A model generated the notes under the pieces. The model was not told the DNA's origin and did no database searches. It worked only from the letters and a program-made list of their open reading frames with translations. A stretch of 63,778 bases of DNA, counting the filler, from Acidimicrobiia bacterium (lineage in GTDB: Bacteria; Actinomycetota; Acidimicrobiia; Spongiisociales; CAZKJJ01): assembly GCA_046759765.1 (NCBI GenBank). It is 4 parts of 4 records of this genome, joined end to end, with 100 filler letters (N's around TTAATTAATTAA, not from the genome) between each part and the next. Parts side by side here need not be neighbours in the genome. Positions count along the whole stretch, not along the records: positions 51,043 to 63,778 come from JBHICV010000060.1; 3 more parts are not named here. One strand, written 5' to 3'. The translations under genes were made by a program, and so were the position numbers. The first letter of the stretch is position 1. Each line of letters opens with the position of its first letter. This document shows, one piece after another, positions 1 to 63,778 of this stretch.

Positions 1-40
1 TCGACGCTCCAGCCGCCAAGACAAGCGCCCCGGTCGACAT
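1..40 (-). CDS. nucleotidyltransferase family protein (MocA/MobA-like), 5' fragment
   Basis: ATG at 40 next to GGGAGG; translates MSTGALVLAAGAS, the LAAGxS glycine-rich loop of NTP_transf_3 proteins; runs off the window edge. Confidence 0.6.
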   Translation of the reverse strand, partial: MSTGALVLAAGAS

Positions 41-84
41 CCTCCCGCCTTAGTGGTGCCGGTGTCCGAGCGCAGGACCAAGCA

Positions 85-552
85 TCAGGCGGATTCCAAG
101 CGATCGGCGGCCGCCTCTACGAGCTGTCCCTGCAGCCAGCTGAGGTAGTCATAGAAGCCCGCCAGCGACGTGTCCGGATCGGGGATTTCCTCGTCGCCGA
201 TCTCGATTCCCAGTCGGACCGCAAGCACGAGCCGTGCCTCACCCAGGACTCTGAGCCAGGCATCGGTCTCACTACGGCTCAGAACCGCGCCGCTGGTGGC
301 GCGGCCAAGCGATTCGAGGAATGCTATTTGGTCCTCCCGTCGGGCCGCGTCCGCGTCTCCTGCCACCAGGCGACGAAACTCGCGATCGGCCGCCGGATCG
401 GCCGGATAGGCAGCAGGGTGGATGCGGGCAAAGGCCGGGTCTTCCGGATCGAGCTCGCGGAGCAATTGAGGGATTACTTCGAGCAGCTCCGCCTCGTCTG
501 CCGGGACGTCGGCCAGAATGCCATCCGAGTCGGCTCGGAAACGAGGTTTCAT
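85..552 (-). CDS. DUF2017 family protein
   Basis: MKPRFRAD start overlaps clpS stop (ATGA); [29 protein letters not shown] and YDYLSWLQ match the actinobacterial clpS-downstream family. Confidence 0.8.
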
Positions 553-827
553 CCGCGCTCCAGGGTTGCGTGGAGGCCGTGACGGTGGAGGCGATAGCAG
601 TCCAGCTCCGCTCTCTCCAAAGGCCCCGTCGTGACGACAGCCCTCCCCTCGTTGTGGATTAGCAGCATCAGGCGAGTGGCCTCCTCCTCGGGATAACCGA
701 ACAGCTTCCGGAACACGTACACGACGTAAGTCATGAGGTTGACCGGGTCGTTCCACACGACTACCCCCCAGGGCCGGTCGAGGTCGGTATGTACGTCGTC
801 AGTGGGAACGACCGTCGGCTGGGTCAT
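549..827 (-). CDS. clpS: ATP-dependent Clp protease adaptor ClpS
   Basis: [26 protein letters not shown]...[13 protein letters not shown], the actinobacterial ClpS signature; ATG at 827 overlaps upstream stop. Confidence 0.95.
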
Positions 828-1033
828 GAGCCGCCCCCCGCTGCTCGACGCCGATTGAGCCACTCCTCCAGATCGACCTTTGCTACCCGCCACTCGCGCC
901 CAAATTTCACGCCGGGCAGCTCACCGGAGCGCAGCATCGAAGTGACGACATAGGACGAGACCCCCATGTAGTCGCAGATATCGGAAACCGACAGCCACTC
1001 ACTCTCGACGCTCACGTGAATCGGCTCCACCAC
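824..1033 (-). CDS. excisionase/MerR-like helix-turn-helix (HTH_17) DNA-binding protein
   Basis: 69 aa, [14 protein letters not shown]...[17 protein letters not shown]. Confidence 0.85.
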
Positions 1034-1147
1034 AGCTTCAGGCTATGAGGACCCACGCGTAGCGGCAACCCGACTCGCGAAAGAAAACGGGCTTTACTCA
1101 TTGCGCTTCGGTGAACGACGGTTTACGTTGCACAAGAGTTTCTATCG

Positions 1148-1459
1148 ATGATCAACAGTGCTGACGATCCTCTTGATCACCCCGACCTCACGCAGCTGGC
1201 CCGGCGCATGCGGGAACAGCTCGAGGAGGTCCTCGCCGCAGAGCAGGCTGCTGCGGCTGCGATGGCGCGACGCCAGCTGACGCTCCGAGATCGTCTTTGT
1301 GACCTCGAGGATCTGGCCGCCGAAGTGACTGTCCGCTGGGCCTCGGGGCGAACGGTACGCGGAGTCGTCAGCTCGGTGGGACTCGACTACTTCGAGATTC
1401 GTGGGCAGGGGGAAAGAGTCCTGGTCCCGTTTCATCTCACGGCCTGGATCGAGACCTGA
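1148..1459 (+). CDS. hypothetical protein
   Basis: 103-aa ORF divergent from the HTH gene; helical N-terminus and Sm-like beta C-terminus (VRGVVSSVGLDYFEI). Confidence 0.7.
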   Translation: MINSADDPLDHPDLTQLARRMREQLEEVLAAEQAAAAAMARRQLTLRDRLCDLEDLAAEVTVRWASGRTVRGVVSSVGLDYFEIRGQGERVLVPFHLTAWIET

Positions 1460-1469
1460 AATCCCCAAC

Positions 1470-2474
1470 TTACGACGCCGGAAACGGGAGCTGCCACCAG
1501 GCAGGTCGAGTGTCGTGTGTGATCTCTGTCACCCACTTGACCCACCAGAAGCCGCGGCGGTTGGGAACAACCAATCGCGCCGGAGCTCCGTGCCCGACGG
1601 ACAATGGCCGGCCACCGACCGAGTGGGCCAGCCAGACCTGCCGGGCGTGCTCGGTCGGAATCCTGCGCTCGTATCCCGTGAAAGAGACGACTCGGAGGCT
1701 CCCGCCCTTGAGCGGGCCGAGCAGCTGGTCCAGACGCACGCCGGTCCATTCCTGGGTCGCGTACCAGCCTCCCGTGCAGTCGATGGTCGCCTCGACCTGA
1801 TCGTTGTATTCGGTGAGTTGCGCGTAGTTAAGGCTACGGGGCTCCCCGGCTCTGATGCTGAGCTGCCAGGCGGAAGTGTCGATTCTGGGCACCGAGTCGT
1901 TGAACCACTGAGTAACAGGCATTCGTGGCGGATCGAACGAGCCGGTCTCGTGCGAGCCGGTGAACCGGCGGTCTGAGCCTCGCCAGCCTGCGGCGCGAGC
2001 CGTGCCTTCGATTCCGAGCCAGACAACGCCGGCCACCGCGGCCAAGGAGCCGGTACGAAGCAGATTGCGGCGGCTGAGATCGGTCAGCCGTGGACGAACC
2101 GGCCGCTTCCGCATGTGCAACAAAACGAGGAGAGTGGTAGCCACTCCGGCTCCTACATGGAGCTGGATCGCGGTGAGCGATCCGTAGCGGAGAACGAGTC
2201 CGGTCGAGAACAGCACGCCGGTGGCCACTGTGAGCACCGCCGCGACAGCCAACAGAATCGAAAGCAACCGCCCCGGCCGCATCCTTCCCAGCCCTCTGGC
2301 CGCGATCACACTCTTCCAGGGCGCCAGCACCAGCAAGGAGAGACCGGCGATTCCATGGGCGATGACGACGGCTCGCCCGGAGGAGGTGCCAAGCGCGTAG
2401 GAGGCGAGGCCCGTTCCCAGAGCCAGGAGAACTATGCCGGCAAGGGCCAGGTTGGTGCGCCGACCCGCCATCAC
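1470..2474 (-). CDS. membrane-anchored molybdopterin-dependent oxidoreductase (sulfite oxidase family)
   Basis: 4 N-terminal TM segments; ATIDCTGGWY (Mo-Cys), WTGVRL, LSVGHGAPARLVVPNRRGFWWVKWV. Confidence 0.9.
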   Translation of the reverse strand: MMAGRRTNLALAGIVLLALGTGLASYALGTSSGRAVVIAHGIAGLSLLVLAPWKSVIAARGLGRMRPGRLLSILLAVAAVLTVATGVLFSTGLVLRYGSLTAIQLHVGAGVATTLLVLLHMRKRPVRPRLTDLSRRNLLRTGSLAAVAGVVWLGIEGTARAAGWRGSDRRFTGSHETGSFDPPRMPVTQWFNDSVPRIDTSAWQLSIRAGEPRSLNYAQLTEYNDQVEATIDCTGGWYATQEWTGVRLDQLLGPLKGGSLRVVSFTGYERRIPTEHARQVWLAHSVGGRPLSVGHGAPARLVVPNRRGFWWVKWVTEITHDTRPAWWQLPFPAS

Positions 2475-2537
2475 CCGAGTCTACGGCTGGCCTTGCCGTG
2501 TAGTTCGGGGTTCTGCAACGAGCGATGAGTAGCCGCT

Positions 2538-2626
2538 GCGTGTGGAGGAATCGGATACGAGTTTCGCGGTCCGATCCGGGTGCCCGAGCCAGGACCGCAT
2601 GGCCGGGCGAGAGCTCCTCCAGACGC
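2538..2626. other. predicted multi-stem structured intergenic element
   Basis: GCGTGTGGAGGA/TCCTCCAGACGC outer stem enclosing ATCGGA/TCCGAT and GCCCG-GCCA/TGGC-CGGGC hairpins. Confidence 0.5.
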
Positions 2627-2633
2627 GCTGCTG

Positions 2634-4082
2634 TCAATTAGCCGCCGACTCGAGGAACCAGGTGTTGAGTGTGCCCTTCCCTTTGACTTCGATCTCGCCC
2701 CGCGGCTCCAGGACGTAATCGTCCTTCAGGTGCTTCCACACACTCTCCGTCACCTGTATCCGTCCCGGCTCGCCATGAGACTCCATCCGGGCCGCGACGT
2801 TGACGGCATCTCCCCACAGGTCGTACTGAAACTTCGTGGTCCCGATTATGGCTCCGACCGCAGGCCCACAGTTGATGCCGATCCTCAACTGGAGGGCCAG
2901 TCCGTCCTTCTCAGTTCTCTCCGCCATCCAGCTGCGCATGTCCAGTGCCATCTCGGCGATGGCCGTGTAGTGATTCGGTAGACGCACGGGCGCGCCTGCC
3001 GCGACCATGTATCCGTCGCCCAGCGTCTTGATCTTCTCGATTCCGTACTGCTCGGCGAGACGATCGAACGCCGTGAAGATCTCGTTGAGCAGATCCACCG
3101 CCACCTCCGGGCTCAGGCGTGCGGACAGTGGAGTGAAACCAACGAGATCGGCGAACAGGACAGATACCTCGTCGAACTCCTCCGCGATGGTCTGGCCCGG
3201 ACGCTCCTTGAGCTGGGCGGCGACAGCAGCAGGCAACACATTGAGTAGGAGCCGCTCGGCCCGGTCGTGTTCCTGGCGAAGCCGAACCTCGATCCGCCGG
3301 CGCTCGGTTATGTCAACGAAGGTGAGGACAGAGCCAGTCAGCTCACTGTCGCGCTTGATCGGATACGACCAGTACTCGGTAGGGAAACTCGACCCGTCCT
3401 GCCGCCACATCACCTCGTCGTCGACGTGAACCCCTTCGCCCTCCCGGAACGCCTGAAATATCCGACACTCCGCCATCGGATAAGGATCCCCGTTGGGCCG
3501 AGTGTGATGCACCAGCTCGTGCATATTTCGGCCCAAGAGGTCGGCGTCGCTGTCATACCCGAGCAACTCCACCGCAGCCGGGTTGGCAAAAGTGCAATTG
3601 CCCTGCAGGTCGACCCCGTAAATCCCCTCACCAGTCGAGTTCAACAGCAGCCGCACGCGCTCCTCGCTTTCGCGCAGCTTTCGCTCTGCCCGCCGGCGCT
3701 CGGTTATGTCAACGAAGGTGAGGACAGAGCCAGTCAGCTCACTGTCGCGCTTGATCGGATACGACCAGTACTCGGTAGGGAAACTCGACCCGTCCTGCCG
3801 CCACATCACCTCGTCGTCGACGTGAACCCCTTCGCCCTCCCGGAACGCCTGAAATATCCGACACTCCGCCATCGGATAAGGATCCCCGTTGGGCCGAGTG
3901 TGATGCACCAGCTCGTGCATATTTCGGCCCAAGAGGTCGGCGTCGCTGTCATACCCGAGCAACTCCACCGCAGCCGGGTTGGCAAAAGTGCAATTGCCCT
4001 GCAGGTCGACCCCGTAAATCCCCTCACCAGTCGAGTTCAACAGCAGCCGTGCTAGCCCATCGCCGCCTCGGTCTTCCTGCAT
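2634..4082 (-). CDS. PAS-PAS class III adenylate cyclase
   Basis: two PAS domains; LFADLVGFT, EKIKTLGDGYM and YDLWGDAVNVAARMES (Lys/Asp specificity residues indicate ATP). Confidence 0.95.
   Translation of the reverse strand: MQEDRGGDGLARLLLNSTGEGIYGVDLQGNCTFANPAAVELLGYDSDADLLGRNMHELVHHTRPNGDPYPMAECRIFQAFREGEGVHVDDEVMWRQDGSSFPTEYWSYPIKRDSELTGSVLTFVDITERRRAERKLRESEERVRLLLNSTGEGIYGVDLQGNCTFANPAAVELLGYDSDADLLGRNMHELVHHTRPNGDPYPMAECRIFQAFREGEGVHVDDEVMWRQDGSSFPTEYWSYPIKRDSELTGSVLTFVDITERRRIEVRLRQEHDRAERLLLNVLPAAVAAQLKERPGQTIAEEFDEVSVLFADLVGFTPLSARLSPEVAVDLLNEIFTAFDRLAEQYGIEKIKTLGDGYMVAAGAPVRLPNHYTAIAEMALDMRSWMAERTEKDGLALQLRIGINCGPAVGAIIGTTKFQYDLWGDAVNVAARMESHGEPGRIQVTESVWKHLKDDYVLEPRGEIEVKGKGTLNTWFLESAAN
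3294..4049. repeat. exact 360-nt direct repeat (3294-3653 and 3690-4049) encoding the two PAS domains
   Basis: copies identical by inspection, offset 396 nt, with a unique 36-nt linker; alternative-frame ORFs 3410-3631 and 3806-4027 translate identically. Confidence 0.95.
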
Positions 4083-4147
4083 TCGGACAGCGTACTCAGT
4101 CGGTCTCGTAGGGCCGCCACGTAGTCTGAGCAGCGAGGCGAGCCGAC

Positions 4148-4276
4148 ATGCACGTCGAGGTGAACGGTACCCGACTCGAGGTGATTGAGGGAGCCGGCCA
4201 TTTTCCCTGGATGGACGTACCGGACCGCTATTGGCCGGTTATCGCAGATTTCGCAACTAGCACTTCCCGGCCGTAG
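4148..4276 (+). pseudogene. internally deleted alpha/beta-hydrolase remnant (42 aa)
   Basis: MHVEVNGTRL (typical hydrolase N-terminus) fused directly to EVIEGAGHFPWMDVPDRYWPVIADF (catalytic-His C-terminus). Confidence 0.7.
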
Positions 4277-4288
4277 CGCGCAACCCGA

Positions 4289-4573
4289 TCACGAAGCCCG
4301 AGCCAGCAGGATCGACTTATGCCGCTCTCGCCGCACTCCGAACACAATGGGCTCCATCAGGCTTTCGCCGTGCAGAGCTGCATACTCGACCAGAGGTGAG
4401 AAGAGTCTGTGGCGCTGCTCCGCGCTGAACAGGTCATTGGGGGTAAAGGCCTGATCCCTGAGGTCGAGCTGGACCGCGTTGCACGTTCCACACACCGACC
4501 TGAAGATCCCGCCCCCGACGGCTGTGGGCCCGCCATAGGCGTGACCCTCTTTGCACTCCGCCCGCTTTCTCAT
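4289..4573 (-). CDS. small putative zinc-finger protein (C-x3-H-x16-C-x2-C)
   Basis: GGGAGG RBS before ATG; paralogous to 32524-32712. Confidence 0.75.
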   Translation of the reverse strand: MRKRAECKEGHAYGGPTAVGGGIFRSVCGTCNAVQLDLRDQAFTPNDLFSAEQRHRLFSPLVEYAALHGESLMEPIVFGVRRERHKSILLARAS

Positions 4574-4681
4574 TTGGTGCCTCCCGCGCTCGGGGCACCC
4601 GACCGGTGTCGAAGGTACCGCAATCAGGCGGCCGCCTGAAGAGGCAAAAGGGAGACACCCCGGCTGACTAGTTCGATCGAC

Positions 4682-6814
4682 CTAGTCGAGAACTTGCTCG
4701 GCGAGGATCATGGATATGTCCCGCACCGAAACCTTTTCGTTCTTGCCCAGCTCCGCGACCCCATCATCGATCATGACGTAGCAGAAGGGGCAGGCCACGG
4801 CGACCTCGTCGGCACCGGTGGCGATCGCCTCCTCGGCTCGTTCGATCTGTACTTTCTTGCCGGTTCGCTCTTCCATCCACATACGAGCGCCGCCTGCTCC
4901 GCAGCAGAAGCCCTTGGTGCCGCTTCGCTCCATCTCGACGACCTCGACGCCGCCGATGGAGGCGACGACCTCCCGCGGCGCGAGATAGATGTCGTTGTGA
5001 CGGCCGAGGTAGCAGGAGTCGTGATACGTGATCGTGCGGGACTCGTCGGGCTGGGGCTGGAGTCTTCCCTGGCCGAGGAGGTCCATGAGCACCTGGCTGT
5101 GGTGTAGTACCTCGTAGGAGCCTCCGAACTGGGGATAATCATTGGCAAGCGTCGTGAAGCAGTGGGGACACTGGGTGATCACCTTCTCGACCCCCACGTC
5201 GTCGAGGGTCTGGATGTTCTGGAGCGCCAGCTGTTGGAACACGTACTCGTTGCCCGAGCGGCGAGCCGGATCGCCCGTGCAGAGCTCCTGTGGACCGAGG
5301 ATGGCGAAGTCGACGCCGGCTTCGTGCAGCAACCGAGCAGTGGCGACTGTCACCTTGACGTTCCGATCGTCGAAGGACCCCGCACAGCCCACCCAATAGA
5401 GGTACTCGGCGCTATCGACACCTGGAGCACCAAGAATCTTCACGTCGAAATCCAACTGCTCGATCCAGGCGGCTCGGGTCTGTTGGTCCAGGCCATAGAC
5501 ATTCGCTTGGTTCTCGAGAGCCAGGTAGGTCTTGCCGAGCTCAGCGGGGAAGTCCGCCTCCATTAGCACCAGATAGCGGCGCATGTCGAGGATCTTGTCG
5601 AGTATCTCGATGCCGACTGGACACACCTCGTCGCAAGCTCGGCAAGAGGTGCATGCCCAGAGCTCCTCAGGAGTGATCCTCTGGAACACGTTGTCGGCCG
5701 TAACGGTGATGGCGTCGTCGACGCTGACGGGAGGGGAGACGACCGGTGTGCCGGTGGCGGCGGCGACTTCTCCCAGCTTGAGGACGATCTCACGTGGATC
5801 TAACGCCTTGCCCGTCTGGTTGGCAGGGCATACGGAAGTGCACCTTCCACAAACCGTGCAGGCGTCCGTGTCGAGGAGCTGCTTCCAAGTGAAATCTGCG
5901 ACCGCCGTGGCTCCGATGGTGTCGAGCTCGACTGCTTCGAGGAGGTTGGGTACGGGTTTCATTGCCCCGGTCGGGCGGTCCCTGGGCTCGAGGAAGAGGC
6001 TCACCGGGGAGGTGAACATGTGGCGGAGCTTGGTGACCGGTATCACAACTAGCAGGGCCATAAAGGCCGCGGTATGGAGGATCCATAGCCACTGATGCCA
6101 GCCGGCGGGAACGATGGCCGATAGTCCGTAGCCGACGAAGGACCACACCTCGAAGTCAGGTCGTCCGTCCACGGCGATCCGAGCCGCCTCGGTGAGGAGG
6201 CCAGTCAGCCCAATTAGAGCCAGCAATCCCAGAATCCAGGCATCTTCGGGTTTGGTCTTGGAGCGGAGCCTTAGCGGCCGCTGGCCGTAGCGACGCAAGG
6301 CGGCGCCCGCGAGTCCCGCCAGGAAGACGACGCCGGCGCCGTCGAGGACGAACGAATAGCCCTGATAGACAGCACCCTTCAAAAACTTGAAGTCGGCCGG
6401 TAGCAGGTGGTCGATCTCGAGAGTGACTGTTCCCAGGAACAGGACCACGAACCCGTAGTAGATCGCGGCATGGACCATTCCCGCAGCCCGATCCCGGGCG
6501 ACGGTCTTGTTGGAAAGCCCCTCTAGGAGGCGGCGGATTCGCTCTGCCCACGAACCCGCACGCCGGTCCGGGCCACCTCGCTCCCAGTTCCGGGCGCGCA
6601 GAGAGAAGAAGTAGAACATCAGGAATGTGAAGGAGGCAGCAGCTATGTAGAAGACGGCCACCACCGCACCCGGGATGTTGCCGAAGACCACCCGGCCGAC
6701 ATCGTGAACGGGGTGCCCCGGAAGCGTTCCCAGCCACCAGAGGAACAGAATTCCGACGCCGGAAAGTGCACCGAGAGCCAGCAAGATGCCACTGGCGGTC
6801 AGTCGTCGGCGCAT
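4682..6814 (-). CDS. membrane-bound Fe-S oxidoreductase (FadF/HdrD-like: NarI-type membrane domain, 2x4Fe-4S, 2xCCG)
   Basis: [59 protein letters not shown]. Confidence 0.92.
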
Positions 6815-6873
6815 GAGCCTTCTCGGTGGGAGGCGAGGGTCGATTGTAGGAGCGCTGGGGCTCGGTCCCTTTC

Positions 6874-6983
6874 GTTCTTGTGACGCTTATCCACCTATGA
6901 GGTGAGTTTCCGTCACTAAAACGGGAGGAGCCAGTTCCTGTGACGCCAATCCACCCATATGGTGAGTTAGCGTCACCAAAACG
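6874..6983. repeat. two tandem ~50-nt imperfect palindromes (REP-like), period 60 nt
   Basis: GTTCTTGTGACGCTTATCCACCTATGAGGTGAGTTTCCGTCACTAAAACG and GTTCCTGTGACGCCAATCCACCCATATGGTGAGTTAGCGTCACCAAAACG. Confidence 0.8.
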
Positions 6984-6995
6984 AGGGCTAAGACG

Positions 6996-7709
6996 TCACT
7001 GCAGGCCCAGCTCGGCTTTCAACTCCTCCAGCTTGGCGTCTGCCTGGGCCATCGAGACGGCTTCGCGTAGCTCGGCAACTGCGCCTTCGGGGGTGGCTTC
7101 GCGCAGCTCGGCGTGGGCCTGAGCTTCGGCGAGACGCCGGTCGATCTTGTCCTCCACCGAGGCAAGGGTCGGGCTCTCAAGATCGTTGGTCACCGAGATA
7201 GCGTCCACTGCCTTGTTGACCTCTTCCTGCATCCTGGCCTGCTGCAGGCTCCCGAGCAGCTCCATCCGCTTGGCGGCCAACTCTTGCAGCCTCATCGCGT
7301 TCTGCTGGACGGCCCGCTTCGCTTCCTCGGCTTGGCCGACGGCTATCTCATACTGCTCCTTCAGGCCCGTGAGGTTGTTCTCGGCTGCCTGCAGCTTCAT
7401 CGCCATCGCCTGGGCAGTGGAAGTCCACTTCTCGGCACCGGCTAGGTCACCTTCTTGCCGGCCCTTGTCGGCGCGGAGCAAAGCCTGCTTGGCCATCTCC
7501 CGTGCCTCTCCAACCTGGTCGGCGGCGTCCTCGATCTTGCTCTCGAGTTGCGTACGGTGAGCGACCACCTTCGCGGCTTGGTTTCGGAGCTGGGAGTCCT
7601 GCTCCTTGGCCTGACGGATGGCCATCTCGATCTCGACCTCGGGATCCATCGCTCGATCGGAGGCTCCGCGGAACAACTGTTTGATGTATTCCCACCAGCG
7701 CTTGAGCAT
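6996..7709 (-). CDS. pspA: PspA/IM30 family protein
   Basis: N-terminal amphipathic helix, DPEVEIEMAI, long coiled coil, LEELKAELG C-terminus. Confidence 0.9.
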   Translation of the reverse strand: MLKRWWEYIKQLFRGASDRAMDPEVEIEMAIRQAKEQDSQLRNQAAKVVAHRTQLESKIEDAADQVGEAREMAKQALLRADKGRQEGDLAGAEKWTSTAQAMAMKLQAAENNLTGLKEQYEIAVGQAEEAKRAVQQNAMRLQELAAKRMELLGSLQQARMQEEVNKAVDAISVTNDLESPTLASVEDKIDRRLAEAQAHAELREATPEGAVAELREAVSMAQADAKLEELKAELGLQ

Positions 7710-7768
7710 TTATCCCCTCTCGTTTGGCACATGTTACGAGCCTGGCCGGCTCGACGACGAGGCAAGAA

Positions 7769-8680
7769 TCAGCTGCCGATCACCGCCCGCGAGAAGAAGA
7801 GAAGGTTGGCCGGCCGTTCGGCCAGGCGACGGGTCAAGTAGGCGTACCACTCGGATCCATAGGGGATATAGACCCGGAGCGGATAGCCGGCTGCGACCAG
7901 CTCCCGTTGGCGGTCGGTCCGGACCCCGTAGAGCATCTGGAACTCATACGGCTCGCTACGTCGGCCGGCGTGCTCCATCGTCAGAGTGATCAGCTCCTCG
8001 TCGTGAGTGGCAATGGCCGGCTTCGTACCGCCGGTTGCCATCAGCGTTTCGAGCAAGTCGCGAAAGCTCGACGACACGGCACCCCTGCTCTGATAGGCAA
8101 TGTCCGGAGACTCCAGGTATGCCCCTTTGCAGAGGCGGATGTGGCCGCCGAGGGACAACAGGCCGCGAAGGTCGTCCTCCGTTCGGTGCAGGTAGGCCTG
8201 GATTGCTACCCCCAAGTTGCCGTGCTGTTCTTGGCTGTCGCGGTAGATCGACAATGTGTCATGGGTGTGAACGCTGTCTTCCATGTCTATCGAGACGGTG
8301 GCACCGACCTCGGCAGCTCGCTCGGCTAAACGGTCGACGTGCTTGCGGCACAGCTCCTCGTCTATACCGAGGCCGAGCTGGGTGAGCTTCACCGAGATGT
8401 TGGCTTCCAGTCCCTCGGCTCCGATCCGATCGAGGCAGGCTAGATAGTCGGCTGCCGCTCGCTCGGCTGTCTCCGCGCTGTGAACGTGCTCGCCGAGGTG
8501 ATCCAACGACACCATGATCTCCTGAGAGTTGAGAGTCCTGGCCACCTCGATGGCATCGTCTAGCTGCTCGCCGGCCACAAACCGCTCCGCCAGCATCCTC
8601 CCCAGCCCCAATTCGGTGAACAATCGGCGGACGTAGGGGTGTTCGGTGACCGCCAAAACGGTACGCGAGAAAGCAGTCAC
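7769..8680 (-). CDS. monofunctional proline dehydrogenase
   Basis: RFVAGE, LDHLGE, ISVKLTQLG, IDMED, IQAYL, IRLCKGAY, IATHD, FQMLYG, YIPYG, YLTRRLAERPAN. Confidence 0.95.
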   Translation of the reverse strand: MTAFSRTVLAVTEHPYVRRLFTELGLGRMLAERFVAGEQLDDAIEVARTLNSQEIMVSLDHLGEHVHSAETAERAAADYLACLDRIGAEGLEANISVKLTQLGLGIDEELCRKHVDRLAERAAEVGATVSIDMEDSVHTHDTLSIYRDSQEQHGNLGVAIQAYLHRTEDDLRGLLSLGGHIRLCKGAYLESPDIAYQSRGAVSSSFRDLLETLMATGGTKPAIATHDEELITLTMEHAGRRSEPYEFQMLYGVRTDRQRELVAAGYPLRVYIPYGSEWYAYLTRRLAERPANLLFFSRAVIGS

Positions 8681-9504
8681 GGACTGTCCTCGGCGCTTGC
8701 TCGCTCACCGAGCTCCCGAGACCGAGCCGCAGCGGCTCTGACCGCATCTTCGATGAGAGCCCGGAAACCGCGCTCCTCCAGTATGTGCATGGCGGCTGCG
8801 GTGGTACCGCCGGGCGAAGTGACCTGCGTTCGGAGCTCGAAAGGAGTCAGGTCGGTCTCGATCAGGAGCGAGCCCGCTCCGCGCAGCGTGTGGTGTACCA
8901 GCGTCTCGGCGAGGTAGTGGGGTATGCCCTCCCGTAGGGCAGCTTCGGTGAGCGCCTCCGCGAGCAAGAACGCGTAGGCAGGACCCGTGCCGCTTACGGC
9001 CGTTACGGCGTCGAGCAAGCTCTCGTCCATCCGAACGACCTCACCGACGGCCGACAAGACCCCTTCGGCCAGAACGACAGCATCCTCATCTGTGTGGGCG
9101 CCGCCGGAGATCCCTGTTATGCCTGCTCCTACCAGCGCCGGAGTGTTGGGCATCGCCCTCACCACAGGTACAGCCCCGAGCACCTCTTCGATCATTCGAG
9201 TAGACACGCCGGCGGCCAGCGAGAGCACGAGCTGGGCTTCTCCGAGATGGCCCGCCAGGCGATCGATTACCCCGCGAACGTCGCGCGGTTTGACGGCCAA
9301 CACGATCACGTCAGATCCTTCGATGCCCTCAACTGGATCCTGCGTGCTGCGGCCGCCCAGCTTTTCGGCCAACTCCTCGGCCTGATCTGAACGCCTGACA
9401 ACCATAGAGATGCTGCTCGGCGCCCAGCCGCCTCTCGTTAGGCCGGCGAAGAGGGCCGTGCCCATCGCCCCCATGCCGATGATGCAGATCGACGGACGCT
9501 CCAC
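8677..9504 (-). CDS. proC: pyrroline-5-carboxylate reductase
   Basis: IIGMGAMG, LAVKP, RAMPNTP, AVTAVSGTGPAY, VTSPGGTT; start placed at GTG 9504 because the longer ORF overlaps the divergent gene. Confidence 0.95.
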   Translation of the reverse strand: MERPSICIIGMGAMGTALFAGLTRGGWAPSSISMVVRRSDQAEELAEKLGGRSTQDPVEGIEGSDVIVLAVKPRDVRGVIDRLAGHLGEAQLVLSLAAGVSTRMIEEVLGAVPVVRAMPNTPALVGAGITGISGGAHTDEDAVVLAEGVLSAVGEVVRMDESLLDAVTAVSGTGPAYAFLLAEALTEAALREGIPHYLAETLVHHTLRGAGSLLIETDLTPFELRTQVTSPGGTTAAAMHILEERGFRALIEDAVRAAAARSRELGERASAEDSP

Positions 9505-9565
9505 GTCGCCGAGTATATGAACGGCCTCCGGAAGATCCCCCAGCAAGGCCTCGTTGTAGTAGAGC

Positions 9566-10579
9566 ATGAGTCGAGCCACCGTCCTTGGCGTGATCGGGTT
9601 AATCGCGCTCGTGGTGGCCTTCTTCGCGCTCAATCGTCAGCCTTCCTTGCGCACGCCGGAGACGGTGCCTGACGTCGATCCCAGCTCCGTTTACGACCCG
9701 TATCGGGCGGGGGAGCAACTGCCTTCCGGTTACCGACAGTTGCTGCCGCGGGATGCCATTCGTCCCGTGTATCAAGCCGTATTCGTACGGGCCTCAGAGG
9801 CCGGCTGGGACGATGAAGATCTTGTTATCGGTCTTGAGATCAATGACGAAGCCAAGGCTTATCCCGTTGGCTTTCTCAATCGGCGGGAGATGGTCATCGA
9901 CTCCGTGGCGGGGATTCCAGTTCTGGTCACGTGGTGACCGCTGTGTGCCACGGCGATGGTGCATCGCCGAGAAGTCGAAGGTCAGGCGCTCGTACTCGGG
10001 AACCAAGGTGCACTATGGGGCAACGCCATGACCTGGTGGGACCACGAAACCGGAAGCATTTGGAGCCAGCCGCTCGGCGAAGCGATCGCCGGCCCGCTCA
10101 AGGGAACGACCCTCGAACCGCTGCCTTCAGCCCTGACCACTTGGGAGGCATGGCGCGAGGCACATCCTGACACGCTGGCTCTCGACGCCCCCACCAACCA
10201 GTCTGGTTTTCGCCTCGAAAGCATGGCGATCGTTTTGGACCTTGCCGACGACCCGACCGCCTTCCCAGTGACACTCGTCCGGGAGGCAGGGGTCATCAAT
10301 GAAGTCGTGGCGGACCTCGAGGTTGCGGTTGTGGTCGATCCGACCGACGACAACCGCTGGGCGGTCTTCTCTCGTCGGCTCGATGATCAGGTGGTCACGC
10401 TGGCAGTAGATGGTGACCGGATAGTGGACCTAGAGACGGGATCGGTCTGGGATCCCGTAACGGGCGTGGCGAGCGAAGGTCCACTGGCAGGCGAACTCCT
10501 GAACAAGCTCCCAGGGTTCACTTCGTTCCCCCGCGACTTCTTCACGTTCTGGCCGGAAGGGACGTTGTGGAGGCCCTAA
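9566..10579 (+). CDS. DUF3179 domain selenoprotein (TGA 9935-9937 read as Sec)
   Basis: ORFs 9566-9937 and 9956-10579 are in one frame: VLVTW-TGA-PLCATAMV, a CxxC-like site; DAIRPV, KAYP, WDHETGSIWSQ and TTWEAWREAHPDT motifs. Confidence 0.88.
9951..9969 (+). promoter_or_regulatory. putative bacterial SECIS hairpin
   Basis: perfect 8-bp stem CGGCGATG/CATCGCCG with a GTG loop, starting 14 nt after the in-frame TGA. Confidence 0.7.
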
Positions 10580-10582
10580 GGG

Positions 10583-10647
10583 AGTTGTCAGCTATCAGCT
10601 TTCAGGAGTCAGCCAGAATTACTCACAAGAACTGAAAACTGGCGACT
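10583..10647. repeat. inverted heptamer-repeat element between convergent genes
   Basis: AGTTGTC AGCTATC AGCTTTC AGGAGTC ... ACTGAAA ACTGGCG ACT. Confidence 0.65.
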
Positions 10648-11204
10648 TAGTCCTTCTTCTTCGCGGCCCTCTTTGCCTCCCTGAGAACAGCGATATCTTC
10701 GTAGTCCGCCACGTCGGCGATAGATGCCCAGTCGGCGGAGACTTCTTCCCAGCCCGGAGGTCCGACACCGAGCCGCTTACCGACCACTCCCACGAAGATC
10801 CTCGACTTGGCTTTCCCGAATCCCGGGAGCGCCTCGAGCCGTTGGAGCAGGTCCTTACCCGACTCGGCCGTTTCCCATATCCGGGCTGCCTCTCCCCCGT
10901 AGGAGTCCGCCACCTGGCGACATAAGTCCTGGGTACGCCCTGCCATAGAGCCGGGAAATCGGTGGATAGCCGGCGGACCTTTGAAGATGGCGACCATTGC
11001 GTCCGGGTCGTAATCCGCGATCTCACGGGCATCGAGCTTGGCTCCCAAACGCTCTTGAAGCAGGAACGGCCCGTAGAAGGCCCGCTCCATTGGGAACTGC
11101 TGGTCGAGCAGCATCCCGATCAGCAGCGCGAGGGGGTCCTCAGCCAAGAGGCGATCGGCCGCGTCCTCACCGGTCCACGGCAGGATCTCGGGTTTCCCGG
11201 CCAT
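10647..11204 (-). CDS. HhH-GPD-type base excision repair protein
   Basis: DPLALLIGMLLDQQFPMERAFYGP, IHRFPGSMA, LPGFGKAKSRIF. Confidence 0.9.
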   Translation of the reverse strand: MAGKPEILPWTGEDAADRLLAEDPLALLIGMLLDQQFPMERAFYGPFLLQERLGAKLDAREIADYDPDAMVAIFKGPPAIHRFPGSMAGRTQDLCRQVADSYGGEAARIWETAESGKDLLQRLEALPGFGKAKSRIFVGVVGKRLGVGPPGWEEVSADWASIADVADYEDIAVLREAKRAAKKKD

Positions 11205-11330
11205 TTCGACATGTTAAGGAACCGGCGCCAGCCGCAACCTTCTAGAGACCGTTTTCGCGCCTTTGAGCGCGAACCCGCCCTGTTCATTGCTCCCGCAGAG
11301 GCCTAGCCTCCGCCTTGAAGAACCTGGCAG

Positions 11331-13016
11331 GTGATGGGCGTCATCGAGGCGGAGGAAGAGGGCCACCTGGCTCGCCGTAAGCGTCCGGTGGTGGCGGCGC
11401 TGCTGTCCGCGCTGCTACCAGGCGCGGGACAGTGGTACGCGGGCAGGCACCGGCGCGCCCTCGTAATGTTCGCACCCCTAGCGCTGATCGTCGTCGGCTC
11501 CGTCGCCACAGGGGCTGCGGTCGGTTTGACCGACATCGCGTCCCTCCTCGTTCAACCTCGGGCGTTGTGGGCCCTGTTCGGCGGCAACCTCGCAGTGCTC
11601 GCCTGGCGACTCTTCACCGTCGCCGACGCCTACCTCATCGCCTCCGATCGCCCTACCCGGACGCTGGCCACTGTCGTCCCGCTCGCAGTTGTCCTGGTCG
11701 CGGTTGCGGTACCGCACGCCATTGCGGGCGCGTACGGGCTAAGAGGCATCGAACTCCTGGAGAACGTTTTCCCGCCTGAAAAGGACGTACAGGTCCTCTC
11801 GGCGACGGTGACTCTGCCCGCCGCCGACGACGAAGGAGGCCCAGTGACCTTCGAACGGGGGCTCCGCGACGTGGCAGTCACCGAGTATCAGTCCCTGGGA
11901 CTCATCTTCGAAAATGGAGTCGGCGATCCCGACGCGATCGCCATCTACCCACGGCTCACAGCCTCGGCGAGCTCGGGCGCCCCGTTCGTGCGGTTCGGGG
12001 AACGCGTCGATGACCGACGCATCACTGTCCTTCTCGCCGGGGGCGATGAGGGTCCGGGGCGCGGCGGACTCCGAACGGACACGATGATCGTGGCGACTGT
12101 GAACGTGACCTCGGGACAGGCTGCGCTCTTTGGCATCCCCCGCAACTTCGGGATGGTTCCACTGCCTCACAGGTTCGAGGAGGCGTTCATCGACATTGAA
12201 GAGGAAGTGTGGGAAGAGGAACAGGCTGAGCTGGCACTGATCGACGAGAACGAAGACGGGTTTCCGGACCACTGGGTCGACCTAGATGCTGACGGGGTGC
12301 CGGAGCCTCCCGAGTTCGAGTCCTGCGAATGCTTCCCGGAGATCCTGAACGCTCTCTATGGACGAACGGACGGGTGGTGGAGCCGGTACCCCGGAACCCC
12401 CGACCCTGGAATGGAAGTCTTGGCCGACACCCTCGGCCACCTTCTCGACCTTCACATCGACTACTGGATGCTGGTGAACATGGAGGGTTTCGTGAAGCTG
12501 ATCGACGCGATGGGCGGCGTCGACCTCATGGTCCAGGAGCCGCTGCACGTCAAGGTCTCGGCCGCTGAAGAGGGGCTTCCGAAAGCCATCGTCCACGTAG
12601 AGCCCGGCTTGAACCATCTCACTGGGACGGAGGCACTGGCTTACGTCCGGTGGCGGCGGGGATCCTCGGACTACGCCCGGATGGTGAGACAGCGATGCAT
12701 GATCCGGGCAGTGGCGTCCGAAGCTGACCCGATCACCATCCTACGGTCGTTTACCGCGATAGCCGATGCTGTCCAGACGTCCGTCGTGACGAACATTCCC
12801 CTCACCTTCCTACCCGACATGGTGCACGTGCTGGCGGGGATCGACTTCGAGGATGTGGCAACGGTGGGCTTCGTCCCCCCGACATACAACGACGGACGCA
12901 CCCTCCACGGTTATCCCGTCCCCGACGTGGACCGCATCCGCTGGAAGGTCGACCAGGTGCTCGCCAACGGCGCCGCATCCCAGAGCAAAACCGGTGAGAG
13001 CGAATGCGGGATCTGA
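11331..13016 (+). CDS. LCP (LytR-CpsA-Psr) family cell-wall phosphotransferase
   Basis: TM N-terminus; RTDTMIV, GIPRN, GFVKLIDAMGGV, ALAYVRWR, DYARMVRQR. Confidence 0.92.
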   Translation: MMGVIEAEEEGHLARRKRPVVAALLSALLPGAGQWYAGRHRRALVMFAPLALIVVGSVATGAAVGLTDIASLLVQPRALWALFGGNLAVLAWRLFTVADAYLIASDRPTRTLATVVPLAVVLVAVAVPHAIAGAYGLRGIELLENVFPPEKDVQVLSATVTLPAADDEGGPVTFERGLRDVAVTEYQSLGLIFENGVGDPDAIAIYPRLTASASSGAPFVRFGERVDDRRITVLLAGGDEGPGRGGLRTDTMIVATVNVTSGQAALFGIPRNFGMVPLPHRFEEAFIDIEEEVWEEEQAELALIDENEDGFPDHWVDLDADGVPEPPEFESCECFPEILNALYGRTDGWWSRYPGTPDPGMEVLADTLGHLLDLHIDYWMLVNMEGFVKLIDAMGGVDLMVQEPLHVKVSAAEEGLPKAIVHVEPGLNHLTGTEALAYVRWRRGSSDYARMVRQRCMIRAVASEADPITILRSFTAIADAVQTSVVTNIPLTFLPDMVHVLAGIDFEDVATVGFVPPTYNDGRTLHGYPVPDVDRIRWKVDQVLANGAASQSKTGESECGI

Positions 13017-13030
13017 ACGCCAGCCCAAAG

Positions 13031-14782
13031 ATGTCGCTGAGGGTGCCCCTCATCCTCGGGGTACTCGCGGTGTTGGGCGCCTCCTGCACAAGCACGGTAG
13101 AGCCCACCACTAGTCCTCCTACCACGACTCGGCTGACAGTGCCCTCCACCACCACGACGACGGAACCGGTGGTCGACTTTCACGGCGGGGTAGCTGTGAT
13201 CGGACTCGAGGAGGAGCCGTTCACGCTCAACCCCTTCATAGCCGGAGATCAGATGCCGCTGGTCCGTTTGATTGCACAGGCGTGGACCGTCGGCGTGCAG
13301 GACGTTTCGGGCGAAACCGGCGAGCTCCTGCCGGAGGTGGTCACCAGGCTGCCGACGGTGGACAACGGCGGAGTCCTGGTGAACCCAGACGGCACTATGA
13401 CGGTGACTTACAAGATACGACACGATGCTCGGTGGGCCGACGGCGTTCCGATCACCGGAGCCGACTTTCAGTTCACGCTCGACACGATCCTCGACCCGGC
13501 CCTTCCGATCCCCAAGGGCCTGTATGGGGACATAGTCTCCTCGGTGGTCGCCGAGAAGACCTTCTCGTACACGCTGGCCGTGGCGACCATCCAATATGAG
13601 ACGCTCTTCGACGTCCTATTGCCGAAGCACGACGTCGGGGGCACGAACCTGGTGGCGCACTGGAACGACAGAACGTGGGTGTCCGGAGGCCCATTCGTTC
13701 TAGACGAATGGGTCCCAGGCTCCTCAATCACTTTCAGGCGCAACGACGCTTACTGGAAGACCGACCCCGAGACCCGGAATGTCCTTCCGTTTCTGGACGG
13801 TCTGGAGTTCCGGATTGTCTCCGAGGCCGACGAGGGCTTGAACGCGTTTCGAAGACGGCTGATCGATGTGATACCGGTCGCGCCGGGAGCGAGCGGGACA
13901 GCGCTGGAAGCGCTCGGCGCGAAGGTCGAGAGCGCGGGTGGACCCGTGTGGGTCCATCTGAACTTCCAGTTCGGGCCAGAGCGTCTGAACCGCAACCCGC
14001 ATACCCTCAACGAGTACCTGGCTTACCGCCAAGCCGTTATGCATGCGATTGACACCCAGCGGCTCACGGACGAGCTATTCGGTGACCGGGTGACACCGCT
14101 CGACTCTTATGTGTCTGCTTACAACGGATCTCTTAGTCAGGCCGCCTGGTCGCAATATGGCTACGACCCCGAGCGGGCGCGGGCGTTGCTTACGTCCGCC
14201 GACGAGGAGCGGGACTCCGACGAGACTCGCCGACCTGGTGACTTGAAGGTGATTCTCACCGTCAATGGCAGCAACTCCGATCGGGTTCGGGTGGCCGAGC
14301 TGCTCAGCGAGATGTTGGCCGACGTAGGAATCGATGTAGTTGCCGTGCCGGAGGACTCGCTCGTTTTCTTCGGCGAGACTGTCAGCGATGGCCACTGGGA
14401 CGCGGCTGCGTGGGCATGGCAGGCATCGCCGGGTCTCGCCAGCCTCGTCCGGTTCCATGAGGTCTTCGATCCGGGAGACGCCCGGGGCACGAGCAACTTT
14501 TACCGTTGGGGCACGTTCGACTCCGCCATCCAGAGCGGCGCTTCGCTGCGATACGGACAGATTCTCACTCAGATGCGCGCAACGGTGGACCACAACGAGC
14601 TGAAAGGGTTGATCAGGGAGGCCGAGCAGCTGCTGGCCGACGAGGCCCTTTTCCTGCCTCTGTACGCGGAGCCCATCACCGCCGCCTATTGGCCGCAGGC
14701 GATCGAGGGATTTGTCATGAACGCAACCTCGGCCGGCTTCACCTGGAACGTCGAGTGGTGGAGAGAGCCCAGCGCGGGCTAG
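13031..14782 (+). CDS. ABC transporter substrate-binding lipoprotein (peptide/nickel, SBP family 5)
   Basis: lipobox LGASC; WADGVPITGADFQFT, GPFVLDEWVPG, RQAVMHAID. Confidence 0.9.
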   Translation: MSLRVPLILGVLAVLGASCTSTVEPTTSPPTTTRLTVPSTTTTTEPVVDFHGGVAVIGLEEEPFTLNPFIAGDQMPLVRLIAQAWTVGVQDVSGETGELLPEVVTRLPTVDNGGVLVNPDGTMTVTYKIRHDARWADGVPITGADFQFTLDTILDPALPIPKGLYGDIVSSVVAEKTFSYTLAVATIQYETLFDVLLPKHDVGGTNLVAHWNDRTWVSGGPFVLDEWVPGSSITFRRNDAYWKTDPETRNVLPFLDGLEFRIVSEADEGLNAFRRRLIDVIPVAPGASGTALEALGAKVESAGGPVWVHLNFQFGPERLNRNPHTLNEYLAYRQAVMHAIDTQRLTDELFGDRVTPLDSYVSAYNGSLSQAAWSQYGYDPERARALLTSADEERDSDETRRPGDLKVILTVNGSNSDRVRVAELLSEMLADVGIDVVAVPEDSLVFFGETVSDGHWDAAAWAWQASPGLASLVRFHEVFDPGDARGTSNFYRWGTFDSAIQSGASLRYGQILTQMRATVDHNELKGLIREAEQLLADEALFLPLYAEPITAAYWPQAIEGFVMNATSAGFTWNVEWWREPSAG

Positions 14783-14813
14783 GCGGGTGTCCGGGCCGTA
14801 GGATCTGAGTCCC

Positions 14814-17227
14814 ATGCTGCCCTCCGGGACCGTCACTCTCCTCTTCACGGACATCGAAGGCAGCAGCAAGCTTTGGGATGCCCGGCCTGAAGAAATGCGG
14901 AGCGCCCTGGCCACGCACAACGAGATCGTGGCCGGATCCATTACGGCGCACAACGGGTCGATCGTCAAGGACAAGGGCGATGGGTTTTTCGCCGCGTTTG
15001 AACGAGTCCCGGAAGCGGTCGCCGCCTCGCTCGACGCTCAGCGCCAGCTCGAGGCGGCCTCGTGGGATCAAAACATTGGCGCCTTGAAGGTGCGGATGGC
15101 GCTCCACACAGGCACCCTGGAGCCCCAGGAAGACGACTACCACGGTCCCGATGTGAATCGGGTAGCTCGTCTGGAGGCGGTTGGTCATGGCGGCCAGGTG
15201 CTCGTCTCCGATGCAACCAGAGCGCTGGCCCAGGACATCCTGCCCGAGGGAGTCGAGCTCCGCGATCTCGGCTTCCATCATCTGCGCAGCCTCGCCCGGC
15301 CGGAGCGCGTCTACCAGCTCGTGACCGCCGAACTCTCCACCGACTTTCCGCCGCTTCGTAGCGCTCCTGGGGCCGGCGCCGCCCTCCCCGACTTTCCCAC
15401 CTCGTTCGTGGGACGTGAAACCGAGGTTTCGGAGATCTCCGAGCTGCTGGTTGGTTCGGAGCTTCGCCTTCTCACCTTGCTCGGTCCGGGCGGGATCGGG
15501 AAAACTCGTCTCGCGGTGGAGACGGCACGGAAAGTTTCCACCGAGTTCCCGGGAGGCACCTACTTCATCGACCTCGCCCCCATTTCTGACCCGACCGACG
15601 TACCCATGTCCATTGCGCAAGGGGTGGGCGCCCATGCCGAAGGTGCGGGGCAGGTACTGGCCTTGGTTACTTCTCTGATCGCGGTTCCGACCCTGCTGCT
15701 CGTCGACAACTTCGAGCACGTCGCCGAAGCCGGTACCGACGTGGCGGATCTCATTGCCGAGTGTCCAGAGCTCACTTTCCTCGTCACCAGTAGGACACCC
15801 CTCCGCATCCGGGGAGAGAACACCCGACGCATCGACCCGTTGGCGGTCACAGGCAACGGCCACGACCCGGCCGCAGTCCAGCTCTTCGTAGACCGAGCTG
15901 CAGAGCACGGAGTTGATCTCGACATGTCGGGCCCACAGGGAGCCTCGATACAGTCGATCTGCGCCCGGTTGGATGGATTGCCGCTGGCCATCGAGCTGGT
16001 CGCCTCCCGGGTGCGGGTGTTGGACGTTGCAGAGCTCGATCGGCGGCTGGCCGACTCGTTGTCCATTCTCGGATCAGGGGCCTCAGACCTACCGGAACGA
16101 CAGCGGACCATCCAAGCGACGATCGACTGGAGTCTGGAAGCGCTCGGCGAGGCAGAGCAGGCAGTCTTCAGGCGGCTGGCCGCCCTGCCCGCCGGGGCCA
16201 CGCTCGACACCGCCGAAGCGGTCTGCGGCTTTGAGCTGGAGGGCGACATGCTCGATGCGCTCTCGGACCTGGTCGACAACTCGCTAGTGAACGTGACCTC
16301 CGGTCTGGCCGGCGGAAACAGATTTAGCGAGCTCAAGGTGCTACGCGAGTACGGGACCGAGCGTCTTCGGGACGCCGGCGAGCTGGATGAGACAATGTCC
16401 CACCTCGTTGATCACTACGTCACCGCGCTTCCTGCGCTGGGACTCCGGATGGACGAAGAAGAAGCGCCGCTACGAGAGCTGCAGGCGGAATTTCCCAACC
16501 TCACTCTGGCTATGGACTGGTGCCTGGGCAACAACCGAACCGAGGACATGGTCAACGCTCTCTACGACGTGTGGGTTTTTCTGTTCGACGGAGACGTGGT
16601 GGCCGGAGTGGCTGACTGGCTAGCAAGGGCCGATTCGATCGTTGACTCCCCCGAGATGGACTGGCTGACGGGCATGGTGGCGTTTCAGGCGGGTGAGATG
16701 GAGGTAGCCGCCGACAGGCTTTCAACGGCCCTTGATCGCTTCTCGGCGGAGGGTGACGATGATGGAGTAGCGCTATCTCAGCTCTTCTTGGGCAATGTCA
16801 CCGAGGACCCCGCCGACGGGCTGGCGATGCAGGATTCCGCGCTAAAGAGGTTTCGAGAGCGAGGCCGTAACATCGCCGCCTACGCGGCTCAGATCTTCCA
16901 GAGCGTGAACCTGGTCCGCTCCGGCGCCTTGGAGGAAGCGCTGGATCTCCGTCAACAACTAGTCGCTCTAGCCGTGGCCGCCCCTTTCCCCGAGCTCAGG
17001 GCGTGGACCCACTGGGTCCTGGCACTGGTGCTTTTCAACCTCGATCGGTTCGAAGAGGCTGTCGAACACAACCGGCAGGTGCTCGATGTAGCTGTCGAGT
17101 TGCGATCTCAGGAGATGATCGCCTCCAGTGCAGACCTGGTGGCAGTCGCCGAAGCTGCCCAAGGACGGCTCGAAGAGGCGACGCTGATCCACGGCGCCTG
17201 TCAGCAGATCTGGGAACGACTCGGAGT
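14814..17227 (+). CDS. adenylate/guanylate cyclase + STAND (NB-ARC-like) ATPase + TPR protein, 3' truncated
   Basis: LFTDIEGSS, GDGFF, VNRVARL; P-loop GPGGIGKT; DNFEH; LDGLPLAIEL; ends at the contig break. Confidence 0.92.
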
Positions 17228-17327
17228 NNNNNNNNNNNNNNNNNNNNNNNNNNNNNNNNNNNNNNNNNNNNTTAATTAATTAANNNNNNNNNNNNNNNNN
17301 NNNNNNNNNNNNNNNNNNNNNNNNNNN
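17228..17327. other. artificial contig linker
   Basis: N44-TTAATTAATTAA-N44 (stops in all six frames). Confidence 0.98.
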
Positions 17328-17407
17328 CCATCCTCACTGGCTTAACAGCACCCACCCGTCAACGGTCATCCCCCATGTGCCAATGAGATCTCGCCCGGGC
17401 AGGCCAA

Positions 17408-17475
17408 TCGAACACTCATTCGCTCAAAATGGTTGCAATTGGGTTGCAGTTTGGCCCCTCCCGAACACACGTTCT
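17408..17475. promoter_or_regulatory. two degenerate LexA-like boxes
   Basis: TCGAACactcATTCG (17408) and CGAACacacGTTCT (17462) versus consensus CGAAC-N4-GTTCG. Confidence 0.45.
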
Positions 17476-17528
17476 CACCTTTCGGACACTAGGCACCCTG
17501 CTTGACCTGGGATTGGTCCGTCCTCAAA

Positions 17529-17558
17529 TAAACCTTCTCCCGGGCCGATACGAGTCAA
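17529..17558 (+). promoter_or_regulatory. putative autoregulatory ECF sigma promoter
   Basis: TAAACC-N16-CGAGTCAA; same elements and spacing at 23930-23959. Confidence 0.7.
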
Positions 17559-17597
17559 AGAGTGTGATGTCACACTCGGATTCACTCCGGAGAATGG

Positions 17598-18122
17598 ATG
17601 CGCCCGAGCGACGACGCGCAGGTTGTAGCGAGGCAGGAGCCCTTCGATGCCTTCTACCAACGTGAGTTCCGCAGCGTCGTCGGGCTGGCTTACGCCCTTT
17701 CGGGAAGCCGATGGGCAGCCGAGGACCTCGCCCAGGAGGCATTTCTTACCGCCCACCGGCAATGGGATCGCGTCGGTAGCTACGACTCGCCGGGTGCCTG
17801 GGTGCGCAGGGTGGTGACCAACATGTCAGTCTCCCTCTACCGCAAGCGCGCCTCGGAAGCCAGAGCCATCACGAGGATTGCTTGGCAGCGTCAAGAGGCC
17901 CTGCCTGAGCTCGAGCCAGAGGACGCGGGGTTCTGGAAGCACGTACGCGCTTTACCCCGCCGGCAGGCACAGGCGCTGGCGTTGCACTATCTCGAGGATC
18001 GACCCGTAGCCGAAGTAGCCGAGATACTCCAGTGCTCCGTCTCGACCGCCAAGGTCCATCTGCACAAGGGGCGCCGAGCCCTGGCCGACCGTCTCGGCCT
18101 CGACGTCGGAGCGTCGCAATGA
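17598..18122 (+). CDS. ECF RNA polymerase sigma factor (actinobacterial SigE-like family)
   Basis: AAEDLAQEAF, WVRRVVTN, LPRRQAQALALHYLED, STAKVHLHKGRRAL. Confidence 0.95.
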   Translation: MRPSDDAQVVARQEPFDAFYQREFRSVVGLAYALSGSRWAAEDLAQEAFLTAHRQWDRVGSYDSPGAWVRRVVTNMSVSLYRKRASEARAITRIAWQRQEALPELEPEDAGFWKHVRALPRRQAQALALHYLEDRPVAEVAEILQCSVSTAKVHLHKGRRALADRLGLDVGASQ

Positions 18123-19027
18123 GCTCTCTCGACGAACGCGCTCGCCGGTCCGCCGAAGCGGTTCACGAAGCAGTCGCTGACGCCGACCTGCGCCTTCTCG
18201 AGGCGGGAATACCGACCGGGGCCGCTGGGGTGAGGCCGGCCCTGGCAACCCGCGTCCTCGCTTTCGGAGGCGCGTTCGCGTTGGTGGTCATGGCAGTCGG
18301 ACTGGCCGTCGTTCAGATGAACATGTTCGCCAGCGAGGGCCAGCCGGTCGGGACCGAGCCTCCGGCTCCCACGGTTGTCGAGCCACCTCCTGTAACAACC
18401 TCGGTGGTTGAGGAGACTCCCACTACCTCTCCCCCGCCGACCGCGGCCCCGACGACAGCACCGCCCGAGACCACAATTGTGGAGATAGCGGACACCATCC
18501 CACCGGCGCTCGAGATAACGAGTCCAGCCGACGGGGAGTCCGTCGCGAGCCATCTAGTGACCTTCGCCGGCATCACGGAACCGGGCGCCACCGTGACCCG
18601 CGGCAAGTTCGAGGCGACTGTCGATGCGGAGGGCAACTGGTCGCTCGTCCTCGTCGTCTCCGAGGGCATCACGTCCGTGACATTCACCGCCACTGACGAG
18701 GCCGGCAACGAGAGCCACGCCAGTGTCAAGGTCTCGTACGAGGCCCCCAAGGAGGAGGAACCGGGCGGCGAGTTCACAGCCTTCGCCACTTTCGGGGAGT
18801 GTCTGGAGGATCCGCCCTTCGACGAGTACTACGGCACCGCGGCGCCCGAAGCCAAGATCACCATCACGTCGAAGTACGGCAGCGGCTCGACCTTCGCCGA
18901 CGCAGAGGGGAACTGGTTCAAGAAGGTCACCTTCGCTGGGGCACCCAAGGACAAACCGTTCGAGGTCACCGTCAAGGACGATCTGGGTAACAAGAAGACC
19001 TTCTCGTTCGTAGCTAAGTCAGGCTGA
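18119..19027 (+). CDS. putative anti-sigma factor: short cytoplasmic domain, TM helix, Pro/Thr linker, two Ig-like ectodomains
   Basis: ATG overlaps sigma stop (ATGA); TM VLAFGGAFALVVMAVGLAVV; DTIPPALEITSP...ATDEAGN Ig-like motif. Confidence 0.8.
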   Translation: MSSLDERARRSAEAVHEAVADADLRLLEAGIPTGAAGVRPALATRVLAFGGAFALVVMAVGLAVVQMNMFASEGQPVGTEPPAPTVVEPPPVTTSVVEETPTTSPPPTAAPTTAPPETTIVEIADTIPPALEITSPADGESVASHLVTFAGITEPGATVTRGKFEATVDAEGNWSLVLVVSEGITSVTFTATDEAGNESHASVKVSYEAPKEEEPGGEFTAFATFGECLEDPPFDEYYGTAAPEAKITITSKYGSGSTFADAEGNWFKKVTFAGAPKDKPFEVTVKDDLGNKKTFSFVAKSG

Positions 19028-19046
19028 AGTCGATTAAGCGCACTTC

Positions 19047-22000
19047 TCAACGAAAGTCCCTGCTCTTGACCTCGAGTACGGGCAGTGGAACAAAGCGATG
19101 AGCAACCAGATTGGTGACCCCGTCCCGGAACTCGAGCACCCCCTCGATGATCAGCCCCGGCACCCTCCGGGCAATCTTTTTTTGGGCCTGCCAGACCTCG
19201 GGTAAGACCACAACATTCAGCAGACCGGTCTCGTCCTCCAAGTTGAAGAAGATCACGCCACGAGCTGTGCCCGGGCGCTGCCGGTGCGTGACAACGCCAC
19301 CCACCTTCGCGCGAAGCCCATTACGGTGGGCGGCTAATGCCTCACCCACGCTGATGCAGCCCAGCTCGGAGAGCCGCTCTCTGACGAAGGAAATGGGATG
19401 ACGTTCTGAGACGCTCGTCGCCCAGAGATCGGCCCTTGTCTCTTCCCATTCGGTCATCTCCGCCAGTTCGGGGGCTTCAGCCCCGGGCGCCAGCGTAAGT
19501 CGGCCAGGCCCGACGTCGGCCAGGGCGCCCGCCGCCCACAACCCGTCCCGACGTCCCAGCCCGATGCTTCCCAGGGCGCCCGCGGCTGCCAAGCCCTCCA
19601 GGGCATCGACCGGCAGCCCGGTTCGGGAGGTGAGGTCCTCCGGGCCGGCGAATGGCCCGCCGATGTGCCGAGCGGTCTCGACGCGCCCGATCTCCCCCTC
19701 TCCCATGTTCCGCACGTAGCGAAGGCCCATCCGCAGCGCCACGGCCGGACGAAGCGGATCCGCCACCGGGCCTCGCCCTCGCCGCCACTCCATGCCGAAA
19801 TAAGAAACGATGTCGTCGACGTCGGCGTCACGAAGCTCGACGGTGCAGTCGTGCAACGAGCTGTTGACATCCGGAGGCAGCACGACGACCCCGTGGCGGA
19901 GACCATCCTGCACCAGCGAATTGGGCGAATAGAAGCCCATCGGCTGGGCGTTGAGCAACCCGGCCAGGAACTCCGTCGGCCAGTGGTACCGCAACCAGGC
20001 CGACATGTAGACGATGTAGGCGAAGCTGACCGAGTGGCTCTCCGGAAAGCCGAACGAAGCGAAACCCTGTAGCTTCTCCCAGATCTCGTCGGCGGCTGCT
20101 CCGGTCACTCCGTTGTCAGCCATCCCCTCGTACACCTCGTTGCGCAGGCGGGCCATCGCCTCGTCACTGCGTTTGTGAGTCATCGCCTGGCGAAGCCGAT
20201 CCGACTGACCACCATCGAATCCGGCACAGACCCTGGCCAGCTCCATAAGTTGTTCCTGGAAAACGGGCACCCCCAGTGTCTTGGCCAGGATCGGCTTCGT
20301 CGACGGATGGGGATAGCGGACCGGCTCTTCGCCGTTGCGACGCCGCAGATAAGGGTGGACCGACTGCCCCTGAATCGGGCCGGGTCGGATCAAGGCAACC
20401 TCAACTGCCAGGTCATAGAAGGTCCGCGGCTTCATGCGGGGCAGCGTGGCCATCTGCGCACGGGATTCGACCTGAAAGACACCCACCGTGTCGGCCTTGG
20501 TCAACGACTCGTATATGGCCGGTTCCTGAGGGATCGCAGCCAGATCAACGTCTACCCCGTGAACTTCCGATATGACGTCGACCGACAGATGCAGGGCGTT
20601 GAGCATCCCCAATCCCAGTAGGTCGAATTTCGTGATCCCCATCGCAGCACAGTCGTCCTTGTCCCATTGGAGAACCGAGCGGTCTTCCATCCTTCCCCAC
20701 TCGAGGGGAACGACCTCCCTGAGCGGCCGATTCGAGATAACGACTCCCCCTGAGTGGATCCCGAGGTGACGGGGAAACCCGTCTAGCCGCTGGCATACGT
20801 CGTAGATCAGCTCGGAGGTCATGCCTTCCGGTAGGGGCTCCTCGAGGCGAAGGTCTGCCGGCCGACGCGTGTCAACGTAACGGGACAGCCCGTCAACTTG
20901 CGCTTGGGTGAATCCGAAGGTCTTGCCGACGTCCCTCAACACCGAACGGGCCCGATAGGTGATGACGTTGGCCACCATGGCGGCCCGCTCCCGCCCGTAG
21001 CGTCGATAGCAGTACTGGATTACCTCTTCCCGTCGGTCGGCTTCCAGATCGACATCTATATCCGGTGGCCGTCCTCTTTCTTCGGAGAGAAATCGCTCGA
21101 AGGGAAGACCCAACCGGATCGGATCGACGCGGGTCAGTCCCAGGCAGCGACAAACGGCCGAGTCGGCGCCTGAGCCTCGAATCTGGCAGTAGATGTCCTG
21201 CGATCGGGCAAATGAGACGAGGTCCCAGACCACGAGAAAGTAGCCGGGATAGCCGAGCTTGGAGATAACTCCGAGCTCGTGGGAGAGCCTTGCCTGTGCG
21301 GCGGGGTCGATACCGCCGGCACCATCGGGATAGACGTCCCTTGCGCCCTCGAGCGTGAGGTGGCGCAGGTAGGACATCTCATCCTGGAAATGGCCCGGCA
21401 TCGGAAAATCGGGCAAGCGGGGCGTCACCAAGTCGAGGTCGAAGGCGAGAGAAGAGCCAAGCTCGGTGGCCCGGGAAACCGCACCCGGGTAACGGGCAAA
21501 ACGTAGCTCCATCTCGACAGAGGACTTCAGATATCGCTCGTCGGTCGCAGAGCGGAACCCGTCCTGTTCGGCCAGAGAGCGGCGACCCGCCACCGCTGCC
21601 AGCACTTCGGAGAGATCGGCGTCGCCACGGTCGTGGTAGTGAGCGTTGTTGGTAGCAACGGTCGCTATCCGAAGCCGGCCGGCTACTTCCGAGAGCAGGT
21701 CGTTGCGAACATCGTCCCCCGGCATGCGATGATCCCACAGCTCGATATAGAGACGCCGTCCGAAGAGCTCCCTCAACGCGACGGCGGCCTCCATAGCTTG
21801 GGCGAGATCGCCTTTAGCGGCAGCTCGAGGAACGGCTCCTTGCCAACAGGCGGTAAGGGCCAACACGTCTTGGCAAGACGCCGCCTCCTCCAAGTCGCTC
21901 CAGCTGTATTCGGGACGGTCCTTCTCACCCCGGAACTGAGCGCGGGAAACGAGGCGGGAGATGGCTGCGTACCCCTCCGGGGAAGAGGCCAGAAGCAGCA

Positions 22001-22379
22001 GATGATCGGCCGGAGGTTTATCAATCGGCTTAGCCCCATGCATGCGGCGGGTACGGCCCCGGCGAATAGTCGAGCCATCAGTCTTCAGTTGTGTGTTCTC
22101 AGCCTCTTGATCTCTCAAGGAAGCAGCTTCGATCGGATCGACCGACGACTGAGAACTGATAACTGACGACTGAAGACTCACCTCTGCCCCGTATACGACC
22201 GGCAGTCCCACCTCTCCCGCCGCCTGGTGAACACGCGCGGCTCCGTAGAAGCCGTTGTGGTCGGTGACGGCCAACGCCAAATAGTCGAGCTCCGCGGCCC
22301 GTTCCACCAATTGGTGGGGATGGGAAGCTCCATCGAGAAAGCTGAAGTTTGTGTGACAGTGGAGCTCGGCGTACGGCAC
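19047..22379 (-). CDS. dnaE2: error-prone DNA polymerase DnaE2/ImuC
   Basis: YAELHCHTNFSFLDGASHP PHP domain, PPDIDVD, GIHSGG, FGFPESHS, C-terminal SRDFR motif. Confidence 0.97.
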   Translation of the reverse strand: MPYAELHCHTNFSFLDGASHPHQLVERAAELDYLALAVTDHNGFYGAARVHQAAGEVGLPVVYGAEVSLQSSVISSQSSVDPIEAASLRDQEAENTQLKTDGSTIRRGRTRRMHGAKPIDKPPADHLLLLASSPEGYAAISRLVSRAQFRGEKDRPEYSWSDLEEAASCQDVLALTACWQGAVPRAAAKGDLAQAMEAAVALRELFGRRLYIELWDHRMPGDDVRNDLLSEVAGRLRIATVATNNAHYHDRGDADLSEVLAAVAGRRSLAEQDGFRSATDERYLKSSVEMELRFARYPGAVSRATELGSSLAFDLDLVTPRLPDFPMPGHFQDEMSYLRHLTLEGARDVYPDGAGGIDPAAQARLSHELGVISKLGYPGYFLVVWDLVSFARSQDIYCQIRGSGADSAVCRCLGLTRVDPIRLGLPFERFLSEERGRPPDIDVDLEADRREEVIQYCYRRYGRERAAMVANVITYRARSVLRDVGKTFGFTQAQVDGLSRYVDTRRPADLRLEEPLPEGMTSELIYDVCQRLDGFPRHLGIHSGGVVISNRPLREVVPLEWGRMEDRSVLQWDKDDCAAMGITKFDLLGLGMLNALHLSVDVISEVHGVDVDLAAIPQEPAIYESLTKADTVGVFQVESRAQMATLPRMKPRTFYDLAVEVALIRPGPIQGQSVHPYLRRRNGEEPVRYPHPSTKPILAKTLGVPVFQEQLMELARVCAGFDGGQSDRLRQAMTHKRSDEAMARLRNEVYEGMADNGVTGAAADEIWEKLQGFASFGFPESHSVSFAYIVYMSAWLRYHWPTEFLAGLLNAQPMGFYSPNSLVQDGLRHGVVVLPPDVNSSLHDCTVELRDADVDDIVSYFGMEWRRGRGPVADPLRPAVALRMGLRYVRNMGEGEIGRVETARHIGGPFAGPEDLTSRTGLPVDALEGLAAAGALGSIGLGRRDGLWAAGALADVGPGRLTLAPGAEAPELAEMTEWEETRADLWATSVSERHPISFVRERLSELGCISVGEALAAHRNGLRAKVGGVVTHRQRPGTARGVIFFNLEDETGLLNVVVLPEVWQAQKKIARRVPGLIIEGVLEFRDGVTNLVAHRFVPLPVLEVKSRDFR
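22073..22178. repeat. inverted heptamer-repeat element inside dnaE2 (in frame)
   Basis: AGCCATC AGTCTTC AGTTGTG TGTTCTC ... ACTGAGA ACTGATA ACTGACG ACTGAAG ACT; encodes SLQSSVISSQSSV...ENTQLKTDG. Confidence 0.75.
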
Positions 22380-22393
22380 CGAGCCCAGTCTAA

Positions 22394-22409
22394 TCGAACA
22401 TATGTTCGA
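22394..22409. promoter_or_regulatory. LexA SOS box upstream of dnaE2
   Basis: perfect TCGAACATATGTTCGA; adjacent -10 TAGACT lies 7 nt before the GTG start (probably leaderless). Confidence 0.93.
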
Positions 22410-23891
22410 TCACCAGCGGAACAGTGCCCGGGCTAGTGCCTTCCAATACCGAACGCCGCGACGGCGCGGATACCACGCCCCCAGTAGGCGCGATGTCGGC
22501 CACCGGAGCCGAGCCGATGTAATGCTCTTGGGGTAACAGAAGCTTCGAATCCCGTCCCGCCCGAAGTTGGCTCCATACCCGGAATCACCAATGCCTCCGA
22601 AGGCAACGGTCGGGCTGATGAAGTTCACGCCGACATCGTTGACCGCCACCGTTCCGGATCGCATCTCCGAGGCGAAGTGCCAGGCTCGCTGGCGGTTGCT
22701 GGACCACACGGATCCGTGCAGCCCGAACCTGGAGTCGTTGGCCAGCTCCAGTGCGGTTGCCTCATCGGAGACCCGCATCACCGGAAGGACGGGCCCGAAG
22801 GTCTCCTCTCGCATCATCTTCATGGAGTGATCGACGTCGACGAGCAAGGTGGGCTCCCAGTAGAGAGCGCTCCCTTGTTCGACTCGCTTACCGCCGCGAA
22901 GCACCCGGGCGCCTTTGCCGACCGCGTCGCGGACGTGGTCCTCGATGATCTCGACCTGCGGCGGGTGGATGATCGGCCCTAGGTCACGACCGTCGCCAGT
23001 TGCCACAGTGACCGTCTCGAATGCTCGGTCCAGCTCCTCGATGAACTGGTCATACACGGCATCGAGGACGTACAGGCGCTCGACTGCAACACAGGTCTGG
23101 CCCGCGGTGAGGTTGGCGCCCCACACAGCTGCCCGAGCGGTTTGAGCTAGGTCGGCGTCGTCGAGCACGACCATGGCGTCGTTGCCTCCTAGCTCCAGGA
23201 CTACCGGAGTCAGATTGCGGGCCGCCGCTTCAGCCACCTTCTTGCCGACCTCAGTGGAGCCGGTGAAGGCGACAACGTCGACACCACCGGAAACAAGGGC
23301 CGCGCCTGTGCGGCCGTCCCCGTGAATCACCTGGACGACATCTGTCGGCAGCCCGGCTGCCTCGGCCAGGTCCGAGATGAGCTGTCCCGAAAGCGGAGTG
23401 ATCTCCGAAGGCTTGAGCACGACCGAGCAACCGGCAGCCAGTGCCGTCACGGTCGGAGTCATGGGAAGGAAGAAGGGGTAATTCCAAGGGCTGATGACGC
23501 CCGCAACACCGCGCGGGTGATATTCGGTCCAGCCACTCATCGACGCGAACGGCCATGATCCGCCCCGGTCGCGGCGCAGTAGCTTCTCGGCGTTGCGCCC
23601 GTAATAGTCCATCACCGTCAGCGCGGTCACCACGTCGTACGAGTAGCAGTCGACCAGTGGCTTGCCGGTCTCGGATTGCACTACGGAGGCGATTCGTTCG
23701 CCTTCCGAGAGGACCACCTGCTTGAAGGACTTTAAGTAGGCCTTTCGTTCGCGATGCGTTAGGTGGCTCCACTCGGAGAAGGCCTTACGGCTCCGTCCCA
23801 CCACGGCCGGCACGGCCTCGGGCGCGGTCACCACAACCTCTCCGACCGGGTCCCCGCTGAGGGGACTGCGAGAGATGAGCGTGTCCGTCAT
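22410..23891 (-). CDS. aldehyde dehydrogenase family protein
   Basis: ISPWNYP, LKPSE, FTGST, LELGG, GQTCVA, EETFGP. Confidence 0.93.
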   Translation of the reverse strand: MTDTLISRSPLSGDPVGEVVVTAPEAVPAVVGRSRKAFSEWSHLTHRERKAYLKSFKQVVLSEGERIASVVQSETGKPLVDCYSYDVVTALTVMDYYGRNAEKLLRRDRGGSWPFASMSGWTEYHPRGVAGVISPWNYPFFLPMTPTVTALAAGCSVVLKPSEITPLSGQLISDLAEAAGLPTDVVQVIHGDGRTGAALVSGGVDVVAFTGSTEVGKKVAEAAARNLTPVVLELGGNDAMVVLDDADLAQTARAAVWGANLTAGQTCVAVERLYVLDAVYDQFIEELDRAFETVTVATGDGRDLGPIIHPPQVEIIEDHVRDAVGKGARVLRGGKRVEQGSALYWEPTLLVDVDHSMKMMREETFGPVLPVMRVSDEATALELANDSRFGLHGSVWSSNRQRAWHFASEMRSGTVAVNDVGVNFISPTVAFGGIGDSGYGANFGRDGIRSFCYPKSITSARLRWPTSRLLGAWYPRRRGVRYWKALARALFRW

Positions 23892-23929
23892 TCGGTCACC
23901 TTAACCCGGGCAATTTTCGGGCCGCCGAG

Positions 23930-23959
23930 TAAACCTCCCGGCCCCCTCATGCGAGTCAA
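23930..23959 (+). promoter_or_regulatory. putative ECF-dependent promoter
   Basis: TAAACC-N16-CGAGTCAA, matching the motif upstream of the ECF sigma gene. Confidence 0.7.
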
Positions 23960-23998
23960 CCACTGTAAGTGACGGGATCGCCACCCAGAGGAGGATCG

Positions 23999-24901
23999 AT
24001 GAAGCGAGCACTGCTGATCTTCGCCGTGAGCTTTAGCACCGTGCTGCTGGCCGGTGTTGCTTTCGCGCACGTCGGGGGTTTCTCACCCCCCACCGACGAA
24101 GCGGCGCTGGATTTAGGTCATAGCGAGCCGGCCGAGGAGCTGCCGGACCTCGAGGTTCCCAAGGAGCCCGAGCCGGAGCCGGCAGCCGAGGAGCCGAAGG
24201 CCGAAGAGCCGGAGCCCGAACCTGCCGACGAGGCAACCGGAGAGGAAGCCCACGAGGAATACCCGGTGGAAGAAGCCATCCACGAAGAGCCGGCCGAGGA
24301 GCCTGCCGAGACCGACGTTGCAGAGCACGAAGTCTGGATCGAAGTGCTTCATCCGAAGCCCGAGCAGGTCGTCGAGAACAAGTACGTCACCTTCGAGGGA
24401 CACGTGAGTGCCGACACCCATGTTTTCCGCGGCAAGTACGAGGCCGACGTCAAGTACTACCCGGAAGAGGGATTCGCGGTCTGGCGTCTGGCTTTGGTGC
24501 TGAGCGCCGGTGAGCAGCGAGTCGCCTTTGAGGCCGTTGGCCCCAATGGTGAGACAGCCACCGACTCCGTCCTAGTGATCTACGAAGGACCCTCTGAAGA
24601 GCCGAAGGAGGAGCCGGGCAAGTATGACTTCACGGCCCATCAGAAGTTCGGGGAGTGCGCCGAGACACCGCCCTATGACGTCTTCTACGGGACGGGCGAG
24701 CCTGGGACCACAGTGTGGGTCGAGTCGGCCTTCGGGGGCGGCGAGACCACGATCGGCGAGAAGGGCAAGTGGGACCTCAAAGTCAAGTTCTACGAGGCTC
24801 CCTGCAACGAGGAAATCAAAGTCGTCCTCGAGACTTCAGACGGTGACCGGAAGGAATTCGGGTTCGTGAGGGTCTGCGAGGAGCAGAAGAAAGACAAGTG
24901 A
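23999..24901 (+). CDS. secreted Glu/Pro-rich protein with two domains paralogous to the anti-sigma ectodomain
   Basis: GAGGAGG RBS; signal peptide MKRALLIFAVSFSTVLLAGVAFA; FTAHQKFGECAETPPYDVFYGT matches FTAFATFGECLEDPPFDEYYGT. Confidence 0.85.
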   Translation: MKRALLIFAVSFSTVLLAGVAFAHVGGFSPPTDEAALDLGHSEPAEELPDLEVPKEPEPEPAAEEPKAEEPEPEPADEATGEEAHEEYPVEEAIHEEPAEEPAETDVAEHEVWIEVLHPKPEQVVENKYVTFEGHVSADTHVFRGKYEADVKYYPEEGFAVWRLALVLSAGEQRVAFEAVGPNGETATDSVLVIYEGPSEEPKEEPGKYDFTAHQKFGECAETPPYDVFYGTGEPGTTVWVESAFGGGETTIGEKGKWDLKVKFYEAPCNEEIKVVLETSDGDRKEFGFVRVCEEQKKDK

Positions 24902-24923
24902 CAGCTCGCCTGCCGAGGCACCT

Positions 24924-24947
24924 GGGGCGCAGGGCAACCTGCGCCCC
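24924..24947. terminator. GC-rich hairpin between convergent genes
   Basis: GGGGCGCAGG-GCAA-CCTGCGCCCC, 10-bp stem with GNRA loop. Confidence 0.7.
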
Positions 24948-24954
24948 CGGCGCG

Positions 24955-25986
24955 TTAGGGCATCAGATCCGGTAGCAGCCGCAGGGAGTCAACATCGAGC
25001 GGCGTCACCAGCAACGTTGTCACACCCGACTCCGACCATGCGGCCAGACGGTCCCCAACGGCTTCCGCCGGGCCCAGGAGGTTGGTCTGATCGACGAGGG
25101 CGTCGGGAACTGCGCTGGCCGCCTCTTCCTTGCGGCCCGTGAGATACAGGTCCTGTATCTGACGGGCAGCTTGCTCGTACCCGTAGCGCACCGCCAGATC
25201 CCAGTAGAAGTTGCGCTCAGGCGATCCCATCCCACCTACATAGAGAGCCACGGTCGGTTTCACGTGGGAACGCGCAGAGTCGAGATCGTCGGTCACCCCG
25301 ACCACGGCTCCAGCCGCTACATCGAAGCGGGCTTCCTTGTCTGCCTCTCCCGACCGAGCAAAACCTTCCGCTAGAGCAGGACGGAACAGCCCCGCGTGAT
25401 CAGGCGAATAGAAGAAGGGTAGCCAGCCGTCGGCAATCTCCGCCGCTAATGCCACATTCCGGGGTCCCATCGCCGCCAGATAGATCGGAAGGTCCGACCG
25501 CTTGGGCTGCATGATCAGCTTCAGGGGCTTACCGAGACCGGTGGCATCCGAGCCCTCGTAGGGGATCTGGTAGTAGTCGCCCTCGTATGAAACCGGGCCG
25601 TCCCGAGCCAAAACCCGCCTCACGATCTCGACGTACTCGCGGGTGCGGGCCAATGGGCGCCCATAGGGGACCCCGTGCCATCCTTCGGCCACCTGCGGTC
25701 CAGAGACACCGAGGCCGAGCAGGAACCGTCCGCCGGAGAGCTCATCGAGCGTCGCCGCGGTCATGGCCGTCATGGCTGGACTTCGCCCGGGGATCTGAAA
25801 TATCCCCGCCCCTAGTTTGATCCGCGACGTCGACGCCCCCAGCCAGCTCAGGACAGTGACGGCGTCTGAGCCGTAGGCCTCGGCGGCCCAAACGGAGTCA
25901 TAGCCGAGGCGTTCGGCCTCGATCACCATGTCAATGTCCGTCCGCGACGAGCGGGTCCAGTAGGAAAGATTGAGTCCCAGCCTCAT
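24955..25986 (-). CDS. LLM class F420-dependent oxidoreductase
   Basis: MRLGLNL, WAAEAYGSDA, LSGGRFLLGLGVSGPQVAEGWHG, YVGGMG. Confidence 0.93.
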   Translation of the reverse strand: MRLGLNLSYWTRSSRTDIDMVIEAERLGYDSVWAAEAYGSDAVTVLSWLGASTSRIKLGAGIFQIPGRSPAMTAMTAATLDELSGGRFLLGLGVSGPQVAEGWHGVPYGRPLARTREYVEIVRRVLARDGPVSYEGDYYQIPYEGSDATGLGKPLKLIMQPKRSDLPIYLAAMGPRNVALAAEIADGWLPFFYSPDHAGLFRPALAEGFARSGEADKEARFDVAAGAVVGVTDDLDSARSHVKPTVALYVGGMGSPERNFYWDLAVRYGYEQAARQIQDLYLTGRKEEAASAVPDALVDQTNLLGPAEAVGDRLAAWSESGVTTLLVTPLDVDSLRLLPDLMP

Positions 25987-26019
25987 CATGCGATTCTGGC
26001 TCAGCGTCCCAGCCTGAGC

Positions 26020-26044
26020 GAACCACGTCGTCAGACGCTGCGTA
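26020..26044 (+). promoter_or_regulatory. possible ECF-type promoter of the lipoprotein gene
   Basis: GAACC-N16-CGTA, 9 nt before ATG 26054. Confidence 0.35.
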
Positions 26045-26053
26045 GGATCTGGT

Positions 26054-26683
26054 ATGCATCGCTTCACACCCATTGCAGTACTCGCGCTGGTCGCCGTCGC
26101 TTGTGGGTCCGACACGGCTCCCGAGACGTCGCCGGCGACACAGCCCCCGGCCACACAAGCACCCGACACGCAGCCGCCGGAGACCGAGCCGCCGACTACC
26201 GAACCTCCCGCCGGAACCTTCGCTATTTCCGAAGTCGTCTTCGGTCGTGGTGGCGGAGTGGCCGTGCGAAACATCGGCGACGCCGCGGCCAGTGTCGGCG
26301 GCATGGCCGTGTGTCAGCGGCCCAACTACACGACTCTCCCGGACGTCATCGTCCAGCCCGGCGAGGTCATCTGGCTCGTAACAGGAGATCCCGCCGAAAT
26401 CTCCTTTGATCCCGGCCAGGCGCCGGTGGAGCGGATCGGAACCGGAACCTTCTCCGCGAGCAGCGGAGAAATCGGCCTCTACTCGCGACCGAGCTTCGGT
26501 AGCTCGGACTTCATCCGGTCCTACGTCGAATGGGGAGGCTCGGGGCACGGGCGCTCCTCAGTGGCAGTCGGAGCCGGGATCTGGCCCGACGGCGGAACCG
26601 TCGACGTGCCAGACGGTACCGTCCGGATAGTCGCTACCGCCGACCCGGCAGTCGCACCTGCAGATTGGACCGCCGAGGCGTAA
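26054..26683 (+). CDS. lipoprotein of unknown function (lamin-tail-like beta domain)
   Basis: lipobox AVACG; Pro/Thr linker; FAISEV...VAVRNIG. Confidence 0.75.
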   Translation: MHRFTPIAVLALVAVACGSDTAPETSPATQPPATQAPDTQPPETEPPTTEPPAGTFAISEVVFGRGGGVAVRNIGDAAASVGGMAVCQRPNYTTLPDVIVQPGEVIWLVTGDPAEISFDPGQAPVERIGTGTFSASSGEIGLYSRPSFGSSDFIRSYVEWGGSGHGRSSVAVGAGIWPDGGTVDVPDGTVRIVATADPAVAPADWTAEA

Positions 26684-26698
26684 AGGTACGCTGCTCCG

Positions 26699-27115
26699 GT
26701 GAACGAAGAGGACATGCTCCGTCGGTTTGGTGCCGCGCGAGTTGCGCGCCTCGCCACTGTGGACGATCAGCTGCACCCCCATCTGGTCCCGCTCGTATTC
26801 GCCCTCGACGGACACCGTGTGTTCTCTGCCGTGGACACGAAGCCGAAGCGGACACAACAACTGAAGCGGCTACGCAATATCGCCTCCCACCAAATGGTCT
26901 CGCTCTTGGTCGACCACTACGAGGACGACTGGACGCGACTCTGGTGGGTACGGGCGGATGGGACGGCAGGGATCGTCACCGAAGAATCACATCGCAGGCG
27001 CGGCCTACAGCTCCTTTCGACCAAGTACCCACAGTATGAGGAGGACCCGCCCCCAGGCCCGATGATCATCGTCGAAATCGACCGGCTTAGCGGCTGGTCA
27101 GCGGAGGCCGGCTGA
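26699..27115 (+). CDS. PPOX class F420-dependent oxidoreductase (Rv0121-like)
   Basis: ARVARLATV, PHLVPLVFA, AVDTKPK, LKRLRNI, DDWTRLWWVRADG, KYPQY. Confidence 0.92.
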   Translation: MNEEDMLRRFGAARVARLATVDDQLHPHLVPLVFALDGHRVFSAVDTKPKRTQQLKRLRNIASHQMVSLLVDHYEDDWTRLWWVRADGTAGIVTEESHRRRGLQLLSTKYPQYEEDPPPGPMIIVEIDRLSGWSAEAG

Positions 27116-27659
27116 CACGCCGCACCCCCGCCTCCGTTGCCAGGTGGGTCATTCGGATGTCGTGGGGATCGGTCGGTAGCTCGGGAACTACAAGCGCCTC
27201 GGGTATGACACCGATGAACATCTCGGCCGTGAACCGCCCGAGCAGCTCGTCGAAGTAGCCCTTGCCCCGCCCCAGCCTCCCCCCCGTCCGGTCGAACACG
27301 AGCCCGGGGACAAGCGCAAGGCCGCCGGCCGAGATGTCAGCGGACGCTGAGTCCGACGTCGGCTGGCGAAAACCGTATGGATGTTGCTCCAACGTCGAAC
27401 CGTAAGGGTGGACGGTGAGCGGTCCCTCCGGAGGAGTTCTGGTTACCAGAAAGCTGTGTTGAGGAAAGTCGGCAACGAGGGGTTCCACATCCACCTCTCG
27501 GTCTATGGCGAGATAGGTCACAATCAGCGAGGGGGATAGATCCCTGAGCAACTCCGTGAGGCCGGCGCGAATTCCTAGACCGGCTGCTGCCCAGTCAACC
27601 TCCTGCGACCGCGTCTCGGCCCACCGCCGCCATTCCGACTTCGTCTTGGGCTTCGTCAC
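27087..27659 (-). CDS. 5-formyltetrahydrofolate cyclo-ligase
   Basis: KSEWR, LVPGLVFDRTGGRLGRGKGYFD, PTDPHD; GTG start overlaps upstream stop. Confidence 0.9.
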   Translation of the reverse strand: MTKPKTKSEWRRWAETRSQEVDWAAAGLGIRAGLTELLRDLSPSLIVTYLAIDREVDVEPLVADFPQHSFLVTRTPPEGPLTVHPYGSTLEQHPYGFRQPTSDSASADISAGGLALVPGLVFDRTGGRLGRGKGYFDELLGRFTAEMFIGVIPEALVVPELPTDPHDIRMTHLATEAGVRRVSRPPLTSR

Positions 27660-28837
27660 CCGCGCAGCTCCTTCCGCAGCGGGCTCGACAGATCGCCCCG
27701 GCGAGCCACTCTCACCCGCTCGAGATCCAGCCATTGGGCCATCATGAGCAGCTCGGAGGCGAGAAGACGAGCGGTTCGATCGGAGACCATGCCGTCTTCG
27801 CTGTAGGCCCCTCGCACCTCCAGCGTCCCGGTGTCGTGGTGAGACTTGAGATCCACTCGTCCCGCAAACTGATCGTCAACGAGGACGGGTAGGACGTAAT
27901 AGCCATACTCCCTCGTCGAGGCCGGCACATAGATCTCGATTCGGTAGCGGAATCCAAACAGGCGCTCCAAGCGCGGCCTATACCAGACGGCCGAGTCGAA
28001 AGGGCTGAGCACTCGACACCCCGTGATGGTGCGCGGCACCACGGCTTCGGGGTCGGCGTAAAACGCAACATCTGAATTGCCCACCCGCACCTCGCGCAGC
28101 CGTCCGGCCCGAACGAGCCGGACGATTGTTGGTCGCGCTTCGGAAGGACGGAGCCGGTAGTAGTCGGCGAGATCGTCGGCGGTGCCGAGCCCTAGGTGTC
28201 GCGCGCCGAGAAGAAGTAGCTCCGCATAAGCCTCACGACGGGGAACGGTGGGTTCTGCTAGCACTGTCTTCGGGTAGAGCCGGCTGGGTAGGTCATAAAG
28301 CCTCATGAACCTCCGATTCCGAATAGCTCCCAACCGTCCTCGGGCGAACAGCCACTCGAGCGCATCCTTACCCGCGCTATATCCCCACCAGGGACCTGTT
28401 CGAGTGCCTGGATTGCGGAGGTCCGCGACCCTCAGCGGTCCTGATCGTCTGACCTGTCGATATACGCTCTCGATGTAGCCCGGGTCGGTGTCAACCAGCC
28501 TTCTGACGCGCCGCCAGGGGCGCATCGCTCTCATCCGGTGCCGCAACAGCGAGTAACGCTGCACGGGCATGACGGACGCCATGTGTCCCCAATACTCGAG
28601 TACCTCGCTAGTCCGCAGAAACGAATCCAGATTGTCTCTCGGGTATGGCCCGAGTCGAGACAGGAAGGGAAGGTAATGAGAGCGAGCAACCACGTTGACG
28701 GAGTCGAGCTGGACCGCGCCGAGAGTTCGCAGAACTCGTCGGAAGCCTCGAACGTCAACTCGGTTGGGGCGCTGCCGGTCGAAGCCTTGCGCGGCGAGTG
28801 CCATACGACGGGCCTGAGCGTGGGTGAGTTGGATCAA
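27656..28837 (-). CDS. YcaQ/AlkZ-family interstrand crosslink repair DNA glycosylase (HTH_42)
   Basis: VQLDSVNVVARSHYL (QxD motif), EYWGH, LSPFD, YRIEIYVP, YGYYVLP. Confidence 0.92.
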   Translation of the reverse strand: MIQLTHAQARRMALAAQGFDRQRPNRVDVRGFRRVLRTLGAVQLDSVNVVARSHYLPFLSRLGPYPRDNLDSFLRTSEVLEYWGHMASVMPVQRYSLLRHRMRAMRPWRRVRRLVDTDPGYIESVYRQVRRSGPLRVADLRNPGTRTGPWWGYSAGKDALEWLFARGRLGAIRNRRFMRLYDLPSRLYPKTVLAEPTVPRREAYAELLLLGARHLGLGTADDLADYYRLRPSEARPTIVRLVRAGRLREVRVGNSDVAFYADPEAVVPRTITGCRVLSPFDSAVWYRPRLERLFGFRYRIEIYVPASTREYGYYVLPVLVDDQFAGRVDLKSHHDTGTLEVRGAYSEDGMVSDRTARLLASELLMMAQWLDLERVRVARRGDLSSPLRKELRG

Positions 28838-28876
28838 GAGCCGCGGGAACTCTAGAGCCGGTAGCCTCCCTGGCTA

Positions 28877-29614
28877 ATGGTCCTCCGGACGCTCGTCACC
28901 TGGCCGATCATGGTCGTCCTGACCGGCGTTGCCGCGCTCATGCTCGTAGTCGTCTCCTGGATCTCACCAAATTCGCCTCTCGTAGAGGCAATTATTCGCC
29001 GATGGGCCCGGATAGGGATTCGCCTGGCGGGCGTCCGACTCGAGATTCGCGGAGCCGCCAACATCGAACCTTCTCAGTCTTACGTCTTCGTCGGGAACCA
29101 CATCTCAGTGCTCGACATATTCGCCCACTTCTACGGTCTCCCCGTGCCCGCGCGGTTCCTGGCCAAGGCCGAGCTGTTCCGTATCCCGATTCTGGCGCAG
29201 GGGCTGCGAGCGATCGGGATTGTCGAGGTCGACCGGCGTGGGACGCCGGGAGCGCTCGAGCGAATCAACACCCAGGCGCGACGCGCGGTCTCCCAGGGGA
29301 ACTCCTTGATCATCTATGCGGAAGGCACCCGCTCCAGGGACGGCGAGCTGCAGCGGTTCAAGATGGGGGCATTCGTGATCGCGGCCTCGATGGAGCTACC
29401 GATCGTTCCGATGACCATCCATGGGACCTCGGAAGCTATGAAGGCCGACAGTCTTTTGGTCCGAGGAGGTCCGGTAATTCTGGTCATTGATGAGCCGATC
29501 TGGCCAGAGGGGACGGAACGCGCTGAGATAGCTCGGCTGGCCAGACAGACAAGAGAGGTCATTGCGGAAAGGTACAACGATCTGCGGTCCCAGAGGGCGG
29601 AAGCTCAGTCGTAG
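28877..29614 (+). CDS. plsC: 1-acyl-sn-glycerol-3-phosphate acyltransferase
   Basis: NHISVLD (HxxxxD), FLAKAELF, YAEGTRS. Confidence 0.9.
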   Translation: MVLRTLVTWPIMVVLTGVAALMLVVVSWISPNSPLVEAIIRRWARIGIRLAGVRLEIRGAANIEPSQSYVFVGNHISVLDIFAHFYGLPVPARFLAKAELFRIPILAQGLRAIGIVEVDRRGTPGALERINTQARRAVSQGNSLIIYAEGTRSRDGELQRFKMGAFVIAASMELPIVPMTIHGTSEAMKADSLLVRGGPVILVIDEPIWPEGTERAEIARLARQTREVIAERYNDLRSQRAEAQS

Positions 29615-31035
29615 ATTCCCACGAGATACGCGAGTCCCTCTCGAATCTCACACAGAAACGCACCGACCGAAGTAACGATCTGATAGCGGTCGACATCTGC
29701 CTCGGCCGCCCACCATCGGCCGGTGCGACGCCAGGGTCCCGCCCAGCTGATTATCGGTTCCCATCGGCTGCGTAGTCGCAACCGAACGGGTGTGCCATCG
29801 TCCCATTCCACTTCCACAGGACGCGGCTCGGGTGGAATCAAGGCGGGCGAAGGCGACGGGATGCGCCCGGGCCATGGGGCCTCCAGCGGACGCGAGCGGG
29901 GAGGGGGCTCCTCTCCCCAACGATGCCAGAGCACCCTCTTCGGGGGCTCTCGCCCTCCCTGTGGCCGAGAAGACAGAACGCGGTCCATTCCCACCAGGGA
30001 TTGTGCTCGGGCCACGGCACGCTCGGCCTCGAGTTTCCTCGATGTGTCTAGAAGACCGAGTTGACGTCCCTCGGAAGAAACGTCCTCCGGAGCGATTCGC
30101 AGGCGTACCAAACCTCCGGGCACTCCCCCGTCGTCGGTCCATGCCCGCAACTGCCACCAGACTCGTTCGGTCAGTGACTCGGAAGTGAACGGATCGGCGG
30201 AACGCCAGACCCGGTGACGGACTCGCCCGGATGCTGATTCGGCTTCGATCTCGACTCGATAGGGGGCCGCCCGTCCTAGAGCGGTCATCAGTCGATGGGT
30301 AAGGCGGCGGGCAGCGAACCCCACCTGGTCAAGGGTGACCAAGGGGTCTTCGAAGCGATCCTCTACCGCCAGGTCAGCCGGCAGCTCTCTCGGCGACGGA
30401 AATCGATCCTCGCCGCTTGCCAGACGGTGCGCATCGAGACCTTGGCTCCCGAAACGAGAGGCGACCGCCGCGCGCGGCAGTCGAGACAGGTCACCCAGAG
30501 TGCGGATGCCGAGCCAGCGAAAGGTATCTACCAGTTCCGTAGCTTCGAGAACCCCTACATCTTGGGAGGCAAGAAAGGCCGCATCGTCATCGACAAAGGT
30601 GACTTCTTCGCGGGCCGCCCAGCGAGCGGATGAAGGACCACTCGCGACGCCAAATCTCCCTACCTGTTCGGTGGCGGACGCGGCGGCCTCCACGAGACGA
30701 TCCACCGTCTCCCGGATACCACCGAAATAGCTGATTGCCCCGTCCAGGGCAACGAAGGCGAGCCCAGGCTCGACAACCTCGACCCGAGGAACAATCCCCT
30801 CCAGGGCCTCGACCACGGGTTCGAAGGCCGCGAGATCACTGCTCATGTCTTGGGCAATAACAGCTGCCTCCGGGCACAGAGCCTCGGCCTCCCGGCGACT
30901 GAGACCTCGCTTTACGCCCGCACTTCTAGCCGGCTCGTTCGCAGCTATAACTTGTGGACCGGCTACTGCGAAACACGCCTCATCCGGTGGCGCGTTCCGA
31001 ACCGACCAGCCCGGAAACCAAACGCAAAGAACCAT
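29605..31035 (-). CDS. imuB: inactive Y-family polymerase ImuB
   Basis: VLCVWFPGW, GVKRGLSRREAEALCP, LGIRTLGDL, WAGPW..RWW; downstream of imuA. Confidence 0.9.
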   Translation of the reverse strand: MVLCVWFPGWSVRNAPPDEACFAVAGPQVIAANEPARSAGVKRGLSRREAEALCPEAAVIAQDMSSDLAAFEPVVEALEGIVPRVEVVEPGLAFVALDGAISYFGGIRETVDRLVEAAASATEQVGRFGVASGPSSARWAAREEVTFVDDDAAFLASQDVGVLEATELVDTFRWLGIRTLGDLSRLPRAAVASRFGSQGLDAHRLASGEDRFPSPRELPADLAVEDRFEDPLVTLDQVGFAARRLTHRLMTALGRAAPYRVEIEAESASGRVRHRVWRSADPFTSESLTERVWWQLRAWTDDGGVPGGLVRLRIAPEDVSSEGRQLGLLDTSRKLEAERAVARAQSLVGMDRVLSSRPQGGREPPKRVLWHRWGEEPPPRSRPLEAPWPGRIPSPSPALIPPEPRPVEVEWDDGTPVRLRLRSRWEPIISWAGPWRRTGRWWAAEADVDRYQIVTSVGAFLCEIREGLAYLVGIYD

Positions 31036-31552
31036 CTTCGCCCAACTCCACCTTCCCAGGAGGGAAGCCCTTGCCCGAAACCTCGAGAGTCATCTGTCGG
31101 GCCCGTAGCTGCCCGTGACCTGCCGCGATGCCATCCCAAGTGATCTCCCGCGCATGTATGCGCGTGAAAGCCACCCCGGCAGGCAACCCGCCTTGCAGCG
31201 GTCTCATCAAAACTGCCGTCCTTCGTGCACGAGCGAGAGCCGACAACCGATATAACTCCTTGTCGGAGACTCCCTCCGGGACCTCGGCATAGACCATCGG
31301 AACACCATCAATCAGCGCACCGACCACCTGGGCCCATCTAGCACCCTCACCGCAGCGAACCACGATCAGTCTCTCCGGCTCGATCCCGGCCTCCCAGGCT
31401 GCTACGGGACACAACCAGCCGAGGACATCTACGTAGGCGAAGGGATCGTTTTGAGTGGCCAGAAGAGACAGAGCAAGGTGAGTGAGACCGGAACCGGGTG
31501 GCCCCATGAGACCAACGACCCTACCCGGTACCAAGACGGCTGATGCTTCCAA
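30980..31552 (-). CDS. imuA: RecA-like mutasome accessory protein ImuA'
   Basis: degenerate Walker A GPPGSGLT, AWEAGIEPERL, LSALARAR, GHGQLRAR; TTG start after GGGAGG and SOS box. Confidence 0.85.
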   Translation of the reverse strand: MEASAVLVPGRVVGLMGPPGSGLTHLALSLLATQNDPFAYVDVLGWLCPVAAWEAGIEPERLIVVRCGEGARWAQVVGALIDGVPMVYAEVPEGVSDKELYRLSALARARRTAVLMRPLQGGLPAGVAFTRIHAREITWDGIAAGHGQLRARQMTLEVSGKGFPPGKVELGEDGSLRLVSGLVGSERATG

Positions 31553-31579
31553 GAACCCTCCCGAGAAGAGGCAGTGTAA

Positions 31580-31595
31580 TCGAACATATGTTCGA
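31580..31595. promoter_or_regulatory. LexA SOS box upstream of imuA-imuB
   Basis: perfect TCGAACATATGTTCGA with adjacent -10 TACACT on the minus strand. Confidence 0.93.
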
Positions 31596-31596
31596 T

Positions 31597-32499
31597 TCAA
31601 GAGGGTTCTTGCAGCTCCTCGAGTTCCTCCAAAGTTCGGGGCCAATCGCCCTTCAGTAGCCTCGAAAGTGACCGATCAGCAAGTAACTTGCCGTCCGTCT
31701 GACAGCTTGCGCAATAGTTCGTCTCGTTCTTGGCGTAGACGATCCGCTGTACCGGGGAACCACAGCGCGGGCATGGCTCTCCATAGCGCCCGTGGACGGC
31801 CATTTCGGGCCGGAACGCGGTCACCTTCTTCGGGAATCCATCGCCCACCTCATCCCGCAAGAGGTCCGTCCACGAAGTCAAAACCTCCTGGGTCGCTTCG
31901 TACAACTGAGTTAGCTCGTCGGTGGCCAGCTGTCCGGAGCGGCGGACCGGCGATAACTGCGCCCGATGCAGGATCTCGTCCGAGTAGGCATTGCCGATCC
32001 CGGAGAGGAACCTCGGATCGGTCAGCGCGCGTTTGAGTGTCCGGTTCTCGGTCTGGACGGCCGCGGCAAACTCGTCCCGGGTCGCCTCGAGCGGCTCAAT
32101 GCCGCCTCTTCCCAGAGCCTCCAGCTGCTCGCGCCCGGACACGACATGCAGCGAAGCCCGCTTGTGTGAGCCCTGTTCCGTCAGTATCAGCGAGCCATCC
32201 GGGAAGTCGAAGGCTGCCAGCCCAACCTTCTTGGGGATGGCTTTACCCGCGGTCTCCCAACGCAGCCGGCCGGCGATCATCAGATGGATAACGATGAAGA
32301 GATCGTTCTCCATCTGGAGCACAATTCGTTTTCCCAGCCGTTCGAGCCCCTCGACTCGGGTTCCCTCGACCGCGCTCAGTGGCGGGTCGAAGGTTCGAAG
32401 CAGCGATGGCGAGGTGACGCGCACTCCCTCCAGCACTTCGCCGGTGATTCGCCGTTCGAGAGCTTCGATATAGACAACGATGTCCGGGAGCTCTGGCAT
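31597..32499 (-). CDS. Fpg/Nei family DNA glycosylase/AP lyase
   Basis: N-terminal MPELP, HLMIAG, GIGNAYSDEILH, zinc finger CPRC...YCASCQ. Confidence 0.93.
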   Translation of the reverse strand: MPELPDIVVYIEALERRITGEVLEGVRVTSPSLLRTFDPPLSAVEGTRVEGLERLGKRIVLQMENDLFIVIHLMIAGRLRWETAGKAIPKKVGLAAFDFPDGSLILTEQGSHKRASLHVVSGREQLEALGRGGIEPLEATRDEFAAAVQTENRTLKRALTDPRFLSGIGNAYSDEILHRAQLSPVRRSGQLATDELTQLYEATQEVLTSWTDLLRDEVGDGFPKKVTAFRPEMAVHGRYGEPCPRCGSPVQRIVYAKNETNYCASCQTDGKLLADRSLSRLLKGDWPRTLEELEELQEPS

Positions 32500-32523
32500 C
32501 GCGGCGAGCGTAGCCGCATGCTT

Positions 32524-32712
32524 TCAGGCGGCCACCGGCCGATGTTGGAAGCTACGCCACGGAAGCGCCACTCGAGGTTTGGTGATCTCTTCCGGCCTGA
32601 CCGCGAGACTCACGGTGCCGCAGCTTCGACACACCAACCTCATTGTGTCTACAAACACACGGTCACACGTCTCGAAGTCGTGTTCTGAGCCGCAGATTCT
32701 CTTTCTTCTCAT
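32524..32712 (-). CDS. small putative zinc-finger protein (C-x3-H-x16-C-x2-C)
   Basis: aligns without gaps to the 4289-4573 product over 39 aa. Confidence 0.7.
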   Translation of the reverse strand: MRRKRICGSEHDFETCDRVFVDTMRLVCRSCGTVSLAVRPEEITKPRVALPWRSFQHRPVAA

Positions 32713-32778
32713 ACAAGGCGCATCGAACGCAGACGTAAGAGAGTGATTAAGCAGACGCGAGGATTCAGAGAGCCCGGC

Positions 32779-34097
32779 TCAACGCTCCTGCTGTTGCGCG
32801 AACTCGTCTTCGAACGAAACCACCTTGCGGCCCTTCGGCTGGTCCCCTCTCCTTTCGTCCCGGGGGCGCTTTTCGCGGTCCGGCCTTCTGGGAGGATGCT
32901 CTTCGGGTCCTCGCTCGGCCAGGACGAGGCTCAGTTTCCCGTTGTCGTCGATGTCCTGGACCACGACCTTGACGGTCTGTCCTAACTGGAGCACGTCCTC
33001 GACTCGGTCGATGCGCTTGCCGCCTCCGAGTTTGGAGATATGGAGAAGCCCGTCTCTTCCCGGAAGAATGTTGACGAAGGCCCCGAACTTGGTGATGTTC
33101 ACGACTTCTCCCTCGTAGGTGATGCCTAGCTCGGGTTCCGGCGGGAACGCGATGAGATGAATGGTCTCCATAGCAGCTTCCACTGCCTCGCCGTCGGCAG
33201 AGCCGACACGAACAATGCCGAATTCGCCCTCTTCCTCTATCTCGACACTGGCGCCCGTCTCCTCCTCGATCTGGCGGATCATCTTCCCCTTGGGACCAAT
33301 TACATCTCCGATCTTGTCCTTGGGTATCTCAATGGCCTCGATCCGAGGGGCGAACTTGCTCAGCTTGTTCCTCACCTCCGGGATGGCCTCCCTCATCTTC
33401 TCGAGGATTTTCAGCCGCGCTTCGCGGGCCTGGTCGAGGGCAGTCGAAAGCACCTCGGAGGGAAGGCCCTGGATCTTCGTGTCGAGCTGAAGTGCGGTGA
33501 TCTGATCAGCCGTGCCGGCAACCTTGAAGTCCATATCACCCAATGCATCTTCGGCGCCCTGGATGTCGGTAAGCGGCACGAAGTTGTCGCCGTCGGCCAC
33601 AAGTCCCATAGCGATTCCCGCTACCGGCTCGATTATGGGAACGCCGGCGTCCATCAAGGAGAGGCTCGAGGCGCAAACTGAGGCCATCGAGGTTGACCCG
33701 TTGGACGAGAGAACCTCCGACACCAACCGCAGGGCGTATGGAAACTCCTCGACGGTTGGGATGACGGGATGGACTGCCTTCTCTGCCAGAGCCCCATGGC
33801 CGATCTCCCGACGCCGCGGCCCTCGCATAAACCCGGCCTCGCCGGTCGAGAAAGGCGGGAAGTTGTAGTGATGCATGTAACGCTTGCTCTCTTCGATCGA
33901 AAGCGTGTCGAGCATCTGCTCCATCCTCAGCATGCCCAGCGTCGCCAGATTCAGCACCTGGGTCTCGCCGCGCGAGAACAGACCGGAGCCGTGCGTGCGC
34001 GGTACAACGCCCACCTCTGCGCCCAGTGGCCTTATATCGCCCGGCCCCCGACCGTCCATTCGAATGCCTTGAGTGATAACACGCTCCCGCATCCTTT
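32779..34097 (-). CDS. pnp: polyribonucleotide nucleotidyltransferase, 5' truncated
   Basis: [44 protein letters not shown] and S1 domains. Confidence 0.97.
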
Positions 34098-34197
34098 NNN
34101 NNNNNNNNNNNNNNNNNNNNNNNNNNNNNNNNNNNNNNNNNTTAATTAATTAANNNNNNNNNNNNNNNNNNNNNNNNNNNNNNNNNNNNNNNNNNNN
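34098..34197. other. artificial contig linker
   Basis: N44-TTAATTAATTAA-N44. Confidence 0.98.
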
Positions 34198-34544
34198 ATC
34201 GTCCCCATCTCCGCTCCTACCAGCCGCGCGGACGCGGCTGACGCCGCCCGACGAACGAGGTCGGTGTCACCAAAGCGGTGGAACAAGCGCTCCTCGGCAG
34301 GGCCGAGGACACGGGCGAGGAAGTCCACATTGGCGCCCGCCCACTCCTGTCGGGTCGCCACCACTACCTCGGGTGTGCCGAAGCCCTCCAGGCCGGTCTC
34401 CTGTGACACCAACTCAGCGGCACGGCCCATTAGCTCTGGCGCCTGGTCCGCTAGAAGATCCATGTGGTAGGTGCCCTCGAGGGGATGCCTCCCGGCCACC
34501 CGACCGGCCACTCGTACGGTGAGCGGCCAGGGAATACGGCTCAT
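34198..34544 (-). CDS. zincin-like metalloprotease (F420-associated hydrolase type), 3' truncated
   Basis: IPWPLTVRVA, VSQETGL, TRQEWAGAN, GAEMG resemble the N-terminus of this actinobacterial family. Confidence 0.65.
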
Positions 34545-34840
34545 TCCTGCGGGCGGTAGCGCGCCCGAGTCACCCGGAAGAAGTACATGACGATTGTGAT
34601 GAGAACGGTCCCGGCGCCGATCAGCAACGCGGCAGGCACCAGATAGATGGTGGTCCACGGTGCTCTTTCTTCGACAGGAGGCTCCGGGACGATCGAGACA
34701 GCAGGGTCAGGGACCTCCGGAGCCGGCTCCTCGGAGATCGGCTCAGGGGTCTCTTCTTGAGCTGACACTCCCGTCCCGACAAAGAGACCTACCGCGGCAG
34801 CAAGTGTCGCAACGGCGATAAGTCGAGATGCGTTCGGCAC
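34541..34840 (-). CDS. small membrane/secreted protein
   Basis: signal peptide, acidic Pro-rich linker, C-terminal TM and basic tail. Confidence 0.7.
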   Translation of the reverse strand: MPNASRLIAVATLAAAVGLFVGTGVSAQEETPEPISEEPAPEVPDPAVSIVPEPPVEERAPWTTIYLVPAALLIGAGTVLITIVMYFFRVTRARYRPQE

Positions 34841-34875
34841 CGGGCCAGGATAACTCTGCTGCCGAGATCAGCAGA

Positions 34876-35124
34876 TCAGCCGGCCGGATGCTCTCTCTCG
34901 TCTCGGACGACTTGCTGGAGTCGGTCGAGCATCTCGGGAGGTGGAGGCTCAGCGAGCCTGTCTTCGATTACCTTCAGAAACCGGCTCTCGAAGGAGAAGG
35001 TCGGTCCGCAGCCATCGCACGATTTGAGGTGGCGCTTGATGCGGAATTTGCGATACCTGGTGACCTCCCCGTCGAGGTAGGGGTAGAGCTTGCCCAGGGC
35101 ATCGTTGCATTTACGGTTGCCCAT
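34876..35124 (-). CDS. rshA: zinc-binding anti-sigma factor RshA/RsrA
   Basis: [21 protein letters not shown] (HxxxCxxC); downstream of sigH. Confidence 0.9.
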
Positions 35125-35698
35125 CTCGGCCCTCTCTCTCGGTAGCTAGGCCACGTTCCCTCGCGAACTCCCACAACGCCTTCTGGAGCGCCTTTCTTCC
35201 GCGGTGCAGCCGAGACATCACCGTCCCGATCGGTATGTCCATGATCTCAGCGATCTCCTTGTAGGAGAACCCCTCCACGTCGGCGAGCAGGACGGGCAGC
35301 CGGAAGTGTTCTGGTAGGGACTCGACCGCATCTTTGACCTCCGACTCGACGAACGTGTCGAGGACCTCTTCTTCGGCGCTCCGTAGCGAGTCCGAGACGG
35401 CCGCCGAGCCGACGCGCCGGTAGAGATAGAGGTCCTCGATGTCACCGAGGTCGACCTCCGAGGGACGGCGAATCTGCTTCCGGTAGCGGTTGATATAGGT
35501 GTTCGTGAGGATTCGAAACAGCCACGCCCGGAGGTTGGTGCCCTCCTCGAACGTGTCATAGGCGCGGTATGCCTTCAGGAAGGTCTCTTGCAGGATGTCC
35601 TCCGCGTCTGCCGGGTTCCGCGTCATTCGCAACGCAGCCGAGTACAGCTGCGGCGCATATTCCATCGCGTCGCGTTCGAAGTTGGCTTGATCTGCCAT
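35111..35698 (-). CDS. sigH: ECF sigma factor SigH/SigR
   Basis: [58 protein letters not shown]. Confidence 0.95.
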
Positions 35699-35842
35699 GG
35701 GGGTCCAGTTTCAAGGGCAGGGTGCCAAGTAGCAAGTTGCCGGCCTACGACTCGAGGTAGCCGTCCTCGGTTCGGCTTGGAACCGAATAGCCCCCAGCGA
35801 TCTGGGACCAGTTCATATGTAGGCTTTTCCAAGGGATATCTC

Positions 35843-36760
35843 ATGGTTGAGCGTCGTTACGTCTGGGTCGAGGATCGGAGAGGCACGCGGCTGCCCTTCT
35901 CGAAAGGAATCCTTGCTACTTCCTTAACGGCGACCGGCGTGACACCTCAGGATGCCTATCGGGTGGCCGAAGCCGTGGAAGATGGCCTTTTCGACGACCA
36001 GCGGGACCTAGTCCACGTTGACGAGCTCGTAGGGACGATTCAAGACCAGATAGACCGCCAGCTCGGATCGGTCGAAGCAGCGGCTTGGTCGTCGTGGGTC
36101 GAGGTGAGAAGGGCCGGTCATCCGATCATCGTTCTCCTTGGAGGAGCGACCGGCGTTGGGAAGTCGACCGTTGCTACGCGCCTCGCCGGCAGGCTCGGCA
36201 TCAGCCAGGTGGTCGCCACCGACTCCGTGCGCGAGGTGATGCGGGGCATTTTTCCCGCAGAAATCCTTCCCACCCTCCACGTCTCGTCTTTCGAGGCCCA
36301 CAGCCGGGCGCTCTCTCCGGTACCAGCCGATCACGATCCGGTCGTGGCCGGCTTTCGGCAGCAGGCGGAGGTAGTGGCAGTCGGCATTCGAAAGTTGGTC
36401 GAGCGGGCGCTCACCGAACAAAACGACCTGATCCTCGAGGGCGTGCATCTCATTCCCGGGATGCTCACCGACGACGTGGAGCACTGGACGTCGAAAGGAG
36501 CCGTCAGCCGGGCGGTCCTGGCGGTACCCGACTCGACCGAGCACCAAGCGCACTTCCTGGCGAGGTTGGAGCACCAACAACGCCATCCCCAGAGGTATTT
36601 GGACCACTTCGGAGACATCCGCTCCATTCACCGCTATTTGGTGCTCCAAGCCGAAGCCAACGAGATCCCGGTCGTGGACGTCGGAGCGTTAGACCCAACT
36701 ATCAAGTCGGTGCTGCAACTGGTCATCCAGTCGGTCGCAGAGCTGACGGACGCCGCCTGA
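35843..36760 (+). CDS. ATP-cone + P-loop kinase of the archaeal 2-phosphoglycerate kinase family
   Basis: LPFSKGILATSL ATP cone; LLGGATGVGKST, TDSVREVMR, LHVSSF, ILEGVHLIPG, HF..R, YL..F..IR. Confidence 0.85.
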   Translation: MVERRYVWVEDRRGTRLPFSKGILATSLTATGVTPQDAYRVAEAVEDGLFDDQRDLVHVDELVGTIQDQIDRQLGSVEAAAWSSWVEVRRAGHPIIVLLGGATGVGKSTVATRLAGRLGISQVVATDSVREVMRGIFPAEILPTLHVSSFEAHSRALSPVPADHDPVVAGFRQQAEVVAVGIRKLVERALTEQNDLILEGVHLIPGMLTDDVEHWTSKGAVSRAVLAVPDSTEHQAHFLARLEHQQRHPQRYLDHFGDIRSIHRYLVLQAEANEIPVVDVGALDPTIKSVLQLVIQSVAELTDAA

Positions 36761-36912
36761 CCTCGAGACGTTGCTCGGGGAGGCGTGGCCCGGTTCTTGC
36801 CCCACGGGCATCCCGATGGGGTGCGACTGCTGGAGGAAGCCCGTAAGCGCTGTGACGACCTGGGACTGGCCGGCGTCCGCGAAGTCCTAGAGCGTCACGT
36901 GGCCGAAAGTAC

Positions 36913-37350
36913 CTAGCCGCCGGCCTCCGCCTCGACCAGCCTCTTGAGATTCTGCAGGATCTCTCCCCCAGTCTCCCTTGCCGTGCGAGCGGCGAAGTAG
37001 CCGATGATCTTCCCGAACGGCCCATACGGAAACTCAATATGGTCGTTGAAGGTAAAGCGGCTTCCGGTGGGGGTCTCCTCAATGACCCAGCGCTCGTCGT
37101 AGCTCTTGAAGAAGTCCCCTTCCGTCATCCGGTACCCGAAAACACGGCTGGGCTCCCACTCGGTAGTTTCGAAATCGAGGTTGTACTCGCGACCACCGGC
37201 CTCTTCGAACCAGTGGAACGTTGAGCCCACCCCCCGGGATTCACTCGTCCAATCGAACTTCTTCAGCGCCGTGAACCAGGCCATCGTCAGCTCCGGCTCG
37301 ACCAGATAGGGCCATACGCTCTCGGGCGGCGCATCTATGTCAACGGACAT
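36913..37350 (-). CDS. SRPBCC (START-like) family protein
   Basis: SVDIDAPPESVW, GVGSTF, TEWEPSR. Confidence 0.85.
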   Translation of the reverse strand: MSVDIDAPPESVWPYLVEPELTMAWFTALKKFDWTSESRGVGSTFHWFEEAGGREYNLDFETTEWEPSRVFGYRMTEGDFFKSYDERWVIEETPTGSRFTFNDHIEFPYGPFGKIIGYFAARTARETGGEILQNLKRLVEAEAGG

Positions 37351-37402
37351 CGATACGAGGATCGCTTGTCTCCTGTAAGTCGACGGTGCAACCTAATGAT
37401 CT

Positions 37403-38164
37403 GTGATAGCAGTTGCTTCGTTCTTCATCGTCATCCTGGTCACACTCATCGTGACCAGGGTGGCAACGATGGCCCTGATCGCCACCGGGCTGCCCCGCGA
37501 GGTAGCCCGGTTCCAGGCCCGGTCCGCCCTCTCCGGAGTCGGGTTCACAACGACGGAGGCGGAAAGCATCGTCGGGCACCCCCTCCGACGTCGGATCGTC
37601 TTCTGGCTGATGCTTGTCGGCAATGCGGGGTTCGTCACAATCGTCGTGTCGCTGATCCTGACGTTTGCCAACAGCGCCGGGGGCACGTGACGCCCTCGCG
37701 CGACTCGCGATCGTCGTAGCCGGGCTGGCGTTGATCTCGTGATATCCCGACGTCAAATCACCGAGCGTTACCTAACCCGCTGGATACCGAGAGGATTGAG
37801 CAAGTGGACCGACCTGGAGGTGCGCGACATGATCCACCTCATGCATCTCACCAAGGACTACGCCATCTCGGAGCTGAAGGTCAACCCGGGCGACTGGCTG
37901 GCGGATACCTCGCTCCAGAACCTGCAACTCCCCAACGAGGGAATTCCGGTGCTCGGGATCCAGAGGGCAGACGGCCAGCTCGTCGGTGCCCCTCGCGGAC
38001 GGAGCGTGGTGCAGCCTTATGACACGTTGATCCTGTACGGCCGATCGAGCGTGCTCAAAGAACTGGATCAGAGACCCGCCGACCGAAAGGGAGATATCGC
38101 CCACTCCGAGGCGGTAACCGAGCACAGGCAGCTCGAGCAGACGGAAGAAGAGAGCGAATCATGA
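37403..38164 (+). pseudogene. TrkA_C (RCK_C) domain membrane protein with two compensating frameshifts
   Basis: TGLPREVARFQARSALSGVGFTTTEAE; GIPVLGIQRADG; correcting +1 G at 37679-37683 and -1 near 37736 restores the TM helix ALARLAIVVAGLALI. Confidence 0.75.
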
Positions 38165-38165
38165 C

Positions 38166-38959
38166 TTACTCGTGGGGCCGAGCGTCAGCAACCAGGACGA
38201 GCGGGCAATCGCGATAGGGATGGTCGATCACCATCATCGACTGGTGGTATATCTCACTGAGTAGATCCTCCTTGAGCACGTCCCGCGGATCGCCTTGGGC
38301 GGAGACTCGCCCTGCAGCCATCACGACCAATCGATCGGCGTAAAACGCAGCCGCATTCAGATCGTGTAGTACCGAGACGACCGATCGGCCCTGCCGGGTC
38401 AACGCGGCAGCCTGTCGCAGTATGAGCTCGCGGTGGCCAACGTCCAGCGCGGCCGTCGGCTCGTCCAACAGCACTACAGGAGCATCCTGAGCAAGGACCC
38501 GGGCAAGAAAGACCTCGCCCGTTCTCCACTCGAGAGGGTCGAGAAGATGCGGCCCTCCAGCATTGCGGTATCCGTGCGGTCCATCGCCTCGAATACGGCG
38601 GCCTCGTCTTGCTGCTGCGAATTCTCAGGATCACGACGATGCGGAAAGCGACCCATCTCGACTACAGCTCGCACGGTGAACGGGATGTCTAGGGGCACGT
38701 AGTCGGCAAGAACAGACCGGAGCGAAGCGAGTTCGCTGATAGGTATCTCGGCCGTGCTTGATCCCCCGATGGTCACCCATCCTTCGTCAGGAATAGTGTC
38801 ACCTGCGAGCAGGCTGAGCAGAGTGGTCTTGCCGGCCCCATTCGGTCCGATCACCCCGACGAACTCGCCCGCCGCTGCTTCGAAGTCCACGTCTGCAACA
38901 AGGGTTGCGACGCCGACCCGATACGTGACGCTCCCCGCAGCCAAGATCGAGTCAGGCAT
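38166..38959 (-). CDS. hmuV: heme/Fe ABC transporter ATP-binding protein (frameshift near 38513)
   Basis: GPNGAGKT, LSSGE, then a frameshift to ARVLAQ..LLDEPTAALDVGH, VLHDLN. Confidence 0.8.
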
Positions 38960-39991
38960 CACGCCTCCTCGACAGAAGCCACAAGAAGAGTGGGCCACCA
39001 ACAGCAGCGGTGACGAGCCCCACCAGGATCTCTACCGGCTCGATTGCTAACCGGGCAACGAGGTCTGCGACGACGAGGAAGAACCCCCGGCCAGAACGAC
39101 GGCAGGAAGTAAGTGGCGATGGGCCGGTCCCACGAGCTTCCGGGTGAGAAACGGCACCAGAAGTCCAACGAAGACCACCACGCCTACCGCTCCGACTGCG
39201 GCACCCACTACGACTCCAACACCGATCAGCAATACAGTCGTGATCAGGTCAACATCAATACCGAGATGTCGGGCCTCGCTGTCGCCGAGTGTCAGGAGAT
39301 CGAGGGTCCTCGAAGCGGCGATCAGCCCGCCCAGCGCGAGCGTGAGGAGCACGAAGGTGGTGCCGAATACCCGCCAGGTCGAGCCGGTAAGACTTCCCAG
39401 AAGCCAGAACTCGATTGGCGGTACTACGCTGCGGTCAGCAGCGAAGACAATGAACCCCACCCAGGCACTGAGCGCAGCACCCAAGGCCACCCCAGACAGA
39501 ATCAAACGCGTCTGATCGATGGAGACACGTCGGCGAAAACGACGAACCATGAAGCTCGTCGCGATACCCGCCACCACCCCTCCGGCGATCGCCCCCTGAA
39601 TTCCTGCCGCGGCAGACCCGAGTGCCGCGCCGATCGCGGCGCCCGGTCCAATGCCGAGCAGGTGGGGATCAGCTAGGTCATTGCGAAGCATGCCTTGCAG
39701 TACACCTCCGGTCACGGCCAGAGCAGCGCCAACGGTGAAACCGAGTAGCAGGCGCGGCATCCGGATTCCCCACACCACGGCCTCGGCCTGCTGACTCGGC
39801 TCGGCGAACAGGCCGAGACCCAGTTTGCGGCTCAGGACCGCCGCTACCTCCGACGGAGGAACGTCGACGGCCCCGAACGCCAGCGTCGCCGCTCCCACAA
39901 GCAGAACGGCAATCGTTAATCCGAGAAGTCCCCATCGCCTCCGACCTAGATACGGATCCCCTGTCGCGATGGACTCGGAGACAAGGCTCAC
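38952..39991 (-). CDS. hmuU: FecCD/HmuU ABC permease (frameshift near 39086)
   Basis: IRMPR, RNDLADP, FWLLGSL, EARHLGI, FVGLLVP; adding one G gives ADLVAR..VGLVTAAVGGPLFLWLL. Confidence 0.8.
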
Positions 39992-40923
39992 CCTGCGAGG
40001 TCGGGATAGAGATCTGTGACAAACTCCGCTAGGGCCTGACCGGTACGAGGACCCAGGTTGAAGAAGTAGGCCTCGTCGTAGACCAGGAAGGCGTCGTTCT
40101 GGGCAGCCGGAGTGTCCGCAACTCCTGGGATCTCGAGCAACGTATCGATTCCTCCCAGGTTGGCGAGCCCGGCTTCAGGAAGCACGATCCAGTCCGGTGC
40201 CGCGGCTACCAGAGCCTCCGGTGTCAATGGTGCTGGGCCGAACACGCCCGCGGCTGCACCGGCATCGATTGCTCCTGCTCCTTCGATCATTGCCTGCGTC
40301 GGCATCCCGGCACCGAAGAGGAAGATGATCTGAGGACCTCGCACGTAGACGTAGGCGATGGTCGGGTCGGTGTCGTCTTGAGCTGCCTGTGATACCGCCT
40401 CGCCTATCTCGCTCGATACTCGGTTAGCGAGCTCTTGGCCAGCTGCCGATACAGCCAGAATCTCGGCAACCTGGAGGATCTTTTCCTCGACACCATCGAG
40501 GGTCACCTGCGTCTTGAGGATGGCGACTGGAACCCCTGCTTGGCGTAGCTGTGCGATGGATTCCGGGGGCGCAATCTGTTCGTCGCCAATCACGAGGGTG
40601 GGCTCGAATCTCAGCACGGACTCCGGTGCCAGCTGCTGGCCAAAGCCGACTGTCTGGCCTGCATCGATCAGTGCCGCTGCTTCGGGTGGATGCGTGGTCG
40701 TGACGTCGACAGCGACCACGTTGGCTCCCAACCCCAGCTCGTAGATGATCTCCGTGAAGTCGCCGTTGAGAGAGACAATCCGCGAAACGTCGCTGATAGC
40801 CGTCTCCACCCCGTCCGCACCGACGAACGTTCTCTGCTCAGCTACTTCGGCTTCACCTCCGGTACACGAACCGGCGATCAGCGCAAGAGCAACCGGAATC
40901 GCAACCGAAAATCGAGACAGCAC
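39988..40923 (-). CDS. hmuT: heme/Fe ABC substrate-binding lipoprotein (HmuT-like)
   Basis: lipobox IAGSC; RIVSLNGDFTEIIYELG, YVRG (YxR), LTPEALVAAAPD, LGPRTG. Confidence 0.75.
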   Translation of the reverse strand: MLSRFSVAIPVALALIAGSCTGGEAEVAEQRTFVGADGVETAISDVSRIVSLNGDFTEIIYELGLGANVVAVDVTTTHPPEAAALIDAGQTVGFGQQLAPESVLRFEPTLVIGDEQIAPPESIAQLRQAGVPVAILKTQVTLDGVEEKILQVAEILAVSAAGQELANRVSSEIGEAVSQAAQDDTDPTIAYVYVRGPQIIFLFGAGMPTQAMIEGAGAIDAGAAAGVFGPAPLTPEALVAAAPDWIVLPEAGLANLGGIDTLLEIPGVADTPAAQNDAFLVYDEAYFFNLGPRTGQALAEFVTDLYPDLAG

Positions 40924-41672
40924 TACCTGTGCACCTCCGCCACGGAACTGTTTTCGGTCGCCACCGGGACGCGTTGCGCAACGTGAATGGGGATCACCCG
41001 ATCACCAACGATTGTCCGGTAGCCGGCCCAGATCAGAAGCAAGCCGATCAACTCGGTGACGTACAGGACTTCGATCTCGCCGAATCGCGCGAACGAACCT
41101 CCGATTCCGGGGAGGATTGCCCCTACTGCGATCAGGATGTTCCCCAGAACTCGAGAAGATGCGCCGCCGCGGCGCCAATAACGCCACGCCGACCAGATGG
41201 CCCCGCCGACGAGGAACACCACTGCGTACAAGTTCACCAGAGGCGAGAACAAGCGAACCCACTGCCAAGCCATCACATCTCCGCTCAGGCGATCAGCCAC
41301 CACGGCCTCGCTGAGAACCGGCGTGGCCACGACAAACGTCGCGGCGATTGCGATGTAGGTAAGCAATGCCACAGTAAGGCGGTCGGCCGTTCGCCTCGGC
41401 AACAGGAGGTACACGGTGCCTTGAGCCAATGGCGCGCCTCCCAGTAGCGCACCCGCTACGTACCACGCCCGAAAAATCGGCTCGTGCCAGCCGAATATTG
41501 TGTTGAGAGCTTCCGTTAGCGTCCCAACTCCGAAAAGACCCACGCCAATGGTCCACCACAGGAGGTAACGAGACTCGGGTTTCCGTCGCCAGTGTCTCCA
41601 CAGGACGAAGGCAAAGGCTCCGGCCAATACCGTCGTGATGATCGGCAGGTAGTGAACCGTGTTCGGTGCCAC
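40923..41672 (-). CDS. conserved polytopic membrane protein
   Basis: ~7 TM segments; translationally coupled to the hmuT-like gene. Confidence 0.8.
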   Translation of the reverse strand: MAPNTVHYLPIITTVLAGAFAFVLWRHWRRKPESRYLLWWTIGVGLFGVGTLTEALNTIFGWHEPIFRAWYVAGALLGGAPLAQGTVYLLLPRRTADRLTVALLTYIAIAATFVVATPVLSEAVVADRLSGDVMAWQWVRLFSPLVNLYAVVFLVGGAIWSAWRYWRRGGASSRVLGNILIAVGAILPGIGGSFARFGEIEVLYVTELIGLLLIWAGYRTIVGDRVIPIHVAQRVPVATENSSVAEVHR

Positions 41673-41769
41673 TCCTACCCACCTAAAACTGCTTAGGCGT
41701 CGACAGCAAGTCGGGTTGGTTTCGACAGCGGGTGGGTAAACCGAGACCTACCCGAGGCGCAATATCGGC

Positions 41770-42729
41770 CTAGACCGGTACGAACCTGCCTCTCCTCCAC
41801 TGCCCGACGGCGACTCGGTGACCGGTCTGAAGGCCTCGTTCATCGATCCGAAAACCTCCCAGGAGAGTCGACGTCTCCCAGGTCCTGATCATTGACGGCG
41901 ACAGCTCCTGCTCTAGCGCCGCTAGAGCGAGATAGCCGGCCGCGGCGGCCTGGGCGGCCACATAGGTCGGCGCAAGTCCGAATCGATCCGTGTACGCAGC
42001 CGCGAACTCGGTCCCCGGAGGCCCGAGCTGCGGTCTGTTTTCGGCTGGAAACCACTGCGTAGGCGCAAAGACAACCTCTGCTCCGGCTTTGAGTCTGGCA
42101 CCGAACTCGGCGATGCCCGCCGCTACGCAGCCAACGAATCCAGGGCGGTTCGACTCCCTGAGACGCGAAACCACGGCCACGTCATCTTCGAACCGGCCCA
42201 CGGCCAACAGGGCGAGGTCCTCCCGCGACGGACCCGGCTGCCAAGCCTCAAACTCCACGACGTCAATGACGAACTCGAGTTGCCGAGCCCGTGCCACGGC
42301 GCCATGAGCAACGATCCGGGCGAAGCGGCCCGGGCCGCGTACCAGAGTGAGTGCGGAGCATCCTCTGTCAGCAGCGATATCGACCAAGGGCACGAAATAC
42401 TGTGACGCTGGCGCCGGGACCATCGGGGCCCAGGGACGAGCAAGATCGTCTGCCGACCCCCCGTGGTTCCAGAGGAGTCGACCTTCCGGCAGCGACGTCA
42501 GAACACGCCGCACCAGCCCGCTGCCGTAGGGGCCGAGGACGAGCAGCTCACTGTCCGCCTTCCAGGATTGATAGGCGCCAACGGCACGATCTGAGGATCC
42601 GACGACGTCCACGATCTCCAGCTCGAGACCGACGTCCGACGCCCACAGCTCTAGGCCTCGGGCGGCGTCGCGGCTCTGAAGGCTGAGCGGACCGGACAGA
42701 TCGAGTGCCGCGGCGGCACGACTAGGCAT
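41770..42729 (-). CDS. LIV-type (periplasmic binding protein-like I) solute-binding protein without evident signal peptide
   Basis: LSGPLSLQ, GLELWA, LGPYGSG, WNHGGS, YVAAQA. Confidence 0.75.
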   Translation of the reverse strand: MPSRAAAALDLSGPLSLQSRDAARGLELWASDVGLELEIVDVVGSSDRAVGAYQSWKADSELLVLGPYGSGLVRRVLTSLPEGRLLWNHGGSADDLARPWAPMVPAPASQYFVPLVDIAADRGCSALTLVRGPGRFARIVAHGAVARARQLEFVIDVVEFEAWQPGPSREDLALLAVGRFEDDVAVVSRLRESNRPGFVGCVAAGIAEFGARLKAGAEVVFAPTQWFPAENRPQLGPPGTEFAAAYTDRFGLAPTYVAAQAAAAGYLALAALEQELSPSMIRTWETSTLLGGFRIDERGLQTGHRVAVGQWRRGRFVPV

Positions 42730-42810
42730 CTTTGCTCGACCAGCCTCCGACCGACGCGATCACCAGGCCCTCGGTATATTTCTCTCCAGCCGGAGCGGGA
42801 GGGATGGTCG

Positions 42811-44025
42811 ATGACGCTCGAAGTCCGAGAGGCGTTCGTCGACCAGTGGCTGGACAACGCTTACGGGTGCTTTAGCTCGGGTCACAAGTTCTGTCGGGAA
42901 GTCTGCCCGGTCATGGCGGTGACGCGAAACGAGCAGCACACGCCTACGGCCTTCCACGCCAACATCGTGGCGATGAGCCAGGGAGCGCTGGAGCTGGAGG
43001 ACGTCGTCGACGACTACGTCCATTGCACGCTGTGCGGTGCATGCGAGCTTCGCTGTCCCAACACGCTTTTCACCGGCGACTTCTATCGCCACCGCACTGA
43101 AACGGTAAAGGTGGTCAAGGCCGTGCGTGCCTTGGCAGTCGACGAGGGCCTCGAGCAGCCCAACTGGAAGCGGTGGGTGGAGATGACGGTCGACGCCAAG
43201 AACGAGCCCGTTCTTAACGGCAAGCCGGTGAGCCAGGAGCACGTCGCCGATTGGGCCGAGGGCCTCGACCTCACTGCGGGCGGGGAAACCGTCCTTTTCT
43301 GCGACTGCGAGGCCGCCTTCTTCCGAACCTCGGTAGCTCGGGCGACGGCCATGGTGTTACAGAACGCAGGCGTCGAGTTCGGATTGATGCAGGAGCAATG
43401 GTGCTGCGGCGGGCCGGCCGCCGAAATGGGCTATGTGGATCGGGCCCGCGAGTTTGCCGAGCATAACGTTGCGGACTGGCGGGCAGGAGGCGCTAAGAGG
43501 ATCGTCACCCTCGATCCCCATGACTACATCACCTTCACGGAGGACTATCCCTCCTACTTCGGCGACGAGTATGACTTCGAGATCCTGCACGTCACCGAGT
43601 TCGTGGCGGCACTGATCCGGGACGGAACACTCCAACTCACCAACTCGGTAGATCGGGTGGCGACTTACCACGATCCGTGCCGGCTTAACAAGAGAAAAGG
43701 GATCTTCGAGTCGCCACGCGAGATCCTCCGGGCCATGCCGGGGCTGACATTCAAAGACGTCGACCACGTGACCCAGTGGTCCTATTGCTCAGGTGCCGGT
43801 GGGGGCTTCGGCATCGAGCGGCCCGAGATTGCGGCGGAGATCAGTCGTCGCCGGGTTGAGAAGGCGGCTGAGCTAGACGTAGACACCCTGGTGAGCGCCT
43901 GCGTGTGGTCCGAGCGCCCGCTGTCGGCCAGCGGAAAGGAACGCAGCCCCCAGGTCGAGGTCCGAGATCTGATGGAGTTGGTCGCCGAGGCAGCCGGCGT
44001 TGACTATGGAGAAGTAAAGGTATGA
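42811..44025 (+). CDS. Fe-S/CCG domain oxidoreductase subunit (GlcF/GlpC-like)
   Basis: CTLCGACELRCP, WCCGGP, YHDPCRL, YCSGAGG. Confidence 0.88.
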   Translation: MTLEVREAFVDQWLDNAYGCFSSGHKFCREVCPVMAVTRNEQHTPTAFHANIVAMSQGALELEDVVDDYVHCTLCGACELRCPNTLFTGDFYRHRTETVKVVKAVRALAVDEGLEQPNWKRWVEMTVDAKNEPVLNGKPVSQEHVADWAEGLDLTAGGETVLFCDCEAAFFRTSVARATAMVLQNAGVEFGLMQEQWCCGGPAAEMGYVDRAREFAEHNVADWRAGGAKRIVTLDPHDYITFTEDYPSYFGDEYDFEILHVTEFVAALIRDGTLQLTNSVDRVATYHDPCRLNKRKGIFESPREILRAMPGLTFKDVDHVTQWSYCSGAGGGFGIERPEIAAEISRRRVEKAAELDVDTLVSACVWSERPLSASGKERSPQVEVRDLMELVAEAAGVDYGEVKV

Positions 44026-45524
44026 GCGCGGTGGCACTCGCCGACCCGGTCCTGGAGGAGCTGCGCCAAATCGTGGGCGAAGAGGGCCTCCTGACGGGGA
44101 AGTCAGCCCGTTTCAACAGGACCCGCGTCCCCTCCCCGTTCCCCGTCCATCGGTGGTCGGAGTTCATCCCCGACGCGGTCGTCATCCCCACGTCCGCCGA
44201 GCAGATCTCCGAGATCGTCAAGTTGGCCAACCGCTACAAGATCCCGGTCGTACCGCGAGCCGGTGGCACGGGACTGGCAGACGGAGCCGTACCGCTAAAG
44301 GGCGGGATCCTCGTCGACGTCAAGCTGATGAACAAGATCCTCGACATCGACCTCGAGGACCGCACCGTCACCGTCCAGCCCGGCATCAACATGCTGAAGC
44401 TGAACGAGGAGTTGAAGCAGTACGGCGTTATCTACCCCGACAACCCGGCCTCCTACCCCTGCTCCATAGTCGGGGGGCGGATCGGCACCAGCGGCTGGTC
44501 GCTTATCGGCGGAAGGTATGGCCACACCCGGGATCTCGTGATCAGCTTCCAGATGGTCCTGCCGACCGGAGAGCTGGTCGAGATTGGAGATGGAGGAGGT
44601 CGCAAGATCAGGAAGTCCTCGACCGGTTACCAGCTCAAACATTTATTTATGGGCCATCAAGGCACCCTCGGGATCGTCACCGAGGCCACCCTCGAGCTCG
44701 TGCCCCGGCCCGAGGCCGAGTTCGCCGCCTTCTTCGGCTACGACGACTTCCAGACGGCGTGGAGAAGCACCGGGGCGCTGGCCACATCGGGGTTGGCCAC
44801 CTTGGCCGCGGTGGTGCTTTTCGACGAGCGAAAGGTCGCCTACCTGCGACGCGACGACGAGGCGTATATCCCTCAGCCGAAGGAGCTGAAGTCGGTGGTC
44901 GCCACGGCCATGTACGGAACGATCGACGAGGTCCGGCCGGCCGCCAAGCGACTGATGCGGATCGGCAAGGAGACTGGAGGGCGATACCTCGGGGACGAGA
45001 TCTCCCAGGGCGACTGGGCCTCGCGCCACGACCGCTACGCCACGCCTCTACACGGCCGGCTGACCAACGGGCAGGTGGTTCCTATGAGTTGGCACTGCGA
45101 GGACGCCTCGCTCAATTACAGCGTGCTACCCCAGGTCCGCGAGGAGTGGCACGAGATCGCCGACCGCTACATCGACCAGTACGGCGTCTTCGACGACTGG
45201 GGAATGTTCTTCTACACCAACGGCGCCTACAAGCCTTGGGGCGACTATCTCGTGGAGATCGACATCGGGATTTGGGAGCAGAAGCTCAATGACGAGAACT
45301 GGCAAGGCTGGGTCAACTGCAAGCGGGAGATAACGGAGGTCACCCTGAAATACGGAGGTTCGATCACCGCCTGTCACGGCTCGACGCGTAAGGGTGACGC
45401 TGAGTTCGTGCCTCAGGAGATGGGCGGCGGCTTCGAGGTCATGAAGAAGATCAAGCGCGCACTCGATCCGAACAACATCATGAACCCGGGTAAGAACATG
45501 CTGGATGAGGCCTACGAGGACTGA
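44022..45524 (+). CDS. FAD-binding oxidoreductase (GlcD/D-lactate dehydrogenase-like)
   Basis: VPRAGGTGL, GHQGTLGIVTE, GSITACHG, IKRALDPNNIMNPGK. Confidence 0.9.
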   Translation: MSAVALADPVLEELRQIVGEEGLLTGKSARFNRTRVPSPFPVHRWSEFIPDAVVIPTSAEQISEIVKLANRYKIPVVPRAGGTGLADGAVPLKGGILVDVKLMNKILDIDLEDRTVTVQPGINMLKLNEELKQYGVIYPDNPASYPCSIVGGRIGTSGWSLIGGRYGHTRDLVISFQMVLPTGELVEIGDGGGRKIRKSSTGYQLKHLFMGHQGTLGIVTEATLELVPRPEAEFAAFFGYDDFQTAWRSTGALATSGLATLAAVVLFDERKVAYLRRDDEAYIPQPKELKSVVATAMYGTIDEVRPAAKRLMRIGKETGGRYLGDEISQGDWASRHDRYATPLHGRLTNGQVVPMSWHCEDASLNYSVLPQVREEWHEIADRYIDQYGVFDDWGMFFYTNGAYKPWGDYLVEIDIGIWEQKLNDENWQGWVNCKREITEVTLKYGGSITACHGSTRKGDAEFVPQEMGGGFEVMKKIKRALDPNNIMNPGKNMLDEAYED

Positions 45525-45526
45525 AG

Positions 45527-45793
45527 ATGTTCGGATTCACCCTTCGTGCCCAGAAACCGCCGGACCCGGAGCGCGTCGCTGACGGAGTAGTGCAGCGCTT
45601 CGAGCACGTCTTCGAGATCGATCCCAGCAAGATGGAAACGTTCCAGCAGCAGGACATGCCGGCCTGGGACACCCACCGGATCGTCCAGAGCCGCTGGGAC
45701 CATCTGGACTGGATGCACGACCACTTCGCGGACAGCCAGGTTTCCGGGGAGGAGCTCGAGGCCGAGTTGGACCAGGAGCCCTCCTCCGACTGA
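45527..45793 (+). CDS. small hypothetical protein
   Basis: 88 aa, starts 2 nt after the upstream stop, acidic. Confidence 0.75.
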   Translation: MFGFTLRAQKPPDPERVADGVVQRFEHVFEIDPSKMETFQQQDMPAWDTHRIVQSRWDHLDWMHDHFADSQVSGEELEAELDQEPSSD

Positions 45794-45813
45794 CCTAACT
45801 ACCTAGCGCTCGT

Positions 45814-46866
45814 TCAATTGAGAGCCGGCATCACTCGATCGTGGATCAAGTCCAGCTGGCCAAGCGTGTCGGGACAGTTCTCGATCTCCCTGCCGGTAAA
45901 TGCGTTCACCAGATACGGATCGGTGATGGCCGCCACGATGTGATTGATGCCGGTCGGCAAAATGTCGCTCTGCAGCTTGGCCACGCACTCTTCCGGAGTG
46001 CCAGCTATCGAAAGCAGCTCTCCCAGCTCGGGTGAGGTGAGGTCAACCGCCCTCTGAACATCTCCCTCCCCGAACGCATCGAAGATCGGCTTCAGGCTGG
46101 CGTAGTCGACTCCGTGCCGCTCGAACTGCTTCTCGGGCATCGCGGAGAGGTAGAAAGCCACCATGATCCGTGCGACCTCTTTCGCCGCCGCCGAGTCCTC
46201 GCCGCAGACCCAGACCACCCAAGCCGCCAGGTCAAGCTCCTGCCAATCCCGGCCGGCCTTCTCGGCGCCCTCTTTGACGTTGTCCATCACAAAGTCGTAG
46301 TTGGCGCGGTTGTAGCCCAAGGCGTGGTGCAGTCCGTCGAACTGCTCGCCGGCAATCTGGAACGACCGGGGTCCTCCCATCGCCCCCAGCTTGATCGGCA
46401 CCCGCTCCTGAACCGGTCGGGAGAGTGTGAACAACCCGGTGTAGTTGAAGAAGTCACCTTCGAAGTTGATGGCACCCTCGTCAAGGAAGGTCCGCATCAC
46501 CTGTCGGGCCTCCATGACCCTGCTCAGCGGCCTATCTCGGGCCCAATCGATGTGATACTGACCCAGCAGAGAGAGGTTGCCGAAGCTGACGACCAAGTCG
46601 GCTCGCCCACCGGAGAGCTCGTCGAGTGTGGCGAGCTGCTGGATGATGAGCGTCGGCTCCCTGAGAATCACGTGGGTGACGCTGGGTCCCATCTTGATCT
46701 GCTTGGTTTCGGCGGCCGCAGCTGCGAACAGCAGCCACATGTCCTTCCACCACGTCTCGTCCACCGAATACGCGCCATAGAACCCGAGCTCGTCCGCCCG
46801 CTTGATCATGTTGATCGAATCTGTCAACGGGAACGCGGGCAGATGCATGTAGCTGAAGTTGACCAT
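45814..46866 (-). CDS. LLM class flavin/F420-dependent oxidoreductase (Mer-like)
   Basis: GPSVTH, LATLDELSGGRA, LGAMGGP, IAGTPEEC. Confidence 0.88.
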   Translation of the reverse strand: MVNFSYMHLPAFPLTDSINMIKRADELGFYGAYSVDETWWKDMWLLFAAAAAETKQIKMGPSVTHVILREPTLIIQQLATLDELSGGRADLVVSFGNLSLLGQYHIDWARDRPLSRVMEARQVMRTFLDEGAINFEGDFFNYTGLFTLSRPVQERVPIKLGAMGGPRSFQIAGEQFDGLHHALGYNRANYDFVMDNVKEGAEKAGRDWQELDLAAWVVWVCGEDSAAAKEVARIMVAFYLSAMPEKQFERHGVDYASLKPIFDAFGEGDVQRAVDLTSPELGELLSIAGTPEECVAKLQSDILPTGINHIVAAITDPYLVNAFTGREIENCPDTLGQLDLIHDRVMPALN

Positions 46867-46957
46867 CAGACGTCCCTCCTCCGGGCGGCCTCCCCCCTGA
46901 AGGCCGCTAACGGAGCCTACCGCCCAGCTTTTTCCGAAGTTGGGAAAACCCCCCTTT

Positions 46958-48397
46958 TCACACGGTGATGTCCGACATCACGTGCTTGACCCGCGTGTAT
47001 TCCTCGAAGGCGTACATGGACAGGTCTTTCCCGTACCCCGACTGCTTGAAGCCTCCATGCGGCATTTCCGCCACCAGCGGGATGTGGGTGTTGATCCACA
47101 CACACCCGTAGTCGAGACCCTTAGCCATACGCATCGCCCGCCCGTGGTCGCGGGTCCACACGCTCGAGGCGAGTCCGTACTTGACTCCGTTGCCCCACTC
47201 CAAGGCCTGAGCCTCGTCGTCGAACTGCTGCACCGTGATCACCGGCCCGAAGATCTCGTCCTGTGACATCTCGTCGTCCTGTTGGAGACCATCGATCACG
47301 GTCGGCTCGAAGAAGAATCCCGGGCCCTCGAGATGATTGCCACCCGTTACGACCTGGGCATGCCCGGGAGCCCTCTCTAGGAAACCCTGGACTCTCTCCA
47401 GCTGATTCGGGTTGTTGAGCGGTCCGTAGTACGTGTCCGAGTCGAACGGGTCCCCAGTTCGGGTGCCGTTAGCTTGCTCCACCAGCGCCCCCACGAAGTC
47501 GTCGTGGGCGCCCCCGCCGGTGAGCACTCGGGTGGCGGCAGTGCAGTCCTGACCGGCGTTGAAGTACCCGGCCCCCGCGATTGCTTCCGCGGCAGCCTCG
47601 ATGTCGGCGTCGTCGAAGACGATGACCGGAGCCTTGCCCCCCAGCTCCAGATGAACCCGCTTGAGCTGATCCGCAGCCGCGGCTGCTACCTCCTTGCCCG
47701 CTCGGATGCTCCCGGTCACCGACACCATGTGCGGAATGGGATGCGTAACGAGCGCCCGGCCCGTGTCGCGGTCGCCACAGATCACGTTGAAGACCCCGGG
47801 CGGCAGGAACTCGGCCGCTAGCTCCGCCAGCCTGACGGTCGTGAGCGGTGTGGTATCGGATGGCTTCAATACCACGGTGTTGCCGGCCGCGACGGCCGGG
47901 GCGAACTTCCAGACGGCCATCAGCAAGGGATAGTTCCAAGGCGTCACCTGGGCGCACACGCCGATCGGCTCGCGCCTGATGAACGAGGTGTGGCCTTCCA
48001 TGTACTCGCCGGCCGATCGCCCCTCGAGCATGCGGGCCGCGGCGGCGAAGAACCGGATCTGATCCACTGCCGGCGGGATCTCCTCCGACATGGTCAGCTC
48101 GAACGGCTTGCCTGTGTCCTCCACTTCCAGCCCCACGAACTCCTCCGCGCGGTCCTCCAGCGCGTCCGCGATCCGAAGGAGTGCCAGGCTGCGTTCGGCG
48201 GGTGTGGTGTTCTTCCAGTCCTCGAAGGCTTTAAGAGCCGCTCCGCACGCCAAGTCCGCGTCGGCGGCCTTCGAGAGGGGCGCCTGTACGTTCTCCTCCC
48301 CGGTGGCGGGGTTGAGGATGGAGCTCGTCTCGCCGTCAACCGGGTCTTGCAACTTCCCATCGATGAAGTTCTGCAGCGTCTTGGTGGCGGTTACCAC
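46958..48397 (-). CDS. patD: gamma-aminobutyraldehyde dehydrogenase
   Basis: [61 protein letters not shown]. Confidence 0.9.
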
Positions 48398-48525
48398 TTC
48401 TCCCCCTTCCCGGTGTCATCCACGCTTCTTGTGAAACATACCCGCCGCAGCTCAAACGGTGCTGAGACTCCGTTTCCCGCCTACCGCTCCAGCTAGCACT
48501 CCGAGCTGAAGACCGGAACCCGTAG

Positions 48526-49380
48526 TCAGCCCGGCTGAATCAGCCCGGCGTCGAACCGATGGAGGTAGCGGTCGCCGAGGAGGTTCAGAATGCGCCGCGC
48601 TTCCGAAAACCGATCGGCCACGTCCCGGAGATACTCAGGACCGGCTCCCATCAGCGCCGCCGCGTCATCCACGGCGCGGCGATACCAGCCCGCCCCGGCG
48701 GCTTCGTGGAAACCAAGTCCCTCTGCGAGTGCCCCGATCGAGCCAATGCCGGCGGAGCGGGCCAGGCTCTCGCGTTCGGTTGGCGCCAACGGGTAGCGGG
48801 CCGTGTGATCAGGAAACACCCCCGACAGGAACAGGGCCACGTCTCCCAGCCTGCGATACCCGGCGGGCCGATGTGCTGCGGGAAGGTGATCGACCATTTC
48901 GACCAGTCGGACCGGGTCGAGCTCGCTGTAGCGGCGCCGCCGGTAGCCCCGCCGGGTGCGGACCCAGATGCTCCCGCTGGCGACCTTGGTGAAAGATGCC
49001 AGGAGCTCGATGAGGAAGAACCGCCGGATGCCCTGGTCGAGAAAGTCCCGAAGCGGCCCGACGTCAAACACCGGCAATCTTCGACCGGGACCGGCCCACT
49101 CCGGAACATACTCGTCTGAGGCCAGGTCACGTCCCAGCCGATGCACGAGCACACCGAAGGCAAGAAACGGCGTGATCCGAGACCAAGCCTCCGGCTCTTC
49201 TTGGGAAAAAACGGCGTCGAACAGGTCGGGCTTCGCCAGCAATTCATCCAGCATCTCGGGGCGTTCGGATAGACGCGCTCGAAACCGGGCCCGCTCCTCG
49301 GAGGCTCCGGCGGTCATGGCGATCAAGTCGAGATCGCGTTCGCTCAAATGCTCCAAGTAGAGCAGTGGGTAGTTGAGCAC
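48526..49380 (-). CDS. hypothetical protein
   Basis: 284-aa helical ORF with RRLGDVALFLSGVFPD; family not recognised. Confidence 0.75.
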   Translation of the reverse strand: MLNYPLLYLEHLSERDLDLIAMTAGASEERARFRARLSERPEMLDELLAKPDLFDAVFSQEEPEAWSRITPFLAFGVLVHRLGRDLASDEYVPEWAGPGRRLPVFDVGPLRDFLDQGIRRFFLIELLASFTKVASGSIWVRTRRGYRRRRYSELDPVRLVEMVDHLPAAHRPAGYRRLGDVALFLSGVFPDHTARYPLAPTERESLARSAGIGSIGALAEGLGFHEAAGAGWYRRAVDDAAALMGAGPEYLRDVADRFSEARRILNLLGDRYLHRFDAGLIQPG

Positions 49381-49489
49381 CGCCTTTCATCGTACGTGCG
49401 AGAGGCACCAACCGTGAACAACCGCCGAGACTGCGACTGTTGACCTCGGTAGCGTCCACCACCTGCATGACCGACCAGCCACCAGGGAG

Positions 49490-50557
49490 ATGGCACTCGA
49501 GCGCGTCGGCACTTTGGTAATAGGGGGCGGCCAGGCCGGTTTGGCCGTCGGCTACCACCTGCAACGGCTAGACCTGCCCTTCCTGATCGTGGATGCCGGC
49601 GACAGGATCGGTGACACCTGGCGCCGGCGGTGGGACTCACTGCGGCTGTTCACGGCCAATCGGCACAACGCGCTCCCCGGGATGCCGTTTCTTGGTCCGA
49701 GTAACGCGTTTCCAGCCAAGGACGAGGTGGCCGATTACCTGCGCGCCTACGCGGAGAGGTGGGAGCTGCCCGTTCGACACGGCGTCGCGGTGACTCGACT
49801 CTCCAAGAGGGGCGAGCTATTTCTGGCCACCTCAGACGACCACGAGTTCGAGGCGGAGCACGTCGTAGTGTCGATGGGGAGCTACCAGTTGCCGAAGATC
49901 CCCGCCTTCGCCGAAGACCTCGATCCGGCCATTGTGCAACTGCACTCGAGCGGATATCGGAGACCATCTCAGTTGCAGGAAGGAGGCGTGCTCGTAGTCG
50001 GAGCCGGCAACTCGGGATTCGAGATCGCTCTTGACGCAGCCGATGGCCACCCAACATGGTTGTCGGGGAGGAGCCACACGTGGCTCGCGTGGCACCCCGA
50101 CTCATCTCTGGGCGTTCTCATCGAGACCGTCACCTGGTTCGTCGGTCACCGACTATTGACTCTCGGCACTCCGATCGGCCGGGTGGTGGGTGCGCGCCTT
50201 TCGCCTCGCTCAGGAGGACCAGTCCGCTGGGTCAAACCGCGAGACATCAAGGCGGCAGGCGTGGAACGAGTCGCCAGGGTCATGGGGACCTCACACGGGC
50301 TCCCCCTCTTGGAGAATGGAAGAGTACTGGACGTGGCCAACGTGATTTGGTGCACCGGCCACCGGACGGACTTCTCTTGGATCGACCTGCCGGTCCTCGA
50401 GGACGGCCGACCCGCCCACGAACGCGGGATCGTCGCCGGCCAGCCGGGCCTGTACTTCGTGGGCCTGTTCTTCCAGTATTCGATCACCTCGTCGCTGCTG
50501 GGCGGCGTCGGCAGGGATGCCGAGCACGTTGTAAGAGCCATCGCCGCCCGACTTTGA
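49490..50557 (+). CDS. flavin-containing monooxygenase (CzcO/ArsO-like)
   Basis: IGGGQAG, WDSLRLFT, LHSSGY, VGAGNSG, WCTG. Confidence 0.9.
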   Translation: MALERVGTLVIGGGQAGLAVGYHLQRLDLPFLIVDAGDRIGDTWRRRWDSLRLFTANRHNALPGMPFLGPSNAFPAKDEVADYLRAYAERWELPVRHGVAVTRLSKRGELFLATSDDHEFEAEHVVVSMGSYQLPKIPAFAEDLDPAIVQLHSSGYRRPSQLQEGGVLVVGAGNSGFEIALDAADGHPTWLSGRSHTWLAWHPDSSLGVLIETVTWFVGHRLLTLGTPIGRVVGARLSPRSGGPVRWVKPRDIKAAGVERVARVMGTSHGLPLLENGRVLDVANVIWCTGHRTDFSWIDLPVLEDGRPAHERGIVAGQPGLYFVGLFFQYSITSSLLGGVGRDAEHVVRAIAARL

Positions 50558-50603
50558 CTCTCGCTACCCTCGTCGCTGGCGGCGGACCGGCAGTCGCCAA
50601 CAC

Positions 50604-50942
50604 ATGCCGTCGGCTGATCAGGTCACCGAGAGTGTCCCGAGTTGGAGCAGACCGCGGCTGGTCGGGAGAACAGAAGACCTCGGTCAGCTCGATCGCCAGC
50701 TGGAACGAGTGCTCTCCGGCTCGTTCCAGGTCGCGCTGGTCGAAGGAGCTGCCGGCGTCGGCAAAACCAGATTGGTCTCGGAGGTGCTTGCTCGGCACCA
50801 GGATGAGTTCACGCGCCTTACTGCTCGCTCGTACCGATGGGGTTCGACAACTTCCTTCGGACCGTGGATCGAAGCCCTAGACCGCCACCTACGTGATAGA
50901 TCGAAGCCGGAGCTGCGCCTTCTCGCCGGGAAATCGCTGGAC
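50604..50942 (+). CDS. STAND AAA ATPase (LuxR/cyclase-associated type), 3' truncated
   Basis: LVGR..L, GAAGVGKTRL, FGPWIEAL; ends at the contig break. Confidence 0.75.
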
Positions 50943-51042
50943 NNNNNNNNNNNNNNNNNNNNNNNNNNNNNNNNNNNNNNNNNNNNTTAATTAATTAANN
51001 NNNNNNNNNNNNNNNNNNNNNNNNNNNNNNNNNNNNNNNNNN
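50943..51042. other. artificial contig linker
   Basis: N44-TTAATTAATTAA-N44. Confidence 0.98.
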
Positions 51043-51081
51043 CTCCGGAGGCCGGTGCTCTATCCCCTGAGCTACGAGGGC
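51043..51081 (-). tRNA. tRNA-Arg(CCG), 5' half (cut by contig end)
   Basis: minus strand GCCCTCG TA GCTC AGGGGATA GAGC A CCGGC CT-CCG-GA G: acceptor strand, D-arm and anticodon loop. Confidence 0.9.
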
Positions 51082-51212
51082 GTGTGACCTGGGAGTTAGT
51101 GGCTGGACGCTCATAGTACAGGTCGGCCTCGACGCCGGGCCGAGGGCCAAGTGGTGCTACCGACGCATTCGTTACTATCGGCGCGTCAATCCGGGCGAGA
51201 ACGGAGGGTGCG

Positions 51213-52271
51213 CTGACGATTCCATTTCGCATCGGTGTCATGCAGCTCACGATGGAGCCTCTGGCTGAGATCGTCGAGCATGCCCGGGCCATGGACGCCC
51301 ACGGATTCGACACCATCTGGCTGGCGGAGGCCTATCCCTGGTGGCGCAAGCACTCGATGGAGGCGAGGTCTTCGACGGCGCTGTCGGCTGTCATCGGCAG
51401 GGAAACCGACCGCATAGCAGTCGGCTGGGGCATCATCTCTCCTTTCACGCGCCACCCCATCCAGGTGGCAATGGACGCTCGGGTGACGCAGGAAGCCGCC
51501 GGGACAGGTCGCTTCTATCTGGGGCTCGGAGCCTCGAAGATCTTCATGGGGGAGATCGGTGACCCCGGGCTGCCCCTCACCGCCGTCGTGGAGAGCATCC
51601 ACATCGTTCGAAAGATCCTGGCCGGAGAGGCCATCGACTTTGAGGGCAAGGTCTTCAACGCTCGAGTGCCCCCTATGCCGCCCGACACGGATGCGCCGCG
51701 GGACCCCGTACCCATCTATATGGCGGGCACGGGTCCCCGCATGCAGCAAACCGCGGGCGAAATCGCGGAAGGGCTGCTGACACCCAGCATCACCACACCC
51801 GATTTCGTGAGGTATGCAAAGGAGAACCTGGTCACCGGTGCCCGCAGCGCCGGCCGTGATCCGGACCAGATCGACATCGGTTGCACCATCGTCGCTTCGA
51901 TCGATCACGACCGGGGCGAGGGTCGAGACGGAGCCAGGGAGATCGCCGGCATGTACCTGGCCAATAAGGTCCAGAACATCCGGGGATCCGCGGACGTGCT
52001 GCTCGAGAAGGCGGGTCTCTCGTTCGATGAGATTCGCCCCATTGCCGAGGCGATGGAGCGAGGAGGGCGCATGGCCGCCAAGGACCAAGTGACGGATGAC
52101 ATCCTCGACAAAACGCGGCCCATCGCAGGAACTCCGGATGATTGCATTGAGGCCATCCAGGCCTATCGGGCCGCCGGTTGCACCCAAATAATGCTCGAGC
52201 TGTGGGGCGCCGAGCGAGAGAAGCAGCTGGAGCTGTTCGCCCGGGCGGTCCTACCGGCGTTCAAGGAGTGA
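51213..52271 (+). CDS. LLM class flavin/F420-dependent oxidoreductase
   Basis: IWLAEAY, GIISPFTRHP, LGLG, MAGTGP, AGTPDDC; first ATG is 51240, but an in-frame CTG at 51213 follows GGAGG. Confidence 0.88.
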   Translation: MTIPFRIGVMQLTMEPLAEIVEHARAMDAHGFDTIWLAEAYPWWRKHSMEARSSTALSAVIGRETDRIAVGWGIISPFTRHPIQVAMDARVTQEAAGTGRFYLGLGASKIFMGEIGDPGLPLTAVVESIHIVRKILAGEAIDFEGKVFNARVPPMPPDTDAPRDPVPIYMAGTGPRMQQTAGEIAEGLLTPSITTPDFVRYAKENLVTGARSAGRDPDQIDIGCTIVASIDHDRGEGRDGAREIAGMYLANKVQNIRGSADVLLEKAGLSFDEIRPIAEAMERGGRMAAKDQVTDDILDKTRPIAGTPDDCIEAIQAYRAAGCTQIMLELWGAEREKQLELFARAVLPAFKE

Positions 52272-53524
52272 AGAACGTGGACCCAAAGCTGGCGCAAGAG
52301 GTCATGTCCTGTGTCGACCGCGATCGCCTCGTGGCGACCGCTTCCGACCTGGTTGCCATCTCCAGCCCCACCGGCTTCGAGGAGGAAGCAGCTGAATACC
52401 TCGCCGGCGTCATGGGCGAGATGGGGCTCGAGGTGACGCTCCAGCCCGTAGAGGAAGGACGGGCTAATTCAGTCGGGCGCCTACGAGGCGCCGGAGTGGG
52501 CCCTTCCCTGATGTTCAACGGCCACCTCGATACGTCGTACTCGGGCGCAGAGCCTTGGCTCGAGGGCGCGGGGTATCGGCCGGAACCCCTGATCCAGGAC
52601 GATGTGCTGGTCGGGCTCGGGATCATGAATATGAAGGGGGCGGTCGCCTGCTACGTGGAAGCTGTCCGCGCGCTGCTAGATGCTGAGCTCGCTTTCGGGG
52701 GCGATGTCGTCATCGCCGGAGTGGCGGGGGAGATTGAGAAGGCGCAGTGGGCCCCTGAAGTGTGGGGTCGTGAGTTCCGCGGATACGGATCAGGAACGCG
52801 CCATCTAGTCGTTAACGGCGTCGTCTGTGACGCCTGCATCCTCGGCGAGCCGACCGAGGAGAGAATCGTGCTCGGCCACTGGGGCAGCATGTGGGCCCGG
52901 ATATCAACCACCGGGCCGTTCTTTCACAGCGCCTTCAGCGAGGGCCGGCTGGCGGAGAACTCGATCATCAAAATGCAGGAGGTCGTCTCGGCCGTCCGAC
53001 CCTGGCTCGGCGAATGGGAGGAGCGGACGACGTATCAGGACCGGAGGGGGGTGGCGAGCATAGGAGCTATCCGGGGCGGGTTTCCGTGGCGGTTGAGCCG
53101 AACTCCGGGCCAGACACACTTGTTCCTTGATCTTCGAGTGCCGCCGTCGCTTCCGATGGTCGAGGCCGATCGGTCATTCCGGGAGCTCGTACGATCGTTG
53201 GAGGACAAGTTCCCCGACTACGGGATCGAGGGAGAGGTGTTCGTGACGGTGCCCGGCTCTGAGATAGAGGAGTCACATCCACTCGTAGCCGCAGTCTCGT
53301 CCAGCCACGAGCTGGTCCACGGCGAACCACCCGTCCGCGACTACGTTCGCTGGGGTTCGGACGCTTCCACCCTAAGCCGGTATGGCATCGCGTCACTCAA
53401 CTACGGACCGATCGCCAGCGCCCTACCCGGGCCAGAAGGAGAGCAAGTCCCGATCAGCTCGCTGGTGGCCACGGCCAAGTCGTATGCGCTCGCTGCGGCC
53501 GAGTTCTGCGGAGTGGGCGCGTGA
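52268..53524 (+). CDS. M20 family (ArgE/DapE-like) hydrolase with atypical metal site
   Basis: SPTGFEE, FNGHLDT, GIMNMKG, GEIE, LGEPT; GTG overlaps LLM stop. Confidence 0.88.
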   Translation: MKNVDPKLAQEVMSCVDRDRLVATASDLVAISSPTGFEEEAAEYLAGVMGEMGLEVTLQPVEEGRANSVGRLRGAGVGPSLMFNGHLDTSYSGAEPWLEGAGYRPEPLIQDDVLVGLGIMNMKGAVACYVEAVRALLDAELAFGGDVVIAGVAGEIEKAQWAPEVWGREFRGYGSGTRHLVVNGVVCDACILGEPTEERIVLGHWGSMWARISTTGPFFHSAFSEGRLAENSIIKMQEVVSAVRPWLGEWEERTTYQDRRGVASIGAIRGGFPWRLSRTPGQTHLFLDLRVPPSLPMVEADRSFRELVRSLEDKFPDYGIEGEVFVTVPGSEIEESHPLVAAVSSSHELVHGEPPVRDYVRWGSDASTLSRYGIASLNYGPIASALPGPEGEQVPISSLVATAKSYALAAAEFCGVGA

Positions 53525-54408
53525 AGCTCGTGACCTTCGAGGATCAGTCCGGTGCTCAGCACCCAGGCGTTCTGCTCGACCAAGAGGTCGTGCCGCTGGA
53601 CGGCCCGGACATGAGGTCGGTTTTCGAGCGGGGCTCCGTTGTCTCTGAGGCCCAAGACGCGAGCGGTCCCGGACTACCTCTCACCGAGGTAACGCTCAAG
53701 GCCCCGATCATCCCCAAGAAGTTCTTCCACACCGCCGGCAACTTCCGCGAGCACGAGGAGGAATCCAAGCGGGTGGGCTGGTCTCACGAGATCGCCCCCT
53801 GGATCGTCTTCTTTCAGAACGTCGACGCCATCATCGGGCCCGACGCTCCAATCGTCTATCCGGATCACCTGACCAAGGAGCTCGACTACGAGCTGGAGCT
53901 CGCCGTTGTCATCAGCAAGCCCGGCAAGCACTTCGGACCCGATGAGGCCCGGGACTACATCGGAGGCTTCGTCATCTTCAACGATGTGACGGCACGTGAC
54001 GTCCAGCGGGAGGAAATGCGGTCAGGTGTCTTCAGCTTCTGCAAAGCGATCGACACGTTCTGTCCGCTGGGACCGTGGATCGTGACGCCAGATGAGGTCG
54101 GCAACCCACATGACCTGGCGATGGAGCTCCGGGTCAACGGGGAGCCCCGTCAGCAGTCGCACTCCAGTCACATGTCGGTGACGATTCCGGAGATCATCGC
54201 TCACTACTCGCCCATGGGCTACAGCGCCGGCGACGTGGTCTCGACCGGAACTGTATCGGGCGTGGCCGCCTTCCAGGACGACGCCGAGTCCTACTACCTG
54301 AAGCCCGGGGATGTGATCGAGTGCGAGATAGAGAGGGTCGGCGTCCTTCGCAACCCGGTCATCTCCTGGGAAGAGGCATACGGCCGGCCTTCCCCAACGC
54401 CTGCCTAG
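53521..54408 (+). CDS. fumarylacetoacetate hydrolase family protein
   Basis: LDYELELAVVI, NDVTARD, KAIDTFCPLGP, GDVVSTGT. Confidence 0.93.
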   Translation: MKLVTFEDQSGAQHPGVLLDQEVVPLDGPDMRSVFERGSVVSEAQDASGPGLPLTEVTLKAPIIPKKFFHTAGNFREHEEESKRVGWSHEIAPWIVFFQNVDAIIGPDAPIVYPDHLTKELDYELELAVVISKPGKHFGPDEARDYIGGFVIFNDVTARDVQREEMRSGVFSFCKAIDTFCPLGPWIVTPDEVGNPHDLAMELRVNGEPRQQSHSSHMSVTIPEIIAHYSPMGYSAGDVVSTGTVSGVAAFQDDAESYYLKPGDVIECEIERVGVLRNPVISWEEAYGRPSPTPA

Positions 54409-54416
54409 GCGAGTCG

Positions 54417-55583
54417 GTGCCATACCCCGTCGATGAGGTCAAGCTGAACCGGGTCAGGGCGCTTCTGGATGCCCAGGGTCTCGACGCCCTCGTCGTCAGG
54501 TCCCCCGACAACGTCGTCTACTTGACCAACTACTGGCCCATGAAGGGTTACGCCTTTGCGATCTTTCCCCGCCTCTGGGAGCCAACCCTCGTGGTCCTTG
54601 AGCCACAGGAAACTGAGGCCAGACGGATGGCATGGACCCCGGACGTGCGGCCGTTCCGCTTCTATGACAGCTCGGATCCCAGGCCTCCCACCGCCCGGGC
54701 GCTCGACAAGTGCTTGGAGGTCCTGCGCGAGAGGGGCCTCACCGGGCGGATCGCCGTCGAGCTGACGCAGGGGAGCCAAGGCGCTGATCGGATGGCGGGT
54801 GAGCCCACCGTCTACACGAAGGATTACTTCTCGGCGTTCGACGAGGCGGCCGAGGTACTCGACGCGGTGCCGTTGCTGACCGAAGCGCGCATGATCAAGA
54901 CCGACCAAGAGATCGAGCGGATGAGATTGGCCAATGAGCTGGCGGCCTTGGGTCTCGAACACGTACGGGACCGCATCGAGGTCGGCATGAAGACCTCCGC
55001 GGTGGCGGCCATGTTCGAGGGCCACGTCCACGAAATCGGAATCGGATTCGAGGGGAAAGTCGATATGGCACGGGCTTTCTCGTTGGTCTGGTCCGGTCCG
55101 GAGATCCGCACGTTCACCCCGACCAGGGACTTCCCCGTCGTTGCCAACGAGCCCACCTTGTTCGAGATCTGGGTCTGCGTTGACGGCTACTGGAACGATC
55201 TGACCAAGAACATGGTCGTGGGCAAGCTGACTCCCCGGTACGAGCGGCTACTCGAGGCCATGCTCGGGGTTTGGCACGAGGCCATTTCGTTCGCCAAGGC
55301 CGGAGCAGAGTTAGGTGAGCTCGATCGGATGATTCGGGAGGGCATCGTTGCCGCCGGCTATGACGAGCCTTCCCATCCTGTGTCCCACGGCGTCGGCGCA
55401 CGAGCCCACGAGCCGCCCTGGCCTCACCAGGCGGGCGCCGGCAACATGGAGGCGGGTATGGTGCTGGCGATCGAGCCCGGCACGTATTTTCCCGAAGGCG
55501 GCGGTCTTCGTCTCGAGGATGACTTTCTGATCACGGCGGACGGCAACGAAAAACTATGCAGGTACCCGGATGACTTCCGCTGA
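54417..55583 (+). CDS. M24 (Xaa-Pro peptidase-like) family protein
   Basis: RMIKTDQEI, GYWNDLTK, HGVG..HEPP, IEPG, LRLEDD. Confidence 0.9.
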   Translation: MPYPVDEVKLNRVRALLDAQGLDALVVRSPDNVVYLTNYWPMKGYAFAIFPRLWEPTLVVLEPQETEARRMAWTPDVRPFRFYDSSDPRPPTARALDKCLEVLRERGLTGRIAVELTQGSQGADRMAGEPTVYTKDYFSAFDEAAEVLDAVPLLTEARMIKTDQEIERMRLANELAALGLEHVRDRIEVGMKTSAVAAMFEGHVHEIGIGFEGKVDMARAFSLVWSGPEIRTFTPTRDFPVVANEPTLFEIWVCVDGYWNDLTKNMVVGKLTPRYERLLEAMLGVWHEAISFAKAGAELGELDRMIREGIVAAGYDEPSHPVSHGVGARAHEPPWPHQAGAGNMEAGMVLAIEPGTYFPEGGGLRLEDDFLITADGNEKLCRYPDDFR

Positions 55584-56770
55584 TGCTTGACCGATCGAAG
55601 ATATGGACGGGCGACCTCAACGCCCGGGCGGTGGATACCAGCCCGTTCCAGAAGGCGGGCCCGGTGGGCCTCTACGACACAACGCTCCGGGACGGCGAAC
55701 AGACCGTCGGAGTTGTGCTCGGTCCGGAGACCAAGCTGGAGATAGCCAGGGCGCTCGACGAGCTCGGAGTCGATCGGATCGAGGCCGGGTTTCCGATGGT
55801 GTCCGTCGACGATGCGAAGGCCTATGAGCTGATCCTCGAAGCTGGGCTAAGCGCCGAGATCTGGGGCTTCTCCCGGGCACTGCCAGGCGACGTCGATCAG
55901 CTGGTGTCGCTGGGGGTGCGCCACGCGGTGATCGAATCTCCTGTTTCCGACGGAAAGCTGGCCGCCTACGGCATGAGCCGCGAGAAGGTCACCGATCGAA
56001 TCCGGAGCGCCGTCTCCTACGCCAGCAGCGAAGGGATAACGGTCTGCTTCTTCGGCGTCGACGGAACCAGGGCCGATCCCGATTTCCTTGCGGAGGTATA
56101 CGCGGCTGCGATCGACGCCGGGGCTAAGGAGCTGGCGGTAGTGGACACACTCGGTATCGCCTCTCCCGAAGCAGCCGCCTTCCTCGTGAGGACAAGCCGC
56201 GAATCAGTCGGCGACGACGTACCTATCCATTGGCACGGCCACAACGACTTCGGGCTGGCAACGGCGTGCGCGCTCGAGGCGGTCCGCGCCGGCGCCACCT
56301 GGATTCAAGGAACGATCAACGGGATGGGGGAGCGCGCCGGCAACACCAACTTGGGGGAGTTCGCGCTCGCTCTCGAGGCCCTGTATCACGGTGCGACGAA
56401 TCTCAGGTTCGAGAAGCTGAACGAGACCGCCAAGCTGGTGCAGAGACTGTCGGGCTACGACCTCGAGCCCTGGAAACCTGTCACCGGCGAGAACCTGTTT
56501 CGCAGAGAGAGCGGGGCCGTCGCCAGCCAGTTCCACGACCCGCCTGCGATCGAGCCTTACTCGTCGGAGCTGGTGAAGGCACAGAGAGCCATCGTGCTCG
56601 GCAAGAAGAGTGGCCTTGACAGCATCAAGATAAAGCTCGACGAAATGGGGCTCGAGGTTCCCGAGGATCGGCAGCCGGACCTTCTGACAGCCGTGAAAGA
56701 GCTTGGGAGCGCAGAGCAGCGGCTCGTCAGCGATGAGGAGTTCCGAGAGCTAGTCGCCAACCTGACGTGA
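55583..56770 (+). CDS. homocitrate/isopropylmalate synthase-like DRE-TIM enzyme (no regulatory domain)
   Basis: DTTLRDGEQ, IEAGFP, HGHNDFGLA, NGMGERAGN, LGKKSG. Confidence 0.9.
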   Translation: MLDRSKIWTGDLNARAVDTSPFQKAGPVGLYDTTLRDGEQTVGVVLGPETKLEIARALDELGVDRIEAGFPMVSVDDAKAYELILEAGLSAEIWGFSRALPGDVDQLVSLGVRHAVIESPVSDGKLAAYGMSREKVTDRIRSAVSYASSEGITVCFFGVDGTRADPDFLAEVYAAAIDAGAKELAVVDTLGIASPEAAAFLVRTSRESVGDDVPIHWHGHNDFGLATACALEAVRAGATWIQGTINGMGERAGNTNLGEFALALEALYHGATNLRFEKLNETAKLVQRLSGYDLEPWKPVTGENLFRRESGAVASQFHDPPAIEPYSSELVKAQRAIVLGKKSGLDSIKIKLDEMGLEVPEDRQPDLLTAVKELGSAEQRLVSDEEFRELVANLT

Positions 56771-57717
56771 CTTTCGATCGAGTGTGCATCGTCGGAGCCG
56801 GGACGATCGGCAGCCTGTGCGCGGTGCACCTCGCCCAAGTCGCCGAAGTCTCGGTGCTGGTTCGTCGGGAGGAGCACGCCCGAGCTCTGACCGAGAGAGG
56901 CTTGAGGGTGACGGGCAAGTCCGAGTTTCGATCTGAGCTCTTCGCCACGACCGACCCGACGGCCATCCCCAGTGCCGGGCTGGTGATCGTCGCCACGAAG
57001 GCGACCCAGCTCCACGAGGCCGTCGCTCCACTGAGTGGGTCGCTGCCCGAGGCGATATTCATGACGATCCAGAACGGGATCGGCGCCGAGGAGGTAGTGG
57101 CGTTCTACGGAAGCTGGCCGATTGTGTCCTCGGTGACCTTCATGAGCGGAACGCGGCACACCGACGACCACATCGAGTACGAGCTCGACACTGCCACCTG
57201 GATGGGCCCGTTCCATCCCAGCGGCACGTCCATTGAAGACGTCGAGAAGGTGGGCGACACCTTCGTCAAAGCCGGCCTCAAAGTGGAGGTACTGCCCGAC
57301 CTACGTCCTGCGCAGTGGTCGAAGCTGATCTTCAACTCGGTGGTCAACGGCGTCGCCGCCCTAACCGACCTGCCCCATGTCGGCCTCTTTGCCCGGCGGG
57401 ACCTGCCGACTGATCTGGGCTTCCTCGTCTGGGACCTGATAGAGGAAGGCAAGGCGGTAGCCCGCGCTCTCGACATCGAGCTCTTTGAGGACCCGTGGGA
57501 GATGAACGTCGAGGCCGTATCACACGGCCAGACCGATTACGACGAATACGCCCACGTTCCCTCGATGCTGGCCGATGTGAGGGCAGGGCGTCGAACTGAG
57601 GTCGACTTCATCATCGGATCGCTGGTGAGAGAGGCGGACAAGGCAGGGGTGGATGTTCCCCTGAGCCGAGCGCTCTATCGGCTAGTGAAAGCCCGCGACG
57701 GTTCCTACGACGACTGA
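56767..57717 (+). CDS. ketopantoate reductase (ApbA/PanE) family protein 1
   Basis: VGAGTIG, IQNGIG, WSKLIFN, SMLADV, RTEVD. Confidence 0.9.
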   Translation: MTFDRVCIVGAGTIGSLCAVHLAQVAEVSVLVRREEHARALTERGLRVTGKSEFRSELFATTDPTAIPSAGLVIVATKATQLHEAVAPLSGSLPEAIFMTIQNGIGAEEVVAFYGSWPIVSSVTFMSGTRHTDDHIEYELDTATWMGPFHPSGTSIEDVEKVGDTFVKAGLKVEVLPDLRPAQWSKLIFNSVVNGVAALTDLPHVGLFARRDLPTDLGFLVWDLIEEGKAVARALDIELFEDPWEMNVEAVSHGQTDYDEYAHVPSMLADVRAGRRTEVDFIIGSLVREADKAGVDVPLSRALYRLVKARDGSYDD

Positions 57718-57729
57718 GGGGTTAACGAC

Positions 57730-58650
57730 GTGCAAGTCGGTGTCATCGGTTGCGGTGCGGTCGGAAGCCTCTTCGCTGCCCACCTCGCCGGGCTCGAAGA
57801 TGTCGAGGTGTGGGTATACGACGTAGACGAGGAGCACGTAAAGGCCATCAACTCCGGCGGCCTCCGCCTCACCGGAGTAGGCGAAGTTCACTCGCACCCC
57901 ACCGCCACGACCAGCGCGGCCGACCTACCGGCGCTCGACTTCGGGATCGTCGCCACGAAGGGGATGCATACCGAAGCGGCCGTCGCTGCCACGGCCAAGG
58001 CGTTCGAGCAGGGGGCGGTCTGCTCGGTTCAGAACGGGGTCGGCAACGAAGAGGTGATCGCACAGCACGTGACCAGCGTGATAAGAGGCACTACCTTTCC
58101 CGCCGGGCACGTGCTCGGTCCCGGAGTGGTCCAGTGGGACACGGCCGGGGCAACCTGGATCGGCCCGTTCGAGCCTCGCCCGGCCTCCATGGAAGACGTC
58201 CAGATGCTTGCGTCCGTCCTCACCCGATCGGGAATGGAGACGGTGGCTCTCGAGGACGCTCGGGGTGCCCAGTGGACCAAGCTGGTCTTCAACGCCGCCA
58301 GCAATGCCCTTTGCTCGCTCACCGGCCTGGCGCACGGTCGGGCCTGTCTCCACCCCGACGTCCGCTGGGTAATGGACGAGGTGATCGAGGAAGGAAAGTC
58401 GGTGGCTGCGGCCCTTGGGATCGAAATGGAGAAGGACCCGGCGGTGCTGCTCGAAGAGAGCATCGAAGTCGCCTTGGACCACAAACCGAGCATGCTCCAG
58501 GACGTGCTGGCTCACCGTCCCACGGAGATCGATCAGCTCAACGGCGGGATCTGCCGGTTCGGGGACGAGGTGGGAGTGCCGACACCGCTCAACCGGGCAG
58601 CTTGGTACCTCGTCAGGGGGTTGGAGGCGTCGTGGCAGGAGGGGGAGTGA
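57730..58650 (+). CDS. ketopantoate reductase (ApbA/PanE) family protein 2
   Basis: IGCGAVG, VQNGVG, WTKLVFN, SMLQDV, TEIDQLNG. Confidence 0.9.
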   Translation: MQVGVIGCGAVGSLFAAHLAGLEDVEVWVYDVDEEHVKAINSGGLRLTGVGEVHSHPTATTSAADLPALDFGIVATKGMHTEAAVAATAKAFEQGAVCSVQNGVGNEEVIAQHVTSVIRGTTFPAGHVLGPGVVQWDTAGATWIGPFEPRPASMEDVQMLASVLTRSGMETVALEDARGAQWTKLVFNAASNALCSLTGLAHGRACLHPDVRWVMDEVIEEGKSVAAALGIEMEKDPAVLLEESIEVALDHKPSMLQDVLAHRPTEIDQLNGGICRFGDEVGVPTPLNRAAWYLVRGLEASWQEGE

Positions 58651-58654
58651 GCTC

Positions 58655-59782
58655 ATGGTGAGCCAGACCGAAATAGATCGCCGGTACGCGGTGACTCGAG
58701 CCGCCATGGCGAGAGACGGCGTGGACGCGCTGGCAGTTGTTGGCACCGAGTACACGGGCTTCGAAGGTGCGATCCGCTGGCTATCGGGTTTTCGGATGGT
58801 GCACCGCTATGCCTACGCGCTGCTTCCAACCGACGGCGATCCGGTGGCGATCTTCCCCTCCGAGGCCCGGTATGTGGGTGCGCATGGAGAGTGCTGGATT
58901 TCGGAGAAAGTCTTTGTCGACACCCCGGGCGCCTGGATTCGCGACCTCGCTGACGCCCGCGGCTGGAAGAGGGTTGCTGTGTACGGACTCAACTTCGCAA
59001 TGCCTGTTCGCGATTACATGGCACTTTCCGCCGGCGACTTCGAGATCGTGGATTACGACCAGCCCTTCGACCTGGTTCGGGCACCCAAGAGCGAGGAGGA
59101 GTTGCCCCTCGTCCGATCGAGCTTCGACCTGAACGAGCAAGGCTTCTGGGCCACCTTGCAGGCTTACGCACCGGGAAAAACCGAAGCAGAGATCATGGCA
59201 CCTGCCGAGGAGCTCTTCGTGCGAAGCGGAACCACACGCACGACCATGAACATGGTGCTCTCCGGCCCGCATGGCAATGCCGGTCCCGAGTTCAAGCATC
59301 CCGACCCGGTGCGGCCGGTCGAGCCGGACGACCTGTTGCTCTACTCCATCGAGATCGCCGGTCCGAGCGGTTATTGGGCCGAGTTCGCCCGCCCGATCTC
59401 CCAGGCCGGCCTGAGCCCAAGCACCGGCAAGATCATGGAGGCCTACCAGGAGTGCTTTGAGCGGGCCCGCTCGTCACTCCGGGCTGGCAACACCGCCCAT
59501 GACGTCCACACGTCGGCCTTCGGCGCCTTCGAGGGCTTGGACGTCAAACCCGGCCATGTGACGGGGCACTCGATCGACATGATCATGGTCGCCCATCCCC
59601 GCATCGGGGAAGGCGTGGACACGGTCCTGGAAGAGAACATGATCATCTCGATCCACCCGCACGTCGTCACCGCGGATGACAAGCACTGCCTCTACATGCA
59701 GGAGACGTTCCGAGTCACAGCCGACGGCGGAGAGCAGATGTCCTCGGTGCCGATCGTGGCTTTTGACGGTACCGAGCACTAA
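58655..59782 (+). CDS. M24-fold, creatinase-like hydrolase lacking canonical metal ligands
   Basis: creatinase-type N-terminal domain; PKSEEE, GYWAEFAR, GHSIDM, SIHPH, QET. Confidence 0.85.
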   Translation: MVSQTEIDRRYAVTRAAMARDGVDALAVVGTEYTGFEGAIRWLSGFRMVHRYAYALLPTDGDPVAIFPSEARYVGAHGECWISEKVFVDTPGAWIRDLADARGWKRVAVYGLNFAMPVRDYMALSAGDFEIVDYDQPFDLVRAPKSEEELPLVRSSFDLNEQGFWATLQAYAPGKTEAEIMAPAEELFVRSGTTRTTMNMVLSGPHGNAGPEFKHPDPVRPVEPDDLLLYSIEIAGPSGYWAEFARPISQAGLSPSTGKIMEAYQECFERARSSLRAGNTAHDVHTSAFGAFEGLDVKPGHVTGHSIDMIMVAHPRIGEGVDTVLEENMIISIHPHVVTADDKHCLYMQETFRVTADGGEQMSSVPIVAFDGTEH

Positions 59783-59791
59783 ACGGTCGTC

Positions 59792-60187
59792 CTACTCCGC
59801 CACCATGGCGGTGCACTCAACCTCGATCAGTAGTCCCTGCACAGCCAGCCCCGTAACGCCGATGATGGTCTGTGCGGGGTGGTCGGTGCTGCCTGTCACC
59901 TCTTCGATCGCTTTGGTGATGATCTCGTACTCGGTCGGCTGCAGCGTATAGATCGTGCGGCGAACTATGTCGTCCCAAGAAACGCCGGCGGCCTGAAGAG
60001 CCACGCCCAGGTTCTCCATCGCCGCTTTGGTCTGCAGGAACAGGTCGTCGCCGCCGACGATGTTGAACTGCGGGTCGAGTGCTACTTGACCGGCAAAGAA
60101 CACCTGACGCTGGCCCTTCCCGACCGTGATGTGGCTGAAGCCGGGAGCCGGATGTAATTCGGGCGGATTCTGTGACTCGCGAGGCAC
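59792..60187 (-). CDS. RidA/YjgF family protein
   Basis: GFSH, FAGQVA, PAQTIIGVTGL, LIEVECTA. Confidence 0.9.
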   Translation of the reverse strand: MPRESQNPPELHPAPGFSHITVGKGQRQVFFAGQVALDPQFNIVGGDDLFLQTKAAMENLGVALQAAGVSWDDIVRRTIYTLQPTEYEIITKAIEEVTGSTDHPAQTIIGVTGLAVQGLLIEVECTAMVAE

Positions 60188-60242
60188 GGGTAACTCCTTC
60201 GTTTACGACTCGGTCAGCCTATGCGGCGGCAACGGACCGTGC

Positions 60243-61820
60243 TCAGACGAAGCGAGAGGCGACCATGAATCCCGAGCCTCCGCCGAGGCCCGGCCCCGGA
60301 TGAGTCGAGGCCCCGATGTGATAGAGGTCCTTGACGGCAGTCTCGTGGTTCTTGGATCCCGGCATGGGGCGCCACACCAGGAATTGATCGATCGTGCAGG
60401 CGCCGCTGTAAGGGTCGCCACCGATCAAGTTCATGTTGATGTTCTCGAGATCGGCCGGAGAAAAGGCGCGGCGGCCCACGAGCGCGCTATCGAGGTTCTT
60501 GATATGAACGCCCAAGCGCGCCTGGATGCGATCCGCGTAACGCTCCCGAACCTCCTCGGTCCATGATCCATCCGGCGGCACGGGTATCTCCCCCCGGGCG
60601 TCGCCCTTGATGCGCGCCGGCAGCTCCTGGAGTTGGATCCAGAGAATCGAGCCATCCTCCGGTGCGCGGCTCGGATCGGCTGACGTTGGCTGACCGACGA
60701 CGATCGTCGGAGCGTGGGGCAGAAGCCCTCGCTCGGCCTCGTTTACCGCTCCGGAGACCCCGTCCAGCCCGGGTGTCAGGTGCACCATCGCAACGTCCTC
60801 TAGCTCGGGATGCTCCCACTCCGGGGCTTGGTTCAGCGCAAAGTGAATCTGCATGTCCGAGCGTCCGTACCGGTAGGAGTCAGCTCGGGACTTCACGTCC
60901 GACGGAACGCTGGCGTCGCGGAGCAGCCGGCCGTACAACTGAGTGGGAGTCACGTTGCAGATGACGGCGGCCTCGGCGCCGTACGCATCTCCCGTGGCGG
61001 TGGCAACTCCGTTGGCTCGGCCATTCTCGATGATCACCACGTCGACGTCGGCGTTGGTAACGGTCTTTCCGCCGTTGTCTTCTATCAGCTGCCTGAAAGC
61101 GTCGATCAGGCGAGCGCTCCCGCCCTCAACGAGGGGCATTCCGGCCAGAGTGACGGTCCCGATTATCAGCTTGCCCATCATCCCGGAGTAGGCGTCGTCG
61201 GGTCCGAGGCCGGCGTGGAGAACCCAAGGAGCGATGAGGGCCCTGGTCAGCTCGCTGCGGAAGTCGCGCTCCAGCCATGTCCGGCAGGTCTCGAGGGACT
61301 CGCCGAAGAACGTGAATGTCCCCAACAACCCCCGCTTACGCCAGTCTTTGTACAGGGCCCTGGCGGTCTTGCGGCCCCAGACTTCGTTGCCCAGCAGCGC
61401 GAACGCAATGTCGGAGTTCTCGGCGAAGAAACCGCCGACCGCGGCGCCGTATCTCTCGCCCTCGCCGGCCGCCAATTCGTCGAGCCGACGGTTGTTCTCC
61501 TCGTCGTCCATGGTGAAGACGAGGGTGGATCCGTCCTCGGTGATGACCGCGGTCGGCTTGTCGGTCTTTACGAACTCAACCCCCCGGGTGAGGAGGTCTT
61601 CGCCCAACGCGGCATAGGCAGGAGAGGTAACGAAGAGCGGATACCAGGAGGACAGGACCTCATGGATGTAGCCAGGAAACAGCTCCTCGGCCCGAACACA
61701 GCCTCCGAGGCGCTCGTTTCGTTCGAGAACGACAACGCTATTGCCGGCGCGAGCGAGCATCGACGCGCAGACCAGCGAGTTGATCCCACTGCCGACGATT
61801 ACGAAGTCGAAGCGCTCCAT
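60243..61820 (-). CDS. phytoene desaturase-like FAD-dependent oxidoreductase
   Basis: IVGSGINSL, LERNERLGG, GGDPYSG, GASTHPGPGLGGGSG. Confidence 0.9.
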   Translation of the reverse strand: MERFDFVIVGSGINSLVCASMLARAGNSVVVLERNERLGGCVRAEELFPGYIHEVLSSWYPLFVTSPAYAALGEDLLTRGVEFVKTDKPTAVITEDGSTLVFTMDDEENNRRLDELAAGEGERYGAAVGGFFAENSDIAFALLGNEVWGRKTARALYKDWRKRGLLGTFTFFGESLETCRTWLERDFRSELTRALIAPWVLHAGLGPDDAYSGMMGKLIIGTVTLAGMPLVEGGSARLIDAFRQLIEDNGGKTVTNADVDVVIIENGRANGVATATGDAYGAEAAVICNVTPTQLYGRLLRDASVPSDVKSRADSYRYGRSDMQIHFALNQAPEWEHPELEDVAMVHLTPGLDGVSGAVNEAERGLLPHAPTIVVGQPTSADPSRAPEDGSILWIQLQELPARIKGDARGEIPVPPDGSWTEEVRERYADRIQARLGVHIKNLDSALVGRRAFSPADLENINMNLIGGDPYSGACTIDQFLVWRPMPGSKNHETAVKDLYHIGASTHPGPGLGGGSGFMVASRFV

Positions 61821-61881
61821 ACGCGGACACTAACAACGCGCCCATAAGCATTTCGCGGAGCTATCACAGAAAGGAGACCGG

Positions 61882-62334
61882 CTAGGAGAGTTCGCTGGCG
61901 GCGGCCTCGAAGAACTCCTCCATGATCGTGTCGGCCTTCTTGCGGATGGTCGACGTGCCCATCGCCGCCACCGCTCCCAACACGTGATACGTGCCCTCGA
62001 TGGTCATGGTCGATCCTGTTTCGGTTTCCGCAAGATCCATACGGGCGTCGACCGAGATGGTCGTGCCGACGTGACGATCCTGCCCGCTCCCTTTGAAGTG
62101 GATGCTTCGTTCAGGGTCCACGTCAGTGACTTCGACGTCGACGTCGGCGTTCAGCTTGAAAGGTCCAAACTGGTCTTGGAGCACCACGCGGTACGTCTTC
62201 AGATGCTCGATCTCGCTCACGTCGTGGGCGACGGTCACCCAGGTAGCCATACGCTCCACATCGGTCAGGACCGACCAGCACGCCGCAGGGGGGCTCGCCA
62301 CGTCGAGTGTCCGGGTGAACTCGGCAGACGGCAC
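61882..62334 (-). CDS. CoxG/SRPBCC family protein
   Basis: CWSVLTDVERM, GPFKL, FKGSG, GAVAAMG..IRKKA. Confidence 0.85.
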   Translation of the reverse strand: MPSAEFTRTLDVASPPAACWSVLTDVERMATWVTVAHDVSEIEHLKTYRVVLQDQFGPFKLNADVDVEVTDVDPERSIHFKGSGQDRHVGTTISVDARMDLAETETGSTMTIEGTYHVLGAVAAMGTSTIRKKADTIMEEFFEAAASELS

Positions 62335-62347
62335 TTGGGCCCGCTGT

Positions 62348-63778
62348 TCAGCTCTTCGACACGACCGAGACGCCTCTGCCCTCCGCGCCTCCTTCGTGCC
62401 CGAGGAGACCGAAGACACGCTCGGGAGGGTTGTGAGAGTCGTTTATCAGCGGCGCACCCGAACCAAGTGCATCCTGTATGGCGGAACACAGTGTGTGCAG
62501 CGGGGCGCCACCACCTTCTCCCATCCCCTTCGCTCCGGTGCCGGTGAATGGCGACGGAGACACCTGGTAGTCGGTTCTGATGTCGGGGATGTCGACGGCG
62601 GTCGGAGCGTGATAGAAGAGGAAATTGTTGGTCAGTAGCTGGCCGTCCTCGTCGTAGTCCATGATCTCATGCAGCGCCGCCCCGATGCCGTGGGCCGTGG
62701 CTCCGTGGACCTGCCCCTCCACCACCATGGGATTGAATCGGGTACCGCAGTCGTCGACCGCCGCGTAGTCGAGGATCTCGACCTTCCCTGTCTCGTCATC
62801 CACCTCGATGACCGCGGCATGGGTCTGCGTCGAATAGGTGAGAGTCAGGTTTCCGTACTTCTTGTCGGTGTCCGGAACCTCGAACGGTGCCACGTACACG
62901 TGACGACGGGTGAGGCTCACCTCGTTCGCCAGCTCGGGCGGCAGCACGGCGTTGTTCCAGTAGACCATTCCGGCGACGCCGATCAAGGGGATGAACCGCT
63001 CCTCGTCTCCCTTGACCATCGCTCCGCCGTTGCCGAGCTCGATCTCATCCTCGGACGCCCCGAGAGCGAAGGCAGCCACCTTGACGATGTCGTCGCGCAG
63101 CTCTTCGCACGCTCCGATCACGGCATTTATGCCGGTCACGGCGAACTGGCTGGCGTAGGTGCCGGAGAAGCCGATGTAGGCACTGTGCGCGGTGTCGAAG
63201 CCGGCCCGGACGCGGACATTCTCGGGACTGACCCGGAGTATGTCCGCCGCCACCTGGGCCGCGGTCGTCTCGTGTCCCTGGCCCTGGGAGATCGTTCCCA
63301 GCCTGAGGACGATCTCGCCATACAGGTCCAGCTTGGCGGTGCAGGCTTCTCCGTTGCCGGAGAACGGCAGGTGCGGGTTGAGAATCCGCGATTGACCGAA
63401 GTTGTTAGTGCCGGAGTCGAGCGTGGTCCCAATCCCGATGCCGATCCTCCGCCCCTCCTGGCTGGCTTCTTCTTGGAGCTTGCGTGCTCCGTCGTAGTCG
63501 ATCAGCTCTAGGACCTTGTCCAACGCGGCAGGAAGATCGCCTGAGTCGTAGACGCACCCGTTGGGCGTCGTATATGGATAGTCGTCGGGCTGGATGTAGT
63601 TCTTCTTCCGGAGCTCGATCGGGTCGAAGCCCAGCTCACGGGCCACGGTGTCGATGATGCGTTCGATCATCCATAGGTGCTGCATCCGCGAGTAGCCCCG
63701 GTTGGGCACAGCCGGACACTTGTTGGTCAGGGTCTCCTTGTAGTCGACCTGGATGTGCTTGAGCTTGTAGCAACCTGG
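62348..63778 (-). CDS. xanthine dehydrogenase/CoxL-family molybdopterin-binding subunit, 5' truncated
   Basis: YDSGD, QGQGHET, DDCG, VEGQVHG, GAKGMGEG; active-site loop PNRGYSR. Confidence 0.92.
   Translation of the reverse strand, partial: PGCYKLKHIQVDYKETLTNKCPAVPNRGYSRMQHLWMIERIIDTVARELGFDPIELRKKNYIQPDDYPYTTPNGCVYDSGDLPAALDKVLELIDYDGARKLQEEASQEGRRIGIGIGTTLDSGTNNFGQSRILNPHLPFSGNGEACTAKLDLYGEIVLRLGTISQGQGHETTAAQVAADILRVSPENVRVRAGFDTAHSAYIGFSGTYASQFAVTGINAVIGACEELRDDIVKVAAFALGASEDEIELGNGGAMVKGDEERFIPLIGVAGMVYWNNAVLPPELANEVSLTRRHVYVAPFEVPDTDKKYGNLTLTYSTQTHAAVIEVDDETGKVEILDYAAVDDCGTRFNPMVVEGQVHGATAHGIGAALHEIMDYDEDGQLLTNNFLFYHAPTAVDIPDIRTDYQVSPSPFTGTGAKGMGEGGGAPLHTLCSAIQDALGSGAPLINDSHNPPERVFGLLGHEGGAEGRGVSVVSKS

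Follow-up and report, generated by a model that had tools for sequence, protein, structure and literature searches.

The window, by which we mean the whole 63.8-kb stretch of DNA that was analysed, carries on its plus strand a reading frame that appears in the ORF track as two separate ORFs (9566-9937 and 9956-10579). An earlier note on this DNA had taken the two ORFs to be one frame cut by a TGA within VTW-U-PLC, and the coordinates bear this out. The TGA at 9935-9937 is the single interruption between the ATG at 9566 and the TAA at 10577-10579, and translation with TGA as U results in a protein of 337 aa that reads PVLVTW-U-PLC-ATAMVH around the site. A stop lies directly upstream at 9563, which makes an earlier start for the frame of 9566 impossible. 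The stretch 9566-10579 (+) is one gene, and it is two apparent short genes only by annotation. The features of the locus are as follows.

9566-10579, plus strand: full coding sequence of the DUF3179 protein, very probably a selenoprotein, 337 codons including Sec124, stop TAA at 10577-10579 (from the frame, PF11376, homologues and AlphaFold2).
9572-9631, plus strand: N-terminal hydrophobic helix, residues 3-22, ATVLGVIGLIALVVAFFALN, a putative signal-anchor or signal peptide (from the sequence and the model, with predicted topology).
9935-9937, plus strand: in-frame TGA, very probably selenocysteine U124 (from Cys in homologues and TGA in orthologues).
9935-9946, plus strand: U-P-L-C motif; U124 closes strand 117-124 and C127 belongs to the turn after it (from the sequence and DSSP).
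9951-9969, plus strand: SECIS-like hairpin, stem 9951-9958 / 9962-9969 (8 bp), loop GUG at 9959-9961 (conserved helix).
9566-9937, plus strand: ORF fragment 1 under translation table 11, 123 aa, an artefact of reading the TGA as a stop.
9956-10579, plus strand: ORF fragment 2 under translation table 11, 207 aa, the piece called by gene finders (also from database matches).

In the window the gene is flanked by a divergent proC/proline-dehydrogenase pair on one side and by a convergent HhH-GPD-like gene on the other. Promoter and terminator scans of positions 9300-10800 found none, and a tBLASTn search of the 63.8-kb window for a paralogue of the DUF3179 protein found none.

The read-through protein belongs to Pfam family DUF3179 (PF11376), as had been claimed, with an E-value of 5e-56 and a score of 190.7 bits against a cut-off of 27; the best-matching stretch, residues 62-212, spans the TGA. 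The NCBIfam search of the same protein returned no family. A homologue search of a collection of 5.8 billion proteins, in which 8,000 candidates were scored, gave 1,906 relatives at E <= 1e-3, and the best 120 of these were examined. They comprise 49 full-length proteins of 299-398 aa, which span 87-100% of the read-through protein, and 71 pieces of 206-224 aa, which cover only the C-terminal 60-61% of the query and one of which is the window's own. The pieces are what a gene caller yields on stopping at a TGA, and since they make up 71 of the best 120 matches, most public records of the clade conceal the real protein. The expectation that homologues would carry Cys opposite the TGA held in all 49 full-length proteins, where the residue lies within W-C-x-x-C-[GA]-T; U in database proteins is displayed as C, and a few NCBI-derived "Cys" rows might therefore be Sec, which Prodigal-type rows cannot be. 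Some NCBI relatives carry the name "DUF3179 domain-containing (seleno)protein", and one such record that was tied to its DNA (P0008, which is the locus L059) is a Cys form with TGC.

The same motif extends to the wider family. A family-wide search gave 12,589 cluster representatives at E <= 1e-3, and conservation was read from an alignment of 144 rows, consisting of the query and 143 of the 150 best representatives after 7 longer than 700 aa were dropped. Among the non-gap rows, Cys fills the first place of the motif in 127 of 132 and the second place in 124 of 132, and the TYCPLC type of CxxC that had been attributed to the wider family was found in paralogues. The residues conserved across the family are C124, C127, R135, D159 (143 of 144 representatives), T162, S164, W166 (144 of 144), Q168, G176, W193 and W196. 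The window protein has the full DUF3179 signature, namely W123-U124-P-L-C127 at the aromatic-C-P-x-C motif together with D159, T162, S164, W166 and Q168 of the D..T.S.W.Q block.

The TGA itself is shared by other organisms. A scan of species-representative genomes found 335 confirmed relatives, and the best 80 matches, which fall in 79 loci, were retained. Of these 80 gene copies, 78 carry TGA at the aligned column; the two exceptions, with TGC, are L059 and the leading copy of a tandem pair in L071. The label Acidimicrobiia is attached to 61 of the 79 loci, and the remainder have looser labels or those of other phyla (labels as given). The flanks are equally constant, with W at -1, P at +1 and C at +3 each present in 79 of 79 rows including the window. 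Because the TGA is shared across species and its flanks are conserved, a private nonsense mutation or a sequencing error is all but excluded. Of the features by which a bacterial selenoprotein is recognised, an in-frame UGA against Cys in homologues, conservation on both sides of it and a UGA kept in other species are found at this gene.

An AlphaFold2 model of the read-through protein, built from an alignment of 33 sequences, has a mean pLDDT of 93.9 and a pTM of 0.87. The N-terminal hydrophobic stretch that had been claimed as a helix is helical in the model at residues 3-22, with a predicted topology, and is followed by a low-confidence linker (24-27). U124 ends strand 117-124 and C127 falls within the turn that leads into strand 129-134, which places the pair on a beta-hairpin (DSSP). 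The best fold matches in the PDB (Foldseek) are Rieske ferredoxins or Rieske domains, with E-values from 7.5e-3 to 8e-2, TM scores on the target of 0.46-0.59 and 87-114 aligned columns. Foldseek gave 0 matches against the PDB at E <= 1e-3, and a sequence-profile search of the PDB gave nothing at E <= 1. Membership of the thioredoxin fold was considered and rejected, as the protein has no Trx-type Pfam match and its U/CxxC sits on a beta-turn "knuckle" and not at the N-terminus of a helix. Membership of the Rieske-type metal sites was rejected as well, as CxH...CxxH is absent, with U/CxxC instead, and the two candidate histidines, H133 and H160, are variable across the family (position 133 is F in 58, Y in 41 and H in 34 of the 144 rows, and position 160 is H in 54, R in 37 and V in 10). 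Since the His ligands are not conserved, the Rieske likeness is treated as one of fold only.

Domain fusions and gene neighbourhoods give an indication of where the protein may act. Among 15 long representatives, an AhpC-TSA/Redoxin (TlpA-like) domain precedes DUF3179 in four (P0127, P0208, P0233 and P0251), fn3 occurs in three (P0122, P0188 and P0222), some with Ig-like or SWM repeats, VWA in two (P0183 and P0212), NHL in one (P0207) and WD40 in one (P0265); Pfam found no further domain in another four. These fusion partners are typical for extracytoplasmic or surface proteins. A DsbD_TM (CcdA-like) gene lies 1.2-3.1 kb away in 10 of the 79 loci, and of six ORFs tested beside it, each in a different locus, four are Redoxin genes (L008, L009, L011 and L051). 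The commonest neighbour is a downstream MFS transporter, in 19 of the 79 loci, and an ABC ATPase is near in 14. No neighbour is common to a majority of the 79 loci in a conserved-operon analysis, and an apparent neighbour "cluster" of 49 loci was discarded as an artefact of antisense ORFs overlapping the split gene. The Redoxin, CcdA and MFS genes are convergent with DUF3179, and they are therefore not co-transcribed with it and form no single operon. Near the DUF3179 gene of the window, no redoxin or CcdA gene was found among the scanned ORFs.

These associations lend plausibility to the extracytoplasmic redox role that the earlier note had proposed, through the redoxin, fn3, Ig, VWA and NHL fusions and the Redoxin-CcdA neighbours. 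The N-terminal hydrophobic helix would anchor or export the protein, so that the Sec/Cys pair on its beta-hairpin turn would lie outside the cytoplasm. There the U124/C127 pair might be kept reduced by a TlpA-like redoxin, itself fed by the membrane electron shuttle CcdA (DsbD_TM), and the reduced pair could be a redox centre working through its selenol, or else a site where a thiophilic ligand is handled. The chances that this scheme of a helix-anchored or exported protein, reduced through redoxin and CcdA, is correct seem to us about even. The U/CxxC may instead be chiefly a metal-binding knuckle, for Fe-S, Cu(I) or Hg(II), on a Rieske- or rubredoxin-like beta fold and not a catalytic redox pair. 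The weak Rieske matches (E 7.5e-3 to 8e-2) would suit such a site, as would the place of the CxxC in a beta-turn of the model, and it is known that redoxins of the TlpA type maintain Cu-binding cysteines in the reduced state. However, the fold matches never reach an E-value of 1e-3 and the PDB profile search is empty at E <= 1, the histidines that a site of two Cys and two His would use (positions 133 and 160) are not conserved family-wide, and UxxT variants without the second Cys appear in table rows of two reviews (PMC9312934, PMC13188914). We consider the metal knuckle rather unlikely and prefer the reduced Sec/Cys pair as the working description of the site.

How the UGA comes to be read would depend on what follows it in the mRNA. 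The 5' arm CGGCGATG (9951-9958) and the 3' arm CATCGCCG (9962-9969) form 8 perfect pairs around a GTG loop (9959-9961), so that the perfect 8-bp hairpin with a G-containing loop claimed for 9951-9969 is as described. The gap from the TGA to the first base of the stem is 13 nt. Taken by itself, the sequence of the window is not exceptional here. A 54-nt fold has a z-score of -0.86, with 43 of 200 shuffled sequences folding as well, and the plus strand of the window contains 15 perfect 8-bp hairpins with loops of 3-8 nt, where 30 Markov-shuffled sequences contain 10.1 on average (range 3-18). The hairpin of the window alone is thus statistically unremarkable, and the case rests on comparison.

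That comparison is informative. All 79 TGA-bearing copies (78 locus copies and the window) hold the same helix at the same distance from the TGA. In an alignment of 78 TGA-bearing sequences, from which L070 was left out, 99.7% of the 624 cells of the 8-bp helix (columns 17-24/28-35) are paired, whereas controls in which the 3' arm was slid by 1-3 columns are 13.5-57.1% paired, and RNAalifold predicts the same helix independently. Two compensatory pairs were observed (C-G to G-C and G-C to A-U), both in L064, and the other variable cells of the helix, about 4-7 in number, are G-U wobbles or mismatches, at least two of each kind. As variation in the helix is scarce and covariation comes from L064 alone, the covariation evidence is thin by itself. 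A lower stem, UGACC/GGUCA, was also considered and was dropped because it is not conserved in the alignment.

The codons that make up the hairpin are frozen: ACG in 79 of 79 copies, GCG in 77 of 77, CAT in 79 of 79, CGC in 76 of 78 and GTC in 72 of 79, with a synonymous entropy of about 0. Control four-fold codons for equally conserved Gly, Ala, Pro and Thr residues elsewhere in the gene have 1.2-1.9 bits, and the His at +36, outside the hairpin, prefers CAC (72 of 79) as opposed to the CAT of the hairpin His. At the level of sequence, we regard these frozen synonymous sites as stronger evidence than covariation for an RNA element. The hexapeptide encoded by the hairpin follows the trait: 76 of 79 Sec forms read TAMVHR here, whereas among the 51 Cys forms only 7 do so and 21 variants occur. 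The Cys form L059 has lost the hairpin, and the Cys copy in L071 has kept it with one G-U, as expected of a recent conversion.

In all copies the first two bases of the apical loop are GU; the Val codon also fixes this GU, which is therefore not independent evidence for a SECIS. The GUG loop of the window occurs in only 2 of 79 copies, the usual loop being GUC. In a bacterial SECIS the hairpin begins some 11-15 nt beyond the UGA, and its apical loop offers SelB a G and a U for contact. The loop here, 21 nt after the UGA and with both G and U, fits this geometry. The claim that a SECIS lies just 3' of the UGA thus gains support from helix conservation, the frozen codons and the bias of TAMVHR towards Sec forms, and by the usual marks the gene has a stem-loop shortly 3' of the UGA, a G in the apical loop and selection at the level of RNA. 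A search of Rfam gave 0 matches for the whole window at the gathering score, and for 9800-10100 at E <= 10 it gave only irrelevant snoRNA and flavivirus matches. A covariance model of the hairpin was run over the window and the 79 loci (891,650 bases) and returned the 80 known sites with their antisense echoes, the remaining matches being a few sub-significant ones in Cys-type TYCPLC paralogues. As the model matches known sites only, the window has no other gene bearing this SECIS.

The distribution of the two forms was examined on a FastTree tree of 130 rows (79 Sec and 51 Cys) with the trait column masked. On this quick tree at least 10 Sec/Cys changes are required, 5 of which follow from branches with good support. 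The protein of the window is the sister of 8 Cys forms (support 88, unstarred), and its nearest row, P0002, is a Cys form with 65-68% identity.

We conclude, in agreement with the earlier note, that the DUF3179 gene is, with high probability, a selenoprotein gene in which the TGA at 9935-9937 encodes Sec by means of the downstream hairpin. The UGA would not be taken as a stop during translation; the mRNA hairpin at 9951-9969, with its 8 G+C-rich pairs and GU(G/C) apical loop, would act as a bacterial SECIS and recruit SelB with Sec-tRNA(Sec), and the inserted Sec would complete the U124-P-L-C127 site. We infer both the dependence on SelB and the actual incorporation of Se. TGA is the terminator of 26 of the 39 Pfam-supported genes of the window, which indicates that the organism uses the standard code. 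No match to selA, selB or selD was found among the 51 window ORFs scanned, the 63.8-kb window has 0 tRNA genes, and a tRNA scan of 60 loci gave no tRNA-Sec. With no gene for the Sec machinery among the ORFs and tRNAs scanned in the window, the machinery of the genome is assumed. According to a 2026 preprint (10.64898/2026.04.03.716425), selA, a divergent selB, selC and selD occur in 84 of 84 complete Actinomarina genomes, from a different order of the Acidimicrobiia, and on this account the Sec trait exists in the class. A hunt for further selenoproteins in the window considered 97 TGA junctions with at least 60 open codons on each side; Pfam found no domain crossing the TGA in 9 candidate read-throughs from annotation gaps (10 sequences), and the frame at 37400-38161 was rejected because its TrkA_C domain lies wholly after the TGA.

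Other accounts of the TGA were weighed against this conclusion. It might be a true stop that gives two polypeptides, of 123 aa and, from the ATG at 9956, 207 aa, or the N-terminal piece alone. Table 11 yields exactly these ORFs, with the second ATG close behind the TGA, and the C-terminal piece (206-224 aa) is what is reported for 71 of the best 120 matches. Cys-form homologues, however, are single chains, and in the model the break would cut a beta-hairpin within one domain. The Met codon at 9956 lies inside the conserved hairpin, no ribosome-binding or promoter-like site was found for it, and the split leaves the frozen synonymous sites unexplained, so that we regard a true stop as very unlikely. 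Just as little can be said for a UGA read as Trp, Gly or Cys without the Sec machinery, whether through a variant code or through near-cognate suppression that the hairpin stimulates. A hairpin placed downstream can favour read-through, and no Sec machinery was seen in the window, both of which would agree with such a reading. Yet TGA terminates 26 of 39 window genes, as in the standard code, the aligned residue is Cys and never Trp or Gly in the majority, and the position of the hairpin and its G/U apical loop fit the SelB type; Sec machinery is moreover documented in another order of Acidimicrobiia (10.64898/2026.04.03.716425). That the TGA is a nonsense mutation or an assembly or sequencing error, leaving a pseudogene or hiding a true TGC or TGT, is scarcely credible: the sequence is a draft with six N runs in the window, and the nearest relative in the tree is the Cys form P0002, but TGA also stands in 78 of 80 copies in the 79 loci of other genomes, conservation of the protein runs on for 213 codons past it, and the RNA-level constraint on the hairpin is found only alongside TGA.

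A TGA read as Sec in this gene would mean that UGA is decoded as selenocysteine in this organism. A broader proposal is that a single Acidimicrobiia clade of DUF3179 proteins is nearly all Sec, with a nearly invariant SECIS of the form CGGCGAUG-GUC-CAUCGCCG that dictates TAMVHR, that it has switched between Sec and Cys 5-10 or more times, and that its members are exported, selenol-bearing end users of a CcdA/TlpA-type reducing pathway outside the cytoplasm. We put this forward tentatively, as something possible that we would on balance not expect to hold in full. If it were true, it would amount to an exported selenoenzyme system, so far undescribed for Acidimicrobiia and mostly hidden as 207-aa fragments. 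The near-invariant hairpin is a ready search model for SelB targets in Acidimicrobiia. To our knowledge DUF3179 is a large family without known function, and the Sec/Cys site, the redoxin fusions and the CcdA-redoxin neighbours together offer a testable functional lead. The gene also adds to recent evidence of selenium use in Acidimicrobiia, as given in 10.64898/2026.04.03.716425. A full-text literature search, with subscription journals and supplements outside its scope, found no paper with both DUF3179 and Acidimicrobi.

The locus can be compared with four known systems. The likeness to the Rieske [2Fe-2S] ferredoxins is a weak similarity of fold that extends across about 90-110 residues, in which two beta-hairpins have candidate ligand loops at their tips; they differ in that DUF3179 lacks CxH...CxxH, its candidate His is not conserved and the E-values stay above 1e-3.

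The pathway from CcdA (DsbD_TM) to redoxins of the TlpA/ResA type brings reducing power to extracytoplasmic thiol proteins. DUF3179 resembles a partner of this pathway through the Redoxin-DUF3179 fusions (4 of 15) and the Redoxin-DsbD_TM genes beside Sec-DUF3179 in the loci L008, L009, L011 and L051. It does not have the thioredoxin fold, however, and would stand outside the pathway as its client or end user, and no such genes lie near the DUF3179 gene of the window.

The SECIS and SelB of the E. coli fdhF type are the bacterial paradigm of Sec decoding. The element described here shares with them a hairpin inside the coding sequence that starts within some 11-15 nt of the UGA, an apical loop with G and U roughly 21 nt downstream of that codon, and coding that is constrained by the RNA. 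In contrast, the helix here is a perfect 8 bp in which a bulged U was not seen, its loop has 3 nt (or 5 nt with the closing G-C pair open), the window hairpin has no matching Rfam family, and binding by SelB is predicted.

The fourth comparison is with the DUF3179 selenoprotein family itself. The claim that Sec variants are known agrees with table rows of the two reviews (PMC9312934, 2022; PMC13188914, 2026), which list DUF3179 as a selenoprotein family with the motif UxxC/T. Both credit Zhang & Gladyshev 2007 (PMC1976440), in section 12 of which the name DUF3179 is absent. The comparison is made through these table rows and that section. Within it, the cited source is a metagenome of deltaproteobacterial worm symbionts, whereas the present clade is almost entirely Acidimicrobiia. 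As the family is already listed, the finding is an ordinary one and would not surprise a specialist. Common to both are the Pfam family, Sec as the first residue of UxxC, Cys homologues and a stem-loop directly 3' of the UGA. The DUF3179 gene of the window adds a new member, at present mis-split, to a selenoprotein family that is already known.

In L071, one of 79 related loci from species-representative genomes, a tandem pair of DUF3179 genes is found in one genome, at 6364 and 7516. The first copy has TGC and retains the hairpin with one G-U pair, and the second copy has TGA. This pair looks like a recent switch, either from Sec to Cys or from Cys to Sec. Several MAGs contain two loci each (e.g. 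L014/L021, L022/L071, and L046/L069) and therefore Sec-form paralogues coexist. Additionally, more distant Cys-type DUF3179 paralogues with the motif TYCPLCNT share the following loci with the Sec-type gene, from which they are separated by a few kb:

L004 1469-1522 (-), TYCPLCNT-type DUF3179 paralogue
L015 2566-2619 (-), TYCPLCNT-type DUF3179 paralogue
L031 3656-3709 (-), TYCPLCNT-type DUF3179 paralogue

In L008, L009, L011, and L051, a block encoding a Redoxin (TlpA-like), a DsbD_TM protein (CcdA-like), and an MFS transporter lies at ~7.1-10.5 kb in each locus; the block is convergent with the Sec-DUF3179 gene and adjoins that gene's 3' end. The L070 copy contains a second in-frame TGA at ~6540-6560 (FTS*GAWREEHP), where Trp is found in the other sequences, and an N run lies upstream of it. 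This second TGA could be a sequencing error or the mark of a pseudogene. ARAGORN called a tRNA of unusual length (91 nt) in L032 at 2417-2507; it was assigned as tRNA-Arg, and the anticodon at position 31 is ccg, not UCA.

Upstream of the gene in the window, the divergent proC (P5C reductase) ORF at 8677-9633(-) overlaps the DUF3179 start if the longest TTG start is used. The CATG at window 9565-9568 could supply start codons for both strands. Translation of proC probably begins at a more internal start codon, close to its Rossmann motif.

Another pair of ORFs in the window shares a frame that is split by a TGA:

Window 37403-38164 (+), two ORFs in one frame, TGA at 37688-37690

The first ORF (95 aa) has the appearance of a two-helix membrane channel and the second (141 aa) contains a TrkA_C domain. 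No Cys-type motif is present at this TGA, and no domain spans it. These are probably two genes or one broken gene.

Six N runs of exactly 44 N each are present in the window, as three pairs ~16.85 kb apart that fall at the filler between the joined records:

Window 17228-17271 and 17284-17327, N runs, pair 1
Window 34098-34141 and 34154-34197, N runs, pair 2
Window 50943-50986 and 50999-51042, N runs, pair 3

Because the spacing is regular, the runs look like masking or scaffolding and not biology. The PNPase-like ORF at 32779-34092(-) is cut short by the second N pair and so lacks the N-terminal half.

The window also contains three luciferase-like monooxygenase genes, two aldehyde dehydrogenases, and two CCG/Fe-S oxidoreductases, none of which has an in-frame TGA. 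Coordinates for this set include:

Window 45814-46866 (-), oxidoreductase gene set
Window 24955-26304 (-), oxidoreductase gene set
Window 51240-52271 (+), oxidoreductase gene set

This gene content fits an actinobacterial, oxidoreductase-rich genome.

Follow-up and report, generated by a model that had tools for sequence, protein, structure and literature searches.

Reductive nicotinate catabolism, as known from Eubacterium barkeri and Azorhizobium, relies on a molybdenum nicotinate dehydrogenase, a 6-hydroxynicotinate reductase and an enamidase. The order of reactions that we propose here for an operon of an Acidimicrobiia bacterium (GCA_046759765.1) is similar, namely Mo-dependent hydroxylation next to the ring nitrogen, ring reduction, lactam hydrolysis and an enamine hydrolysis that would free ammonia and yield a 1,3-dicarbonyl acid; yet the enzyme families are entirely different. 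In place of a ferredoxin-dependent reductase the operon has an F420-type luciferase-like oxidoreductase (LLM), and in place of the amidohydrolase-fold enamidase an M24 protein and an M20 hydrolase resembling 5-nitroanthranilate aminohydrolase (NaaA); it lacks a B12 mutase branch, and its two consecutive ketopantoate-reductase-family (PanE) genes followed by a second M24 gene (M24b) have no counterpart in the nicotinate system. NaaA itself, from the 5-nitroanthranilate pathway of Bradyrhizobium sp. JS329 (PDB 5K8M), shares with the M20 protein g2 an Asn for the bridging Asp and Glu-Ile for Glu-Glu. Further product hydrolysis follows ring fission in that pathway (PMC10306065), an order that our proposal shares. 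However, g2 is only about a third identical to NaaA (roughly 30-35%, estimated by eye from the alignment), and thus its substrate class may differ; the window (the whole stretch of DNA analysed, 63,778 nucleotides) encodes neither a cupin dioxygenase nor a lactone hydrolase, and a nitroaromatic substrate is unlikely. Among solved structures, quinoline 2-oxidoreductase and its relatives (Qor, 1T3Q; Kdh, 7DQX) match the Mo large subunit best, and relatives of the operon show the same three-subunit L/S/M layout, although here a CoxG-like gene accompanies the Mo enzyme and CO dehydrogenases score almost equally. Finally, ectoine/hydroxyectoine catabolism (DoeA/EutD, DoeB/EutE, EutB, EutC) also pairs an M24B-fold ring-opening hydrolase with a deacylase, and some relatives of the operon carry genes for PALP dehydratase and ornithine cyclodeaminase (OCD); in contrast, DoeA models fall far below their cut-offs, the operon's deacylase family is M20, EutA is missing, and the region has additional Mo, F420, FAH and PanE genes.

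The window joins four contigs with N44-TTAATTAATTAA-N44 spacers between them, and the operon occupies most of one 12.7-kb MAG contig (JBHICV010000060.1, window positions 51,043-63,778; table 1), being linked to no sequence left of position 50943. The first-pass annotation had described a tight eight-gene operon, and all eight genes are indeed real, on the plus strand and assigned to the correct families, as judged by Pfam and NCBIfam profiles. Junctions measure, in order, -4, -4, +8, -1, -4, +12 and +4 nt, lengths obtained by choosing, for every gene, the candidate start closest to the stop upstream of it; in g2, g4 and g8 the longest ORF begins 94, 88 and 236 nt further upstream, respectively, and the short starts are where ortholog alignments begin. 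The start previously placed at 51213 has to be moved, as the codon there is CTG and the first ATG, GTG or TTG lies at 51240. The tRNA gene reported beside the operon holds in part: a 5' half lies at the contig edge (model positions 1-38 of 71, the contig end cutting the remainder; anticodon loop CCG, Arg, judged by eye), but it scores below the RF00005 gathering score and ARAGORN finds no tRNA in the window. Given the junctions of -4 to +12 nt, no terminator-like site in the operon scan (shuffles mean 4.1) and a lone promoter-like site at chance level (within g8, 59616-59643; shuffles mean 1.3), g1-g8 are best read as a single transcription unit. No cut-off of a curated NCBIfam equivalog was reached, and we found no characterised pathway matching the gene set; likewise, the earlier statements that it corresponds to no Leu, Lys or pantothenate operon and has no aconitase partner stand, with no aconitase-type gene in the operon and no LeuC above cut-off in the genome.

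Table 1. Features of the operon contig, in window coordinates.
Feature	Position	Strand	Length (aa)	Supporting match
Truncated tRNA gene, 5' half	51043..51081	-		Rfam RF00005 19.6 bits, E 0.095; gathering score 29
g1, luciferase-like oxidoreductase, F420-dependent Mer-like type	51240-52271	+	343	PF00296 (Bac_luciferase) 3.2e-49
g2, M20 hydrolase, NaaA-like branch	52268-53524	+	418	best PDB match 5k8m
g3, FAH-family enzyme	53521-54408	+	295	PF01557 2.8e-69
g4, canonical two-domain M24 hydrolase	54417-55583	+	388	PF00557 2.7e-35 + Creatinase_N
g5, IPMS/HCS-like (HMGL-like) DRE-TIM protein	55583-56770	+	395	PF00682 1.8e-64
g6, ketopantoate-reductase-family dehydrogenase, paralog a (PanE)	56767-57717	+	316	TIGR00745 199 bits, cut-off 141
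g7, ketopantoate-reductase-family dehydrogenase, paralog b (PanE)	57730-58650	+	306	TIGR00745 214 bits
g8 (M24b), non-canonical two-domain M24 protein	58655-59782	+	375	PF00557 1.8e-18
RidA-family protein	59792..60187	-	131	65% identity to L011:18095-18484, itself PF01042 2.8e-22
FAD/NAD(P) oxidoreductase, CrtI/CrtO-like	60243..61820	-	525	65% identity to L004:14120-15706
CoxG-like protein	61882..62334	-		50-56% identity to PF06240-positive orthologs
Mo-hydroxylase large subunit, C-terminal part (contig end cuts rest)	62348..63778	-	476	75% identity to L004:17664-20135

Judging from alignments, three enzymes of the operon have remodelled active sites. The best NCBIfam matches of g1 are F420 LLM families, every one below its cut-off, and the genome is predicted to make F420, with CofD and CofH above cut-offs in a profile search. 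For g2, the full-length match to 5-nitroanthranilate aminohydrolase (7.8e-41) is followed by a runner-up at 7.9e-12; H86 and D88 of the metal site are retained, the bridging Asp is Asn121 and Glu-Glu becomes Glu155-Ile156-Glu157, motifs present in 29/29 orthologs. The FAH enzyme g3 carries the His78/Glu81 pair, the metal ligands Glu124, Glu126 and Asp155, and Lys175, invariant in 32/32 orthologs; its best NCBIfam match is 2,4-didehydro-3-deoxy-L-rhamnonate hydrolase (146 bits vs a cut-off of 500). The metal ligands of g4 (D256, D261, H324, E353 and E367) are invariant in 33/33 orthologs. In g8, aligned to prolidase 1pv9, the corresponding positions hold E233, E243, H305, H334 and Q349, unchanged in 80/80 relatives, and the N-domain has an invariant His-Arg-Tyr; its AF2 model (pLDDT 87.9) is equally close in fold to all M24B subfamilies. 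The two PanE paralogs, g6 and g7 (37% identity), both carry the ketopantoate-reductase motifs (K186..N190..N194 and S266..D270..E278 in g6), g7 lying immediately upstream of g8. The genes g6 and g7 are not housekeeping genes: in 50/61 sampled genomes of the order, no KPR family member was detected.

The first-pass annotation had allowed for condensation with acetyl-CoA, which the composition of g5 does not support. In its fold, in its LRDGEQ and HxH motifs and in having a post-HMGL subdomain, this protein is like LeuA (IPMS), CimA, homocitrate synthase and MAM synthase, retaining R36, D37, Q40, T189, H218 and H220 of the 2-oxo-acid and metal site (alignments to 6e1j, 3a9i, 3rmj and 6ktq). Unlike these Claisen-condensing enzymes, it has V159 and V313 at the catalytic Glu and His positions in the same alignments and in orthologs, a residue other than Tyr at the stacking-Tyr position and no LeuA_dimer regulatory domain; among its database relatives Val-Asp occurs in 120/120 and RESGAV in 117/120. 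V159 and V313 align with Glu227 and His388 of BjMAMS, in which E227A and H388A leave activity undetectable (PMC11532901). Thus, lacking the Glu and His for acetyl-CoA activation, g5 would not be an acetyl-CoA-dependent synthase and is more likely a lyase.

The convergent unit of RidA, FAD oxidoreductase, CoxG and Mo large subunit was correctly recognised, its minus-strand genes being 50-75% identical to annotated orthologs. The ortholog of the FAD oxidoreductase carries NAD_binding_8 and Amino_oxidase, and scores against the CrtO and CrtI models stay well short of the cut-offs. For the Mo large subunit, the ortholog finds quinoline 2-oxidoreductase as best PDB match (1t3q_B, 6.4e-105), and the A/G/S-Tyr-Arg signature of the CO-dehydrogenase-type loop occurs in 0/25 full-length orthologs. 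FeS and FAD subunits of the Mo-hydroxylase are absent from the operon contig.

Across genomes, 589 of 599 candidate stretches from species-representative genomes encode a g8 relative; we retained 80 MAG loci, 42 of them well flanked (at least 8 kb each side), with genes predicted by our own simple gene caller. Since loci were picked by g8 likeness and are mutually related, their counts are not independent. The genes recur together in other genomes, so the refutation first suggested, a lack of co-conservation, does not apply; however, they comprise two or more modules, each also found apart, and not the single unit first described. The PanE-PanE-M24b trio (g6-g8, module B) is near-invariant across the 80 loci, M24b being directly preceded by a same-strand PanE in 78/79 (median gap -4 nt). 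All four genes of the quartet g1-g4 (LLM-M20-FAH-M24a, module A) are present in 21 of the 42 well-flanked loci, 18 of which encode the Mo large subunit, versus 0/19 loci without any module A gene; this linkage persists across five or more gene arrangements. In 19/42 loci neither module A nor the Mo enzyme accompanies the core trio, and thus the products of the eight genes need not share a single substrate. The gene for g5 is optional (22/80).

Catabolism, suggested at the outset, remains favoured: ABC transporters for uptake and regulators of the GntR type are found with the cluster (Liv-type ABC ATPase genes in 26/42 well-flanked loci, GntR/FCD regulators in 13/42), and the trait is patchy (10/301 genomes of the class, G000 included). 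The hydroxylation, reduction, amide hydrolysis and C-C cleavage first envisaged are compatible with a Mo subunit that is nearest to quinoline 2-oxidoreductase and tied to g1-g4. We tentatively propose, as a quite possible reading by analogy, a catabolic route, built of modules, whose substrate would be an electron-poor N-heteroaromatic or cyclic-enamide carboxylate. What we observe is how the genes are ordered, which of them are conserved together and linked as modules, and which residues form the active sites; the substrate, the chemical steps and their order we infer. Module A, with the convergent three-subunit Mo-hydroxylase, would most likely degrade a pyridine/quinoline-type ring acid or its cyclic enamide: the Mo enzyme would hydroxylate next to the ring nitrogen, giving a lactam; the F420H2-dependent g1 would deliver a hydride and dearomatise the ring; g4 would open the lactam or amidine; g2 would replace the resulting beta-enamine or aryl amine by a hydroxyl, freeing ammonia; and g3 would cleave or decarboxylate the 1,3-dicarbonyl product. 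In module B, g6 and g7 would interconvert 2-hydroxy and 2-oxo acids and g8, with its remodelled metal site, would hydrolyse an unusual C-N bond, g5 serving as an optional lyase/aldolase on a 2-oxo acid. Several observations count against this N-heteroaromatic reading: every step is drawn by analogy from protein families or nearest relatives, aldehyde oxidoreductases and CO dehydrogenases are further look-alikes of the Mo subunit, no ring-cleaving dioxygenase occurs in the window, and a LivJ/LivK-like binding protein of the transporter (8.6e-22, in one relative), PALP, OCD and peptidases point to an amino-acid-like or peptide-like nutrient and away from a heteroaromatic one.

These neighbours could instead indicate catabolism of an amino-acid-derived cyclic amidine, imino acid or small peptide-like solute, in ectoine/hydroxyectoine or hydroxyproline style, which we judge rather unlikely. 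Here M24 enzymes would open a ring or cleave X-imino-acid bonds, M20 would deacylate, PALP/OCD/RidA-type proteins would deaminate, PanE would act on the resulting 2-oxo acid, and the Mo enzyme would be an aldehyde oxidoreductase, in line with its match to a glyceraldehyde dehydrogenase model (3.6e-137). Both g4 and g8 have the Creatinase_N/M24B architecture of prolidase, creatinase and DoeA, but score 54.8 and 28.7 bits against DoeA models with a cut-off of 613. PALP (13/80 loci; 9/42 well flanked), OCD (9/80; 7/42), AKR (12/80) and M32, M29 and S8 peptidase genes (about 6-7 each) accompany the cluster, with PALP, OCD and peptidase genes lying beside the core trio in some lineages, and EutB and EutC models are among the matches of the PALP and OCD neighbours; yet the window and most loci lack PALP and OCD, and genes for DoeB/EutE, EutA, proline racemase or a DapA-type enzyme turned up in none of the related loci. 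Nor would this reading account for the NaaA-like metal site of g2 or for the strict linkage of module A to a Qor-like Mo-hydroxylase.

Degradation of tryptophan-, indole- or anthranilate-derived compounds, with g2 deaminating ring-opened kynurenine-branch or quinolone-type intermediates and the FAH and DRE-TIM enzymes finishing as in meta-cleavage lower pathways, seems improbable. An anthranilate is the substrate of the nearest solved relative of g2, and a TDO-like gene lies after or near M24b in 8/80 loci, kynureninase-like class-V aminotransferases in 5 + 4 and a putative cyclase (PF04199) in 2. The window's closest relatives (L004, L007-L009) carry StyA-like oxygenase, flavin reductase and SDR genes, which belong to the families of the iif indole genes as listed in a review (PMC6221969). 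Nevertheless, most loci lack such neighbours and the window has none of them, the TDO-like protein aligns with the TDO model over the model's first half only, a ring-cleaving dioxygenase lacks consistent linkage, and known kynurenine routes give the Mo enzyme no role.

We consider very doubtful a route for the amide of a 2,4-dihydroxy- or sugar-type acid (e.g. a pantothenate-like or Amadori-like compound), in which an amidase would free the acid, PanE oxidise it to a 4-hydroxy-2-oxo acid, g5 act as aldolase and FAH cleave the diketo form. To our knowledge, a 4-hydroxy-2-oxo acid is the only well-known PanE substrate; g5 retains its 2-oxo-acid site, with Phe96 at a position occupied by Leu in IPMS and by His in homocitrate synthases, the best match of g3 is a diketo-deoxy-sugar-acid hydrolase, and a xylose-isomerase-like TIM barrel occurs in 15/80 loci, once fused to PanE (L066). 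Such a route would leave the Mo-hydroxylase, the F420 LLM and the NaaA-like M20 unexplained, most loci lack g5, and a linked sugar transporter or kinase was not seen. Biosynthesis of a small metabolite (e.g. a non-proteinogenic acid or osmolyte), an option of the first reading for which we find no evidence, is extremely improbable: IPMS-like and PanE-like enzymes are classically biosynthetic, but the residues that activate acetyl-CoA are missing from g5, the genes are accompanied by three hydrolases, a Mo-hydroxylase, GntR regulators and transporters for uptake together with their binding proteins, and ligases, methyltransferases, exporters and other tailoring genes show no consistent linkage.

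Overall, the operon is common to many uncultured Actinomycetota, and under the N-heteroaromatic or cyclic-enamide reading its transcription unit would form part of a catabolic island handling an imported nitrogen-containing carboxylic acid.

Our findings support an operon that we regard as real with hardly any reservation. The eight plus-strand genes and the family names given to them in the first-pass annotation were all borne out by Pfam and NCBIfam: an LLM oxidoreductase (g1), an M20 hydrolase (g2), an FAH enzyme (g3), an M24 protein (g4, M24a), an IPMS-like protein (g5), two PanE proteins (g6 and g7) and a second M24 protein (g8, M24b). The tight spacing claimed there also stands, with successive junctions of -4, -4, +8, -1, -4, +12 and +4 nt when the start codon closest to each upstream stop is taken, and these short starts are where the ortholog alignments begin. 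No terminator-like site was found in the operon stretch (0, against a mean of 4.1 in shuffles), and its one promoter-like site lies inside g8 and is not above chance. The convergent minus-strand unit was confirmed through domain-annotated orthologs of 50-75% identity, and comprises RidA, a CrtI-like FAD oxidoreductase, CoxG and a Mo-hydroxylase large subunit of which the C-terminal 476 residues are present. The adjoining tRNA gene did not hold up: ARAGORN found none in the window, and Rfam matched a 5' half only. The window itself consists of four whole contigs (C42, C43, C44 and C60), joined artificially, of a genome of 2.73 Mb in 308 contigs, 92% complete; synteny across the joins is meaningless, and the sequence left of 50943 has no linkage to the operon. 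Four DNA sequencing runs, all of one study, contain the stretch, and no RNA run does among the sequencing runs listed.

Coordinates of the features, and occurrence of gene sets among the well-flanked loci
Feature	Coordinates or loci	Strand	Remark
Spacers N44-TTAATTAATTAA-N44, three in the window	17228-17327; 34098-34197; 50943-51042		
Operon contig C60	51043-63778		12,736 bp
tRNA 5' half	51043-51081	-	Rfam 19.6 bits, below gathering score; cut by contig end
Operon g1-g8	51240-59782	+	
Canonical LeuA-like gene and remodelled IPMS-like gene	L015:383-1957 and L015:6733-7974		Solirubrobacterales locus; HESGIH kept in the former
TIM barrel-PanE fusion	L066:2685-4526		613 aa
Rhizobium leguminosarum cluster (L083)	157614-167228		Plasmid pRltTA1A
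PanE present	42/42 well-flanked loci		
Complete quartet LLM1-M20-FAH-M24a (module A)	21/42 well-flanked loci		
Mo large subunit also present	18/21 module A loci		
IPMS-like gene also present	9/21 module A loci		
Without any module A gene	19/42 well-flanked loci		
Mo subunit	0/19 loci without module A		
Xylose-isomerase-like TIM barrel	11/19 loci without module A		
Different LLM	14/19 loci without module A		
Liv-type ABC ATPase genes	26/42 well-flanked loci		
GntR/FCD regulators	13/42 well-flanked loci		

A profile of g8 relatives, run on species-representative genomes, returned 589 confirmed stretches out of 599 candidates, and the best 80 of the 589, all from metagenome-assembled genomes, were analysed as loci. 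Twelve of the 80 carry a protein of 73-84% identity to g8, nine of those twelve being labelled Acidimicrobiia; the 68 more distant loci (51-58%) are mostly labelled Thermoleophilia, Solirubrobacterales, Gaiellales or plain Actinomycetota, with one Dormiibacterota and one Verrucomicrobiota among them. Twelve window proteins were mapped onto these loci, whose genes were called with a simple codon-usage caller of our own and then clustered, the recurrent clusters being named with Pfam. The resulting counts rest on this g8-based selection and on our own gene calls and, as the loci are kin, are not independent. Of the 79 loci with any gene preceding M24b (window's contig counted), 78 have a same-strand PanE gene immediately upstream of it, at a median gap of -4 nt. 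The subset with at least 8 kb on each side, 42 well-flanked loci, shows how the remaining genes are distributed (table), and suggests that the operon is probably modular, with module A, the g6-g8 trio and an optional g5. At least five arrangements of the Mo genes beside module A occur, so their linkage has outlasted rearrangement. The trio adjoins a transporter in many loci and is also found without module A; thus, it must act on a substrate of its own or on a common intermediate.

Within the class the trait is accessory and patchy: a close g8 relative occurs in 10 of 301 sampled genomes, own genome included, and all ten belong to one order. More than 4,000 database proteins fall in the g8 family at E <= 1e-3, among 8,000 candidates scored, and a Solirubrobacterales relative used as query gave more than 6,000 at E <= 1e-80; among the best-ranked matches of both searches every named organism is a metagenome-assembled genome. 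Given this abundance, the pathway appears to be widespread among Actinomycetota of soils, sediments and vents. In the plasmid collection, relatives of g8 and g2 reach no more than 25-31% identity. One plasmid cluster, in R. leguminosarum (GntR, M20, peptide-type ABC transporter, M20, M24), has a second M20 protein that shares the reduced metal site in its Asn/Glu-Leu form and an M24 protein without the E/E/H/H/Q pattern of g8, its metal ligands being lost differently; it is a remote analogue. In a further locus, a xylose-isomerase-like TIM barrel is fused to a PanE domain, upstream of a transporter and a PanE-M24b pair, which hints at 2-oxo/3-oxo isomerisation coupled to a dehydrogenase. Finally, eight of the 80 loci encode a 235-aa TDO-like protein whose match to the tryptophan 2,3-dioxygenase model covers the first half only. 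Its gene directly follows M24b in L046, L060, L062, L077-L079 and L082, and lies upstream of g1 in L004; AKR, OCD and PALP genes often come next.

The clearest remodelling is seen in g5, which aligns over its full length with homocitrate, isopropylmalate and methylthioalkylmalate synthases. The metal and 2-oxo-acid site of these enzymes and of citramalate synthases (Arg-Asp of LRDGEQ, Thr of PDTVG, His-x-His) is intact, R36, D37, Q40, T189, H218 and H220 being equivalent to R89, D90, Q93, T257, H288 and H290 of the Brassica MAM synthase BjMAMS (6E1J), but the general-base His (the second His of HxSGIH) and the supporting Glu and Tyr are replaced: V159 stands in place of Glu227, V313 (with some aligners a gap) in place of His388, and Ile or Pro at the position aligned to Tyr399. 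Phe96, in addition, replaces the His of homocitrate synthases and the Leu of IPMS. In BjMAMS, activity was undetectable in E227A, E227D, H388A, H388D, H388E, H388Q and Y399S, and His388 is the assigned general base for acetyl-CoA (PMC11532901). The catalytic-residue change is common to all 19 cluster-linked g5 orthologs, and among the 120 closest database proteins Val-Asp is found in every one and RESGAV in 117. The acetyl-CoA condensation considered in the first-pass annotation is not supported, the Glu227 and His388 equivalents being lost. We conclude from the residues kept and lost that g5 is predicted to bind a 2-oxo acid and a metal and not to be a Claisen synthase; its reaction is likely that of a DRE-TIM-type aldolase, lyase or decarboxylase. 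No NCBIfam equivalog cut-off is reached by g5 (best 344 bits vs 517), there are no LeuCD/LeuB partners in the operon, and in the own genome neither another IPMS-family gene nor a LeuC over the cut-off was found (best 69 bits vs 560); a housekeeping LeuA role was rejected, LeuC being absent and the catalytic residues lost. The own genome, at its 92% completeness, has no canonical LeuA and two LeuB-like genes below the cut-off; this may reflect leucine auxotrophy or a location of the genes in the missing 8%. A Solirubrobacterales locus (L015) holds a canonical LeuA-like gene plus a remodelled IPMS-like gene, a built-in contrast.

The two M24 proteins differ in their metal sites. The canonical ligands of g4 (D256, D261, H324, E353 and E367) are invariant in 33/33 orthologs. 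In g8, the residues E233, E243, H305, H334 and Q349 align with the metal ligands D209, D220, H284, E313 and E327 of Pyrococcus prolidase 1pv9. These E/E/H/H/Q positions are invariant in 80/80 orthologs, as is a His-Arg-Tyr triplet of the N-domain, and by this alignment g8 is a non-canonical M24 protein in which the Asp, Asp, His, Glu, Glu ligand set is absent. In Foldseek, the AF2 model of g8 (pLDDT 87.9) scored about equally against prolidase, creatinase, DoeA and DddP, which the fold therefore does not tell apart; the ESM Atlas gave solely generic "aminopeptidase P" clusters, and the N-domain alone, searched against the PDB with the aim of aligning creatinase, matched nothing significantly. 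The ectoine hydrolase DoeA/EutD model TIGR02993 scored 54.8 bits with g4 and 28.7 bits with g8 (cut-off 613); the likeness to ectoine catabolism ends at the combination of an M24B hydrolase and a deacylase, and its DoeA models fail here.

Of all PDB chains, the best match of g2 is the 5-nitroanthranilate aminohydrolase NaaA (5k8m; 7.8e-41 over residues 12-415), with the next chain at 7.9e-12. N121 and E155-I156-E157 of g2 align with VVNCKG and GEID of NaaA, both proteins having a reduced metal site in which Asn replaces the bridging Asp and Glu-Ile replaces Glu-Glu, and the Asn and Glu-Ile motifs recur in 29/29 g2 orthologs. By this match and these motifs, g2 falls within the NaaA-like branch of M20 hydrolases, and it may catalyse hydrolytic deamination of an o-amino aryl carboxylate. 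NaaA opens its pathway by hydrolytic loss of the aromatic amino group (PMC10306065). For three enzymes of the operon the labels in use ("isopropylmalate synthase", "Xaa-Pro peptidase" and "ArgE/DapE deacylase") are probably wrong as regards their chemistry.

In g3, a His/Glu pair and a Glu-Glu-Asp metal site are found in 32/32 orthologs. For g1, the sixteen best-scoring NCBIfam models are F420 LLM families, all below their cut-offs, with FMN-type families only lower; the own genome encodes CofD (273 bits, cut-off 257) and CofH (498 bits, cut-off 374), and g1, being closest to F420-dependent families, is a putative F420 user. Both g6 and g7 (199 and 214 bits) exceed the cut-off of 141 for TIGR00745, the KPR subfamily, share 37% identity, and carry the K..N..N and S..D..E motifs, presumably the catalytic Lys and Glu motifs of PanE. 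Although they are the sole KPR-family genes over the cut-off in the own genome, where PanB is present, the pair is tied to M24b. PanE-family KPR was not found (E <= 1e-20) in 50/61 sampled genomes of the order, in which pantoate is presumably made by another enzyme; g6 and g7 are therefore read as probable pathway genes, in preference to a housekeeping KPR role.

The Mo subunit is truncated in the window, and its full-length ortholog best matches quinoline 2-oxidoreductase (6.4e-105), followed by CO dehydrogenases and 6-hydroxypseudooxynicotine dehydrogenase. This ortholog reaches no curated cut-off, its best CODH model giving 524 bits vs 950, and the A/G/S-Tyr-Arg motif of the CO-dehydrogenase-type loop (AYRCSFR or AYRGAGR in CoxL) occurs in 0/25 full-length orthologs; a CO dehydrogenase was dropped on both grounds. 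The subunit could be an aldehyde oxidoreductase. The own-genome search found no contig continuing the Mo-hydroxylase, a match on C5 having another gene order. The 2.1-kb own-genome contig C285 encodes ABC ATPases and a partial binding protein that shares 70% identity with the one adjoining the Mo genes in L008; assembly probably split this contig from the island. Orthologous linked substrate-binding proteins are encoded at L008:19624-20856 and L011:12972-14156.

Overall, the operon is very probably catabolic. Judged by their closest analogues, three module A members would work by nucleophilic attack on an electron-poor ring, with hydroxide delivered by the Mo enzyme, hydride by the F420 LLM, and water exchanged for an amine by the NaaA-like M20. 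F420 LLM enzymes add hydride to picrate. The canonical M24 protein would open a lactam or amidine, and the FAH enzyme would cut a 1,3-dicarbonyl; together these steps make a coherent, oxygenase-free route by which an N-heteroaromatic or cyclic-enamide carboxylate would yield aliphatic acids and ammonia. The trio may combine 2-hydroxy/2-oxo acid interconversion with an unusual C-N hydrolysis. The reductive nicotinate route offers a formal parallel, but its enzymes are unrelated. A heteroaromatic or cyclic-enamide substrate is a tentative reading, with chances somewhat short of even, and a specifically nicotinate-type one is quite improbable.

Three other readings stay alive: that the substrate is an amino-acid-like or peptide-like nutrient, that it belongs to tryptophan/anthranilate breakdown, or that it is a sugar-acid amide. 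They are sustained by the LivJ-like binding protein of one relative, by the threonine-dehydratase-like, ornithine-cyclodeaminase, aldo-keto reductase, TDO-like and peptidase genes found near the trio in some lineages, by the lack of a ring-cleaving dioxygenase in the window, and by the possible aldehyde oxidoreductase. No equivalog cut-off is reached by g1-g8 or by the fourteen scanned neighbour proteins, and a pathway with this gene set was not found in full-text literature searches, though subscription papers may describe one.

In sum, the operon represents an orphan catabolic island that is real and widely conserved; three of its enzymes are remodelled, and its chemistry is partly constrained. 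It is unlikely, in our estimate, that electron-poor N-heteroaromatic acids are dismantled here without oxygenases by nucleophilic chemistry alone (Mo hydroxylation, F420H2 dearomatisation, M24 opening and NaaA-type NH2 -> OH), coupled to the E/E/H/H/Q trio and an IPMS-derived lyase; if true, this would mean new reactions for three large, mislabelled clades of uncultured soil and marine Actinomycetota. The pathway is apparently common in Actinomycetota and has no cultured model. Knowing its substrate could uncover new F420-, M20-, M24- and DRE-TIM-based reactions, and would give a nutrient niche to abundant uncultured lineages.
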